From the human T2T-CHM13v2.0 reference genome, Homo sapiens: 64,000 nucleotides of DNA. The stretch lies in the NCBI RefSeq assembly GCF_009914755.1, contig NC_060929.1. The stretch is one strand, 5' to 3'. The notes below the pieces were generated by a model, which worked only from the letters and a program-made list of their open reading frames with translations, was not told the origin of the DNA and searched no databases. A program made the position numbers and the translations under genes. Below, in pieces: positions 1-64,000 of the stretch; position 1 is the stretch's first letter, and the number at the start of each line of letters is the position of its first letter.

Positions 1-2874
1 CCAGGAGCAGATGGAATCTGTACACATAGGTATTAGTGGGTGAGTAAGAAGAGAAGTGGACCAAGACTTGACCATAGGGAGCAACAAATGTAAAGCCTTA
101 AAAGAAAAAGAGAGTATCAGACAGGTCCAGGTGTGATTGGATTTAGTAATAGAAGATAATCTTATTCTAGATCATTTTCAGAGGAAAAAGTAGTAGAAAC
201 TAAATTGTGCTGGGTTAGGAACTAAAAGGAAGACAAGAAAGTAGCAATGGTAAATGTAGATGTGTCTTTTGAGAGTTTGGATAAGACGAGAGAAAAGACG
301 GGATGAAATCCAAAGTTGGGATGGGTTTCATTTGCAGGGTTGGTGAGACTTGAGGATGTATGTGGTCAGGTTCCAAAAACCAGAGATGAGTTTCTTTAGA
401 GGATAGAGTAGAGATAGAGACTAAGAGGCTCAGGGCTGGAGTCAGGCCTGGAGACACTTGGGAGAATTTCCCACAACTGTTTGCCAAGGAACTGCACTTA
501 TGCTGCAAAGACAGTGCATTCAGAATTCCAGTCTTGGCAAAGAACCCAGGTAGCACTTTCCCGTTTCAAGCAGAAAGCGCCTGTATTACTGTGTGTGTGA
601 TTTTAGGAGATAAATAGTAACAAAAACTAGCAGTTGTATAGCACTCTGCATCCTTCAAACTGGGCTCAGAGTTTCATTTGAATCCCATGATTGTCTCGTA
701 GCTGTGTGTGCATAAATTATATATATATATACATACAAACACACATATATAAATATAAGTGTATACATACACACATAGGTCTATATATATTTTATGGTCT
801 CTGAGAAACTCATTAGGAGCCTGAGACACACAGCAAATAGGACTTGCCAAACCTTTCATAATTCATACATGATTTAACCCAAGTCTTCTGACTTTGGAGT
901 CGTAGGGCCATCTCTAACAGACTTTGCCATTGCAATTAACAGACTTTGTCATTCTGATAGATTGGCCTAGAGAGTGGCAAGTATATAGGCACTGTCCCCT
1001 TCACTTTACTTCCTGGTTCCCTAGGACTTTCAGCCTCAGATAGTCTGGGGGCTCCTCCTTTGGATACCCTAGTGTTCCAGGTAGTAAATGGTTTCGCTGA
1101 GTACCATAGAGTCAGTTTTCCTATGATGGCAGCTCCTCCCCTCCCAGCCTCCTATATTCTGGGGCTCTTCCTTTCCACACACAAGAAAAGGTGCCTCCCA
1201 AGCCCTTGTACTTGCAGAACTTTTCGTCATGGCCTCATTTTCAAATTCTGTCATCCTTCTCTGCTACCAGATTTCCAGTTTTTGAACCTCGTATATACAG
1301 AAATCACACATTTCTCCCCATTTCTACTCAAGCCCATGCCACACAAACCTGGTGGGACTCCTGACTCTGTCATGTACCAGCTGGAACTAACTGAGCAAGC
1401 GACTCAGCCTTAGTGAACCTAATGATACCTTGCAGAGTTATTATAAGGATTTCAGGAGATAACTTATTTGAAGGATCCAGCTTAGCACCAGGCTTAATAA
1501 ATCTTAGCTCCTTTCTCCCATCAGAGTGGCCTGGAGCTCTTATCCACATTTCTCAGCAGTTAGCACAGTAATATAATTAGCAACATTAGTATATCTAAAA
1601 GGCAATTACCATTTAATTGCTCTGGCCCCAGCCAGCCTGAAGTTTCTCTCCATTCACTTTTAATTTGGGGTTAGGGGTTTTTAGTCCTACCCTGGCTGGT
1701 CACAAAATCACTGCCTCAGAGAGAATTGAAAATAGCTGTAGGCAGCCATTGATTACACAGTAAGAGATTTGGTAATTCCTTCCATTTTGTCCTATATAAA
1801 AATGCACATATCAGTTTGCTCCCGGCCAGCGAACTAATCAGTTCCAAGCGGCATTTTTCTGAGTCAGTGAAGGATCGTCTTTGGTCAGACCAGCTCTGAT
1901 CTCAAGAAGGCAAGCACTCCCACAGATGCTCCACACTGATCTTCATTAAAATAAATTAGTGCCCTTGTATAGGTTCAGACTCAGAATCAAGTTTCAGCCA
2001 TCCTTTCTTAGAAGACATTTATTTACATTACATACTCAATTTAAAGGAGCAAATGCCCTTCTCTCAGCCTGTGAAGTTTGTTTATGTTAGAGCTACTGTG
2101 AGAATATAATGCCCAAATGAAGGCAGTATGTTTTATTTCTCCTCCTCTGACCCAATGTCGCATAAAGTAACAGCAGTCTCTAATCAAGAGGAACCCAATG
2201 TACTTTGAGATTTCCAATCAAAATCTTTAATATTCGAATGGCACATGTGCATTTGAGGAAACCTAGATTGCCTCAGGCCACACGGAAAGCATTTACATCT
2301 GAACCACTTTACATAGGATTGCAAGTTAAAGCAAATTCTAAATAACTTTTAGCAGTCTGAGATTTGGAAAACAGCCTGGCCCATATAAATTCTCCCTTAA
2401 TTCTTTTTCTGTTAAATCTTATGCCAAAGTAAATGGAAGCTGTAGAGAACCTTTGAACTCAGTTCTCAAAGGACCTCGGTGAAATTGAATTGGCAGAGCC
2501 AATGTTAGGTTTTCAAAGGAAGATTTTTTTTTGTTCCCCCTTGAAGTGTCCACATCACAATCACCTTCCTTGGTGAAGGATGCAGTCTTGCTTTCTGGAC
2601 CTTCTTGGCTCTGGACCATGTATGTGCCTCTGAGAAATGGGCTTTCTGCTGTAAGGAGCTCCTCAATGGGACTCTTCAGGACCCTTGGGGTTGGCATCCA
2701 GGCTTCTTAGCTCCTTTGCTTCACAGTTCAGTCAGCTGCACTTTTCCTTTTCTCTTTCCAAAAGAGCTTTTGAATGCAAGAGCCCTGGGGTTCAACGCCA
2801 CCTCTTCCTGCCACTTAGAGCAAGTGGTTTCACTTTTCCAAGCTTCACTTTCCTTTTCTGTGAACTGGAGATTA

Positions 2875-3080
2875 AAAATAGAATGGTATATTTCAAAATA
2901 GCTAGAAGAGAAAAATTGTAATGTTCCCAACACTAAGAAAAATTAAATGTTTGAGTTGATGGATATCCCAGTTACTCCAATTTGATCATTACACATTGTA
3001 CACAGGTATCAAAATATTACGTTTCCAAAATATATACATCTATTATATATCAACAAAAAAATCTGTATGCTCAAAAAAAA
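2875..3080 (+). mobile_element. L1MA-type 3' end fragment
   Basis: GTATATTTCAAAATAGCTAGAAGAGAA...GATGGATATCCCAGTTAC...ATCATTACACATTGTA followed by an A-rich end. Confidence 0.75.
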
Positions 3081-3873
3081 TAGTATGGCCCACATGGATC
3101 CCACACATCTCTGAACATTTTGCTCTTGTACTCAATAGCCATGCAGTTTATTACATTGGATTATTCTTTTTATTGATATTTATTGATATTAATTAATTAT
3201 TAAAATATAAATATATTTTATATTTCTTATACATGTATGTATGTAATACAATGTAACATATATGACATGTATTGTACTTTAGTGTGTTCTTACTGACAAA
3301 TCATATGCCTCTGGAAGGATGGGACAATTGCACCCTGTGTACCATCCTTAGAATCCAGGCCATGCTGAGCACACAACTGCTTCTTAATAAACAGCTAATT
3401 AAGTGCAGTCTTATGAAGGCACCTCTTTATCCTTCTGTTTCATAGTTATCAACAGAAAGTATTATTCATCAGTCAAGCAAATATTCACAAAAATTAACTT
3501 TGTTCCCCTCATATTTTAATGTGTGCTGTTTCTCTAGTCTAGATATAACCCTGAAGGAAAAAATGGCACATATTTTTTGTCCTTTTTATCCTAATGTAAA
3601 GGAACATATGACATGTTTGCTAATTGTTTGCAAAGTTTCATGTAAGCTTTTTTTGGTTTTGCAAAATATGTTTTTCTAATTATTCTTCCTATCATGCATG
3701 TAGAAAGTCAGTATTATTTGCTATAAATTGTTACTATTTGTGGAAATTTGAGAAATAGCATCACTTAGACAATTTCTCAATTTATCATGCCAAAACTGAA
3801 TCTCAAACTCAAGTGGGCTATATGCTGCCTGCTGTTTAGAGTTTTTCTTAAACTGCTCTACAGAGTTACTTCA

Positions 3874-4173
<300 letters not shown>

Positions 4174-6064
4174 TTACTTCAGGTGGTCATTGTGCCTTTA
4201 CTTACACACTGCCAGTATAGGGGCTAACTACTGCTGAAAACAGCCTTTTTCCATTTCAAGCAAGTCATCTTGAGCTGGTGTACAGAATGCTTGGAGGTCT
4301 TTATGAGGTACAGAGGTGTAAACAACCATATTTATTACTGTCTCTGAAAGAGAAGGGAGAAGACAAATTGCCATTCAAAAACCTGCATGATTTGTATATT
4401 ATAAACTCAAAGAAACTCTTCTCAGTGTGTTATATGTTGGGTGTACCAATTATAAATCATCAGAGGGAGACTGAGAAAAGTCAACAGAAATCTGCAATCT
4501 GACGTGTGTGGAAAGGCAGTGACTGAGAACTGGTGGTTTTGGAATCAGTCCTACCTGGCTTTGATTCCTGTCATCATTATTAGCTTTGAGCAATCTGCTT
4601 TACTCTCTGGACTTCTATTTCCTCATCTGTGAAGTGAGAGTGATATTAAAGATTAAATCAGATTAAAATTGTAAAGAATAACACCAACACAGTGGCTGGC
4701 TCAAGTTGGTGTTAAATAAATAATACGCAGCATTATTATTAGGTTATTTTATTATTAGAACCACAGGGGTTTCTATTTGACTGATAATGGATGTTTCTTA
4801 AAGAAGAAAAATGTGTGAGGACTCTGAGTTGACTATCTTAGTAGCCAATTAGGGGAAAGGGGGTTAATAGAAACTGTCAGCCCCCAGTTGCCACCTCCCC
4901 ACAGTAGGGTTGTGTGGCCCAGCTTTCCCATCTGCTTCCACAGCCATAAACCTCTTATCTAACATGCAGCACTAGGAGTTTTTCATACCCTTCCTGAAAG
5001 GGCTGATCAATACCAAATACTGATCATACCTTTATGTAAATAAAACATCAGCTAATTTCTTATTCTAATCTGTATTTTTTTGGTCAGGCCAATGTTGTGT
5101 TTCTAAAAGAGCTCTCCTCCGAAAAAGCTATGATTTGCAACATTTGCCAGTTTCCATGGTGTAAATACTCCCAGCATGGCCAATTGTAAGCTCTTAACAC
5201 AAAGTCACTGAACACAGAGTTTGGAAGAGATGTGCACAGCTGTTCAAGTTGTTGCCACTCCATTACACCACTGGGCCAGGCTAAAGCTTATGCTTTGATA
5301 GTATAGGACAGGATGATTGACAACAGCAAAACCTACAAGCAAATGCAGTAGAGGGAAAATAGTTTGTCGTAGAGTGGATCACTATAATATACTTGGATTC
5401 ATCCAGAAAGTGAGTTCATGCCAGATTACTCGAGCAATGTATCTCAATGCCATCTTTCTCTTCTTGTTCTGTACTCTCCAGTCATACTTAGAAGAGAAAT
5501 ATTTCCCTAGCCTCTTGTGCTGTAGGAAGGAAAGTCTCCCTAATCACTTCTCAATTGTTTGAATGTTTCCTTCACCAATAGTTTAGATATTTGCTCGTGG
5601 ACATAATCCCCATGTTTATAAAGATGTCTTCTTTTTCTCCCTCCTCTTTCCCTTCCCCCTCTCCCTCCCTTCTTCCTTCCTTCTTTATAACCATCCTTAC
5701 TTCCTTCAGAAGTATTTTCCACCATCTTTTGTATTTCTAACGTCCCTACAAGATCATCAGAACAGGCAATAGTACTTCTGCTTTGCAAAATTGTAGAGAA
5801 ACTAGAAAACCATTCTACTTGTATAAATCTCTGTCATGTTATTGCTCTCATTTTTAATTTGTCATTTTGTTATTTTGAAATCTTCATTGTTATTGAGACA
5901 TCCCGTACTTTAACTTTCTTCCATGAGTGGAGTGGTGTACTTTCAACCTCTGGCTTTTCTTTTGTGTCATAAATTTAATTTTATTCTCTCCATCACAGTT
6001 TTTGAAAACTGTATTATACTGTATATAGGAAATTGTATTACAGTACTGTAAATACATTTCTGAG

Positions 6065-6122
6065 AACTTTTAATTAAGTGATGATACCTAGGACTTTCTC
6101 ATCATAATCAAGTCCCTGGAGA
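6065..6122 (+). promoter_or_regulatory. Candidate homeodomain + O/E (Ebf) chemoreceptor promoter motifs
   Basis: AACTTTTAATTAA at 6065-6077; TAATCA at 6105-6110 followed by TCCCTGGAGA at 6113-6122; 240-300 bp upstream of the receptor ATG. Confidence 0.4.
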
Positions 6123-6360
6123 TGACAAAATAGAATCCTTTTGGGAAGCAGTTCTGTTTTCAGCATCTCATCACTGGAGCAAGCAGAATTCTGTTACAGA
6201 CTTTGAACTGTTAGGGTGATATCAGTTGATGATTTTATCAACATAGTGGATTTATTTAAAAATCCAGGTTGTCTCACTAAAGACCTCTTAAAAGTATTCC
6301 AAAAGCCTAGTGACAAACAGAAGAGAAAAAGACATTTGAGATAACAATTCGGCATTTACC

Positions 6361-7330
6361 ATGAAGCCCTCTGCAGACGTGCTTGAGATCATCACTTGTA
6401 CCATCCTAATCTTCATGAGCATCGTGGGAAACACGTTTGTTTTATTCTACAAGAAGATGTATCACTGGGCATTTACAGACATCCTTTCTTCTAATTTTCA
6501 ATCTTATTTTTGTCCACCTTATTAAAAACTTGGTGGTGAATGTTATGAAAATTGTTTACTCTTCTGGTATCATATTGGATTCAGCTGGCTGCAAAGTTCT
6601 GTGCTTTACATCAGCCCTGACAACTTCACTGGCCATCTGCTTCATGTTACACTTTGCATTGCTTTACCACTGGAAGCTTTACCAAATTGCCCACCCCTTG
6701 GGTGTAAATCCAAGCCTGGACCAACAGAAGCATTCCTTGAAGGTGGTTTCTGTACTTTGGGTGGCTGGTGTGGTGGTATATATCCCAGTTTAAATTCGTA
6801 CCAGAAAACCAGAATTCTCGAATGCAGGAAATGATACAGATCCCTTGTCTACTAACAGGATGTACATGGATTGCCCAGTTGTCTTTGGAAACAAGCAGGT
6901 AGAGTTTTTCTATGGGAAAATTTTTTTCGTTCTGATTGATATTCTTTCTTTAGCTATTTTAGTCTTTGTCTGTTTCTGGATGTCTTTCCTCCTTTCAGAG
7001 AGAAAGAAGATGACATATGGTGACATCTGGATTGGAGATGATGATTCAGAAATTGAAATCCTTAGAGGGGCCAAGTTCAGTATTTTATTAATGTTGCTGA
7101 TCACTCCACTTTGGATTTCTCACTTTATCTTAGTCTGTTTCTTGAAAGACTTGGCAGCATGCAGCTTTATTCCAGCTGTTCTTACAGCCATCTCTTCAAG
7201 CTTCTCTGCTCTCAGTCCTTTCTTGCTTATGTTGGTTAATTACAAAATGAAGTTGGTGACCTTCTGTGGTGCCAAAGAGGAAAAACCCACACCACAGCCT
7301 ACAAATGTTATTCTTTCTCCATATGCTTAA
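6361..7330 (+). pseudogene. ancV1R: Intronless V1R-family 7-TM receptor pseudogene (ancV1R), nested in SNCAIP intron 1
   Basis: ACC-ATG at 6361 gives MKPSADVLEIITCTILIFMSIVGNT. A frameshift at ~6434-6437 leads into LFYSTRR...GCKVLCF...VVVYIPV. After an in-frame TAA at 6791-6793 the same frame continues IRTRKPEFSNAGNDTD...SALSPFLLML...SPYA* to 7330. The reconstruction is ~322 aa with 7 hydrophobic segments and V1R-like GN (TM1), GCK (TM3 start) and SPF (TM7). The location matches the recalled ancV1R locus. Confidence 0.88.
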
Positions 7331-8821
7331 TGGCAAAGAATTCAAGTTTAATTATTGGAAAACAGACCCTGTCATTGGAGAGTATAGCTAGAGTTTTCAT
7401 AGCGCTCATCAACAGTTTCCAAAAGGGTCTCTAGAAAACTGACTCCTCTTCAAAAATAGACTTCAGAGGAAACTGTGCGAGAAACTATATGAACATTAAG
7501 CTATTATATGTTAAAAAATTGTCATCACAACATTTGTTATTTAAGACAATACTGAGAGTTCTAATGTAAAAATTATAAAGCAACTCAACAGTTTTCAGTC
7601 TGGAAATGAACTCAAATAATATATTATTTACTCGTGCAAGATATTGTGTTTAAAAAACAACATATTGATGAAACTGAAGATAATACTTCCTAGCTGAATT
7701 TTAAAGGTACACATAAATAATCTTATGTTGTTTTTGAAATGCTTCCCCACATATTAGAAGTATATTAGGTAGGTGTGCAGTGTTCAGTTTTTGCACTTTT
7801 AATAATAGTACCTCATCTATGGTGGAAGCAGATTTTGTTCATCATCTCTACCCTAAGTGTCTTTAGTAAATTAGGGCCAAATGAAAGCATTGGATTAAAG
7901 AATTAGTACTTGCTAAGTCATACTCTGTGTATGTACAGATGTGCAAATATTTGGTTGTTCAGACATTTAACTCACTATCCTTGCTTAATCATCTAAATAT
8001 ATATTAAACTATACTCTTTTCTTCAGAAAAAAGGATATTATTTTATAGGGAATTTATCTCCTTTCAGTTATCAAATTGGTACATTTACAAATTGGAAGAA
8101 TTTATAAAACCTTCATAATAATTTGATCTCTGGATTTGGATTCAATAAAAATAAGCACATTATAATTCTAATTAAAAATATATGGCTGGGTTTTTCTTTT
8201 TCTCAGTTAGCTGGGTTAGCTCTTTGGACTGCTTCCGATACAGTGAGAAATTGTTTTCAGTGTCTTCACATACATTTATGTAAGCATTGATTTTTAAGCA
8301 AATTCTTAGTAGATTTTTGCTTTTTTTTTTTTTTTCATTTTTCTTCTGTGTTAATAGACCTGGGATTTATTATACTGTCATTCTAGTGAATAGATATCCC
8401 CAAACTGAGACCTGGTTCTAAAAAGGCTGCATTGAAAATTATAAAACTGGACCTCATTAACAGAAGACACTAAGAACATCTTTGTAGCCATGAAGTGCTA
8501 TAGAGAAAGGAAATTTTAAAGTAGCCAAGGCCCAAATTGTGTAAAGTTGTGTGTGCCAATGTCTATCTCTTGTATAGCACAACAAATTGAAAAAAAATAA
8601 TAAAAATAAAAAGACCTAAGACCCTCTGAGATTGCTGGGTGGTCTTCATGGGAAATGCTTAGTTGAGTCCACTGAGGCAGCTTAATCAAAAGGGCACTAG
8701 GCATGAATCCTGTATAATGAAGTTAACATCTGGATAGATGTGGCATGTGGGGAAGAGGTCACCATCTTTTAATTAAGTGCAGATGTAGCCAAAGCTGAGG
8801 ATAGCCATTAGCTTAGCTTAG

Positions 8822-9008
8822 GTAGTGGTTCTAAAATGTGATTCTGAGACCAGCAGCATCAGCATCACGTGGGAACTTATGACAAATGCAAATTATTGGG
8901 CACCACCTTGACCTATTGAATCAGCAAGTCTGGGATTTGGACCCAGCAGTCTGTTTTAATAAGCCATCTGAGTGACTCTCGTGCACTCTAAAGTTTGAGA
9001 ATAACTCA
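8822..9008. mobile_element. MER5A-like hAT MITE
   Basis: AGTGGTTCT...CAGCAGCATCAGCATCAC.TGGGAACTT...AAATGCAAATT...AAAGTTTGAGA. Confidence 0.8.
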
Positions 9009-10339
9009 TCTAGGATTGCTCCAAAGTTTAATCCTCATAAACAATCAGAATGAAGCCAAGATAACTGACTGAAGATGTAGTCTTCAGTGATCCCATGCAT
9101 GCTGCTGTTGTGTCTGCTTCTCTCTAAAATGGCAATCAGGGTTGTGATGTGTTCCAAACACATCCACTGTAGAAATTGAGTAATTTTTGCAAAATCAAAA
9201 TAAAGCATAACCATTTCAGGTGTGCCAAAATTTGGAAGTTAGATTTGGATAGTTTCTTGTACATAACTGAGTAAGGGCTCCAGTTCCCAGATTATTCCAT
9301 AGTTCCCTTCCAGAAGCCAGTGCAAGACATGATTGGTTGGCTTAAGCCCATGCTCAACTTCCCAGTGCTTGAAATGTTTTCTTTTTCTTTCCAGATATTT
9401 TCTTCTTCTTTGGACCTCATTAGGTCATAGTTTTGTCCTTGTGGAATTGATAAGTTTTCATTTACAACAGGGAACAAATCATATGTTCACTGAATGAACA
9501 ATATTCCAGTTCTCTTTAAAAATTAGTTTGATTTTAACTCTCTTGCTCCCTCCTTTCTCTCCCTTAACCTCCAATTTCACTCAAGTTCCTGGTGGGATTA
9601 TGATGACAGATGAAAGAGAATAGGGAAATTCAACAGAGATGGTCATGGCAGCACTCTGAAAAGGTGTAAAATTGGTCAGGACTGTCCTGAGGACCTGGTT
9701 TAGTTTCATGGGTGTTTGTCAATGCCATCTCAGACTACGCAAAATCTTTTCAGCTGGGAGGCCGTCTATTCCTCCTTCACAATGCAGGATTCTGATCTTC
9801 TTCTCTCAGAGGACTTCTATTTGAACAATTTCTTGCTGAGGTGGGTGTGATTTCACAAAGCAGCCCATTCCATTAAAGCCCATTTGAAATACCATACTTA
9901 CAAAGTCTTTACTGAGACTGACATCCCTGATATGTCCTCCAAGATTTACCCTTGAAGTTAAATCCTCCTTTTACTTGCGAGATCTTTAGATTCTTAGAGA
10001 GGAAAGCTTTTTTCTCTTCACCAAGTTAGAAATTTCCTTAGCTGTATTGCATAAGACAGTTTCTCAACCACTGGTTTTCTTGGCTTCCTTTCTCTGTCTT
10101 GGTGTATTCCAGATAACCTGTGGCTTTTTAAAGAAGTGACACTCAGAACTGAATACAATATGTTTTTTCTTTGTGTATGTGTATACATTTGTGTTTGCAT
10201 GTATTTTTTTCTATTATACATTCTTTTATCTTCTCCTGCACAGCTCCTGTGAGCATGAATTCTTTCTTTCTTCCAAAAAGAATTTTAAATGTTCAACTCA
10301 TTTTAAATCACACACACAAGAAAGGGGTGAGAGGGAGAC

Positions 10340-10343
<4 letters not shown>

Positions 10344-10374
<31 letters not shown>

Positions 10375-10385
10375 AAGAAAGAGAG
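10344..10385. repeat. (GA)n/(GAAA)n microsatellite abutting the L1 3' TSD
   Basis: Read directly from the sequence. Confidence 0.9.
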
Positions 10386-10605
10386 ATCAGATATTTTTTT
10401 TATATACTTTAAGTTTTAGGGTACATGTGCACATTGTGCAGGTTAGTTACATATGTATACATGTGCCATGCTGGTGCGCTGCACCTACTAACTCGTCATC
10501 TAGCATTATGTATATCTCCCAATGCTATCCCTCCCCCCTCCCCCCACCCCACAACAGTCCCCAGAGTGTGATATTCCCCTTCCTGTGCCCATGTGATCTC
10601 ATTGT

Positions 10606-14431
<3,826 letters not shown>

Positions 14432-14494
14432 TATGATGTTAGCTGGTGATTTTGCTCGTTAGTTGATGCAGTTTCTTCCTAGTCTCGATGGTCT

Positions 14495-15512
14495 TTACAT
14501 TTTGGCATGATTTTGCAGCAGCTGGTACCGGTTGTTCCTTTCCATGTTTAGCGGTTCCTTCAGGAGCTCTTTTAGGGCAGGCCTGGTGGTGACAAAATCT
14601 CTCAGCATTTGCTTGTCTGTAAAGTATTTTATTTCTCCTTCACTTATGAAGCTTAGTTTGTCTGGATATGAAATTCTGGGTTGAAAATTCTTGTCTTTAA
14701 GAATGTTGAATATTGGCCCCCACTCTCTTCTGGCTTGTAGGGTTTCTGCAGAAAGATCTGCTGTTAGTCTGATGGGTTTCCCTTTGTAGGTAAACTGACC
14801 TTTCTCCCTAGCTGCCCTTAACATTTTTTCCTTCATTTCAACCTTGGTGAATCTGACAATTATGTGTCTTGGGGTTGCTCTTCTCGAGGATTATCTTTGT
14901 GGTTTTCTCTGTATTTCCTTAATTTGAATGTTGGCCTTTCTTGCTAGGTTGGGGAAGTTCTCCTGGATAATATCCTGAAGAGTGTTTTCCAACTTGTTTC
15001 CATTCTCCCCATCACTTTCAGGTACACCAATCAGACGTAGATTTGGTCTTTTCACATAGTCCCATATTTCTTGGAGGCTTTGCTCATTTCTTTTTATTCT
15101 TTTTTCTCTAAACTTCCCTTCTCACTTCATTTCATTCATTTCATCTTCCATTGCTGATACCCTTTCTTCCAGTTGATCGCATTGGCTCCTGAGACTTCTG
15201 CATTCTTCACGTAATTCTCGAGCCTTGGTTTTTCAGCTCCATCAGCTCCTTTAAGCACTTCTCTGTATTGGTTATTCTAGTTATACATTCTTCTAAATTG
15301 TTTTCAAAGTTTTCAACTTCTTTGCCTTTGGTTTGAATGTCCTCCCGTAGCTCAGAGTAATTTGATCGTCTGAAGCCTTCTTCTCTCACCTCGTCAAAGT
15401 CATTCTCCATCCAGCTTTGTTCCGTTGCTGGTGAGGAACTGCGTTCCTTTGGAGGAGGAGAGGCGCTCTGCGTTTTAGAGTTTCCAGTTTTTCTGTTCTG
15501 TTTTTTCCCCAT
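14495..15512 (-). pseudogene. L1 ORF1p, disrupted
   Basis: MGKKQNRKTGNSK...NHAKM*, with a frameshift in the T-run near 15230 and a nonsense TAA at 14891-14893. Confidence 0.9.
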
Positions 15513-16412
15513 CTTTGTGGTTTTATCTACTTTTGGTCTTTGATGATGGTGATGTACAGATGGGTTTTTGGTGTGGATGTCCTTTCTGTTCGTTAGTTTT
15601 CCTTCTAACAGACAGGACCCTCAGCTGCAGGTCTGTTGGAATACCCTGCCGTGTGAGGTGTCAGTGTGCCCCTGCTGGGGTTGCCTCCCAGTTAGCCTGC
15701 TCGGGGGTCAGGGGTCAGGGACCCACTTGAGGAGGCAGTCTGCCCGTTCTCAGATCTCCAGCTGCGTGCTGGGAGAACCACTGCTCTCTTCAAAGCTGTC
15801 AGACAGGGACATTTAAGTCTGCAGAGGTTACTGCTGTCTTTTTGTCTGTCTGTGCCCTGCCCCCAGAGGTGGAGTCTACAGAGGCAGGCAGGCCTCCTTG
15901 AGCTGTGGTGGGCTCCACCCAGTTGGAGCTTCCCGGCTGCTTTGTTTACCTAGCAAGCCTGGGCAATGGCAGGCGCCCCTCCCCCAGCCTCGCTGCAGCC
16001 TTGCAGTTTGATCTCAGACTGCTGTGCTAGCAATCAGCGAGACTCCGTGGGCGTAGGACCCTCCGAGCCAGGTGCGGGATATAATCTCGTGATGCGCCGT
16101 TTTTTAAGCTGGTCCAAAAAGCTCAATATTCGGGTGGGAGTGACCCGATTTTCCAGGTGCGTCCGTCACCCCTTTCTTTGACTCGGAAAGGGAACTCCCT
16201 GACCCCTTGCGCTTCCCAAGTGAGGCAATGCCTCACCCTGCTTCGGCTTGCGCACGGTGCGCGCACCCACTGACCTGCGCCCACTGTCTGGCACTCCCTA
16301 GTGAGATGAACCCGGTACCTCAGATGGAAATGCAGAAATCACCCGTCTTCTGTGTCGCTCACGCTGGGAGCTGTAGACCGGAGCTGTTCCTATTCGGCCA
16401 TCTTGGCTCCTC
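15513..16412. promoter_or_regulatory. L1 5'UTR: sense and antisense promoter region, CpG-rich, YY1 site intact
   Basis: CAAGATGGCCG on the - strand at 16395-16405; many CpGs retained at 16030-16400. Confidence 0.75.
15966..16181 (+). CDS. L1 ORF0 (71 aa, antisense ORF in the L1 5'UTR), intact
   Basis: MAGAPPPASLQPCSLISDCC...RCVRHPFL matches the primate L1 ORF0 pattern. Internal donors CAG|GTGCGG (16071/16072) and CAG|GTGCGT (16156/16157). Confidence 0.8.
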   Translation: MAGAPPPASLQPCSLISDCCASNQRDSVGVGPSEPGAGYNLVMRRFLSWSKKLNIRVGVTRFSRCVRHPFL

Positions 16413-18519
16413 GAGAGATCAGATTTAAAGGTACATAAAATATGTATATCTGCCCTAGACTTAAAAACTAGTCTCTCCAAGCTCTCAAGTTCAGGTATAT
16501 GTTAGTTTGTTCTCAATATTTGGGTTTCAGATACCATGAAATGACCTCCAAATCACTTGCAAGAATTTTAATGTATAAATTAAAGGGCAAAACTACAAAA
16601 AGACCAATCCTTACAGGAATTTTTCAGAGAAATCCTGATCTCCAGAATCAAGTTTTCTAAAACAGTGCCATCTTCCTTGCCTTTTTAATAAGACATTAAA
16701 AGGATGGTCATAATCCAATTTTCTTTAAAGGTGAAGTTGAAGACTTAAACCAACTGGCTATGGAATATGTTGTCTTATAGACTAGTTCAGGGATACCTGT
16801 GGGTAAGGTGTGTTAGAGACACAAAGTCTATACACGTTTTGTTAATGATGATGATGGTGATGATGTCTACCATTTCTGTTTAATCTCTCCAGGAAAGAAG
16901 GGTAATTCATTTGGAGTTAGGTTCATGAACATCCAAACAATACAATTCAGGGCTAGGGATGTCTGGAATTCTGACCTAGATGGTTCAAAGACACACCCAT
17001 GATTCAGAGCAGTCCAGGGCAAGTCAGAAGAGCACTAGACTGGTTAGCAGGAAATGATTTGTGTTAGCTGGCTTTGCCCCTACTTAGTAGTGCATAACCT
17101 TGGATGGAATATTCCTGAGGTTTGCCATCTGTAAAATATGAAAGATATGATTGCAAATTACAAATTATGGTGCATACCTTCTGCCTCCATCACAGGTTGC
17201 AGTAAATAATTTGAGCTAAAAAATGTGAAGATGATTCTTAAAAAAAAAATGACACAGAGGCAGTGTTGCTTTACCTTGTCATTTTGGCAAGTTGAAGTAG
17301 GAGAGAAAAATACTAGACTTAAAATCAGAAGCCCTGGTTGCGTGAATTTGAGGCAATTACAGAACCTCTCTGAGCCTTGGTTTCCTTATCTCCACAAAAG
17401 AAATTATAATGACATTTGTCTCCCAGCATCTGTGTGAGACTAAGTGAGCAAGTATATGTAATAGCACCCAGTCCTAAATCTTGATACAAAGTTTTCTTCA
17501 CAAATTTTTCTGTGGGTGTTTCCTTCAGGACAGCAAGGAAGAAATGCAGGCTCTCCTCTAGGAGCTGGAGCAGGCTCAATATATTACACTGAAGTCCCTT
17601 GTTTGATATCAAACATTCACTTGTATTCTTACAAACATGCCAGAAATTTGATATTCCAAGATGTGCTCTGTGTTCACTCTGGCTTTGAAAATACTCCCCT
17701 GACAATCCCTGTTTATCACCCCACCCTCACCATCACGCTTCAAGACCGCTTTGTAGAAGCAAAAATACAGCAATCAATGCTAAATCAATGTTATGCGTCT
17801 TTCTGGACATTCTGTTCCAGAATTCTCACTTCCAGGCCTGTTCCCATACTGAAAGCACAGACAACTGGAACACTTCCTCCTGTCCCAACCACTCCCTTCC
17901 CATTCACACCTCCATCCTTCGGCTTTCAGCTTTGCCAGGCTGACTTCTGTTATCTCCAAGGTCTAGATTGGGTGCCTCAGCCTGCTGTGTATTTATTTGT
18001 CCTGGCGAGCATCACATGATATTGTAATAGCATGCCTTCTTGTTTGTCTCCCCTGGTACCATATACTCCATCTTGGTGTGGAAACTAGTGTAGGTCTTAT
18101 CCACCACATGCATCCAGAATATTCCATAAATGAAGAAGTGGATAAAGTCCACAGGGCTTGTGCTTTTTCTTTGTTCATGTGTACTTCTTGGCTCTCCTTC
18201 AGTTGCCTCTTTCTAGTAAAAATTTCTTGCCTCTATCATTTTTCTGCTTCAAGATGAGGCATTTACTGACTGCCATGCTTCTGGCCACTGTTGAATCAAA
18301 GAGTGAAAGAAACCAAATCCAACATTTGGAATGAGTTGCTTCCTTGCCAGCCAAGCTACTGAGCCAACTGGGGACAACATTTCTACCCAGACCTTCCAGT
18401 ACTTATTTTGTGATCATTTTAAGTTTTTATATTGAAGAAAGTAAGCCCAATATCGATGTTCAGGCTTTCAAATTGAAAATTTTTCCCAGTACAAATTTGG
18501 CAGGCATGCGTGTGCGCAC

Positions 18520-18522
<3 letters not shown>

Positions 18523-18561
<39 letters not shown>
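18523..18561. repeat. (TG)n microsatellite
   Basis: About 19 uninterrupted TG units. Confidence 0.95.
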
Positions 18562-18563
<2 letters not shown>

Positions 18564-19993
18564 GGGTGCAGGGAGCGGCTGTGTTTTTCTAAGAGCTGGT
18601 ATATTAAAAGGTAAAGAAATAAGTTGTAATGCAAATCCTTTGAAGTTACCTCATCACCGAATGTACTCTGCTCATTTATTTTGACAAATCCAACTTACTT
18701 TTAATTACCAGGCCTCATAGTATACTGGTAAATGGAGCAATAGCGACTTTGGCAGAAAAGGAGAAATCTGTGTAACATGAGCCTTCAGAATGAGTCCAAG
18801 CTGACTCCTTGTAAAATAGAGTGAGGCAATACATTTTTAAAAATTTTTCAGTAGAGCAATTTATGTGATATGTGACTGTAGTCACAAATCAATGTGCCTT
18901 TTATGAGCCAAGCACACCAGAATGCATACACTAAAATGAGTGTAGTTTCTCAAGGAAATTTTGTTGGCCACTATAAGCTTTTTCCAGTGATGCTGCCATT
19001 ATGCAACAGATTTTTGGAAGTCTTCGTTTGGAATTATTTTCAAAGTCAGTTTTCCAGTCACAACAAAAAAATTAAAAATATCACCTGAATATCATAATAC
19101 GGGGGTGGCAAGGAGGCTATTTTTTTAATTGCTTGTCTATTTTTTTATTATGCAATGTGGTTCTCAGTTATTTTGAGCTCTCTCCCAAAAGGAAACTTCT
19201 ATGGAAGGTAGCAGTTGGGCCATCACTGAGGTCACTCTTGAGAAGGTGACATGGTGTTGATAGACCCATTAGGGGCATAAGCCCCTCACACACACTTTAA
19301 TAGGCACTGGAGGGACTTCTGCTCTTGGCAGTTTATCAAAACTCTGTGAGAGTAGGAAGAGTCCTACAAACATTGAGTGTAGTTGATGCTGTTTGTTTTG
19401 TTCTGAAAGCCGGGCATCAGTTTGGAGTTTGAGTAAGGTTTCTCCCAGTGCTGTGGGCACATCCAAAGAAGGGAGCCAAGCTGTCATTAGCAGTTTCTGC
19501 ACAGCATATAGTTCTCAGCAGCCGAGCCCTGTGTCCCCACATTCTAATCTGTTTCTTCTTTCCCTCTCTATCAGTTTTCCTACCCAAATTGGGAGAGCTG
19601 AACCATTGAAAAATGTTTCCTTTACCTTTCTCAACTCACCCTCCCTGGCATCTCATCTCTCCCCACTTCAAAAAAAAAAAAAATTAAAACACATAACATA
19701 CCTGCCTAAATAAATAACAAATCAAGAATTGCCAATGCCAGTAAAAAGAAATGGGATGATTTCAATCCGTGGACAATACTCATGGTGGACAAATCTTGAA
19801 AAAGGTGTGCTGTGGGGAGAGGGGCTTACATGCAAAAGAAAGCCCTCGGAAGGCCTTAGAAAACCTGGGAACAAGTGATTGTAGCTTGTAGGGTCAGGGC
19901 TGATGGCATGGGGGAGAAATTCAGATTCACAAATGACTAGGTCCTGAGATCCAAAAGGGGCCTATGATGCATAGCAATAAAAATCCTATATAA

Positions 19994-20300
<307 letters not shown>

Positions 20301-23300
20301 CTACATAAAGGATTTTAAGCTGGCCTGCCCTTTCTGGAAAGCGTAAAAAATGTATTTTGCTTAGGTATAAACCCACTCTTGTTGGCCTCAGTAGGTTGGC
20401 TCTCTTGCCTCCCAGCTGCTGGTTTGGGCCAGACAGAGGATGGCTTCAGGACTTTTTCTGGGTTTGCACTTGGCACGGCTTCCTCCCTTCCCCTGGAGTC
20501 ACAGCAGTGAAGTGTCACCATGTAAATCCACACCAATCACACAAAGCAAGAAGAACCCTTCCTTCCCCCAGTTGTAAAGTGAAGGAAACATAATCCCCAC
20601 TTCGTAACATTTTATTAAGTTTGCAAAGGTTTTCTTTTCCTAGTACTAAGAGATAAAGTGGACATTCTGTGAAAGCACAAATTGTGATGTGCCAATAGTT
20701 TATTTGTAGGAAATTGTATTTTGTTGCTGTTGTGGTATGATAATTTAAAATGATCTTAGAATACAAATTAAATCTTAGAATACAAATGAAGTCAACATTT
20801 TTGGCAGGAGGCACCAATACAAAATTGGGGGTAATGGTTGTACTTATGTTTAATACTGAATTCCTTTGAAGGGTCGAACACTCAAATGTCCCCAAGGCAT
20901 GTTGGTGAGTAGAGCAGCCTTGGAGAGGCTCTGGGAAAATGGGGAGCACAGGCCCCATGGACAGGTAGGAGCAGCTGCGGCTTAGCTCCAGCTAGTTGTT
21001 GCCATGGGGACTGCAGACCCCTGTTGCCAGAGCTTCAGGTATTTAAAACAAAGCCAGAAATCCAGAATTTTATGTGAAATCACCCAAGGTCTGCAAGTTG
21101 GCAACTGATTCAATTTTTTTTTTTTCTTTAACACTGTTGGGGTCAAACAAATCACATCTGTGGGCCAGATTCAGCTCACAGGCCTCCAATGCATGCCCTC
21201 TGTAGCTGTGCTTTCTGTTACAGCATGTTTGCCATGGGTCTGAAAGAAGGCTTATTGGTTTCCATAGTGGATTGGTGTGCAGAGTGGGAGGTGTCAGAAG
21301 AGCAGGATGAGAAAAGCAACCACAGTTCACCTCATTGTCCTTATCATGTTTGATCATTTGCAGCAGCTACTCTAACCTGACCTTATTGCTTCCTATCTTG
21401 TCACTGATTCCTTAGAAAAGAGTGCCTGAGAGTGCCAGAGGCTTGGTGGAAGGGCAGACGAGAGAAGAGGAGGCATTGTATTGGCCACTGGGACAACTGC
21501 AGACTCACTCTTACCTGTAAAGAAGCAGTTAATGTTGGGGAATGTAGTCAGGATTGGAAAACCACGGGGATTTCTGCACATTATAATTGAGAATGTAAAT
21601 ATTCTTAAAGTGGCACCCTGAAAGAGACAAGCATTGAAACCAGACAAAATAAATTGGATCATGAACAGAATGAGACATCTTAAAGGAGATAGCATGTGGA
21701 GGCCTGCTGGGAAGTAGAGGCAAATTCCAGATGCCTAGGAGCCTTAGTCTAAGGTGGGGCCATCCAACCCACAGAAATAAATATGGGCAGTGGCCCAAGA
21801 CTTCCTATAATGAGCTGCACCTGTTGTAAGTCTTGTGTTCTTGCCTATAGAATAAAGAACCTCACTACCATCCTGCAAGTGCAAATTGAAAGATTCCTGT
21901 TGTGATGCCATGAGTTATTATCCGCTGGTTATATTCTATTGGAATGGCTACACTCAACTGGATATTGCTGTCTATATTGTTGGAGCACCTCAAACAGGGG
22001 TGCAATGGTTATTTGTTAATTTACTTAATTAAGACATGTTCATCCACATTTTATAGTTTCATTTATTTAAAGATCCATTTGGTCCCCAGCTTCGATGCAT
22101 GTTTCTCTGCTTCATCTCCCCATATTTCCATGTTCCTGCTGATGTTTATACCATATCCTGGCACCCAGCATCATCTGTGTGTTGTTCACCAAGGCCGTGG
22201 GAACAGAGTCTGTAAATCAATAGTTCATCACGGAGTACAGATTTCATGAAAAGAAATTGGATTGGAAGAAAGTCTCCTAGTGAACACGCTAGTATCCAAA
22301 GAGTCTGGATTGTATCAGAATCCATCACAGTAGGAGAGAATGTTGTTTTGAGTAATTTCCAAGCAGAGTACATATATTTTCCTCTGAAAATCTTTGTAAA
22401 TTGAAGAAAAGTGACATTTTTATACCAAGCAATTTGTTTGATAACCTATTTTCAGATTTCTACAAATAATAAAATTTCTGATTTTAAATATTTTTTACAA
22501 ATACAAGTTGGTTTTCTTTTCATTGTAAGCCTTACTGTGATTTCAGAAGAATTTTTAACATTTGCTAAATGGATAATCTCATTTAAACATGGAAGTAACA
22601 TCCTAATCCTTTCTTGGATGGACTCTGTATCTATTGTAATTAAGACTTTAAAAATGGTATATACATATGGGAAAAAAAGGAGAGGAAACAGGAAAATTAA
22701 ATCAAGTGATGGGTTTGAGGTAAGGAATGGCAAGTTTTTTTTTTCTGTTTATCATAATTATACCATTTGCAGAGCTTAAAAAAGAAAGAATGGCTCAACA
22801 TGAGGGAAAACAAATGCCTTCAGAACAAATTTGCTTTTAAAAAGTAGGTCTTTTTACACTTTCAGTCTTTTATCGGGAGGCCCATTTTCATCAGGCTAGA
22901 TGTATTTTCACTTTCCAGTAATGCACTCCTTATTGTTCAGCAAGGTACATCTTGATTAGACAATCAAAGAGGGCAAAATGAATTATTTCAGATACTCAAA
23001 TCTGGGTACTTAAGATAATTTTTACAATAAGAAAGACAAGTTGCAGGAAGCAGAGGCTGATTTTGCTATCTGAGAGTTGGCGCTGCAGAAGATAACTGCA
23101 CACCAAGGCGCTGTCAGGAGATCTATATTTCTGCTCTTGACATCTGTAGGTGCCTCTGCCGCCGCTGATGGGGATGATGATAAGTGATGGGAAAATGAAG
23201 TGGGAGGTGATGTATCCTACTGTGATAGATTTAAAGGGTTGCCCCAGGCGGCCCTGAGGCAAGAGCTGACTGAAGACGTTCCGGGGCCTGCATCAGGTCA

Positions 23301-23966
23301 CTATGGCACAGTCAGGCAAAGCTGTTTGAGGCAGAGGGCAGTGCAATAACTCTGAGGTTTAAATCTGCACTTAGATCCTCTTTCTTTCTTCCTTTTTGAG
23401 GGGTGAACTGGAGGTTGTGCTACAAATTCTAAAATATCCATTACTCTTGGTTAGTGGTATCTGTCTTGTGTTATTCCTGTGGAGATGCAGTATTCATTGC
23501 TCCATGTACAACACCCAAGGATATGCCCACAGGAAACATTTGAAAATGGCTTTCCTAAGATTTCCAGGCTGGCTCCCCATTTCCCAAAGCCCTGCCTTTT
23601 ACCCTGGCTGTGGTAAGAGTTGGTGTGAATTCTAATATTGATTCTAGGGGGAGATTCTGACCCAAGTTACTGCTCTGGCAAAGACAAACAGGCACATATC
23701 AAATAAAGCAAAGGACTTTGAGTGCCCACTGGGGAGCCACACTGGGGACCATGGAGACGCTGTGTTTGCTGCTTCTGGAAAGCCAGGCTGTGGACAGTTG
23801 AAGGAAGGAAATGTGCTCCAAGGCAACACTAGCACCCAATAACCCTTCTCATCTTATTTGTTTAAATGTAGACATTATTTTTGGTTGTAAAACGGCTAAA
23901 TTTTTTTGCCTTTCTTTTCTGCTTCTGTCTCGTTCAGGAATTTATAAGTATTTGACCGTACTCAAA

Positions 23967-23984
23967 ATGTGCAAGGAAGAATAA
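23967..23984 (+). promoter_or_regulatory. uORF MCKEE* whose stop overlaps the SNCAIP start (TAATG)
   Basis: AAA ATG TGC AAG GAA GAA TAA; TAA 23982-23984 shares its last A with the ATG at 23984. Confidence 0.7.
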
Positions 23985-24040
23985 TGGAAGCCCCTGAATA
24001 CCTTGATTTGGATGAAATTGACTTTAGTGATGACATATCT
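23984..24040 (+). CDS. SNCAIP: Synphilin-1 first coding exon (exon 23938-24040), MEAPEYLDLDEIDFSDDIS
   Basis: Polypyrimidine tract plus CAG ends at 23937; ATG at 23984; GTAAGT donor at 24041. Translation matches the synphilin-1 N-terminus. Confidence 0.96.
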
Positions 24041-27000
24041 GTAAGTACCACTGTATACAAGAAATGCTTTCAAGATAATCTGCCTTCAACTTCATAGCCT
24101 ACTTTCTCCATTATAGTCTATATATCCTCAACTTTTCTGACTACATTTAGAAATTCACAGCAGAAATCCTGTGTGGCAGACTCGGTGTGGTTTGGGGGGA
24201 TCTCTTAGACCAAGAAGTGAATCTTCCCTAAGTGTGTGTTTTGGAAGATGAGTCATTTAACTTCAATGAGGCTTTCATTCCTAATGTGTTCCAATGTTGT
24301 CAAAACTATTGATTGAGTATACTTACAAAATGCAGCCACTTTCATAGAGTTAATTCCAAATTCTCTTATGTGGCTGGCTATTCCACAGCCAGCATTTTCT
24401 AGAGTTCACAGGGACACTGACTAAAGAATAGCCAAGTTGGAATTTATTAATTGATGAACAATAAAAAGAATCTTTCCAATCACTGTAGATATCAAAGCAC
24501 AGATTGTAAGCTTGTTGGGAATATTAAGGAAAATTCGTGCAGTGATAAGGACTGGACTAGCTGACTTTTGAGGTCCTGCTTAATCCTGTAATGCTGTGGG
24601 CTGATGAGTCTCTTAATTCCCATAACAGCCACAAACTTCCTGCTGCTTAAATCAGGACTGCTTGGAATGGATTGTCTACATGCATCTTGCTTTGAGCTGC
24701 TTGTGCCTTATCCGGGACCACATAATCAATTCTGCTACGCTAGCAAACATGTTGGCCTGGAGTGCCCCAGCAAAACTGGCTAACTCTCAGAGTATGTGAT
24801 GAGAAGGTTGCTGTTTCTGAGCTAGACATACAACTTTTCTTTCCAGGACCCTCAAGTTCACAACTTCTAACCTTATCTTCCATGGATCTCTCAGGGCCTG
24901 GAGCTATGGGTCACCACTCAAAGTCACTGCTTTAAAATTGTCTCAAAATGATGAACTTACTTTATCATGCTTCTGGCAGTTGTTTATTCATCTACTTTAC
25001 TCCTTACCTTGAAGTAAAATATGCATACTGTACACAATAATTGGATTACTGGGATGAGTTTGATAAATCACCTATTTTATACAAACTTGGATGAGTCTTT
25101 TTTTTTTGTACCAGAGAAATGTGAATTCAACATTTGCCTATTTCAGCTTCCAGACAATTTTTATTAGTCCTCATTAAAACCAATGTGGAGTGAGCTTCTT
25201 CCTTCCCATGATATATTTTTGTCTACGTGTCTGTCTGTCTGTCTGCCACTCTCTCTCTCTCTCTCTCTTTCTGTTTCTCTTTCTCTCTCTAAGTCACTAT
25301 GCTTGACTTGGAAGCATTCAAAGCAAGGTTCTTTTATGATCACTCCCCTCACAGCCATTGTGGGAAAAAGCAAGGAATGTGAATGGTAGCATGGGTGTAT
25401 GTAGGTAGGATGGAAGGTGTTGTAGAAAGGGAAACTGTGTTATGATTGGGAGTTAGGTGGTAGCTCTCCGAACTTTGATAATGATGTTGTGTTTTAAAAG
25501 CAAAGGCTTTGAAAGCAGCCAGCCTGGGTTCCTACCTTGTTCTGACTCTTACTGGCTGAATAGCACATTAACTTCACCTTTCTGAGATACACTTTAGGTT
25601 GTTGTGACGATTGAGTAAAATAATAATATATGTGAAACACTTAGCTTGGCACACAGTAAGTTGCTCTTAAAAATGGTAGCTTTTGTTATTATTTCACTGA
25701 ATTATACAATAATATTTATATGACCAATGGTGAAGAAAGAACTCAAGGGAAAACACTAGGCATAAAGTCAAGATTTTTTTTTAATACAACAGAGCAGTTG
25801 TATTTACAGAAGAATCATCTGGCAGCAGCCCATAATTTTGATGAATTGGGAATCTCCACTTGAAAGATAATAAAATACATTAAGCAATAACTAAAACCGT
25901 TTAGCAAACTAGGCTACAGGATTATGCAATAGTTGAGTGTCTATAACTTGACCACTCTAAAACATAAACAAAGATATCCATCTGTAATTGTGTAACTGCA
26001 CCCAAAATTTCCCTCTTAAACATGTTTCGATTGTTTGGTCCTTTAACCTGCATTTAAACTTATATCAGATTTTGAAATTGCATAGATTTGAAATTCTATG
26101 AAATTTCATAGTAATTGATGAAATAATAATAATAGCTAACGTTTATTGAACATTTACCATGGGACAGGCATTATCTTGGTTAATCCTCACAGCAATCTTC
26201 TAAAGTTACTGTTTTTATCTTCATTTTACAGATGAGGAAACTGCAGCATGAAGATTTTATGTAATTTGTCCAGGGTCACCCAGCTGGTTAGGTGTATTCT
26301 GTCTCCAGAGTATTTACTTTTAGCCACAACACTTTACTGCTTCTCCGGGATGAATATAGTTTATTGCAGTGGTTCACATCAGGGGCAATTTTACCTGCCC
26401 CACCCCTACCCCAGAAACATTTAACAATACCAGGAGACATATTTTGTTGTCATACCGGGGAGTTGCTACTAGCATCTAGTGGGTAGAGACCAGAGAGGCT
26501 TCTAAACATCCTGCAATGCACAGCACAATCCCCTACAACAAGAATTGTCTAGCCCAAAATGTCAGTAGTACTGAGGATAAGAAATCCTAGTCTATTTAAA
26601 TCCACTTGCAACTGAAGACGCTCTACTTTGGCAACCTCTACAACATAGATTATTTAATCATAATTTAGTGTGATCCAGACTTCATACCTTAGCGAAGCCA
26701 GAATCATATTGTTCTAACTTAATGATTACATGGAAAAAGAACTGGAGACAACCTCTTAAATACTGGAATGATTGTTCTCAGGCTGTTTAGGTAAACTAGG
26801 AGCAATGAATATTACAACTTCTTTAAGGGCTAAGTGGAGATTATTCAAATGCTAAAAATGAAAAAATGAAGATGTGTTCAACGTGCTAATTCACTGGCAT
26901 AAAAAGAAATGTAGTTTCCCATGAACATGCAATTTTCTTTTTTTTTTTTGATACCAGAAACCTCCATCTCTGACAGCCCCTAAGCCTCTTTCCTGGTTAA

Positions 27001-30000
27001 GTGGCAGGAGGGGGAGGAAACTGCACATTACACCTGAAAAATATGTTTATGAAAAAGATGCCCAGTTTCAAACTCTTCTCCTTACTCTCTAGCTATAGCC
27101 CTATTACATAGTCTAGGCTTTCTATTCCATGGTATTTCCCTCTGGTCATGAGCCTGGTTCTTGTTTTAATTAAAACGTAAGCTGTATATTGGTAGAAAAA
27201 ACAACTAGAACTTATTTTGCCTTTACTTAATGAGAGAAAACACAGCAGCTAATTTATTTTGAAGTTTCCCAGACTAGAAAATAACGCACATCCTTTGCAA
27301 AACACAAAGTTTAAACTATACATTCTTGTAATCCTGCCATCTAAAAGGGCAGAACATTCTCCAATAGCTGCAGGTCTGCAAGGGAGAGATGACGACACAT
27401 AAGCACAAAGGTTTAAAGCAGGGTTTTTCTGTCACTGTGAATGGGTTCACAGATTTCTCTCTTCCTATGGAAGCCAGATCCCTATGTCTTAAAAACAAAA
27501 ACCCTCTGGAATTCTTTGGAGCTATGGTGTATTTATTTTATTAAGAGAGGCCAGTGTGGTGCTCTTAAAAATAGTTTCACACACAGGACTAAAGAAAGCA
27601 GAGGCTGAACTCTGGATCTCCTGAGGAGCTCACTCACAGCCACCATCCACCAATGTTGGCCGTGCCGCACACTGAGATAAACTCTTTAACTAAGTTATCT
27701 TGTTCAAGCCTCATACATCAGCTTTGCGAGGCAAACTCTGTTTTTATTCCTTTTGGCAGATGAGAAAATTGAGGCTTAGAGAGCTTGTCTGACATTCACA
27801 AGGTTACAGGGCCAGGACCTAAATGCAGAACTATTTGGCCACCTTACTCCTCCCCATCTATGCAACTTAGCTGAGTAGTAGTTTCTCTAGACCAGTCACC
27901 TCACTCATCACTATCCCTGATTGGCACTGTAGTGATTACAAATTGTTTTTTGGAAGTAAAGGGATTGATAGACATTATAAATAAGTAAAATGAAACCAGC
28001 TAATGAGAACTTAAGCAAATCTTTTAATTTTACTGTACCTCAACATTCCCATCCGTTAAATGGTAACACCTCAACCTATTACCCTAAATTTATACACATA
28101 CACTCACACATGCACACAGCCACATATATACACATATATACATGTAAGTATTTACACATACAGACATATACACACACATACAAATAGAAGTGAGAGAAAT
28201 ATTCTGTTGCCTTTCTGTATAACTCTGACTGCAACCTTGATGAAAGTTGACTTTTTTGGCAATTGCATAAACTATTTTTTGTACAGGTCAAATGAGATCA
28301 AGATAATAAGTATCCTTCCACTTTTCAATCCTCTTTGGTCAAAGCCTTTGCAACCTAGAGTAATGGCAAAAAATTATGTGGGTTCATTTTCCTAAGGTGC
28401 TTGAACCACTGTCTGATAGAAAAATTAATTCTTATGGTAAAATAATCTCACTTTCAGTGAGTTTTCATGTCTTTCTATCACACAGACTGTGCAGCATTTT
28501 TACTAAAAATGCCTGCCCCCTTCTGTTTTGTGTGCATCACCTTTTCCTCCATTCAATCCCCTGATGCTTCCCCAGATTTTGTTACATTTTGAGAAAGACT
28601 CATTTCAAGTAGACTCAGGCAATGAGCTGGCATGGGCAAAGAATACAGCTTAGATGTGAAAAAGAGTATAAAGGTATTCAAGGTACAAAGAACCTAGCCT
28701 CCCCTTCTCTCTAGCAATGAATATATTGAATAAGATGGACCCTATTGTACTTTCTTCTGTACCTTCTAGAAGGTGACCAACACTTTCATGTGGCCTCTGA
28801 GTGGTTCAATCCCTTTTTCACTGTCTCTGTCTGTAAGCCCTGCCCTTCCTAGCAGTCGCCCTGTTCTTATCTATATGGAAACTTTGTTTAGTGCTTCTCC
28901 GTGTGATCTAGTTCCAGCAACTGTCCAGAATACCTCAGCTTTATGCAGTGTTTTTTTGTAATATCCTGCATTCAAGGCTAAATTGCCTCTCATTCTTCCC
29001 TTCTCCAGCTCAGCATCATCAGAAACCTCACACCTTGTTCTAACATCATATGCCATATGTGTTATCTTGTTTTTCTTAATACCTGCCAGGAAATGAATTA
29101 GGAATCATCTAATCCAGAAAAGATGAGTTACATTTTGATATTCTATTGTTAGTGTTAGACCCCAGGACTAGAATCTAGGTTCCCAAACTCCAAATCTTGG
29201 ACTGGAGACCTCTGCCAGAGAAGGTAGAGAATAACTCTACAAATAGAGTGGTTTCTAAGAAGAATGAGCAACCGCTGGATTTTTTTAAATTTTCCCTTTT
29301 ACTCTGCAGATAGTCCTGGAAGTTCTTATCTTGCCTGATAGTCAATAGAAATTATTAGATTGACTATGCAGATTATTGACAAAAACTGTTCACCTTTTCA
29401 TCACAATTAGTTTTTATGCCAATCTAGTCAACAAGCATTTACTAAACATTAACAGAGTATCAGACTTGGTTCTAAGCTTGGGGTGAATGACACAGACTTG
29501 CTATGCTCTCAAAGTGTGTATAGTATGCTATATTAATAACTAAGCACATTATGAAGTCAGGTTAACTTCATGGTAGGTCACATTTGATTATAGTACTAAA
29601 CTCCATTCTTGGCAGTGAGTCCTTGTATTTTGACAGTGATTGATTATTGGCTCACAATTAAAAATAGACTATCATTGAAGTTGAACAAGGTTTATGACTG
29701 GCCATCTGCCCTACTATAACATACTTTTTTCTTGTAATTCTTTTGTCATTTGTAATTTTTGCTTGTATAATTATGATTACTTTGGCTTCATTTTAAAATG
29801 CTGGTTTTGGTACTTTTAAATATAAATAATAATATGATTGCTAACATTTATTGAACACTTAACTGTGCATCAGACACTCTTCCCAGGTTTTATATTACTA
29901 GTTCATAATCTTCCCGGACACACCTTAATGAAGGTACAGTCAGAACCTTGTTTTTTACCAGTGAAGAGACTGATATACAAAGGTTAACTAAGATTAATTA

Positions 30001-33000
30001 GCTAGAAAATGGTGAAGTCAGGATATAATGCAGGTAGTCTGACTCTAGAATCCATATTTGTAACCACTGCGTTGAAAATTACATCTGCTGGGCCCCATGG
30101 TCACCTCTGGTTTTCCCAGTTCAGGTAGGTCTCTTCTCCATCCATGTCCACTTCTTATTATACAATATAAGGAGATCATTCAATACTGTGATCTTACCAC
30201 ATTTACTAAGTGGATCTTCATCTCTTGCCTGACTACACATTATATTAATTAAATTAACATTGCAATAGAGTAGTTCCTGATGCACTCTTAAAATGATCAA
30301 AAGAGTTACTGAGTTTTCTCAAATACCAACCACAAACAATGTCTTAGCATAAAAGAATTTAAAAAAAACTTCTTAGAATGAAGATATGATAAAAATAAGG
30401 TACCAGAGCAAAATTCAAATTTATTTGAAAATAGGATTAGTTATAATAATTTTCATTAATGGAGCCCAAATGGTGGGAAGAAATGTATTTAAAGCAGAGT
30501 CTAATAGAGGTATGAAAGTGTGGATCACCAGTATCTGTACTATGTAGAGGTGGTGGTTGAAATTGGGGGTATAGTTAAGGTCATCTGTGAAAACATGGAA
30601 TGTGGAAAGAGAAGAATATTCAAAAGATTGAACTGTGCAGAAGTATATTCCATGTGGTGGGGTCTGGACAAAGGCATTTCTACAAAAGAAACTGGAAAGA
30701 AGTTTTCAAAGTTAAATAAAACTAAGGGAACTAAAAAGACAAGGGGGGTGAATTTAAGGAATTTTAAACAACAGTTGATGGTGGCAAATAGGTCATTATA
30801 AAGACGAGAGTTGAAAAATGCCGTCTGGATTTTCCAGTTAAGACCCCCTTGGTGGCCCTAGTAAGCACAGTATCTATTGAGTGGTGGGCAGAATCCTATT
30901 GTGAGGGCTGGAGGAGTAAATGCAGAGATGAGGAAATAGAAACACAGAGACAATTCTTTCAAAAGAGACGGCTGATGAATGCAAGAGCAGGAAGGCCCAT
31001 GCTCAGTCAAGGAGGCAGTGTCTTGAGGTGGTAGTGGTGCTTGCTTATCTTTATAAGACCAGAGGAGAAAGCCAACGCTGAGAGTGGGCTGAGGATAAGG
31101 AGAGAGGAAAGAATGGTGGCAGGCAAGAGTCCTTAGGAGATGAGAAAAGAGGAAACCTGAGCCCCAGCAAAGGGTTAGCAGTGGAGGAGCAGACTGTTAG
31201 TGCCATGTCCCAAGGGAAGGGACAATGGAACACAGTTTATAATGGAGGGCATGAAGTCTTCCTGAACTGGAAGGGCAGGCCTTTAGAGGGGAGGCTAAAA
31301 TTTTAGAAAAATATTATGTTCTGAAAATTTCATTTCAGCTACATGTCTCTGCTGTCACTCCCAGCTTTGTTTGTACACATTATTGCCATTGTTTTTATTG
31401 TGTGCCTGTTGAGATACCTGCCTGAATTTTGGAAAACTGTGCGAGAAATCATGAATTTCACCATGGTTGTTTGGATGGCTGGCTTAATTGTTTCTTTTGG
31501 AAACTTTTATGGGGCCTTAGTAGTTTGAAAGTCTCTAGCTTGCAAAGGTGCTTGGGATGTTCATTCTTTCATTTTCTGTGGCTCATTACCATTTGAGTAA
31601 TGTCTGCTCATTCGCTTAGTCGGCTCCAGTTTTCAGGAATAAAAGCCAAAGCTTTTCAGCACTGAACAATATCTGGGGTGGTCAGAGATCCCCGTAGCCC
31701 AACGTAGAAATCACGCACTGTCATTATGAATCTCATGCATGTTCCAACTGTTTTGCATGGCATGGTGACAAAACTGACTGGCGTAGGCTGGGATGTATAG
31801 AATCATCTTGTGCCATATCAACTCTGTGAAGTTTTTGAAGCTGACTTTTCAGTGTCATCCCTGGGCCACAGACTCTCTTCAGTGAGGAAAGAACAAAGAA
31901 AAGCCAAATAATGTACTGAGATAGGCTAAGTTATATTTCCTTTCCTTTCTATTCCCAGCTCGACCCCTCTCTTCCCGCCTCATTAGTTCTCATGTCTTCA
32001 TCTGCTGAGCTTAAAGTCATGGCGGAAATGAAGATGAGGAGGGAAGCTCTGAGGGCACACTTAGAAAACAGGATAAAGAGAAGAGACAGACATTTACTAG
32101 AGCTTTACAGTTTGCAAAATGACTGCATCTATGTTATCTCATATAATTATCTGTCTTCCACACATAAGGAAACTGAGCCCCAGAGATATTAAATGAATTA
32201 TTTGTCCAGAACCACAGAGTTAATAAGTGCCAGAACCAGGACTTCAATCCAGATCTTATGGCTCCAAATCCATTGTCCTTTATACAAAAGTTTAAGCCAT
32301 CAGCCATTACTCATGCTATTAATATATTAAGAATTTTTAAATATAAAATGATTTATTGCTAGACTTGTAATTATGGGTTTTTCTAAGATTAGTGCTATGT
32401 AAATATTAACTACTGACATTATTATTATTACTGCCACCAAAATTATGGACTGAGCTATATCCCTGCCTCATTAGTTCTTATGTCTAGAGGAATTTATTTA
32501 ATTTGGTTTAATAAGTGCCTAGTATCTTGGGTAAATAAAATATTGTCCACACTTTCAGGAAGCAGAGAAAGCATTTAGGTAAATATATAGATGAACCATC
32601 CTATGATGAGTTCTGTAATGGACATATGCCTAACATCAGGAAATAATATAGGACAATGATTCTACAACTTCATCGTGCGTTATAATCACCCATATGGCTT
32701 GTGAAAAAACAGATCGCTGGGCCCCACCCTCAGAGTTCCTGATTCAGTAGGTCTGGGATGAAGCCCAAGAATATGAATTTCTAACAAATCCTAGGTTGTG
32801 TTGATACCACTGGTCCAGAGACCACACTTTGAAAGCTGGCTTTACTTCCTTATGGGGCAGGGGTCAGAAAAGATTTTGTAGAAGTGATACCCAGGCAAAG
32901 CTGGAAGAATTAAAAGGAGTTTGCCTAGTGTAATGGGCAGAATGGCATTTCAGGTAGATGGAGTAGCATATGTAAAGGTATAGACAGGCAAAACAATGGG

Positions 33001-36000
33001 TATGGCAACCACCGAGAATTTGTTATTGCCACAATCAGAAGAGAAGTAGACAATGCGAGATGAGGCTGAGCTCATGGAAGGCTTCATGTGCCATGCTAAG
33101 GCATATGGTCTTTGTCCTATAGGCTGTGCAGAGTCTTAGTCAAATTTTTATTTCAGAAAGCTAATTAATTCTAGTGTTAGTATAAAGGCCTGGAGGAAGG
33201 TCCCACTTACTACTTAAACATGAAAGAGCTCCTTTGAATGTCTATAATATTATGCCCAGGGATTAGTCAATATGTACACGTCTTGTTATTTCAGTTAAAC
33301 AGTTAATCAGTCCCTGTGTGCCATGCACATATACAAGTCAAAAATATCATTCTTTCCCTCAAGTGCTTATGGAAGCCAACACCTACAGATAAGAAACACC
33401 ACAGCACATGACAATGCAGAAACTTACCAAGGGGAGAAAAGAGAAAAGTCAGTAAGGGCTAAAGCAATCAGCCAGGGCTTCATGGAGAAGCAGAACACAG
33501 CTGGCCTTGCCTTGTGAAATGGTGGCATTTGCCTGGCTAGAGGAGGGCATTGCATGAATGGGGGACCCCCAAGTAAAGGAACAGAAAGTAAACAAAATTT
33601 TGGAAGCACAGGGACGGTGAAGAAGCTGAGGCAGCTGGTCAACCTTTGGCAGAGCTCTTCTTCAGACATGGTAGAGAAGTGGAAAAGAAGTCTGGAAAAC
33701 AAATTTAGATCAAAAGTCTATGTTCACTGGGAATAACCTCTGGAAGACTTCTAGAAAAAGAATAAATTATAGAGATAGAAAATGTAATGCTTCTTCATTA
33801 ACTGCAAGCCCCCTCTTCACTCTTCTCACCCAAGGACAATAGGAGTCAAGGGAACAGGCTACAAAAGCTTGGATTGGAGGACACAGACAGGGAAGATGCA
33901 ATGGGCTTTGGTTCCCATAGGGCCAAACTGACAGTAGTTGCTGCCCTGGGAGCTTGCCATTGTCCTGAGAATGAGGTATGTTGGCGAACTGACAGTTACT
34001 TATAAAAGGCCATCTGTCCTGTGAACTGGGATGAAGGCCTGGGAAGCCTTCCATTTCAGCTCCCAGATGGTAGCACAATGCATACTTGTAAGGGAGACTT
34101 CTTGGATCATTTGCTCATTCCCAAATTTGCAAATATGAAAACATTTTTAGATGTTGGTTTTGTGAGTTATGTGTTCCCTGTGCATTTCTTCACATCACAG
34201 CTTAACAATCTTCACAACACTCCCTTAAGCCTTTTCTTCCATCCAAGGAGCAATGTTTATACTTACTGAAACAGATCCACAAATTGATTTTATCTTGTGT
34301 CTTTATAAAAAATGATGGACTTGTTCACAATGTAGATTAGAGTCATTGCTGAATTTGATGTTCATATACCCTTAAAATTTTCCAAAACTTTAATTTTTCT
34401 GGATAAACTGTCATCTTTTTTAGATTGCTATACTTTTTATTTCTATTCCCAGGAGTAGCAAATGATATTTTCTTCACAGTTATTGTTACCAGAGAATGAA
34501 AATATATGCCTTCACCAAAGTGACTTCCTATGTGACTCTGGGTAGAGAGGCAAAGTGCCACAAGTGATTTAGGTTGAGGCAGTGGCAGTGACTCACCTAG
34601 GCTAGTGTCCGCCTGTAACTCAGTTCCCACACCAGCCAGGTGCTGCTCAAATGTAAACCTCGTCAAATTAAAACTTACTATACACTATGGGCCTTTGAGG
34701 CCAAATAGGAAAAGTTGAAGCTACAGCGAATACATCAGAGATTCTGATATGTCTGACTTTGGGGTGGGAGATGGCAGTTAGGAAGCATGTGCCTCGAAAT
34801 ACAGATAGCAGCTCACCCATTTTAATCAGATATATATCATTAAGCCCAGTGAACAAACCTTAGTGAATTTTTCATTAACTGTATTTAAACACAATTCATC
34901 TTAAATTTCCTCTTTCTAAACTCTTGCCTTGGATGAAAAGAAAAAAAAAAAGAGTGAGACTTTGCCAAAGGGTGTTTCATGGGACACATGGCAACCAAAA
35001 CAAAAGGCCCAATTTTAATTGAATTATAGACTGTGTAATTATCTAACTTGTACCAGCTGGTCTCAAGAAGCTACCAGAGTCCTTAGAGAGCTTGTACTTG
35101 GCCAGAAACATAAGGTACCTTATTAGTACCAAGAAAAATGCCTTGTGTACCTGTGCTACCCCAGACCCCCAAAGAACATAATGTGAAAGGAAAAAAATAC
35201 TTACAGGTTAATTTTGGGTTTAAGAGGTAGTCATCCCTCCCTCTGAGCATGTGGGTGGGTTTGCTAAAGCACCTGTAGTCTCAGAGGCATGGCCAATATA
35301 AACAGGATGTTATTGCATCAGACAGGTAAGGGTAATTTCCCTAATTAGTCATTTGAGATTTCACTTTTCACTTGGAAATACTGGAAATTTAATTTGTTTG
35401 TGACATGCGGTTGGCAAACTGACAATATCTACGTTCCCACCCTATGTCTTGCTGTCCTGGTATCCTGGGGAAAGCACAAGGAAGTCTCAATGCAGACGCT
35501 TTGCTTCATGTATTGACGTCAAGCTAACTAAAGTACCTTCTTACTGATAAATGTGTCCTAATTACACATTCTTCACTTGTAATGCTAGAGTAATCCTAAT
35601 GAGTTTCCTGTGATCATTTTTCTTTTAGATTAAATGCTTTTTCTCAATCCCCCCAAATTTTGCAATGGTGAAGTAATTTATGATACAAGCTCATTTACTT
35701 TAAGAACATTGTCCTTAGAGGTAAAAAGCAAAATAGTTTCAGGGAGCTGCATTTTATGAATTAAAGTATGAATGTGATTGAAGATAGTCCCTGACTTGGC
35801 CTTTGATTAAAGAACAATTTCATTTTATTTATTTTATTTTAAAACACCCTCCTCTAAAGAAAGACTGATTGGCATCACATGTTGTCCTCATAAATCATAG
35901 CTATTGATTTTACATTTGTTTTAGCTCTTCCAATTGTATGCCCCCTTGTATCATAATTTATCCTGAAAGCCAGCCTCTGAGTCGGTGCTGAAACTGAGCC

Positions 36001-36714
36001 TGGAGGGTGGTTTCTTTCCACTCAAACTAATCTATATGTGAAAGAGATGAGCTTTCAAACACAGAACCACACCCCTCTTGCTTTTTATGACATTACCCTG
36101 GTATTTCCCATGGAGATAATGGATGCTACACAGTAAAATCTGTGGCAAGTGGCAACATTAGGAACTTTTGCCTAGTCCAGTCAGCATCGGCACAGACATG
36201 TCTCCTGACTGCCCCGGATGCTGCAGGAAGCCAGGTGCTCCCGTACTTGGCTTTTCGTACACAAGCTCACCCTTAGGATTCAGAATGCAATTATTAAGGC
36301 CATCTTCTTGAAACTCTCAGGGTCAGACAGTTCTTCCATCTTCCACAAGTGGCAGAAGTGATAAGAGGGAGAGAGTGTCTGCTGGCTACACCCCACCTTT
36401 TTTTGTTAAAGAAGGAGTGCCCAGCCCTCTTTTTAAACTGCATGTGGTTAGATGCTGCAGGTAGATCTTAGGATGCTGCCAGGTCACCACGCAGCCCATT
36501 TAGGGTAAAATGAGATAAATTTTCTGAATATACATGTTGTGCCCAAGTATCACTTATTGTGTTTTGTTTTTCTGGCCAATCTGAGTGAATGCTCGCATTT
36601 TAAATTATTTTATGCCCTCTCTTCTCTGGCTTCCCGTTCAGTATTCAGTCACATCACTCAAGACGATCCCAGAACTGTGCCGAAGATGTGATACGCAAAA
36701 CGAAGACAGATCAG
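24030..36714 (+). CDS. SNCAIP: Alternative-frame N-terminus of synphilin-1A (24030-24040 joined to 36642-36714): MTYLIQSHHSRRSQNCAEDVIRKTKTDQ
   Basis: The out-of-frame ATG at 24030 gives 84 nt (28 codons) with no stop, ending in phase 0. Matches the recalled synphilin-1A N-terminus. Confidence 0.8.
26367..26592. mobile_element. MER20-like DNA transposon
   Basis: CAGTGGTTC...GGGGCAATTTT...GCATCTAGTGGGTAGAG.CCAG...CCCAAAATGTCAGTAGT. Confidence 0.8.
32653..32840. mobile_element. MER5A-like hAT MITE
   Basis: GCTGGGCCCCACCCTCAGAGTTCCTGATTCAGTAGGTCTGGG...GACCACACTTTGA. Confidence 0.8.
33835..33975 (+). CDS. SNCAIP: 141-nt alternative cassette exon, DNRSQGNRLQKLGLEDTDREDAMGFGSHRAKLTVVAALGACHCPENE
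   Basis: Pyrimidine tract plus AAG acceptor; GAG|GTATG donor; phase 0-0; 47 open codons. Matches a recalled insert in a longer SNCAIP isoform. Confidence 0.75.
36642..36714 (+). CDS. SNCAIP: Synphilin-1 coding exon, YSVTSLKTIPELCRRCDTQNEDRS (aa 20-43)
   Basis: TTCAG acceptor; CAG|GTAGGT donor; 73 nt, phase 0 to 1; continues the known protein. Confidence 0.95.
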
Positions 36715-38229
36715 GTAGGTTTTGCTCCTCCCCTCTTCTCCTTATCCTGGCTCAGTGTTAATGGCTCCTGGAAAGCTGTTTTTCCTCACACTGGTCCCCC
36801 CTGCTTTCAGTTTTCTTTTCTCTTTACGGCTTCTCCACTCACACCACCCCCCACCTCATGCCCTGCCTTCAACAAACAGATGTTAGGTCATCTGAAAGAG
36901 GATAGCAGGACAGGGAGGCCCTAATGAGGACTCAGCTGTATACAGATAAATAAATATGGGAGATCATCTCGGCATCTCCAAACCACAATATATGCAGCAA
37001 TTTACTGAAAACCCGAGAAACCATTGGTGACAAAACATAATGATGCAGGCGCCAATGAAAAAATGTTGGATGCATTTACTACCCATATGGCAAGGACCAG
37101 CTTGGGGAATGGTGCTTTGCCAAAGTCGGAAACCCTATCAGAGATGCGACATGATAGAATCTGCAATAAGGCATACTGTAACAGTTAAGATTAAAGCAAA
37201 GGCTTTGGAGTTTAATAGTGTAAACTAAACAGAGAATTATGGCATATAGATGAAAACCAGCTGGTCGACCTTTTCTCTTTACACCCCCAACCCCCAAGAA
37301 TAAAAAAGTACATTCTGAGTTGTTTTCCCTCTGTAAATCAAATTAAGCTTCTCTTCTTTTCCTTCTATGATGGGCAAAAATGAAAATAAAAAAGGATATT
37401 GATGGGAGTGATACCATGGTATTAAACTATGAAATGATGTTTATTATTTTTCCAAGTAATTACTCTATGGCATCACCATTAACCTTCCCAAAGCTGGACC
37501 TACTCTGATAGTCACTAGAATCCTGAGAACCAGATAATCCTCAAATTATGTGTATTGTGTTTAAAAATAAATAGATGTGCCTTACCTATACAGCTACTAG
37601 AATTCTAGGCCTTTCTAATGGAAAGGATTTTTTACAAAGCTAATTTACTTTTCCTCTGGACTGTTTGTTTTCCTTTGACATTTTTCTTAGGAGAGACAGG
37701 AAAAATAATTAGTCTTTCTAGGTTTGTTTATCTTGGTGTTTTTTTGTGTGTGTGAGTGAAACTAATGCTTCAATGTTTGGGTCAGAAACATCACAGAAGA
37801 TAGTTTTCAGTTCAAATAAAAGCTTTTACTTACCTTCACTTGTTTTTTATTTCAAAAACATTCAAGTTCATATAGGATTTAATAGAGGCTCTTGGCTATA
37901 AGTCTTATAAGGATGTGTCTTCTTAAAAGGCAGTGCCCATTTCAAACTTGAACCAATGACTATGATCAATGACACAGGTAGCTGACTGCAGTGGAGAGGC
38001 TGCCAAGGTCAGAGTCACCAGGCCTAGGTTTGAGTTAGAGTTCAGGCACTTATCAGCTAAATGACCTTGAATCTGTGACTAGTTATCTACAAAATAGAGA
38101 AGATACGTGTACTAATGTTGCCCAGCTGTCCTTAGGATCAAAATTAGGTGATGTATCAAAAGGTTACTTTGCAGACACAAGATTTTCTTTTTTCTTTAAT
38201 TGGATGTAGGGAATAAGAGAGAAGAAAAA

Positions 38230-38480
38230 ATAGCAAATACTTTATCAGGGCTTAATGTGCTGGGTACTGTTGTAAGCACTCTACTTACATTAATCCCATT
38301 AATCCTAAAATACTTGTGAGCTAAGTACTATTAGGATATTTATATTATAGATGGGGAAACTGAGGAACAGAGATGAGAAGTTAAATATCTTACCCAGAGT
38401 CACACAGCAATTAAGTTACAGAGCTGGGATTCAAACCCCAGGAAGTCTACTTCCAGATTCTGTTATATTATCCCTTACAT
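38230..38480. mobile_element. MIR (representative; similar copies near 26140, 27700, 29850, 32100, 41650, 63250)
   Basis: MIR core ATAGATGGGGAAACTGAGG.ACAGAG...GAGCTGGGATTCAAACCC. Confidence 0.75.
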
Positions 38481-39300
38481 ATACTACCCTTCCAGATAGT
38501 TTGACTTACTGGTAATAATTTACTTTTAAGATATTATCCTTTTAAATCTTTACAAGTCAGCATTTTCCCTGATTAAGTTTAAATTATTTTTTCCGTTAAA
38601 TGGTGACTCTTACCAAGTTAAGTGAATAAACAGAAACTTTTAGTTTTTCCCAGGGCTGGTACATTCCATTCTCTCCAGGTCTTACAATTTCTAGTCATCT
38701 CCACAATAAATGATGGTAGACTTTTCTTCCGTGGTTGAGGAGGAGGCCAGTTTCAAACTTAGAAGCTTTTGAACTTTACTCACAGCAAAGGCGCAGTGCT
38801 CAAGGTAATCAGTAATCAGACCTGACAGGAAATGGATTATGAGGGAAAGACTCAGGACTCTTAATGGAATTGCATGTACATTTCCAATTTGATGGACCAT
38901 TTGGAGGCTGGGAAACTGCATTCTGATAGATTGAGAGTGATCCTAGAAAAAGGAACCCACGGAAAAATGTGTCTGCCCACAGCATCACTGTAGAATTATC
39001 CATGGGCCCCTCTGAAAGAAATCTCAACGTGATGAAGTTTTCGGAGCTGGTTTCCTAAAGAATTGAGGCATTCTCAATCAGTTCCATAGGCATCCAGATG
39101 TAGAAATAACCCTCCTCCCCCTGTCTTTCTTGTAAATCAGCCACATAGAAGGAGTTTGCTCCAGGAAAGCTAGCAGATTTCTATCTTTTCAAACAGACGC
39201 AGCAGAATGCACTTTGGCTTCTGAGAAAAGTCCACATCTTCTTTGGGATGGGGCACTCTCAGGGGAAACTTCCTCAACCGTCTGTCACTTACAGTATACC

Positions 39301-39717
39301 TGATATGGTTTGGATCTCTGTTCCCATCCAAACCTCATGTTGAATGGTAAACCCTAATGTTGGAGGCGGTGCCTGGTGGGAGGTGACTGGATCATGAGGG
39401 TGGATTTCTCATGAATGGTTTAGCGCCATCTCCTTGGTACCATCCTTGTGATGGTGAGTGAGTTCTCATGAGATCTGGTTTAAAAGTTTGTAATACCTCT
39501 CCTACTCTGTCTCTTGCTTCTGCACCCACCATGTGAGATGCCTCATTCCCCCTTTGCCGTCTGCCATAATTGGAAGCTTCCTGAGGCTGTCGCAGAAGCA
39601 GAAGCCGCTATGCTTCCTGTACAGCCTGCAGAATCATGAGCCAATTAAACCTCCTTTCTTTATAAATTACCCAATCTCGGGTATTTCTTTATAGCAGTGC
39701 AAGAATAGACTAATATG
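39301..39717. mobile_element. MaLR solo LTR (MSTA/MSTB-like)
   Basis: TGATATGGTTTGGATCT...CCAATTAAACCTC...GACTAATAT; 5-bp TSD ATACC at 39296-39300 and 39718-39722. Confidence 0.88.
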
Positions 39718-39854
39718 ATACCCCACGAGACAAAGACATTTCTCTTTACCTTTCTAGAATAGTTACACACTTGCTATTTTGTATAGGTTGTCAAATGTTA
39801 ACATCTATCCTTGTACATATTATATCTTTGACCAGATGTTCTCATTTACTCTCT

Positions 39855-40330
39855 TATTTATTTATTCAACAAATATGTGTTGAGTGTCCTCTGGCCCAGG
39901 TACTGAGGACATGGTAAAGAACAAGACAGACAAGGCCTCTGTGCTCATGAAGCTTACATTCTACTGGCAGTGACAGCCAAAAGGCAAGCAAACAGATAAA
40001 CAAGGTCACCACAGATAGAGAGAAGAGGCAACATGAGAGACTGTGGTAATTTTTAGGAGCTGGGGAGGGAGGGAGGTCTTAGGGCATCAGGGAATATTAG
40101 AAGGCTCCAGCCACGAGAAAACCAGCAAAGAGTGTTGAAGGCAGAGGAACTAGTAATTGCAAAGTGCCTAAGCCAGGAATGAGCTTAGCAAGTATGAGGA
40201 AGAAAAAACCAGTGTAGCTGCAGCATGGTGATCAGAATGAGGAGCAGTAGGAGATGAAGGCAGAGAGATGATCAGGGTCAGACTCCTTGGGGAGTTCAGA
40301 TTTTATGCTTAGTGCAGTGAAGAGCAATGC
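39855..40330 (-). mobile_element. L2 3' fragment
   Basis: TTATTCAACAAATATGTGTTGAGTG...AAGACAGACAAGG...CTCATGAAGCTTACATTCTA. Confidence 0.65.
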
Positions 40331-43300
40331 CAGCAGGATTCCAATTTTTCTAAAATCTTATGACCTGGAAAGAAGCCTCAGCATGTAGAATCATAACTCT
40401 CACTAAGAGAAAGGACTTTCAAAATCATCTAGTCTGCAAGAAAGAGCAAGTGAGAAAGTACAAATAATAAAGCAAATGGGTAAAATGCTGACAACTGATG
40501 AATGTGGATAAAAGGTCTACAGCTATTTTTTGTACTGTTTTCATTTTTGCAACTATTGTATACATTTATTTAAAAGTGAAAAATATAAGAGTTACACACA
40601 AATAAAAAGTTTTCTAAAAGGCAAAAAAGAAAAAAAATAGTCCAAAGCCAATCAGATCTTTGAAGGTAATCCTCCTTATCCCAACCACAGGGTCATGTAG
40701 CCTGTACTTCATCAATTTAGCAACAGGGAGAGCACAATCTCACAAGGCAGCACATCCATAAAGGTTAATGCTTTACCTGACCAAAGTCAGTGTTCGTTGA
40801 ATTTCCACTCATTGATCCTGGTTCTTCCTTTGGAACCACAGAAAAGGACAGTCCCTCCTGGCCAAGAGTGCCACTAGGTGTGTGGAGACAGCAGTCACTC
40901 TTGGGCCTGTCTTCTCCAGATGAACATTTCCTTCCTCAGTGCTGAGTGTGTGCTGCTCATTCTTTTCACTCTCCTGTGGATACAGTACAGTTACCAGCAT
41001 CCCTCTTAAAGTGGAGTGCCCAGAACCAAACCAGAGGTTCCTCCACATGTGGTCTGCTCGGAAACCTGTCAGCCCCACAGAACAGTCCCCTGGGTTTCCC
41101 ACATATCTTTTCTGCTTTCCCAAGTAGGGCCGTCCATTCTGCCTGCTTCCTGAGTGTCCTCAGAGGAGCTAGAGTGTAAAACAAGCCGTGTTTGTGGCCC
41201 TTGGAAGCCCCTCTGTGAGACACGCAGCCTAGGGCTCACCTCACTTCATCCCTGCGGCTTTAGTGGTGGGCTCCAAGAATGGAAAATGGCAATGTTGTCA
41301 GAGGCCTGGAAGTCATCTCCTTGCACCTTCCACTGGCTCACCAATGCCCACAAATCCTCCTTAGGAGTGCCCTTTCTTTAGCTAGAAGCTTTGATTCCTA
41401 TTGAAGTCTATGTTTTCCCCTAACAGGAATAATATTTTAAACTATTCTCCATCAATTACACTGCAGTAGGACTGTTTCAAATTTTTGTGAGAAAAGTGGT
41501 CTAGAAAGAAAGGAAGTGCAAGGGAATTGGAGATGCCACAAGGTGGGAAGGAAGCAAAAAACTAGGAGTGGGAAGCCTGAGAATGAACTGCCTGTGCATG
41601 GAGATGCACAGGTGCTATTGAGGTTTCTGAGTTGTTTCATAAGCCAGCAGTGTACCAGGCATTGTGCCAGGCCTCTGTAAGCAGCATATTTATCCTCAAA
41701 ATAATTATCAGAGGGAGAAGCATTACTGTGCCTATTTTATTGATGAGGAAACTGAGGCTCACAGAGGGTAAATAATGTGCACAAAGTTCTAGAGCTAACA
41801 AGTGGATGTGAAACTTGCTCTACAGTCTCCAGACCCCCTGTGGGTAAGCTGACTCAATTGAGGAATAATTTATTCCAGAGAACCATGTGTAGCAACTAGT
41901 TTGGGACAAGGATTAGCAGAAAGGAAGTTATGTGTAAAAAAAAAAATGCACCTAAAAAAGGAAGTTATTTGTGGAACTTTTGCACGCATTCTCTGCTTAA
42001 TATCTACTACTCATGTGGGAAAAGAGGACACCACAAGGCAGTGAATGTTAATTCTTCTCTATGGTTTTCTCCAAATGAGGACAAAAAATACATTATGGTG
42101 ACATATGGTGTTCAAATCAAAACATATTCAGTTTCATTGATTTAGAGTTTTTAAAAATTAATTGGGCATTCAAATACACATTTGTCTCAATTCATGCTGC
42201 TTTAAATGTGATTCTTTCAACATCTGTATCTGCTAAACTCATTGTATAATTTTCTTATGAAAGAAGGCAGATAAATATTAATACTGCTTCACATCTGAAA
42301 ATTTAGATGTGCTGGATTTAGAAAGTTCAGTTATGTAAAAGTAATAAATGACCCTGTAATGTGTCTGAGAATGGATTCTGAAAAAAATTTTATACCTAAA
42401 TAATATAAAGTGTTACTTGTATGACAATGAGTAAGGAAACAGTACTTTTTAAACTTGGTGTCTGGCATTAAAGTCATGTAGGTTGTACATTTAAAAGCAT
42501 TGCAAATTCGCTATATTTTTGAACCCTGTGCATGCAAATTTTGTGACAAACCCTAAACCTACAAAGATAAAATATGTGATGTTCTAAGATTAAAGGGATT
42601 TAAGCCAGCACCTAAAATAAGTTGACATGAAATTTGTCCTGTAGATGCTGTTATGACATAGTTGGTGATGCTAAATATATAAACCTCCTGTTTTCAATAT
42701 TTGTTAAGGTTTAATGCTAAAAGCTTGAAAGTGAAGGTTGGTATGGCAGTTTGAATTGAAAAGCTTGCTGATTAATCCATTTCACAGGATGTAATGTAAA
42801 CTGGACTCTAAAGAGCAGGGAAACACATTTTCTAAGATCTCAATCAAGAAAATGAACACTTCAACCTGATGCAGCAAGAAACCTAGCATTTATGACAAAG
42901 AAATGTTTCTTTAACTAGAGTAAAAATTTACAGATAAGACATCTAGATGAGATTGTTTATCAAATAAAACAATTATTTTTATTGTTTAACAAAATATAAT
43001 TATAAAGGTGATATGATCCATTATTTTTAAAGAACTTAACCTTGCCACCAAAACAAAATTACTGCACTTCTTTTGAGTATTTTTTCCCCGAGGCATATTT
43101 GTACGTATGGTTGTAATCACAATATGAGGACAATTTTTGCTGCTTTTTCTGTTGCTCCAGAATGTGCATAGCTGTCATTTTGGATGGACCACAGAACTTA
43201 CCCATGAAAGCCGAGCTGCCCCCTCTGTGGAAAAGGAGAGATCATCTCTACCTTTAACCCCTTTTAACTTATTAACACTTCATTTATGTTTCTGAGAGGA

Positions 43301-43389
43301 AAGATGTAGGTCAATGTTCATAAAGATGGGGGCAGGAGGTGAGAGAAAAGTTAAAATAAAATTCTGGTGGTATTGAAAATAATAAAAGG

Positions 43390-43695
43390 GGCTGGGTATG
43401 GTGGATCACACCTGTAATCCCGGCACTTTGGGAGACCGAGGCAGGTGGATCATTTGAGTTCAGAAGTTCAAGACCAGCCTGGCCAACATGGTGAAACCCT
43501 GTCTCCACTAAAAACACAAAAATTGGCTGGTGGTAGTGGCACACCTCTGTAATCCCCGGTACTCAGGAGGCTGAGGCAGGAAAATTGCTTGAGCCTGGGA
43601 GGCGGAAGTTGCGGTAAGCCAAGATCGTGCCACTGCACTCCAGCCTGGGTGACAGCGAGATTCCGTCTCAAAAAACAAACAAACAAAAAAAGAAA
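43390..43695 (+). mobile_element. Alu (AluS-like)
   Basis: Full dimer with an (AAAC)n tail. Confidence 0.92.
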
Positions 43696-45149
43696 ATAAT
43701 TAAAAGGGCTGAAGGTAGCAGAGCTTAAACACATCGCATCTTTGCCCCTTTTTCTCTTGACTGGAACATTTCTTTGCTTAACCATAAATGTTAAGTGGCA
43801 CAGCAAACTGATTTTCTACAAGGTTCACAGCAGTGGAATTAAGAAAGGAACAAGACAGTATTTGAGGGAAAGAAAACTTACGGGTAAAAACTCACAGTCT
43901 TCTCTCCTGTGTTTTGGTTTATTTTTACTGGACTCAAAGAAACATATCTTCCACTCCCCAAACTGGTAAGTAAAGAAACCGCCTGTTGGTAGAAATGAGT
44001 TAAAGGAAATCTGCAGTAAAAAAGGATGAAAAATGGGAAGTCCAGAGAGGGACATCCTTTAGGCAGGGAGGGAAAGAACTGAAACATAGGGACAAGGACA
44101 AATGGATACACGGCCAAGTCCCTTTGACTTTGTCTGGCTTTGCCGTGACTTCCTTCTCACAAGTCCCCATCCTGTCACAGGAATAGCAGTTTCCCCCATC
44201 CCATCTTCCCATACTTTTTAAAGGCAAAAGTATGAGTGTGTGTTGAGGGACATTTCTAGTTTAGGAGCTTCTGTTATAGCATCTCTGACAGCACCCCAGT
44301 TCTTCCTGAAAGCATACCCTTTTGCTTTTGTCTCTCAATATTAAATGGGCTCTATCTTCCCATTTCAGATCACCCCTTTTTATCCACATATCTCCTTTGC
44401 TCTGACTCTTCCCTCAAAAAAAAAAGTCATAAAGTAAACACAAGTAATAGAAACAAAATCCTAGAATCTCATAGTTGAAGGGTCCTCTTGCATAAGTCCT
44501 GACCCTTCTGTGGCATTTGCTTTTCAAATGGCCCTTGCATCTCACCGTATGATCCAGGACTCACCCCAGCACCGTAAGCGTCAGCATCACCCAGGAGGTT
44601 GTGAGAAATGCAGACTCTCACAATCAAAATCTGCGTTTTAACAAGCTCAATCCCCAGGGTATTCGTTTATGCACATTCAAGTTTGAGAAGCACTGACCTG
44701 GGCCACCTAGATACCAGCCCATTGTTTTTAGTGAGGCACAGTGATCTTTTCAAAAATGCAAGTCTTATCATGCCACTCCCTGCTCAAAACCAGGCAATGG
44801 TTTCCCAGGATGGTTCTCAAGATATGCAGTGGGAAACTCTCTCATGTGGCCTTCAAGGCCAGAGTGATCTTCTCTTGGACCAGCAGGCTTCCTCGCACGC
44901 CTCCTGCCTGCCAGTCACGTCAAGGAGCCTCCTTCAGTTCTTCAAATGTGCAGTGTTCCTTCACATGGGATATTATTCCTTTTCTCCCTCCACCTTCAAG
45001 ATCACCTCCTTAGGTGATCACCTCCATCTTAAAAAACAAACAAACCACCTCTAGAATCTCCCATCCTGTTTCTCTGCTCCTCCTTGCCAACCCTCCATTT
45101 AGAGCCAAGCTGCTTTAAAAAGTCATGGGAAACTCCCTCCTCTGTCCCC

Positions 45150-46500
45150 AACTTCCTATTTACCTTAAACATCCCTAGTATGATTTCCATCTCTCTAGGG
45201 AAGGTCACGGCTTCCATGCTGTCAAATGCACTGACACTTTGCTATTCTCATCTTTCTTGACCTGTCAGCATTAGTTGAGACAATAGTCCCCTCCTTTCTG
45301 GAAACGGTCACCTCTCTTGGCTTTGTGAGACCACCTCTCTCCTCATTTTTCTCCTAACACTCTGACATCCTCTTAGTCTTCCTTTGCAACTCCTCCTCCT
45401 TCCCAATTTGACCTTTCAATAGTCAAATGGAACTAAATATTTAATAGGACCCTCCCTCTGCCCTCTCAGCCTCTCAGTTGGTCTCTCATACATGCTTACA
45501 GCTTCAAACACCATCTACATGCTGCTGTGAATCCCCGCCATACTCCAGCCTCCTATTTAATGGCCCACTCAATGTCTACATTAGATGTCTCATGGAATTC
45601 TAAAGAGAAATTCTTGAATTCCCCTGCCTGACGTGTTCCTCCTCAGACTCTCTCCTCAGTGAACTGCACTCTGCTGACTGAAACATCTCATCAGGCGCTG
45701 AAGCCAGATTTCTTGCTTTCCCTGATGTCCCACATCAATTCATCACCAGGTCTTGAGTCTCTGTGCTCAAAGTATTTCCCCATGCTATAAACTAAATGTT
45801 TGCGTCCCTCCAGAATTTGTGTGTTGAGACCTAACTCTCAAGATGATGGTATTTGGAGGTGGGATCTTTGGAGAAGTGATTAGGTCAAGAGGATGGAGCC
45901 CTCATAAATGGAATTAGTGTCTTACCAAAGCAGCTGCTGAGAGCTCCCTCTCCCCTTCTGCCATCTGAAGACAATACTTCTCTGTAAAACCCCTCAGAAA
46001 TACCCTATTTCAGTTAAAATAAAAAACAAACTCTTTGTTATGGCCAATAAAATCCCCAAATGGGTTGGTCCCTGATGACATCCCCCAGCTTCAACTTTGC
46101 TTGCTTTGACTCTGACCCACTCTGATCTAGCAATAACAGCTACAGAACCTGCCAGATTCTCTCTGCTTTAGAAACTTGCACATGTGCTTCCTTCTACCTA
46201 CTCAGATCTTCATAAAATTATCTTTCCTCTTATATTATCTCCCAGTTTCTCACGTAATTGGCTTCTTCTCATCCTCCAGATCTTAGCTTAAATGTCACCT
46301 CCTTGATGAGGTTCTCATCTGTTTTCTATTCCAGTCCTCTCCTTATTTCTTCAAAGCAGTTTACATTAAGTAATTTTTTTTATTTACCTGTGTACTTGCA
46401 TCATTGTCTGAGCAGGATTATATCTATTTCATTCACTCCTGCACCCCTAGTGACATGTGCATAGAGACGTTCAATATATATTTGTTGAATGAATGAACTG
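45150..46500 (+). mobile_element. L2 fragments
   Basis: Pyrimidine-rich L2-like sequence ending ATATTTGTTGAATGAATGAA near 46480-46496; boundaries approximate. Confidence 0.6.
45783..45975. mobile_element. MaLR LTR fragment (MLT1A/MST-like) within L2 sequence
   Basis: TGCTATAAACTAAATGTTTG...GGTATTTGGAGGTGGG...GGAGCCCTCATAAATGGAATTAGTG. Confidence 0.7.
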
Positions 46501-46756
46501 TCTAAGAGTACCATAGCATTCTGCCAATTACCAATTGCTTTAACACTCTGACCATGCTTTGTATTCCTGCTTTCCTTGCTAAGTTAAAAAAAAGAAAAAA
46601 GAAAAAAAAAGGATCACCACCCTTAGCCAGTTGAAGGAATTAGCAGCTGTAAGAACAGATTACCGGTGATAAAATGACTAAATTTAGGCTAATGCTGCTA
46701 AAAATAAAGAGGAAGAAAACCCTTCCACTCAACTGTTTTTAAGAAAGGTTGGGGGA

Positions 46757-47378
<622 letters not shown>

Positions 47379-48235
47379 ATAAATTACTTTTCTGACTTTG
47401 CTCCCACACAGAAGGTTCCTAGTAAATGGTTACCAAAATTTAGACAGACAACACAGTGTTGGATTTAGGTTAGAGTGAATCCAAAATGAGTACGACCACT
47501 GATTTCTGGGATTCCATTGCATATAGGTGACCCAAATAGAGAAAAATGTGAATTATATCTTTAGGGAATAATTTAATTTCAATAAGGCAGTCCTCCAGTG
47601 TTACGGGAAGAAAGTTAGAGTCAGAGAACCTTGGTCCTAGTTGAGAAGTCAGCATGCTATGTCATTTTCCACATTATACTTAAAATTCTCTGAGTTCTCA
47701 TTTATTTCCAAGTAAGAATACATAAGAACTGCCTTTCCATCCTCCAGAGTTGTGGAAATCTCTAATGAAATCATACACTTGCCTTGTACTCAGAAACATA
47801 AAAAGCCTTAACACAAATGTATCGGCAATTTTAAAGTATTAAGTGGAGGACATTTTAGGAAAATTCCAAATAAGAAATATTGCTTTGTGGAATTCTTAAA
47901 ATAGGTTTAAATCTTTCTTTCACTCTTTATAGTATACTTGTGAAGTGTATGGTGACCTGCACCTGAAGACGGAGGTGCAGCAGCTCTGCCATTCATTAAT
48001 CCCAGGGCGAGCCACTTTCCGCTGTTCCTCCCACTTTGTATGCCACTGCACCTGCCTGTTCTCTCTCTAGTCTTGTAGCTGAGAGTTCAGGCCATGGTAG
48101 GAGCCTGCATGGGCAGACCCACAGACCTGCCAAGAGCAAGAGTAGGCTGCAGGCCAGCACTGGGTCTTCCATTTCTCCTCCCCTTAAAGTGTGTCCTTCT
48201 TAAAATAAGACCAGTTTTCACAGACTCACCACTTT

Positions 48236-49980
48236 GTTTCTTGTGGAAAATAGAATGCATTTAAGTTTTAGCAACAATAAAACAAGAAGGGAACACTCTT
48301 ATACCCTAAAGACATACCCCATTTTCTTTGTTGTCTTGGTGTCTAAAGCTAATTTTCTAATGTGGACACATAGTCCATATTTAGAAGTAAAATCAGCAGG
48401 CATTTTGGAAGTTGTCAGTTGGAAATGGAGAGAAGAGGGCAGGGATTTTTCAGCCTGTGCTGTCAGCCTCCTGTTCTCTCTTACCAAGGAGCAGTAACTC
48501 AGAGTCCTTTGTCCTTGACGGTAGATCAGCCCTGTAAAACATCGCCACCTTCAGTTAAAATGTGTGCGTGCTGCACGGCCAGAAGCCATACTGAGCCTGC
48601 TCACAGCTCTGCCCTGTTCCAGAGCATCTCAAATGGTGAGCCTTTCACTGTCCCTTGAAATGTATCTCTCCCTACATTTCCTCAAGAAAGGGAGGGAAAG
48701 AAGGAAAGGAAACCTGGTAAATGGACCTGGAATGAACACAAAACTTAATCCACTCCCGAGGTTTTGCTAGTGTCGAAGTGAAGGTCAGCATACTTTATAG
48801 ATGACACAATAATGCGAAGACCACGTAACTTTCTGCACCCCACCAATTGCTGTTCTATGGAAACTGTACTTTTGAAGCCCAAAGGTTTAAAGTTGTCAAA
48901 ATATTGAGTCTGATTTCGTGATGGAATATGCCTCTTTGGTGAAGTATCTTTTCTATCCAGGGTAGTAGGGCTTGAGTATTTCAATGAGTTGTCACTAAAA
49001 CAAAGAAATGGGTGCAAATAGGGTGCAAAGTTATGTGAGCAGGTCTTGACAATTCTGGGCAGAGCTGGGAATAATAAAACATGAATCGGACACATTCAAC
49101 GACAGCTGCTTGATATCAGTAGCCACTTAAAGACAGAAAGTTTAGAACCCAAATCAATGACGCTTTCCCCACAGTGTTTTAATGCCCTAATGTGGATAGA
49201 TCGTTGGCTGGCATTTCTATAATAAACAAGCCTTCTGTCCTCCTTCCTCAGCCTCACATTACCCTTACTAGAGGGTCTGTAGCATCATTGAAAAGGATGA
49301 GCAAGCAGCCAGAAGGGAGCATCCCAGAAACACTCATTCCTCACACACACTTTTGCTTTTCCCAAGACAGTGCCCCATCACAATTCTCCAAATCCAGAGT
49401 TGACTCAGCCTTAACTTTGATCAGGTCATGGTCTCATCTCTCAGGACAGCACAGAAGAGCACCCAGCAAGTCGTCCTCACTCAGACTCCATGCCTTCTTC
49501 CTACTGTCAGAACATGGGATAAGCCACCTGTCATCATTTCTTACAGAGCCTGAGGTGTCTGCAGTAAGTGGGTGCAGTACAGACTTCACCTTACATAGGA
49601 CTAACCAAACTCCTGACTCTAGCATTAATACTCCCAATCATTCATAATGCCCCTCCTTTTGCTGTGAAAATGGAAAGAAATGGAATGTTGGAGAACTTCA
49701 AAAGTATGTCCTTGAAGGCGCCTAGGTTTCCAGTAGCTATGGATGTGAGGTATATTGTTGTGTACATTTGAAGGCAATTATAGCTAAAGCTGACCCCTTT
49801 TTTCCTCATGGAAAATAAAATCCATTTAACTTTTAATGAAAAACAGTAGGGGAACACTACTTTATCCTAAATCATACCGCTTTTCTTTCTATTCTTGATG
49901 TCTCAAGCTAATTTTCTAATACGGACACATAACTTTCTATTTAGAGGTAAAATAAATAGGCATTTTGGGAGCCAGCATTG
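48236..49980 (+). repeat. Diverged direct duplication of ~180 bp (48236-48420 and 49798-49980)
   Basis: Shared colinear blocks: TGGAAAATA.AAT.CATTTAA.TTTTA, GGGAACACT, AAGCTAATTTTCTAAT..GGACACATA, TATTTAGA.GTAAAAT, AGGCATTTTGG. Confidence 0.85.
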
Positions 49981-52900
49981 ACGTTTGGTCCTGAAAATTG
50001 AATCCACTGTTGCAACAGCAAACTGTCCATTATCTTCCTAAGAAAATACTAATTTATCAGTCTTAGGAGCCAAAGAGTTGCTCTGTGTCAGCAATCAGCA
50101 TAGCCTCATAATTATAAATTTGTGAGGATCTGGTGAAAGACATAGATCCAGAGAAATTATAGTGTTTCATAGTGAGTCATTCAGAATAAAGAGCTCTGTT
50201 ATTTGTAGACATTCCATACAGTCATAGAAATTTAGGGGTGGATCGGGTTTTAGCAATCTTATAGTCTAACCCGTTCATTTTACAGATGAGGAAACTGAGG
50301 AATGTTTTGTAGGAAATAGATGAAAGTGTTTTAATATGCAGCACATCTTGTCTAAACATTTTCAAGAGCTTACTAACACTATCTTTGAAAGTATTTGGCA
50401 CAATTAGTGTGCCCGAAATGTGGCAAGGTGACTTCATTGTGTCAGAATTCATATTTATTTACTATACTTTTCTTCTTTGGTTTTGGCATCTTCCTTCCCT
50501 CCTTCCTCCTTCCTCCTTCCTTCCTTCCCTCCTTTCTTCCTTCCATTCTGCCTTTCTACCTTCCCCCTTCCTCCTTCCCTCCCCACCTCCCCTTTTATTC
50601 ATTCATCCATTCATTGAAAGATTAAGTCATTGGTCCCCAGTATCTTCAAGGCACTCTGCTAGACAAAGGGCTGGTTATAAACACAAGTTGGTTCTCAGGC
50701 TATCTTTGCCCTTGAGGGGTTCTCAGGAGGGAAGGTGAAACAGGTATATGAGTGAAGAGTTGTAACAGAATTTCAAAAATGCCCAACTCTAGGTATGTGC
50801 AGGTATTATCAGGGCACTGGGAAGCAAGGAGCAATTATTCCCTAGGAGAGTCACAGGAACTGCACAAAGGAGGTAACCCCTGAGTGTAATCTTGTGAGAT
50901 GAGCCTGAGTCTCAGGCAGAGAAGACAGCCAAGAGCATTGTAGGAAAGTAAGAATAAGCTTAAATGCAGGGAGAGTATGGTATATCCAGAAAGGATGAAT
51001 TTAGCAGTGGAGCTGCAGGGAAAAATTAGTGATTTGGGAATCATGAGTGCTGAGATGATAAGGCAAATTAGAAAACAAATACAAGAGCTGCTACATACCA
51101 TGCTAAAGAATTTAGCTGTTATCCTGGAAGCCAAAGTTTCACAAACCTAGTAATTTAAGTATCATTTCCACAACATGTGTTATATCCCAAGTCTACCTCT
51201 GTTATTTTTGCTTTACCTGTATTGCACCTGTACTATGTTTATTTAATATATTTTTCTAAAACACCTGACTTTCAAACATATTTGTTTTTAAAGGAAACTT
51301 CATGTCACTATGGTTGTAAATAGAAAGCCATGGTCACTTGCAATAAATTCAAGTTCATCATTAAAATGAATGTGATAAATTGAACATAAAACATTCCTTT
51401 CATTATTTGCTTATGAACGTCTCTGAGCCTGAGGCCTGAGGTCTCATTTTTCGAATAGGGAATTGTAAGTTTTGGAAAGGAGTTAAATTCATTCTAGCAC
51501 CAAAATGAGTCTCCTTATATTAATTAGTAAGAAAAAAGAGAATTTGAAAGGCCAATAGCATTCTCACTCTGTAAATCAGGGGTATTTAGCATGGTTCCTG
51601 TGTGCCTCTTAGATATTGCAGGGATATGCACCCACATATGGGGAAATATTGTTTAGTACAGGGCTACCTGAAATATTTGAGTGGATTTTGGGTGACAAAG
51701 TCAGACTTACTGAAGAAGGTTAACTCAGGACTGAAAAAAGAGACCAGGGGAAGCCAGGAAAACCTTGCAGAGACTGTGGGAGAGGATGCCAGTGTGGTCC
51801 AGCCAGTTTAGTGATGATGAAGAGGGCCCAGATTTCAGAGGGATTGAGGATAAGGACACAGCAGGACTTGGTGCCTGAGCGATGAAGGGCAGGGGTCAAG
51901 GAAGGAGAAGGGTCAAGGAAAGAGAATAGTCAAGGATGCCTTGGAGATAGATTGCTTAGGAGACTGCATAAGTGTTCATGTCACCATGTAGGCCACGATC
52001 ACAAGGGATATGTTTTGGGAAGGGGAGTAGCATCTGGATGTGTTAGGGGAAAAGGGGAAGGGGAGGGAGTGGGCAAAGGTGGAGAGAGATGAGGCATTTG
52101 GATCAGACCAGGCCACCTATCAGGAATCCTTGCACATTCTAAGACTGCACCACATGTTTGTTCAATCAATAGATGGGTGTGGACAGTCAGCAGGCAAATA
52201 CTTTGCTAAAGCTAAGTGGCATTCCAAGTGTCAGCTAGATCCGAAGAGATAATTGTGGCCTATACATCAGCAGCAAATACATGTCTGTTTACTTACTGAC
52301 CATTTTAGAAAATCTGTGGTGTAATCAGATAGGCAGGTTTAAGGCTTATTAGGCATGTTTACTTCTGTAAGATGTTAAAAATGAGCCCATTCAACCAAAA
52401 AGTCATTATGAATCTACTTATGTAAAGCAATTTTCTGGGTTCTTTAAGGGATAGAGAGATAAATTAGACACAGACTCTGCTCTCATGGAACTTGTACAAA
52501 TCTAAAATAGATAAAATTTGGGGGGATTTAAATTTTGCTGACATGTAAAGAATTTATTCATAATTTCCAAAAAGCAAATTTAGCCTCAAAATTTTTCTAG
52601 TAACAAAATAAGTCTAAACTTTGTTTCCATGTATGGTAAGAAATTTATTATTATATTGCAATAAAATAAAAGTATGAGTGAAATTTTTGATAGATTTAAA
52701 TAATTGCGAGTGAAAATCTTACTAGTCATTAATAGCCCCTCTTCTGTGTTATTCTTAAAATACATGATTACAGAGCTTAGCAGCAATAAAGGAATTGAAT
52801 TTTGTCTTTTGTATATAGCACAAAGTTGCCCTTCTTCCCATCCAGGTGTATGATATAGCAATACATTGGAGACTTTTAATGAAAACCTGTGAAATAATCC

Positions 52901-55716
52901 ATTTTTCATTCCTGGGATGTCTTTTCTTGGCAATCAAGACATAGACGAGAAAACACAGATCTCACTCACAGCCTCAAAAAGAGCCATAGGTTTGAAGAAG
53001 GAGAGGGACAACAAGCCAAAATGTTGGCACTCCTTCTTCAGTTTCTAGATCCTTCTGTGAAAAGACGTGTTTTCGTAAGACCCAGACAGAATTCATTTCC
53101 ATAGAGCGTTTTTAATGGCTCCTGTCAGAACAAAACAGCTGGGAAACATATGGTATCCATTTCCCTGTATCACTTGGAAAAAATTTCACATGTAAATAAA
53201 GCCAACATAAAAGAGTAGCCCTTTGAACCTACGACCTTATATAATACATAAATATATTGGTACAATGCACTCGTTGTATTGACCTACTAAGTTATGTGGC
53301 TTTAAAATTTTTTATTACATTCTGAGATGCACATTTTCTAGAGCTTCCAAAGAAATCAAGGTAATTGGCAAAATATTACTAAATATACTCAGTAATAAGA
53401 GTGTATCTCAGAAATGTCTATGAGTATATATATATTTTTTTTTCCATTTTATTTAAAGCCTTGCCGAAAGTTGATGAATAAAATTAAAGGCATATTTGCA
53501 TCTTATAAACTCTATGTCCACTATCTGCTGTTTTAATTAAATAAGTAACCATGTGTTCTTGAGGAGAGAAGACTTGGCAGAAATTTCTGGCAGTCATTAA
53601 TTTTTCATGGCTTTATATTTTTAGAGAGAAAAGTTCATATAAAAGATAGAAAACTTCTTAAATTTATGAGACCAACTGTAATTAGTCTTTGCCTTTGCAT
53701 ATTTACATTTCATAAATAACTTTAGCAAATTGATCTCTTACTGGTGATTATCACTCCACTGAGTTTATAACAGGATTTTGTCCCCTGTGAAATTAAACTG
53801 TAAATCCCTCAGAAGGATGCACTTTGTGCATTTTAGAAGATTTAATGTGTTGTGCAAAGTGAGATTCAAATTCACATACTAGCATTTGTTAATTGTCTGA
53901 TCTATGCCAAGCACTGTGTACAACTGAGAACTAAAGCCAGCAAAAGGGAAGAAAAGCAGCAGCCTAAGACCATCTAGATACCTTCCTTCCCTTCTGGAAC
54001 ATTCTCTTCTACATTACTTATTGGAGAGAATCGAGCCCTCCTTCCACAGCTCGTAGTATTCTCTTCTTAGATTCTAAAATGTCAGAGCCAGAAAGGTCTG
54101 AGAAGTGGACTGCATAGTGCAGACCCTTGGAAACCTCATGCAAAACTGTGGTCAATTTCAGGGAAAGAACTCACTGATAGTTATATAGCATTCAGGCTCA
54201 GAGCACTCACTCTCATCCCGTTAGCTTGGTTCCAGAACTTCTCTGAATCCTTTTAGAACATATCCCAGCAGGAAGAAGAATGACCAGTAGCTTAAATTTA
54301 GGGAACTTTAATAATGTATGTTCCACTTTCACCCTAAGAATCAGTCATAGCCAGAGGCTATGGCAGAAGTTATAGATGTGAGTATACACCCATCTCATGT
54401 TCTTTTTTTCTTTGGTTGTTCCCAGTAGCAAAGAACACACACATACACATGCTTCCCACTTGTTTCAGAAGAGAAGCGGTAAATGGAAAGTCCCTAGTTG
54501 TAGGGCATGCCCCCTGAAATCTCATCCTTTGATGGGGGATGATAGGAACTACATGGCAGGGAACTAGGAACCCATAAATCAGTGGCCTGCAAGTTTCCAA
54601 GGGTACTGGGTCATCTTTTATCTAGCAGTGGAGTGGCCCAGGGAGGAAGCAGTATAATCATATCTGAGGAGACTGTTATTGCTCCATCTGCTTGCCTCAA
54701 GAGAAGGCACCAGGCAGCCTCTCATAACCAGGAGAGATGGCTCTTATCTTTCACCTCCAGGTGTGTCTGGCTGTTTCACTTTCTACTCTATCGCAACCAG
54801 ACACTTACTCAAATGCAAACCAACACACAATCTTTATCCAAACTTTGCACAGAAATTAGAAAAAAAAAAAAAAAAAACCACTCTGCCTGACCCATTTTCT
54901 TTTCAGAACTTTCTTCTCCTGTTTGTTTCCAGCCTTCTCAACAATGGAGGGCAGTATTGAATCCTAAAGAACATGTTCTGTTGTGAAGTGTTAGTGCATT
55001 CTGTCACTGTGTCATATGTCAGAAAGCACCATGAAATGTTGCTGCATGATAGTTGACCAGGGTACTTTGACCAAGGTGGGGTTAACTCAACTATGTCTTC
55101 TCTCCCACAGTCCTTTCAACTCCTGAGCACTGTATTCCTTCCTATTCTTTCCCTAATCCACTTAATGGCACACCTAGGGAGTCACTCAAGGAGGTCATAG
55201 TTTGAATTTGCTCAATATTAAATAATTTGCCACTTCTTTTCATGGGACTTCTTGTGCATTAGGGGTGTATGTGGACATGCACGCTAATGTGTGTGCATGT
55301 GTGCATACGTCCCTTTTCTCCCTAAATCAGTTTGGAAGTTTATTTAACACTGAAGATCTTATTCTCTAATCTTGTTTTTCAGGGTGGTGACAAATATAAA
55401 AATATTGCCAGGGAGGTAGATCTATCCAGGGAATAAACCTAAATACCTATCTGGGTTTGCTTCCTTAGCCATTTACCTGTACCATTATTATTACTTTAAT
55501 TAATTTTGAGTCACTGTGTTATAACCTTCTTTGATCATTCACTGTTTTCCAATGGTAAGTATGATTTTTTTTGTTCTATTGATGTGCACTCTAAGTCATC
55601 CTCACACACAGAACCTTAATTTGAACATAATGTGAATGAACCACATCTACCTGCATAGCCAAGATGTGTTCAGCATTCCAGATTAATAGCTTTCTATTTT
55701 AATTTTTTAAAAACAG

Positions 55717-56588
55717 TTTCTAGCTCTAGCTGGAATTGTGGCATCTCAACTCTTATTACAAACACGCAAAAGCCCACAGGAATCGCTGATGTGTACAGTA
55801 AGTTCCGCCCAGTGAAGCGGGTTTCGCCACTGAAACATCAGCCAGAGACTCTGGAGAACAATGAAAGTGATGACCAAAAGAACCAGAAAGTGGTTGAGTA
55901 CCAGAAAGGGGGTGAGTCTGACCTGGGCCCCCAGCCTCAGGAGCTTGGCCCTGGAGATGGAGTGGGCGGCCCACCAGGTAAGAGCTCTGAGCCCAGCACA
56001 TCGCTGGGTGAACTGGAGCACTACGACCTCGACATGGATGAGATTCTGGATGTGCCTTATATTAAATCCAGTCAGCAGCTTGCCTCTTTTACCAAGGTGA
56101 CTTCAGAAAAAAGAATTTTGGGCTTATGCACAACCATCAATGGCCTTTCTGGCAAAGCCTGCTCTACAGGAAGTTCTGAGAGCTCATCATCCAACATGGC
56201 ACCATTTTGTGTTCTTTCTCCCGTGAAAAGCCCTCACTTGAGAAAAGCATCAGCTGTCATCCACGACCAGCACAAGCTGTCCACTGAAGAAACCGAGATC
56301 TCACCTCCTCTGGTTAAATGTGGCTCTGCATATGAGCCTGAAAACCAGAGTAAAGACTTCCTAAACAAGACATTTAGTGATCCTCATGGTCGAAAAGTTG
56401 AGAAGACAACACCAGACTGCCAGCTCAGGGCCTTCCACCTACAATCCTCAGCAGCAGAATCCAAACCAGAAGAGCAGGTCAGTGGCCTAAACCGGACCAG
56501 CTCCCAAGGCCCAGAAGAAAGGAGTGAGTATCTGAAAAAAGTGAAAAGCATCTTGAACATTGTTAAAGAAGGACAGATCTCTCTCCTG
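55717..56588 (+). CDS. SNCAIP: Synphilin-1 large exon (872 nt, aa 44-334)
   Basis: AACAG acceptor; CTG|GTAAGT donor. Reads VSSSSWNCGIST...KEGQISLL and overlaps ORF 55791-56603. Contains RPVKRVSP (SIAH-type VxP degron) and the S211-P/S215-P sites. Confidence 0.97.
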
Positions 56589-58200
56589 GTAAGTATAATC
56601 TAGTTCAGTATACATGTCAATAGACTGGAGACTCCTTTTTAATAAACTGCATTCGTTAGTAACAGAACGATGCTGCATTTGTTTTGGTTTTTACTTAATC
56701 TTTACTTGTGGCTTTAGTTGGGAGATGTGACCTTTTGAGTTTTAAAATAAGAAGTTATGAAGTTAATACAGGGAAAACAAATAACTATAGAGGGAGTGTT
56801 ATTTCATTTTAACTTTGCATGAATTCAACTGAAGACTCTTAATCTCAAAGAGAGCCCGGCACTTTCTTTAACTTGAATCTCAATGTCTTTCTTTTTGCTT
56901 TTCAAATGGTTCCCAGTGCTCTCACGCAGCTATTTGTGAGGATGTCAATTCTTGGCTGATGGTGGACCTGCCAGACATGTAAACAGAGGGTCTTCTGTTT
57001 TGTCCTGATCATTATTCAGAAGAATTGGACCAGGTTGTTTGAAAAGCATTTGTAGATAGAAGCTTACCCAAGGGCTTCATTGCCCTCTGACCCAGGTGGA
57101 GTTTTTACTTACTTCCAGCTCTGCATGTCTAGGGAGCATGAAGAAGCTTTTCCAAAGACTCTAGACACAGAGTAACATGATGTAAGAAAAGTCTGTTCTG
57201 CTTTGGCTTAGAGAGAGCTAAACTTAAATAGCACTCCATCTGCCTACATTGTTCTTTTCTGGCTTCCAGACTTGGATCAAACAGTAGCAAGCCTGGGCTC
57301 GTACTATGATGCTAATTAAAGTCTCATTCAAGAAAATCATCACATCTTGGCAATGTGATTCTACTTAGTATAAAGCCATGCATACTTAAGTACAATGTAC
57401 TTGCTCTATTATCACAAATACTATTGTGATAGGGTAATATAATTGAATAATTTTATGAAATAAAGTAGTATTTTTTCTCCTGAAAATGTCTTTTCCATTT
57501 TCCTGGCTCTTCCCCCTAATTCTCTTTGGTTCATTCCTTTCTTTTGTCCTTCTCATGTTTTCATGTTTCCCAAATGCTAAAAACACCTCTTAGCTCACCC
57601 AACAATCTCTATCAACGAGTTCATAGTCAAGGGACAAAAACTTCACTAGAGATGAGAAACCAAAGCCATGTAGCCTCCAGATACCCCCAGGAGTTTGTTT
57701 GATGACAGTGTCTAGAGGTACCTATGAGAGCACTAGTAGCAGCAGTCATCATGTTGTTTGCCATAGCCAGTTCTCTACAATTCAAGGCAAAATAAACAGG
57801 TAGAGACAAATAGCTCATTCATTCAACAAACATAGAACAGGGAATAAAACCCAGCCCCAGCCCTCAAGGACTTCACAATCAAGTAGGGGAGACAGACAGG
57901 GAACCTGACAATTACTGTAAATGTAATTATAGTTCTTTAGAAAGCCAACTTGAAGCCTCCACACCTCATTGGCCCTAGCCCTGTTGCCATGTCTCGTATG
58001 AAGATCTGTCTCTCGAGAACTCATTTTCTAAAGCATATTGTAACAAAGAATAATAGCAAGAAACTGATTTATTAGATCCCCAAGGCTGCCACCAGAGCTT
58101 CTATAAGCTCATTTCTTCTTTCCAGTGCCCAGAGAAAAACTCCTACAGGGTCTTGCTCTGATTTATTGACTTGGATTTTCTAATCTTACTATTTATACAG

Positions 58201-58380
58201 CCACACCTAGCTGCAGACAATCTAGACAAAATTCACGACGAAAATGGAAACAATCTATTACATATTGCGGCGTCACAGGGACACGCAGAGTGTCTACAGC
58301 ACCTCACTTCTTTGATGGGAGAAGACTGCCTCAATGAGCGCAACACTGAGAAGTTGACTCCAGCAGGCCTGGCCATTAAG
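58201..58380 (+). CDS. SNCAIP: Synphilin-1 exon with first ankyrin repeat(s) (aa 335-394)
   Basis: TACAG acceptor; AAG|GTGACT donor; 180 nt. PHLAADNLDKIHDENGNNLLHIAASQGHAECLQHL carries an ankyrin motif. Confidence 0.96.
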
Positions 58381-59536
58381 GTGACTGGTTGGGGGCTGGA
58401 ACCTCCACAGCTAGAAGCTGGATTTCTATTTTTTAAGATTCCTTGTGAGCTAAAGTGTTGGAAGGGAGAGAAGAGAGTGATTTGTCAAGCAAAGAGCAAA
58501 TGAACATATTGCATTTAAGAGAGTAATCATTTCAGTCACTGCTTTGAGATTTTGAGACTTAATTCCCAGTTTTTGTCAATCTGCTACTAAAGAGAAAGGA
58601 AAATGATATGTTGTGGTTCTAACAACTTTTGTTATTCAAAGGGATTGCAATTAAGCTTCTTAACCACACCTGGATCTATCAAAGACTATCATTTCTTCCT
58701 AATATGACAATAATGAGCAAGACGAATGTGGGGAAGGTGTGTTTTAAGGATGCTAGCACTCGGGAGTATTTCAGATCACAAAGTGGGCGCTTAACGGATC
58801 ACATCTGAAGTTTGAGTGTCTTCAGTATCAAGAATTTTTTAGAGTATCAGTGCCGAGTTTGAGTTTAGCTCTTGCAGAGCACAGTACGCTACCAAAAACT
58901 ACACAAATTAATGTCGACTGGAATAGAGTTAAAACCTAGAAACTGTGAGACAAGAAACATGGACTTTTATAGCACTGCAGCAAGTGCCTCTGCAAAATAT
59001 AGCACATCACTAGAAGATTAGCTATTCAACTAAAATTACCTAAAAGATCTTTGGCAAATAAATGTAGAATCCAATCATATTTATTAAAAAGCCAGAAGTG
59101 ACATTCAGGGAAATATAATACATCTTGTATTTTTGCATATGTGCTTTGCTTTACATAATAGTTGTGTCTTCTAAAAGCTGAATAATCATAATTTTTATAA
59201 ATTTAATTATATTGAAATTGGTGAGGGGAATTTGTTAGAGAAACCTACATGTGAATTCACTAAAGAACGTTACATTTAAAAAACCATTAACTGCTGTTCT
59301 ACCTTAATATATTTTTTACGCAAACCTGATTTTTTTGTATTTTTAATTTGATGATTCAGCAAAGTTTTATACATTAAAAAATAATTTCCATTTTATTTAA
59401 TTTTGCTCAGTTAAGCAAGGTAATTAATAAGGTATACTTCAAATCTAGCATAGAAGATAATTTTTTAAATAAAATAAATCTATGACCCTGGTAGGTATTA
59501 TTTTGCTTTGGTTGTAAGTGATATGATGTTGAATTA

Positions 59537-59654
59537 AGAAGTAAACTTCAGGCAGCTATCATGAAGAAAGATAAATAGAACTAAACTACAGGCAGCTATC
59601 ATGAAGAAAGATAAATAGAACTAAACTACAGGCAGCTATCATGAAGAAAGATAA
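59537..59654. repeat. 40-bp tandem repeat, ~3 copies
   Basis: GGCAGCTATCATGAAGAAAGATAAATAGAACTAAACTACA begins at 59551 and 59591, with a partial copy at 59631. Confidence 0.93.
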
Positions 59655-61289
59655 GTCAAATGTAAAGTCGAGATTTAATATAGTTGAGCTTAACAAAGTG
59701 TACCAAGTTTACCAGGTACTGCGTTTGGTGGCTGGCAATACAAATTTGTATAAGTCATAGTCCCTACTCTTAAGGAGCTAATATTATTGCTAGTGGATAA
59801 GACTGGTAAGTTATCAGTAACACAAGTATAGGATGGCAAATTTGGGATATAGCCCTGTGACAGAGTTCTGTAGACATCAATGAGCATGTGTCAGTGATAA
59901 ATATTCTTGCAGTGCTAATGAGTGTTAAGATTTGCCTTGCTGTTTTAGTGTTTATAAAATACAGTTCTCATTAGTCTTCCTAATGGTAGATTATTTATAT
60001 AGGTAGAAGAAAATAATTTTTTTTAATTTGTATGCCCTAGGGCTTGTTTTGATAGATTAAAAATCTCTGAGTAGAAGGTACATAAGAAACTTAGTGGTTG
60101 TTACGCCAATCTTCAGCATAAACACCTTCTATGATATCCATATTAAGTTTCAATTCATTCTTATATTCCTGCAGTCAACATAAGATTGCCATCATACCAT
60201 CAGTGTGCAAACTTAAACAGCAGTGTTTTTTTTTTTTCATTTTAATGAAAAAGATTTCAAACCCATAAGACTCAAAAACTTTTACAGGTTTGAGGTCTCA
60301 GGCTTTTCATACTTAACTTCCAGAAAATGATTTGAATGTTCTATTCCTTTATTCTAGAATTTACAAAAGCAGTAAATACAAATATTTTATAACAAGTGCT
60401 TCCCTCTTTAGAAATCTGTCCTGACGCATATTTTGTCTCAGTCCATTCAGTGTATTTTGATGAACATTGATGACATTGAGAGAGTCCTAAAGAGTCACCA
60501 TTTTGTTTTAGGACCTTGTTTTGAACACCAGTAACCAACTAGTGGTGTTTCACCTCATTAAACACAGTTTTGAGGGCCCTGCTGTCATGGAAAGACAAAG
60601 TTGGTACAAATGGACAGAAGTTGCTAAGATAATATGACTTGGCTAACAGGAAGCAGAGTCAGGGATAAGGTATCAAATAGAAAGATTTACCTGGGAACGG
60701 GCTTTGAAGTCATATCAGGACTTAAGAACATCTCCCTCACTATTAAACTCCTGGAATGGAACGTAATAAATTCTGCCAGTTACATACAGAATTTATTCAC
60801 CACTTCTGGGATACCCAAGAGTACATACTGTGGGAGTTCAGGATATTATTGAGTTTTCTTTAGAAATGATTAAGCAAAGTAATTGGAAAGAAATATTTCT
60901 AAAAGGTGAGAGCAGTCTGTTTTCTAAAACAGGACAGAAGAAGTAATTATTTTAAGACTTAAATAGTCTAGGAATGAAATAATCTTAATTCCCTTTTCAC
61001 TTCTCATTCAGTCCTTTTGATTAAGCCAAAAAGCAAAGTGTCCATCTGGATATAACGTGACTTCAAACACATAATCTTACTGATACCCCCTTGCTGTATG
61101 TTAAATACAGCAAGTGGCCCCAGGCCCATAGACTTTGGCAGGCAAAAATCTCCTGCTAGAATTTTTTGTTTGTTTGTTTTCTTAGTATTTATATTTATGG
61201 CAAGTAATACTGGTTTCAAACTCACAATAGTGATATAATATTTCCTTCTGCCTTTCTAACAGCATTTTGTTTAAGTGTTGCCTCCTTGA

Positions 61290-62350
61290 ATAACTAGAAC
61301 TAACAGACATCTAATAGAACACTACCCAACAATAGCAGAAAACATTCTTGTCAAGTACACATGAAACATTCTCCAGGATAGACCAAATGTTAGGCTATGA
61401 AACAAGTCTCAATAAGTTTTTTTTTTTTTTACCTTTTATTTTTATTTATTTATTTATTATACTTTAAGTTCTAGGGTACATGTGCACAACATGCAGATTT
61501 GTTACACATGTATACATGGGCCGTGTTGGTTTGCTGCACCCATTAACTCGTCATTTACATTAGGTATTTCTCCTAATGCTATCCCTTCCCCATCCCCCCA
61601 CCCCACAACAGGCCCCAGTGTGTGATGTTCCCCGCCTGTGTCCAAGTGTTCTTATTGTTCAATTCCCACCTATATGTGAGAACATGCGGTGTTTGGTTTT
61701 CTGTCCTTGTGATAGTTTGCTCAGAATGATGGTTTCCAGCTTCATCCATGCCGCTACAAAGGATATGAACTCATCCTTTTTTATGGAAGTCTTAATAAGT
61801 TTTAAAGGATCGAAATGCAAAGTTATGTCCTTCGATCATAATAGAATGCAATTAGAAATCAATAACAAAAGGAAATTTGGGATGTTCATAAATATGTAGA
61901 ATTACATGTCAAAATAAATCAACGTGTTAAGAAATCACAAGGAAAATTAGGAAATATTTATAGATGAACGAAAATGAAAATACAACATACCAACACTTAC
62001 AAGATGCAACTAAAGCAGCACTTAGAGGGAGATTTGTAGCTGTAAATGCCTCTATTAAAAGAGGAGGAGAGGAAAGTGGGAAGGAGAAAGACTTCAAATT
62101 AATAGCCTAATTTTCCACCCTAGAAAACTAGAAAAAGAAGAGCAGACTAAATCCAAAGCAAGCAGAAGGAAGGAAATAATAAAAATTAGAGTAAAAAGAA
62201 ATAAAATAAAAAATAGAAAAATAATAGAGGACGTCAATAAAACAGCATTTAGTTCTATGAAAATATTTTTAAAAAGTAATGAATGCCTAATTTAGGTAAA
62301 CTGACCAAAAAAAAAAAAAAAATAGAAGACCTACATTACTAAAATCAGAA
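61290..62350 (+). mobile_element. Old L1M ORF2 fragment, interrupted by a younger L1PA
   Basis: Diverged EN-linker sequence (ACATTCTCCAGGATAGACC; AATGAAAATACAACATACCAA; CTAGAAAAAGAAGAGCA). Confidence 0.8.
61421..61786 (-). mobile_element. 5'-truncated L1PA 3' end (~L1PA5-7)
   Basis: T-rich tail followed by L1 3'UTR; TSD AAGTCTYAATAAGTTTT at 61404 and 61787. Confidence 0.9.
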
Positions 62351-64000
62351 ATCAGAAATGTTGCCTCACATTTCTGTGTTCTGTGTAAATGCCAGTTTGC
62401 TTAAACCGTCTTGCCTAGTAAATGATCAATATGGTTGCTATTCCTTTCTTCTTTTAGCGGGAATGAAGCACATTGTTATTTGTGTGTTAGTGGTTTTTCG
62501 TTTTTAATCCTGGTAGGAAACATTTGGCATGCTCCAATTGCGAAATTTAAGGAAAGTCTGTAATTAAGGGATTATATATAAAAGGATGGTTGAGGGTAAG
62601 GGGTTCGTAAAGGAAAGTGCAGTACCCTGGGGTGTTTATTTAACAGCCAGGACACGGTTACCTCCCCAAAGCTGGGAAAGGGAAAGGAGTGGTTATAAGA
62701 ACTTGAGTTAGAAAGGACTGAGTACAAAGGACTGGCTTACTTTTGGGCTTTTTAAGGGACTCAGATGGCCAATGGCAACCCCATAGAGAGGGCCTCAAAC
62801 TCACTTTCCTTTCCTGATCTGCCACTGTCACCATCAGCCAGATCCAGCCAGAGGAGCAGGGAGCCAACTCATTCAGAACAACCTCCTCGGGCAAATACCT
62901 CAGGAGAATAGAATCTGCATGTGAATAGTTGGGAGTTCCATTATCCAAATGGAATAAGATGAAGAATGAGCAGATTACCTCATTGTCCTCCTTTTAGAAT
63001 AAATTTTTACCCTTGAGCAGTTAAATGATAGAATTCTAAAATAAAGAGAAACTAATCCTATTCTACTAATTTAAATGCTACCCTCAGTGAAGCCTCCCTT
63101 GGCTCCCTGCCAACCATACCTCTTTTCTCCTGGGCTAAAATCCCACAAGCTGCAAACTAGGAAGGCAGTTGAATGTTTGATTTGTCTGACAGAGTTATTG
63201 CGAGAATCTAAGAGAGCATTCTAATAGAAGGTAACAAGTATTGTCTGCTTAGTAAGTTTACATGCTTTATCTCATTTAATCTTCATGGTAACTCTATGAG
63301 GTAGTTACTATTATCCCTGCTATTTCACTGTTTCACAGATAAGAAAATTGAGTATCGGATAGGTAAAGTAATTTGTCCATGGTCTTGCAACTAAGTGGCA
63401 GATTAAGATTTAAAACCATATCAGAATCTGGGTTTTAATCACGAGGAGATACGTATCTGGGTTTATATATCATACTGCTCTATAAGTGGTAGGGAACATT
63501 TTCTACAGACATGTATGGACTATATTGTAGCTATTTACATGCCTTGATTGCTTTTTGAGAGAAGTTTAAGTTTCTAAAAATTATGAGGGTAAAAAATACT
63601 CATAAACGACTATAAGAAAATCCTACTCTTTTTTTTCTGCCTACTTTTACTTGATCCTAAAGGTCAAGAGGGTTGGTTTCCTTAAAAATGTAAAAGTTGA
63701 GGATATTTTACTTTCTGTATCCATAGTTATATTATTTGTATATAATAAAAGATAATTTCCCTTTTTAAAATTGTTTAATATTTTACTAATTAAGATATTT
63801 ACCTCATCCCTTAATGAAATTTTTAATTTCAAATATGAGTTTACTGATTTTTCATTAACAAATATGATTCTTTGGGGATTGGAAAACAGTTGTGCATCTT
63901 ATGAAGTTTAATTGAAGAATACTGATTAACTGACCATGCCGTGTGTTGGCTTAGTTTTGGAACAATTAGAATGCTCATATGATGCTGGTGGTGATATAAA

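What the first reader, a model, noticed from the sequence alone, without database searches (positions are those of the whole stretch)
6361..7330. Hidden chemoreceptor gene in SNCAIP intron 1: ancV1R pseudogene with only two lesions
Seen: three pieces join into one ~322-aa intronless 7-TM protein. The pieces are the ATG at 6361, ORF 6437-6793 and the same-frame continuation to 7330. It has GN in TM1, GCK at the start of TM3, an NDT sequon plus Cys in ECL2, and SPF in TM7. Only a frameshift at ~6435 (which ends the native frame at TAA 6523-6525, 54 aa) and TAA at 6791 break it. Recalled knowledge: ancV1R is a single V1R orthologue conserved across bony vertebrates, located in this intron, broadly expressed in vomeronasal neurons and lost in lineages lacking a functional VNO. 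Inference: this is a molecular fossil of vomeronasal loss that could be repaired with two edits. It is described in the literature but easily missed by annotation.
Basis: partly seen in the sequence, partly recalled or inferred. Interest (0 to 1): 0.85.

Follow-up and report, generated by a model that had tools for sequence, protein, structure and literature searches.

The report
Human ancV1R pheromone-receptor pseudogene (ANCV1RP)
This is the dead human copy of an ancient vomeronasal (pheromone-organ) receptor gene lying inside the SNCAIP gene; it is real, but already published and already annotated, so it is an ordinary finding.

Summary
Window 6361-7330 (+) reads as one intronless 322-residue seven-helix receptor. 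It is broken by a frameshift between 6434 and 6435, which makes the native frame stop at TAA 6523-6525 after 54 aa, and by an in-frame TAA at 6791-6793.

The read-through finds 70 proteins at E <= 1e-3. Most are intact 323-aa mammalian orthologues (marmoset 91% identity, E 8e-179), and the tarsier one is named "ancient vomeronasal 1 receptor". It is the only copy found in this genome.

The published alignment of Zhang & Nikaido 2020 carries the same human sequence. It shows the TAA in all four great apes seen and in none of the other catarrhines seen. It shows the 2-bp deletion in human only.

Two claims are overstated:
- "Repaired with two edits": human also differs at positions invariant in 52 of 52 orthologues (W93C, P196S, L277I) and at L189F (51 of 52).
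- "Missed by annotation": RefSeq lists ANCV1RP at these very coordinates. However, Pfam's V1R model does miss the locus.

Already known; low interest.

The parts
6361..7330 (+). ANCV1RP, the whole human ancV1R pseudogene from the ancestral ATG to the ancestral stop (970 bp; intact mammalian genes are mostly 972 bp)
   Evidence: 70 homologues; 972 bp stated in PMC7290294; same span in RefSeq (hub table)
6361..6432 (+). codons 1-24 in the ancestral frame (N-terminus and most of helix 1, ending in the invariant Gly23-Asn24)
   Evidence: M1, G23 and N24 invariant in 52 of 52 orthologues
6433..6436 (+). site of the 2-bp deletion (between 6434 and 6435). Two ancestral codons (ACA TGT in other catarrhines) are reduced to four bases, shifting the frame by +1
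   Evidence: human gap in the published alignment; intact in the 12 other catarrhines seen, and in marmoset and owl monkey (read by eye); one-residue gap in the protein alignment
6523..6525 (+). TAA that ends the frame opened by ATG 6361 after 54 codons, as a result of the frameshift
6437..6790 (+). codons 26-143 of the read-through (helices 2-4), open in the +1 frame
6791..6793 (+). nonsense codon TAA at residue 144, at the end of helix 4. The ancestral codon was TTA (Leu; Leu in 49 of 52 orthologues), changed at 6792
   Evidence: TAA in human, chimpanzee, orangutan and gorilla, TTA in gibbon and the Old World monkeys seen; 'Hominidae shares one nonsense mutation'
6794..7327 (+). codons 145-322 (extracellular loop 2 with the NDT sequon and Cys171, then helices 5-7 and the tail)
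7328..7330 (+). ancestral stop codon TAA
   Evidence: orthologues end at the same ...SPYA
6638..6640 (+). TGC, Cys93 in helix 3, where 52 of 52 orthologues have Trp. TGC in human, chimpanzee and gorilla; TGG in orangutan, gibbon and Old World monkeys
   Evidence: lineage read by eye
6926..6928 (+). TTC, Phe189 in helix 5, where 51 of 52 orthologues have Leu. Human only among the apes seen
   Evidence: by eye
6947..6949 (+). TCT, Ser196 in helix 5, where 52 of 52 orthologues have Pro. The column also holds Pro in 90% or more of the wider 87-row receptor alignment. TCT in human, chimpanzee and gorilla only
   Evidence: by eye
7190..7192 (+). ATC, Ile277 in helix 7, where 52 of 52 orthologues have Leu. 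Shared by human and chimpanzee only
   Evidence: by eye

Best explanation
Window 6361-7330 (+) is ANCV1RP. It is the unitary (single-copy, non-processed, syntenic) human pseudogene of ancV1R. ancV1R is an intronless gene for a rhodopsin-like seven-helix receptor that sits inside SNCAIP in bony vertebrates. According to the literature it is expressed in all vomeronasal sensory neurons alongside the canonical V1Rs and V2Rs.

In humans it cannot make a receptor. Translation from the ancestral ATG leaves the frame after codon 24 and stops after 54 residues, with only helix 1 in the ancestral sequence. Even in the ancestral frame, a TAA at codon 144 would cut the protein after helix 4.

The decay was stepwise (inferred from the published alignment, read by eye):
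1. TTA to TAA on the great-ape stem, after the gibbon split.
2. W93C and P196S on the African-ape stem.
3. L277I on the human-chimpanzee stem.
4. The 2-bp deletion plus M71I, E115V and L189F on the human lineage alone.

Shown here: the lesions, orthology, single-copy status, the receptor fold and which species share each lesion. Taken from papers: expression pattern, the link with loss of the vomeronasal organ, and relaxed selection in catarrhines (omega 1.08 against 0.44).
For: Anatomy and lesions.

Orthology: 70 proteins at E <= 1e-3 among 1429 candidates. The best are marmoset (91%, E 8.2e-179), lemurs (82-84%) and a tarsier protein named 'ancient vomeronasal 1 receptor'. Most are 323 aa, and hits reach down to platypus, a caecilian, a gecko and a snake.

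Collinearity: the alignment with 52 of those 70 runs from Met1 to the last residue, with one single-residue gap at the frameshift.

Gene tree: 43 rows. The ancV1R clade has SH-aLRT 100 and human is sister to marmoset at 99.

Single copy: the whole genome gave 2 matches at E <= 1e-3 out of 10 scored candidates, and both are this locus.

Fold: the AlphaFold model with 87 aligned rows has mean pLDDT 73.5, pTM 0.73 and seven helices. Foldseek found at least 500 PDB matches at E <= 1e-3. The 49 rows listed (ranks 1-50) are all rhodopsin-like receptors, with TM-score 0.52-0.69 on the query.

Literature (PMC7290294):
- All ancV1R genes lie in SNCAIP's first intron, and intact genes are mostly 972 bp.
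- Hominidae share one nonsense mutation, and catarrhine omega is 1.08 against a background of 0.44.
- Its supplementary alignment shows the human row and the lineage pattern.
- Its species table lists Homo sapiens as 'pseudogene'.

Annotation: the hub's RefSeq table lists ANCV1RP at 6361..7330 +.
Against: No family model recognises the human read-through. Pfam gives no receptor family at E <= 10, and PDB sequences give 0 hits at E <= 10.

Among the 53 aligned sequences, only 2 match Pfam V1R at E <= 1. By contrast 26 match 7tm_1 and 10 match TAS2R. The 'V1R' in the name therefore rests on published trees, not on anything strong here. My own tree joins the clade with 7 of 8 V1R-positive remote hits at only SH-aLRT 89, and it held no taste receptors.

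The first structure model, from the 53-row alignment, was poor (pLDDT 46.5).

A crude count gives 10 amino-acid changes on the lineage to human against 9 on the lineage to marmoset. Six were unassigned, over 309 columns. It shows no clear speed-up at the protein level.

Expression, selection values and the 2018 founding paper were not checked at source. That paper is not held.
Confidence: 0.97

Rival explanations
1. The whole ancV1R clade, this pseudogene included, is not really a V1R. It would instead be a separate rhodopsin-like receptor lineage, closer to peptide receptors or to taste type-2 receptors. The locus would still be the same pseudogene, but filed under another family.
For: Pfam V1R fails on the human read-through. 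It matches 2 of 53 aligned members at E <= 1, against 26 for 7tm_1 and 10 for TAS2R.

The V1R model has 139 matches in this genome and none on chromosome 5.

The nearest solved folds are orexin, neuropeptide Y, neurotensin and similar receptors.

The best non-orthologous profile hits are 7tm_1 proteins. Sources name orthologues 'neuropeptide Y receptor type 1-like', 'rhodopsin-like' and 'taste receptor type 2 member 3-like'.
Against: In the quick tree the clade groups with 7 of the 8 remote hits that pass Pfam's V1R cut-off. It sits apart from both 7tm_1-only groups (SH-aLRT 89).

Two papers state that ancV1R belongs to the V1R family, and teleost V1R5 and V1R6 are used as its closest outgroup.

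The TAS2R model does not hit the locus. Its only chromosome 5 match is at 9.57 Mb.

I saw no V1R structure among the 49 listed matches, so the fold ranking may not be able to favour V1R.
Confidence: 0.08
2. The DNA has kept or gained a non-receptor role, for example as a regulatory or transcribed part of SNCAIP. That role would slow its decay and explain why only two frame-breaking lesions have accumulated.
For: The locus lies on the sense strand inside SNCAIP and upstream of alternative first exons at 15971-16430 (hub table).

By eye I count 8 base substitutions and one deletion on the human lineage since the orangutan split. About 15 would be expected from a genome-average divergence, a figure that I recall and did not compute.

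Amino-acid change is no faster than in marmoset.
Against: 7 of those 8 substitutions change the protein, and four hit columns conserved in 51-52 of 52 orthologues. That is what neutral decay of a coding sequence looks like.

The paper reports omega 1.08 in catarrhines.

Gorilla, gibbon and the Old World monkeys each carry their own further lesions.

The RefSeq functional elements listed in the hub table do not overlap 6361-7330.

The shortfall in substitutions is small and rests on counts made by eye.
Confidence: 0.04
3. The gene still yields a working product in humans, through frameshifting plus stop read-through or from an internal start.
For: Only that the two frame pieces remain long and collinear.
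Against: Two independent recoding events would be needed. Residues invariant in all 52 orthologues are lost. An internal start after the TAA would give at most helices 5-7. The pathway channel TRPC2 is reported inactivated in catarrhines.
Confidence: 0.01

Closest known systems
ancV1R (ancient vomeronasal type-1 receptor) of mammals with a vomeronasal organ, such as the marmoset, lemur and tarsier proteins found
   Same: Same locus inside SNCAIP, intronless, and the same start and stop. Identity to placental orthologues is 73-91%. Same seven helices, the same Gly-Asn in helix 1, the same Cys77-Cys171 pair, NDT sequon and Ser-Pro-Phe in helix 7.
   Different: The human copy has a 2-bp deletion, a TAA at codon 144, and replacements at W93, L189, P196 and L277, positions conserved in 51-52 of 52 orthologues.
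ancV1R pseudogenes of other catarrhines (chimpanzee, gorilla, orangutan, gibbon, Old World monkeys) in Zhang & Nikaido 2020
   Same: The same gene, dead in every catarrhine listed. The TAA is shared with the other great apes.
   Different: The 2-bp deletion is seen in human only. Gorilla has its own 4-bp insertion. Gibbon and the Old World monkeys have different lesions and keep TTA at codon 144 (read by eye).
Canonical mammalian V1R genes (Pfam PF03402; the VN1R genes and pseudogenes of the human genome)
   Same: Intronless seven-helix chemoreceptors of about 300-320 aa. They are said in the literature to belong to the same family. V1R-positive remote hits group with the ancV1R clade in my tree (SH-aLRT 89).
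   Different: The Pfam V1R model does not recognise this locus, and the read-through finds no human V1R at E <= 1e-3. ancV1R is one gene per genome and is expressed in all vomeronasal neurons, not one receptor per neuron. It lies in a host-gene intron rather than in the places on other chromosomes where the Pfam V1R model hits.
TRPC2 pseudogene of catarrhines
   Same: The other molecular marker of vomeronasal loss, reported inactivated in the same lineages with raised omega.
   Different: An ion channel with many exons, not a receptor. I did not examine it here.
Taste type-2 receptors (Pfam PF05296)
   Same: Intronless receptors of similar length. 10 of 53 aligned ancV1R-group sequences match the model weakly (best E 1.5e-8).
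   Different: The human read-through gets no match. The genome scan hits chromosome 5 only at 9.57 Mb. None of the 49 listed fold matches (ranks 1-50) is described as a taste receptor.

Membership tests
ancV1R orthology group | Best matches are the single-copy ancV1R proteins of other vertebrates, collinear over the full length | tested here: met
   70 hits at E <= 1e-3, the best at 8.2e-179 and one named 'ancient vomeronasal 1 receptor'. Alignment from Met1 to the last residue with one 1-residue gap.
ancV1R orthology group | Lies inside SNCAIP (first intron in the literature) | tested here: met
   The hub's RefSeq table puts 6361-7330 inside SNCAIP's span, on the same strand, upstream of the first coding exon (23938-24040). 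The paper states first-intron synteny in all bony vertebrates. The intron number for the selected transcript cannot be read from the table.
ancV1R orthology group | One copy per genome | tested here: met
   Six-frame search of the whole 3.12-Gb assembly: 2 matches at E <= 1e-3 among 10 scored candidates, both at this locus.
ancV1R orthology group | Gene tree follows the species tree | tested here: met
   Human is sister to marmoset (99). The order then runs lemur, other placentals, marsupial, platypus, reptiles and caecilian. The clade has SH-aLRT 100 (quick search, 15 ancV1R rows).
ancV1R orthology group | Expression in all vomeronasal sensory neurons | not testable with these tools
   Stated in PMC7290294 and PMC8822828. 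It does not apply to a dead human gene.
Pseudogene (unitary) | Frame-breaking lesions relative to intact orthologues, with no intact paralogue | tested here: met
   2-bp deletion and TAA. No other copy found.
V1R family (Pfam PF03402) | Match to the family model above its cut-off (25 bits) | tested here: not met
   No match at E <= 10 for the pieces or the read-through. 2 of 53 aligned members match at E <= 1, best 2.3e-4. None of the model's 139 genome matches lies on chromosome 5; 134 of 248 candidates were scored.
V1R family (Pfam PF03402) | Phylogenetic placement among V1R/ORA receptors | tested here: inconclusive
   The clade groups with 7 of 8 V1R-positive remote hits at SH-aLRT 89, below the 95 mark, and no taste receptors were in the tree. 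Published trees place it in V1R, but I could not see those trees.
Rhodopsin-like receptors (Pfam PF00001, 7tm_1) | Seven-helix fold like solved class A receptors | tested here: met
   Model pLDDT 73.5, pTM 0.73, seven helices. The 49 listed Foldseek matches (ranks 1-50) are all class A receptors, with TM-score 0.52-0.69.
Rhodopsin-like receptors (Pfam PF00001, 7tm_1) | Match to the family model above its cut-off | tested here: not met
   The human read-through gets no match. 26 of 53 aligned members match at E <= 1, best 3.3e-12.
Taste type-2 receptors (Pfam PF05296) | Match to the family model above its cut-off | tested here: not met
   The human read-through gets no match. 10 of 53 members match at E <= 1. 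The genome scan gives 49 matches, and the only chromosome 5 match is at 9.57 Mb.

The most novel reading that the evidence does not exclude
The stretch is not decaying freely. It would keep a sequence-level role inside SNCAIP, regulatory or transcribed, that slows change and explains why a gene stopped since the great-ape stem is still 91% identical to the marmoset protein. My by-eye count is 8 substitutions since the orangutan split, against about 15 expected from a recalled genome average. A smaller variant of this reading: the human-only 2-bp deletion is recent or still polymorphic, so some people or archaic humans carry the one-lesion allele.
Probability: 0.04. Interest if true: 0.4.

Novelty: already known. 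Interest (0 to 1): 0.1.

Why it matters
The locus is a clean, datable marker of the loss of the vomeronasal sense in our lineage. That story is already in print (Suzuki et al. 2018, as cited; Zhang & Nikaido 2020), and the pseudogene has an official symbol and a RefSeq record.

- The frameshift is confined to human among the 13 catarrhines whose alignment rows I read. The word 'human' occurs in the paper's main text only in a reference title, although the supplementary alignment shows the deletion.
- Besides the two frame-breaking lesions, four replacements hit positions conserved in 51-52 of 52 orthologues. Restoring the frame would therefore probably not restore a receptor.
- Pfam's V1R, TAS2R and 7tm_1 models all fail on the human read-through, and genome scans with the V1R and TAS2R models miss the locus. 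Model-based chemoreceptor censuses will skip this gene family unless they use ancV1R queries.

Tried and rejected
- Pfam on the three pieces, the 303-aa read-through and the 322-aa read-through gave only sub-threshold noise: DUF5433 at E 0.03 and TMEM132_C at E 0.09-0.17.
- PDB by sequence gave 0 hits at E <= 10.
- The first structure job, with the 53-row orthologue alignment, gave mean pLDDT 46.5 and I did not use it for fold search. The second, with 87 rows including remote receptors, was usable.
- The founding paper (Suzuki et al. 2018) is not held, so its claims are second-hand.
- One paper search failed on a term that was too long, and I rewrote it.
- Chance frames are rejected on the homology E-values.
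- A processed or duplicated copy elsewhere is rejected by the genome search.
- A TAS2R identity is rejected.
- I ran no codon-model dN/dS and no scripted lineage count. The orthologous DNA exists for me only as text in a paper's supplement, and I did not type it into a tool. Lineage assignments are therefore read by eye.
- Rows dropped from alignment A1: 18 of the 70 hits. Ten were full-length proteins from an unnamed source. The other eight were short, fused or unnamed (P0052, P0053, P0062, P0064, P0066, P0067, P0070, P0072).
- Rows dropped from the Pfam scan of profile hits: 7 of 42, all fragments of 81-135 aa.
- Left out of the tree: those fragments and 37 of the 52 A1 orthologues (13 of them were kept, with the human read-through and P0073-P0077).

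Full report
**1. The observation**

- ATG 6361 opens a frame that ends at TAA 6523-6525 after 54 codons.
- The +1 frame is open from 6419 to TAA 6791-6793.
- The same frame then runs from 6794 to TAA 7328-7330.

I read the four bases 6433-6436 as one step and the internal TAA as X. This gives a 322-residue read-through, kept as P0002.

- Gly-Asn at 23-24, in helix 1.
- Gly-Cys-Lys at 76-78, at the start of helix 3.
- The Asn-Asp-Thr sequon at 157-159 and Cys171, in the loop between helices 4 and 5.
- Ser-Pro-Phe at 285-287, in helix 7.

A hydropathy scan gives peaks that I read as seven hydrophobic segments.

The window has 37 stop-to-stop frames of 110 aa or more. The two pieces here (124 and 178 codons) are adjacent and in one frame. 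Homology settles that this is not chance.

**2. What it is**

The read-through finds 70 proteins at E <= 1e-3 among 1429 candidates.
- The best are marmoset (91% identity, 312 aa, E 8.2e-179), three lemurs (82-84%) and a tarsier protein that UniRef names 'ancient vomeronasal 1 receptor' (81%).
- Most are 323 aa.
- The series runs through placentals, marsupials (56-65%) and platypus (58%) to a caecilian, a gecko and a snake (47-52%).

I aligned human with 52 of the 70. The alignment is collinear from Met1 to the last residue. The only departure is a one-residue gap beside X25, where orthologues have two residues, mostly Thr/Val/Ile then Cys.

A six-frame search of the whole 3.12-Gb assembly gave two matches at E <= 1e-3 out of 10 scored candidates. 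Both are the two frames of this locus. So there is one copy, and no canonical human V1R is close enough to appear.

In a quick maximum-likelihood tree of 43 rows, the 15 ancV1R rows form one clade (SH-aLRT 100). Human is sister to marmoset (99), and the order follows the species tree.

The hub's RefSeq table lists ANCV1RP, 'ancient vomeronasal 1 receptor pseudogene', at exactly 6361..7330 +.

**3. The literature**

Sixteen held papers use the word ancV1R. From Zhang & Nikaido 2020 (PMC7290294) I read the abstract, the Introduction, two Results and Discussion sections, passages, and parts 2 and 3 of the supplementary file.

The paper states the following:
- All ancV1R genes lie in the first intron of SNCAIP from bichir to mammals, and intact mammalian genes are mostly 972 bp.
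- ancV1R is expressed in all vomeronasal sensory neurons together with canonical V1Rs.
- In catarrhines each family has its own lesions: 'Hominidae shares one nonsense mutation'.
- Catarrhine omega is 1.08 against a background of 0.44.
- Homo sapiens (GRCh38.p7) is scored 'pseudogene' in its species table.

A second paper (PMC8822828, passages) repeats the family assignment and the pan-neuronal expression. The founding paper of 2018 is not held. The figures are not held either.

**4. Which lineages share each lesion**

I read this by eye from the supplementary alignment.

*The deletion site.* Human has two gap columns. Chimpanzee, orangutan, gorilla and gibbon have the full ACATG there, and the eight Old World monkeys I saw have the same full-length site with small variants. 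Marmoset and owl monkey have ACTTG. So the 2-bp deletion appears in 1 of the 13 catarrhine rows read, the human one. Bonobo is in the species table but not in the alignment.

*Codon 144.* Human, chimpanzee, orangutan and gorilla have TAA. Gibbon, the eight Old World monkeys and the tenrecs have TTA.

*Replacements.*
- W93C and P196S are shared by human, chimpanzee and gorilla only.
- L277I is shared by human and chimpanzee only.
- M71I, E115V (two adjacent bases) and L189F are human only.

The word 'human' occurs in the paper's main text only in a reference title. The human-only deletion is therefore in print only as a row of a supplementary alignment, and possibly in Fig. 3C, which I cannot see.

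Both assemblies I have sight of, GRCh38.p7 in the paper and T2T-CHM13 in the window, carry both lesions.

**5. How dead is it**

However, human also differs at columns that do not vary among the intact orthologues:

| Change | Orthologues with the conserved residue |
|---|---|
| Trp93 to Cys | 52 of 52 |
| Pro196 to Ser | 52 of 52 |
| Leu277 to Ile | 52 of 52 |
| Leu189 to Phe | 51 of 52 |
| V110A | 47 of 52 |
| Y183F | 47 of 52 |
| G280S | 49 of 52 |

Pro196 is also present in 90% or more of the wider 87-row alignment that includes remote receptors. From general knowledge, not tested here, that is the place of the conserved helix-5 proline of rhodopsin-like receptors.

Restoring the frame would therefore give an open reading frame, but probably not a working receptor. 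The pathway channel TRPC2 is also reported dead in catarrhines.

A result that cuts the other way: a crude parsimony count gives 10 amino-acid changes on the lineage to human and 9 on the lineage to marmoset. Six were unassigned, over 309 columns. It shows no clear speed-up at the protein level.

**6. Family placement**

- It gives no hit at E <= 10 on the pieces or the read-through.
- Among the 53 aligned sequences scanned singly at E <= 1, 26 match 7tm_1, 10 match TAS2R and 2 match V1R.
- In the genome, the V1R model has 139 matches and none on chromosome 5 (134 of 248 candidates scored).
- The TAS2R model has 49 matches, and its only chromosome 5 match is at 9.57 Mb.

A profile of the 53-row alignment searched against 1.84 billion representatives gave 42 hits at E <= 1e-3. 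I scanned 35 of them with Pfam. Of the 29 remote ones, 28 match 7tm_1 at E <= 1e-3 and 8 pass the V1R cut-off. V1R is the best family for 3 of them.

In the tree, 7 of those 8 join the ancV1R clade at SH-aLRT 89. This group sits apart from two groups of 7tm_1-only proteins.

The usable model (pLDDT 73.5, pTM 0.73) matches at least 500 PDB chains at E <= 1e-3. The 49 listed (ranks 1-50) are all rhodopsin-like receptors such as orexin, neuropeptide Y and neurotensin receptors.

My reading is that the fold and the orthology are secure. 'V1R' as a family label is consistent with my tree but rests mainly on published phylogenies.

**7. Surroundings**

The flanks show no other coding signal that I could tie to the gene.
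- A CT-rich tract lies at about 5637-5690.
- About 3.3 kb downstream, on the minus strand, lie stop-broken pieces of an L1-type ORF2: an endonuclease domain at 13703-14458 and a reverse transcriptase at 11747-13699. They lie inside stretches that NCBI masks as repeats.
- Other SNCAIP transcripts start at 15971-16430 (hub table). For them the pseudogene lies upstream of the gene rather than in intron 1.

**8. Verdict**

The finding is real, correctly located and correctly named. It is already published and annotated. The 'two edits' and 'missed by annotation' remarks are overstated. Interest is low.

Noticed in passing
window 10609-14458, minus strand: Stop-broken frames of an L1-type retrotransposon ORF2. 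One is a 252-aa frame with an endonuclease domain (E 1.2e-22) and one a 651-aa frame with reverse transcriptase (E 9.8e-46). They lie inside stretches masked as repeats, about 3.3 kb downstream of the pseudogene.
   Followed up: partly
whole genome (G000): Pfam's V1R model finds 139 places in the human genome, none on chromosome 5. The TAS2R model finds 49, and three of them are chromosome 19 places that the V1R model also hits, so the two models cross-react while both miss ANCV1RP.
   Followed up: partly
proteins P0008, P0023, P0038, P0042, P0067, P0068, P0069: Public names of intact ancV1R orthologues are inconsistent. Examples: 'neuropeptide Y receptor type 1-like', 'rhodopsin-like', 'B2 bradykinin receptor-like' and 'taste receptor type 2 member 3-like'. 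One 345-aa dog entry is named '60S ribosomal protein L10a', carries Pfam PF00687 and covers 62% of the query, which looks like a fused gene model. Most others are 'uncharacterized protein'.
   Followed up: no
proteins P0083, P0086, P0088, P0090: The best non-orthologous hits of the ancV1R profile (E 3.8e-15 to 1e-9) are unnamed 476-550-aa 7tm_1 proteins. They match only profile positions about 6-217 (helices 1-5) and seem to have a very long third intracellular loop. They form their own starred clade. I did not establish what they are.
   Followed up: no
supplementary alignment of PMC7290294: By eye, gorilla carries its own 4-bp insertion in the loop after helix 3. The macaque row has TAG where the others have TAT in the 'FFYGK' stretch. 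The Old World monkeys share a 9-base in-frame insertion, a 1-bp deletion and a 1-bp insertion.
   Followed up: no
window 5637-5690 (+): A CT-rich low-complexity tract about 700 bp upstream of the ATG. GC skew is -0.34 and AT skew -0.29 in the 5500-5999 window.
   Followed up: no
window 17465-18019 (+) and 961-1413 (+): Stop-to-stop frames of 184 and 150 aa with no Pfam match at E <= 1e-3. The first lies just downstream of the alternative SNCAIP first exons. I took them to be chance frames.
   Followed up: partly
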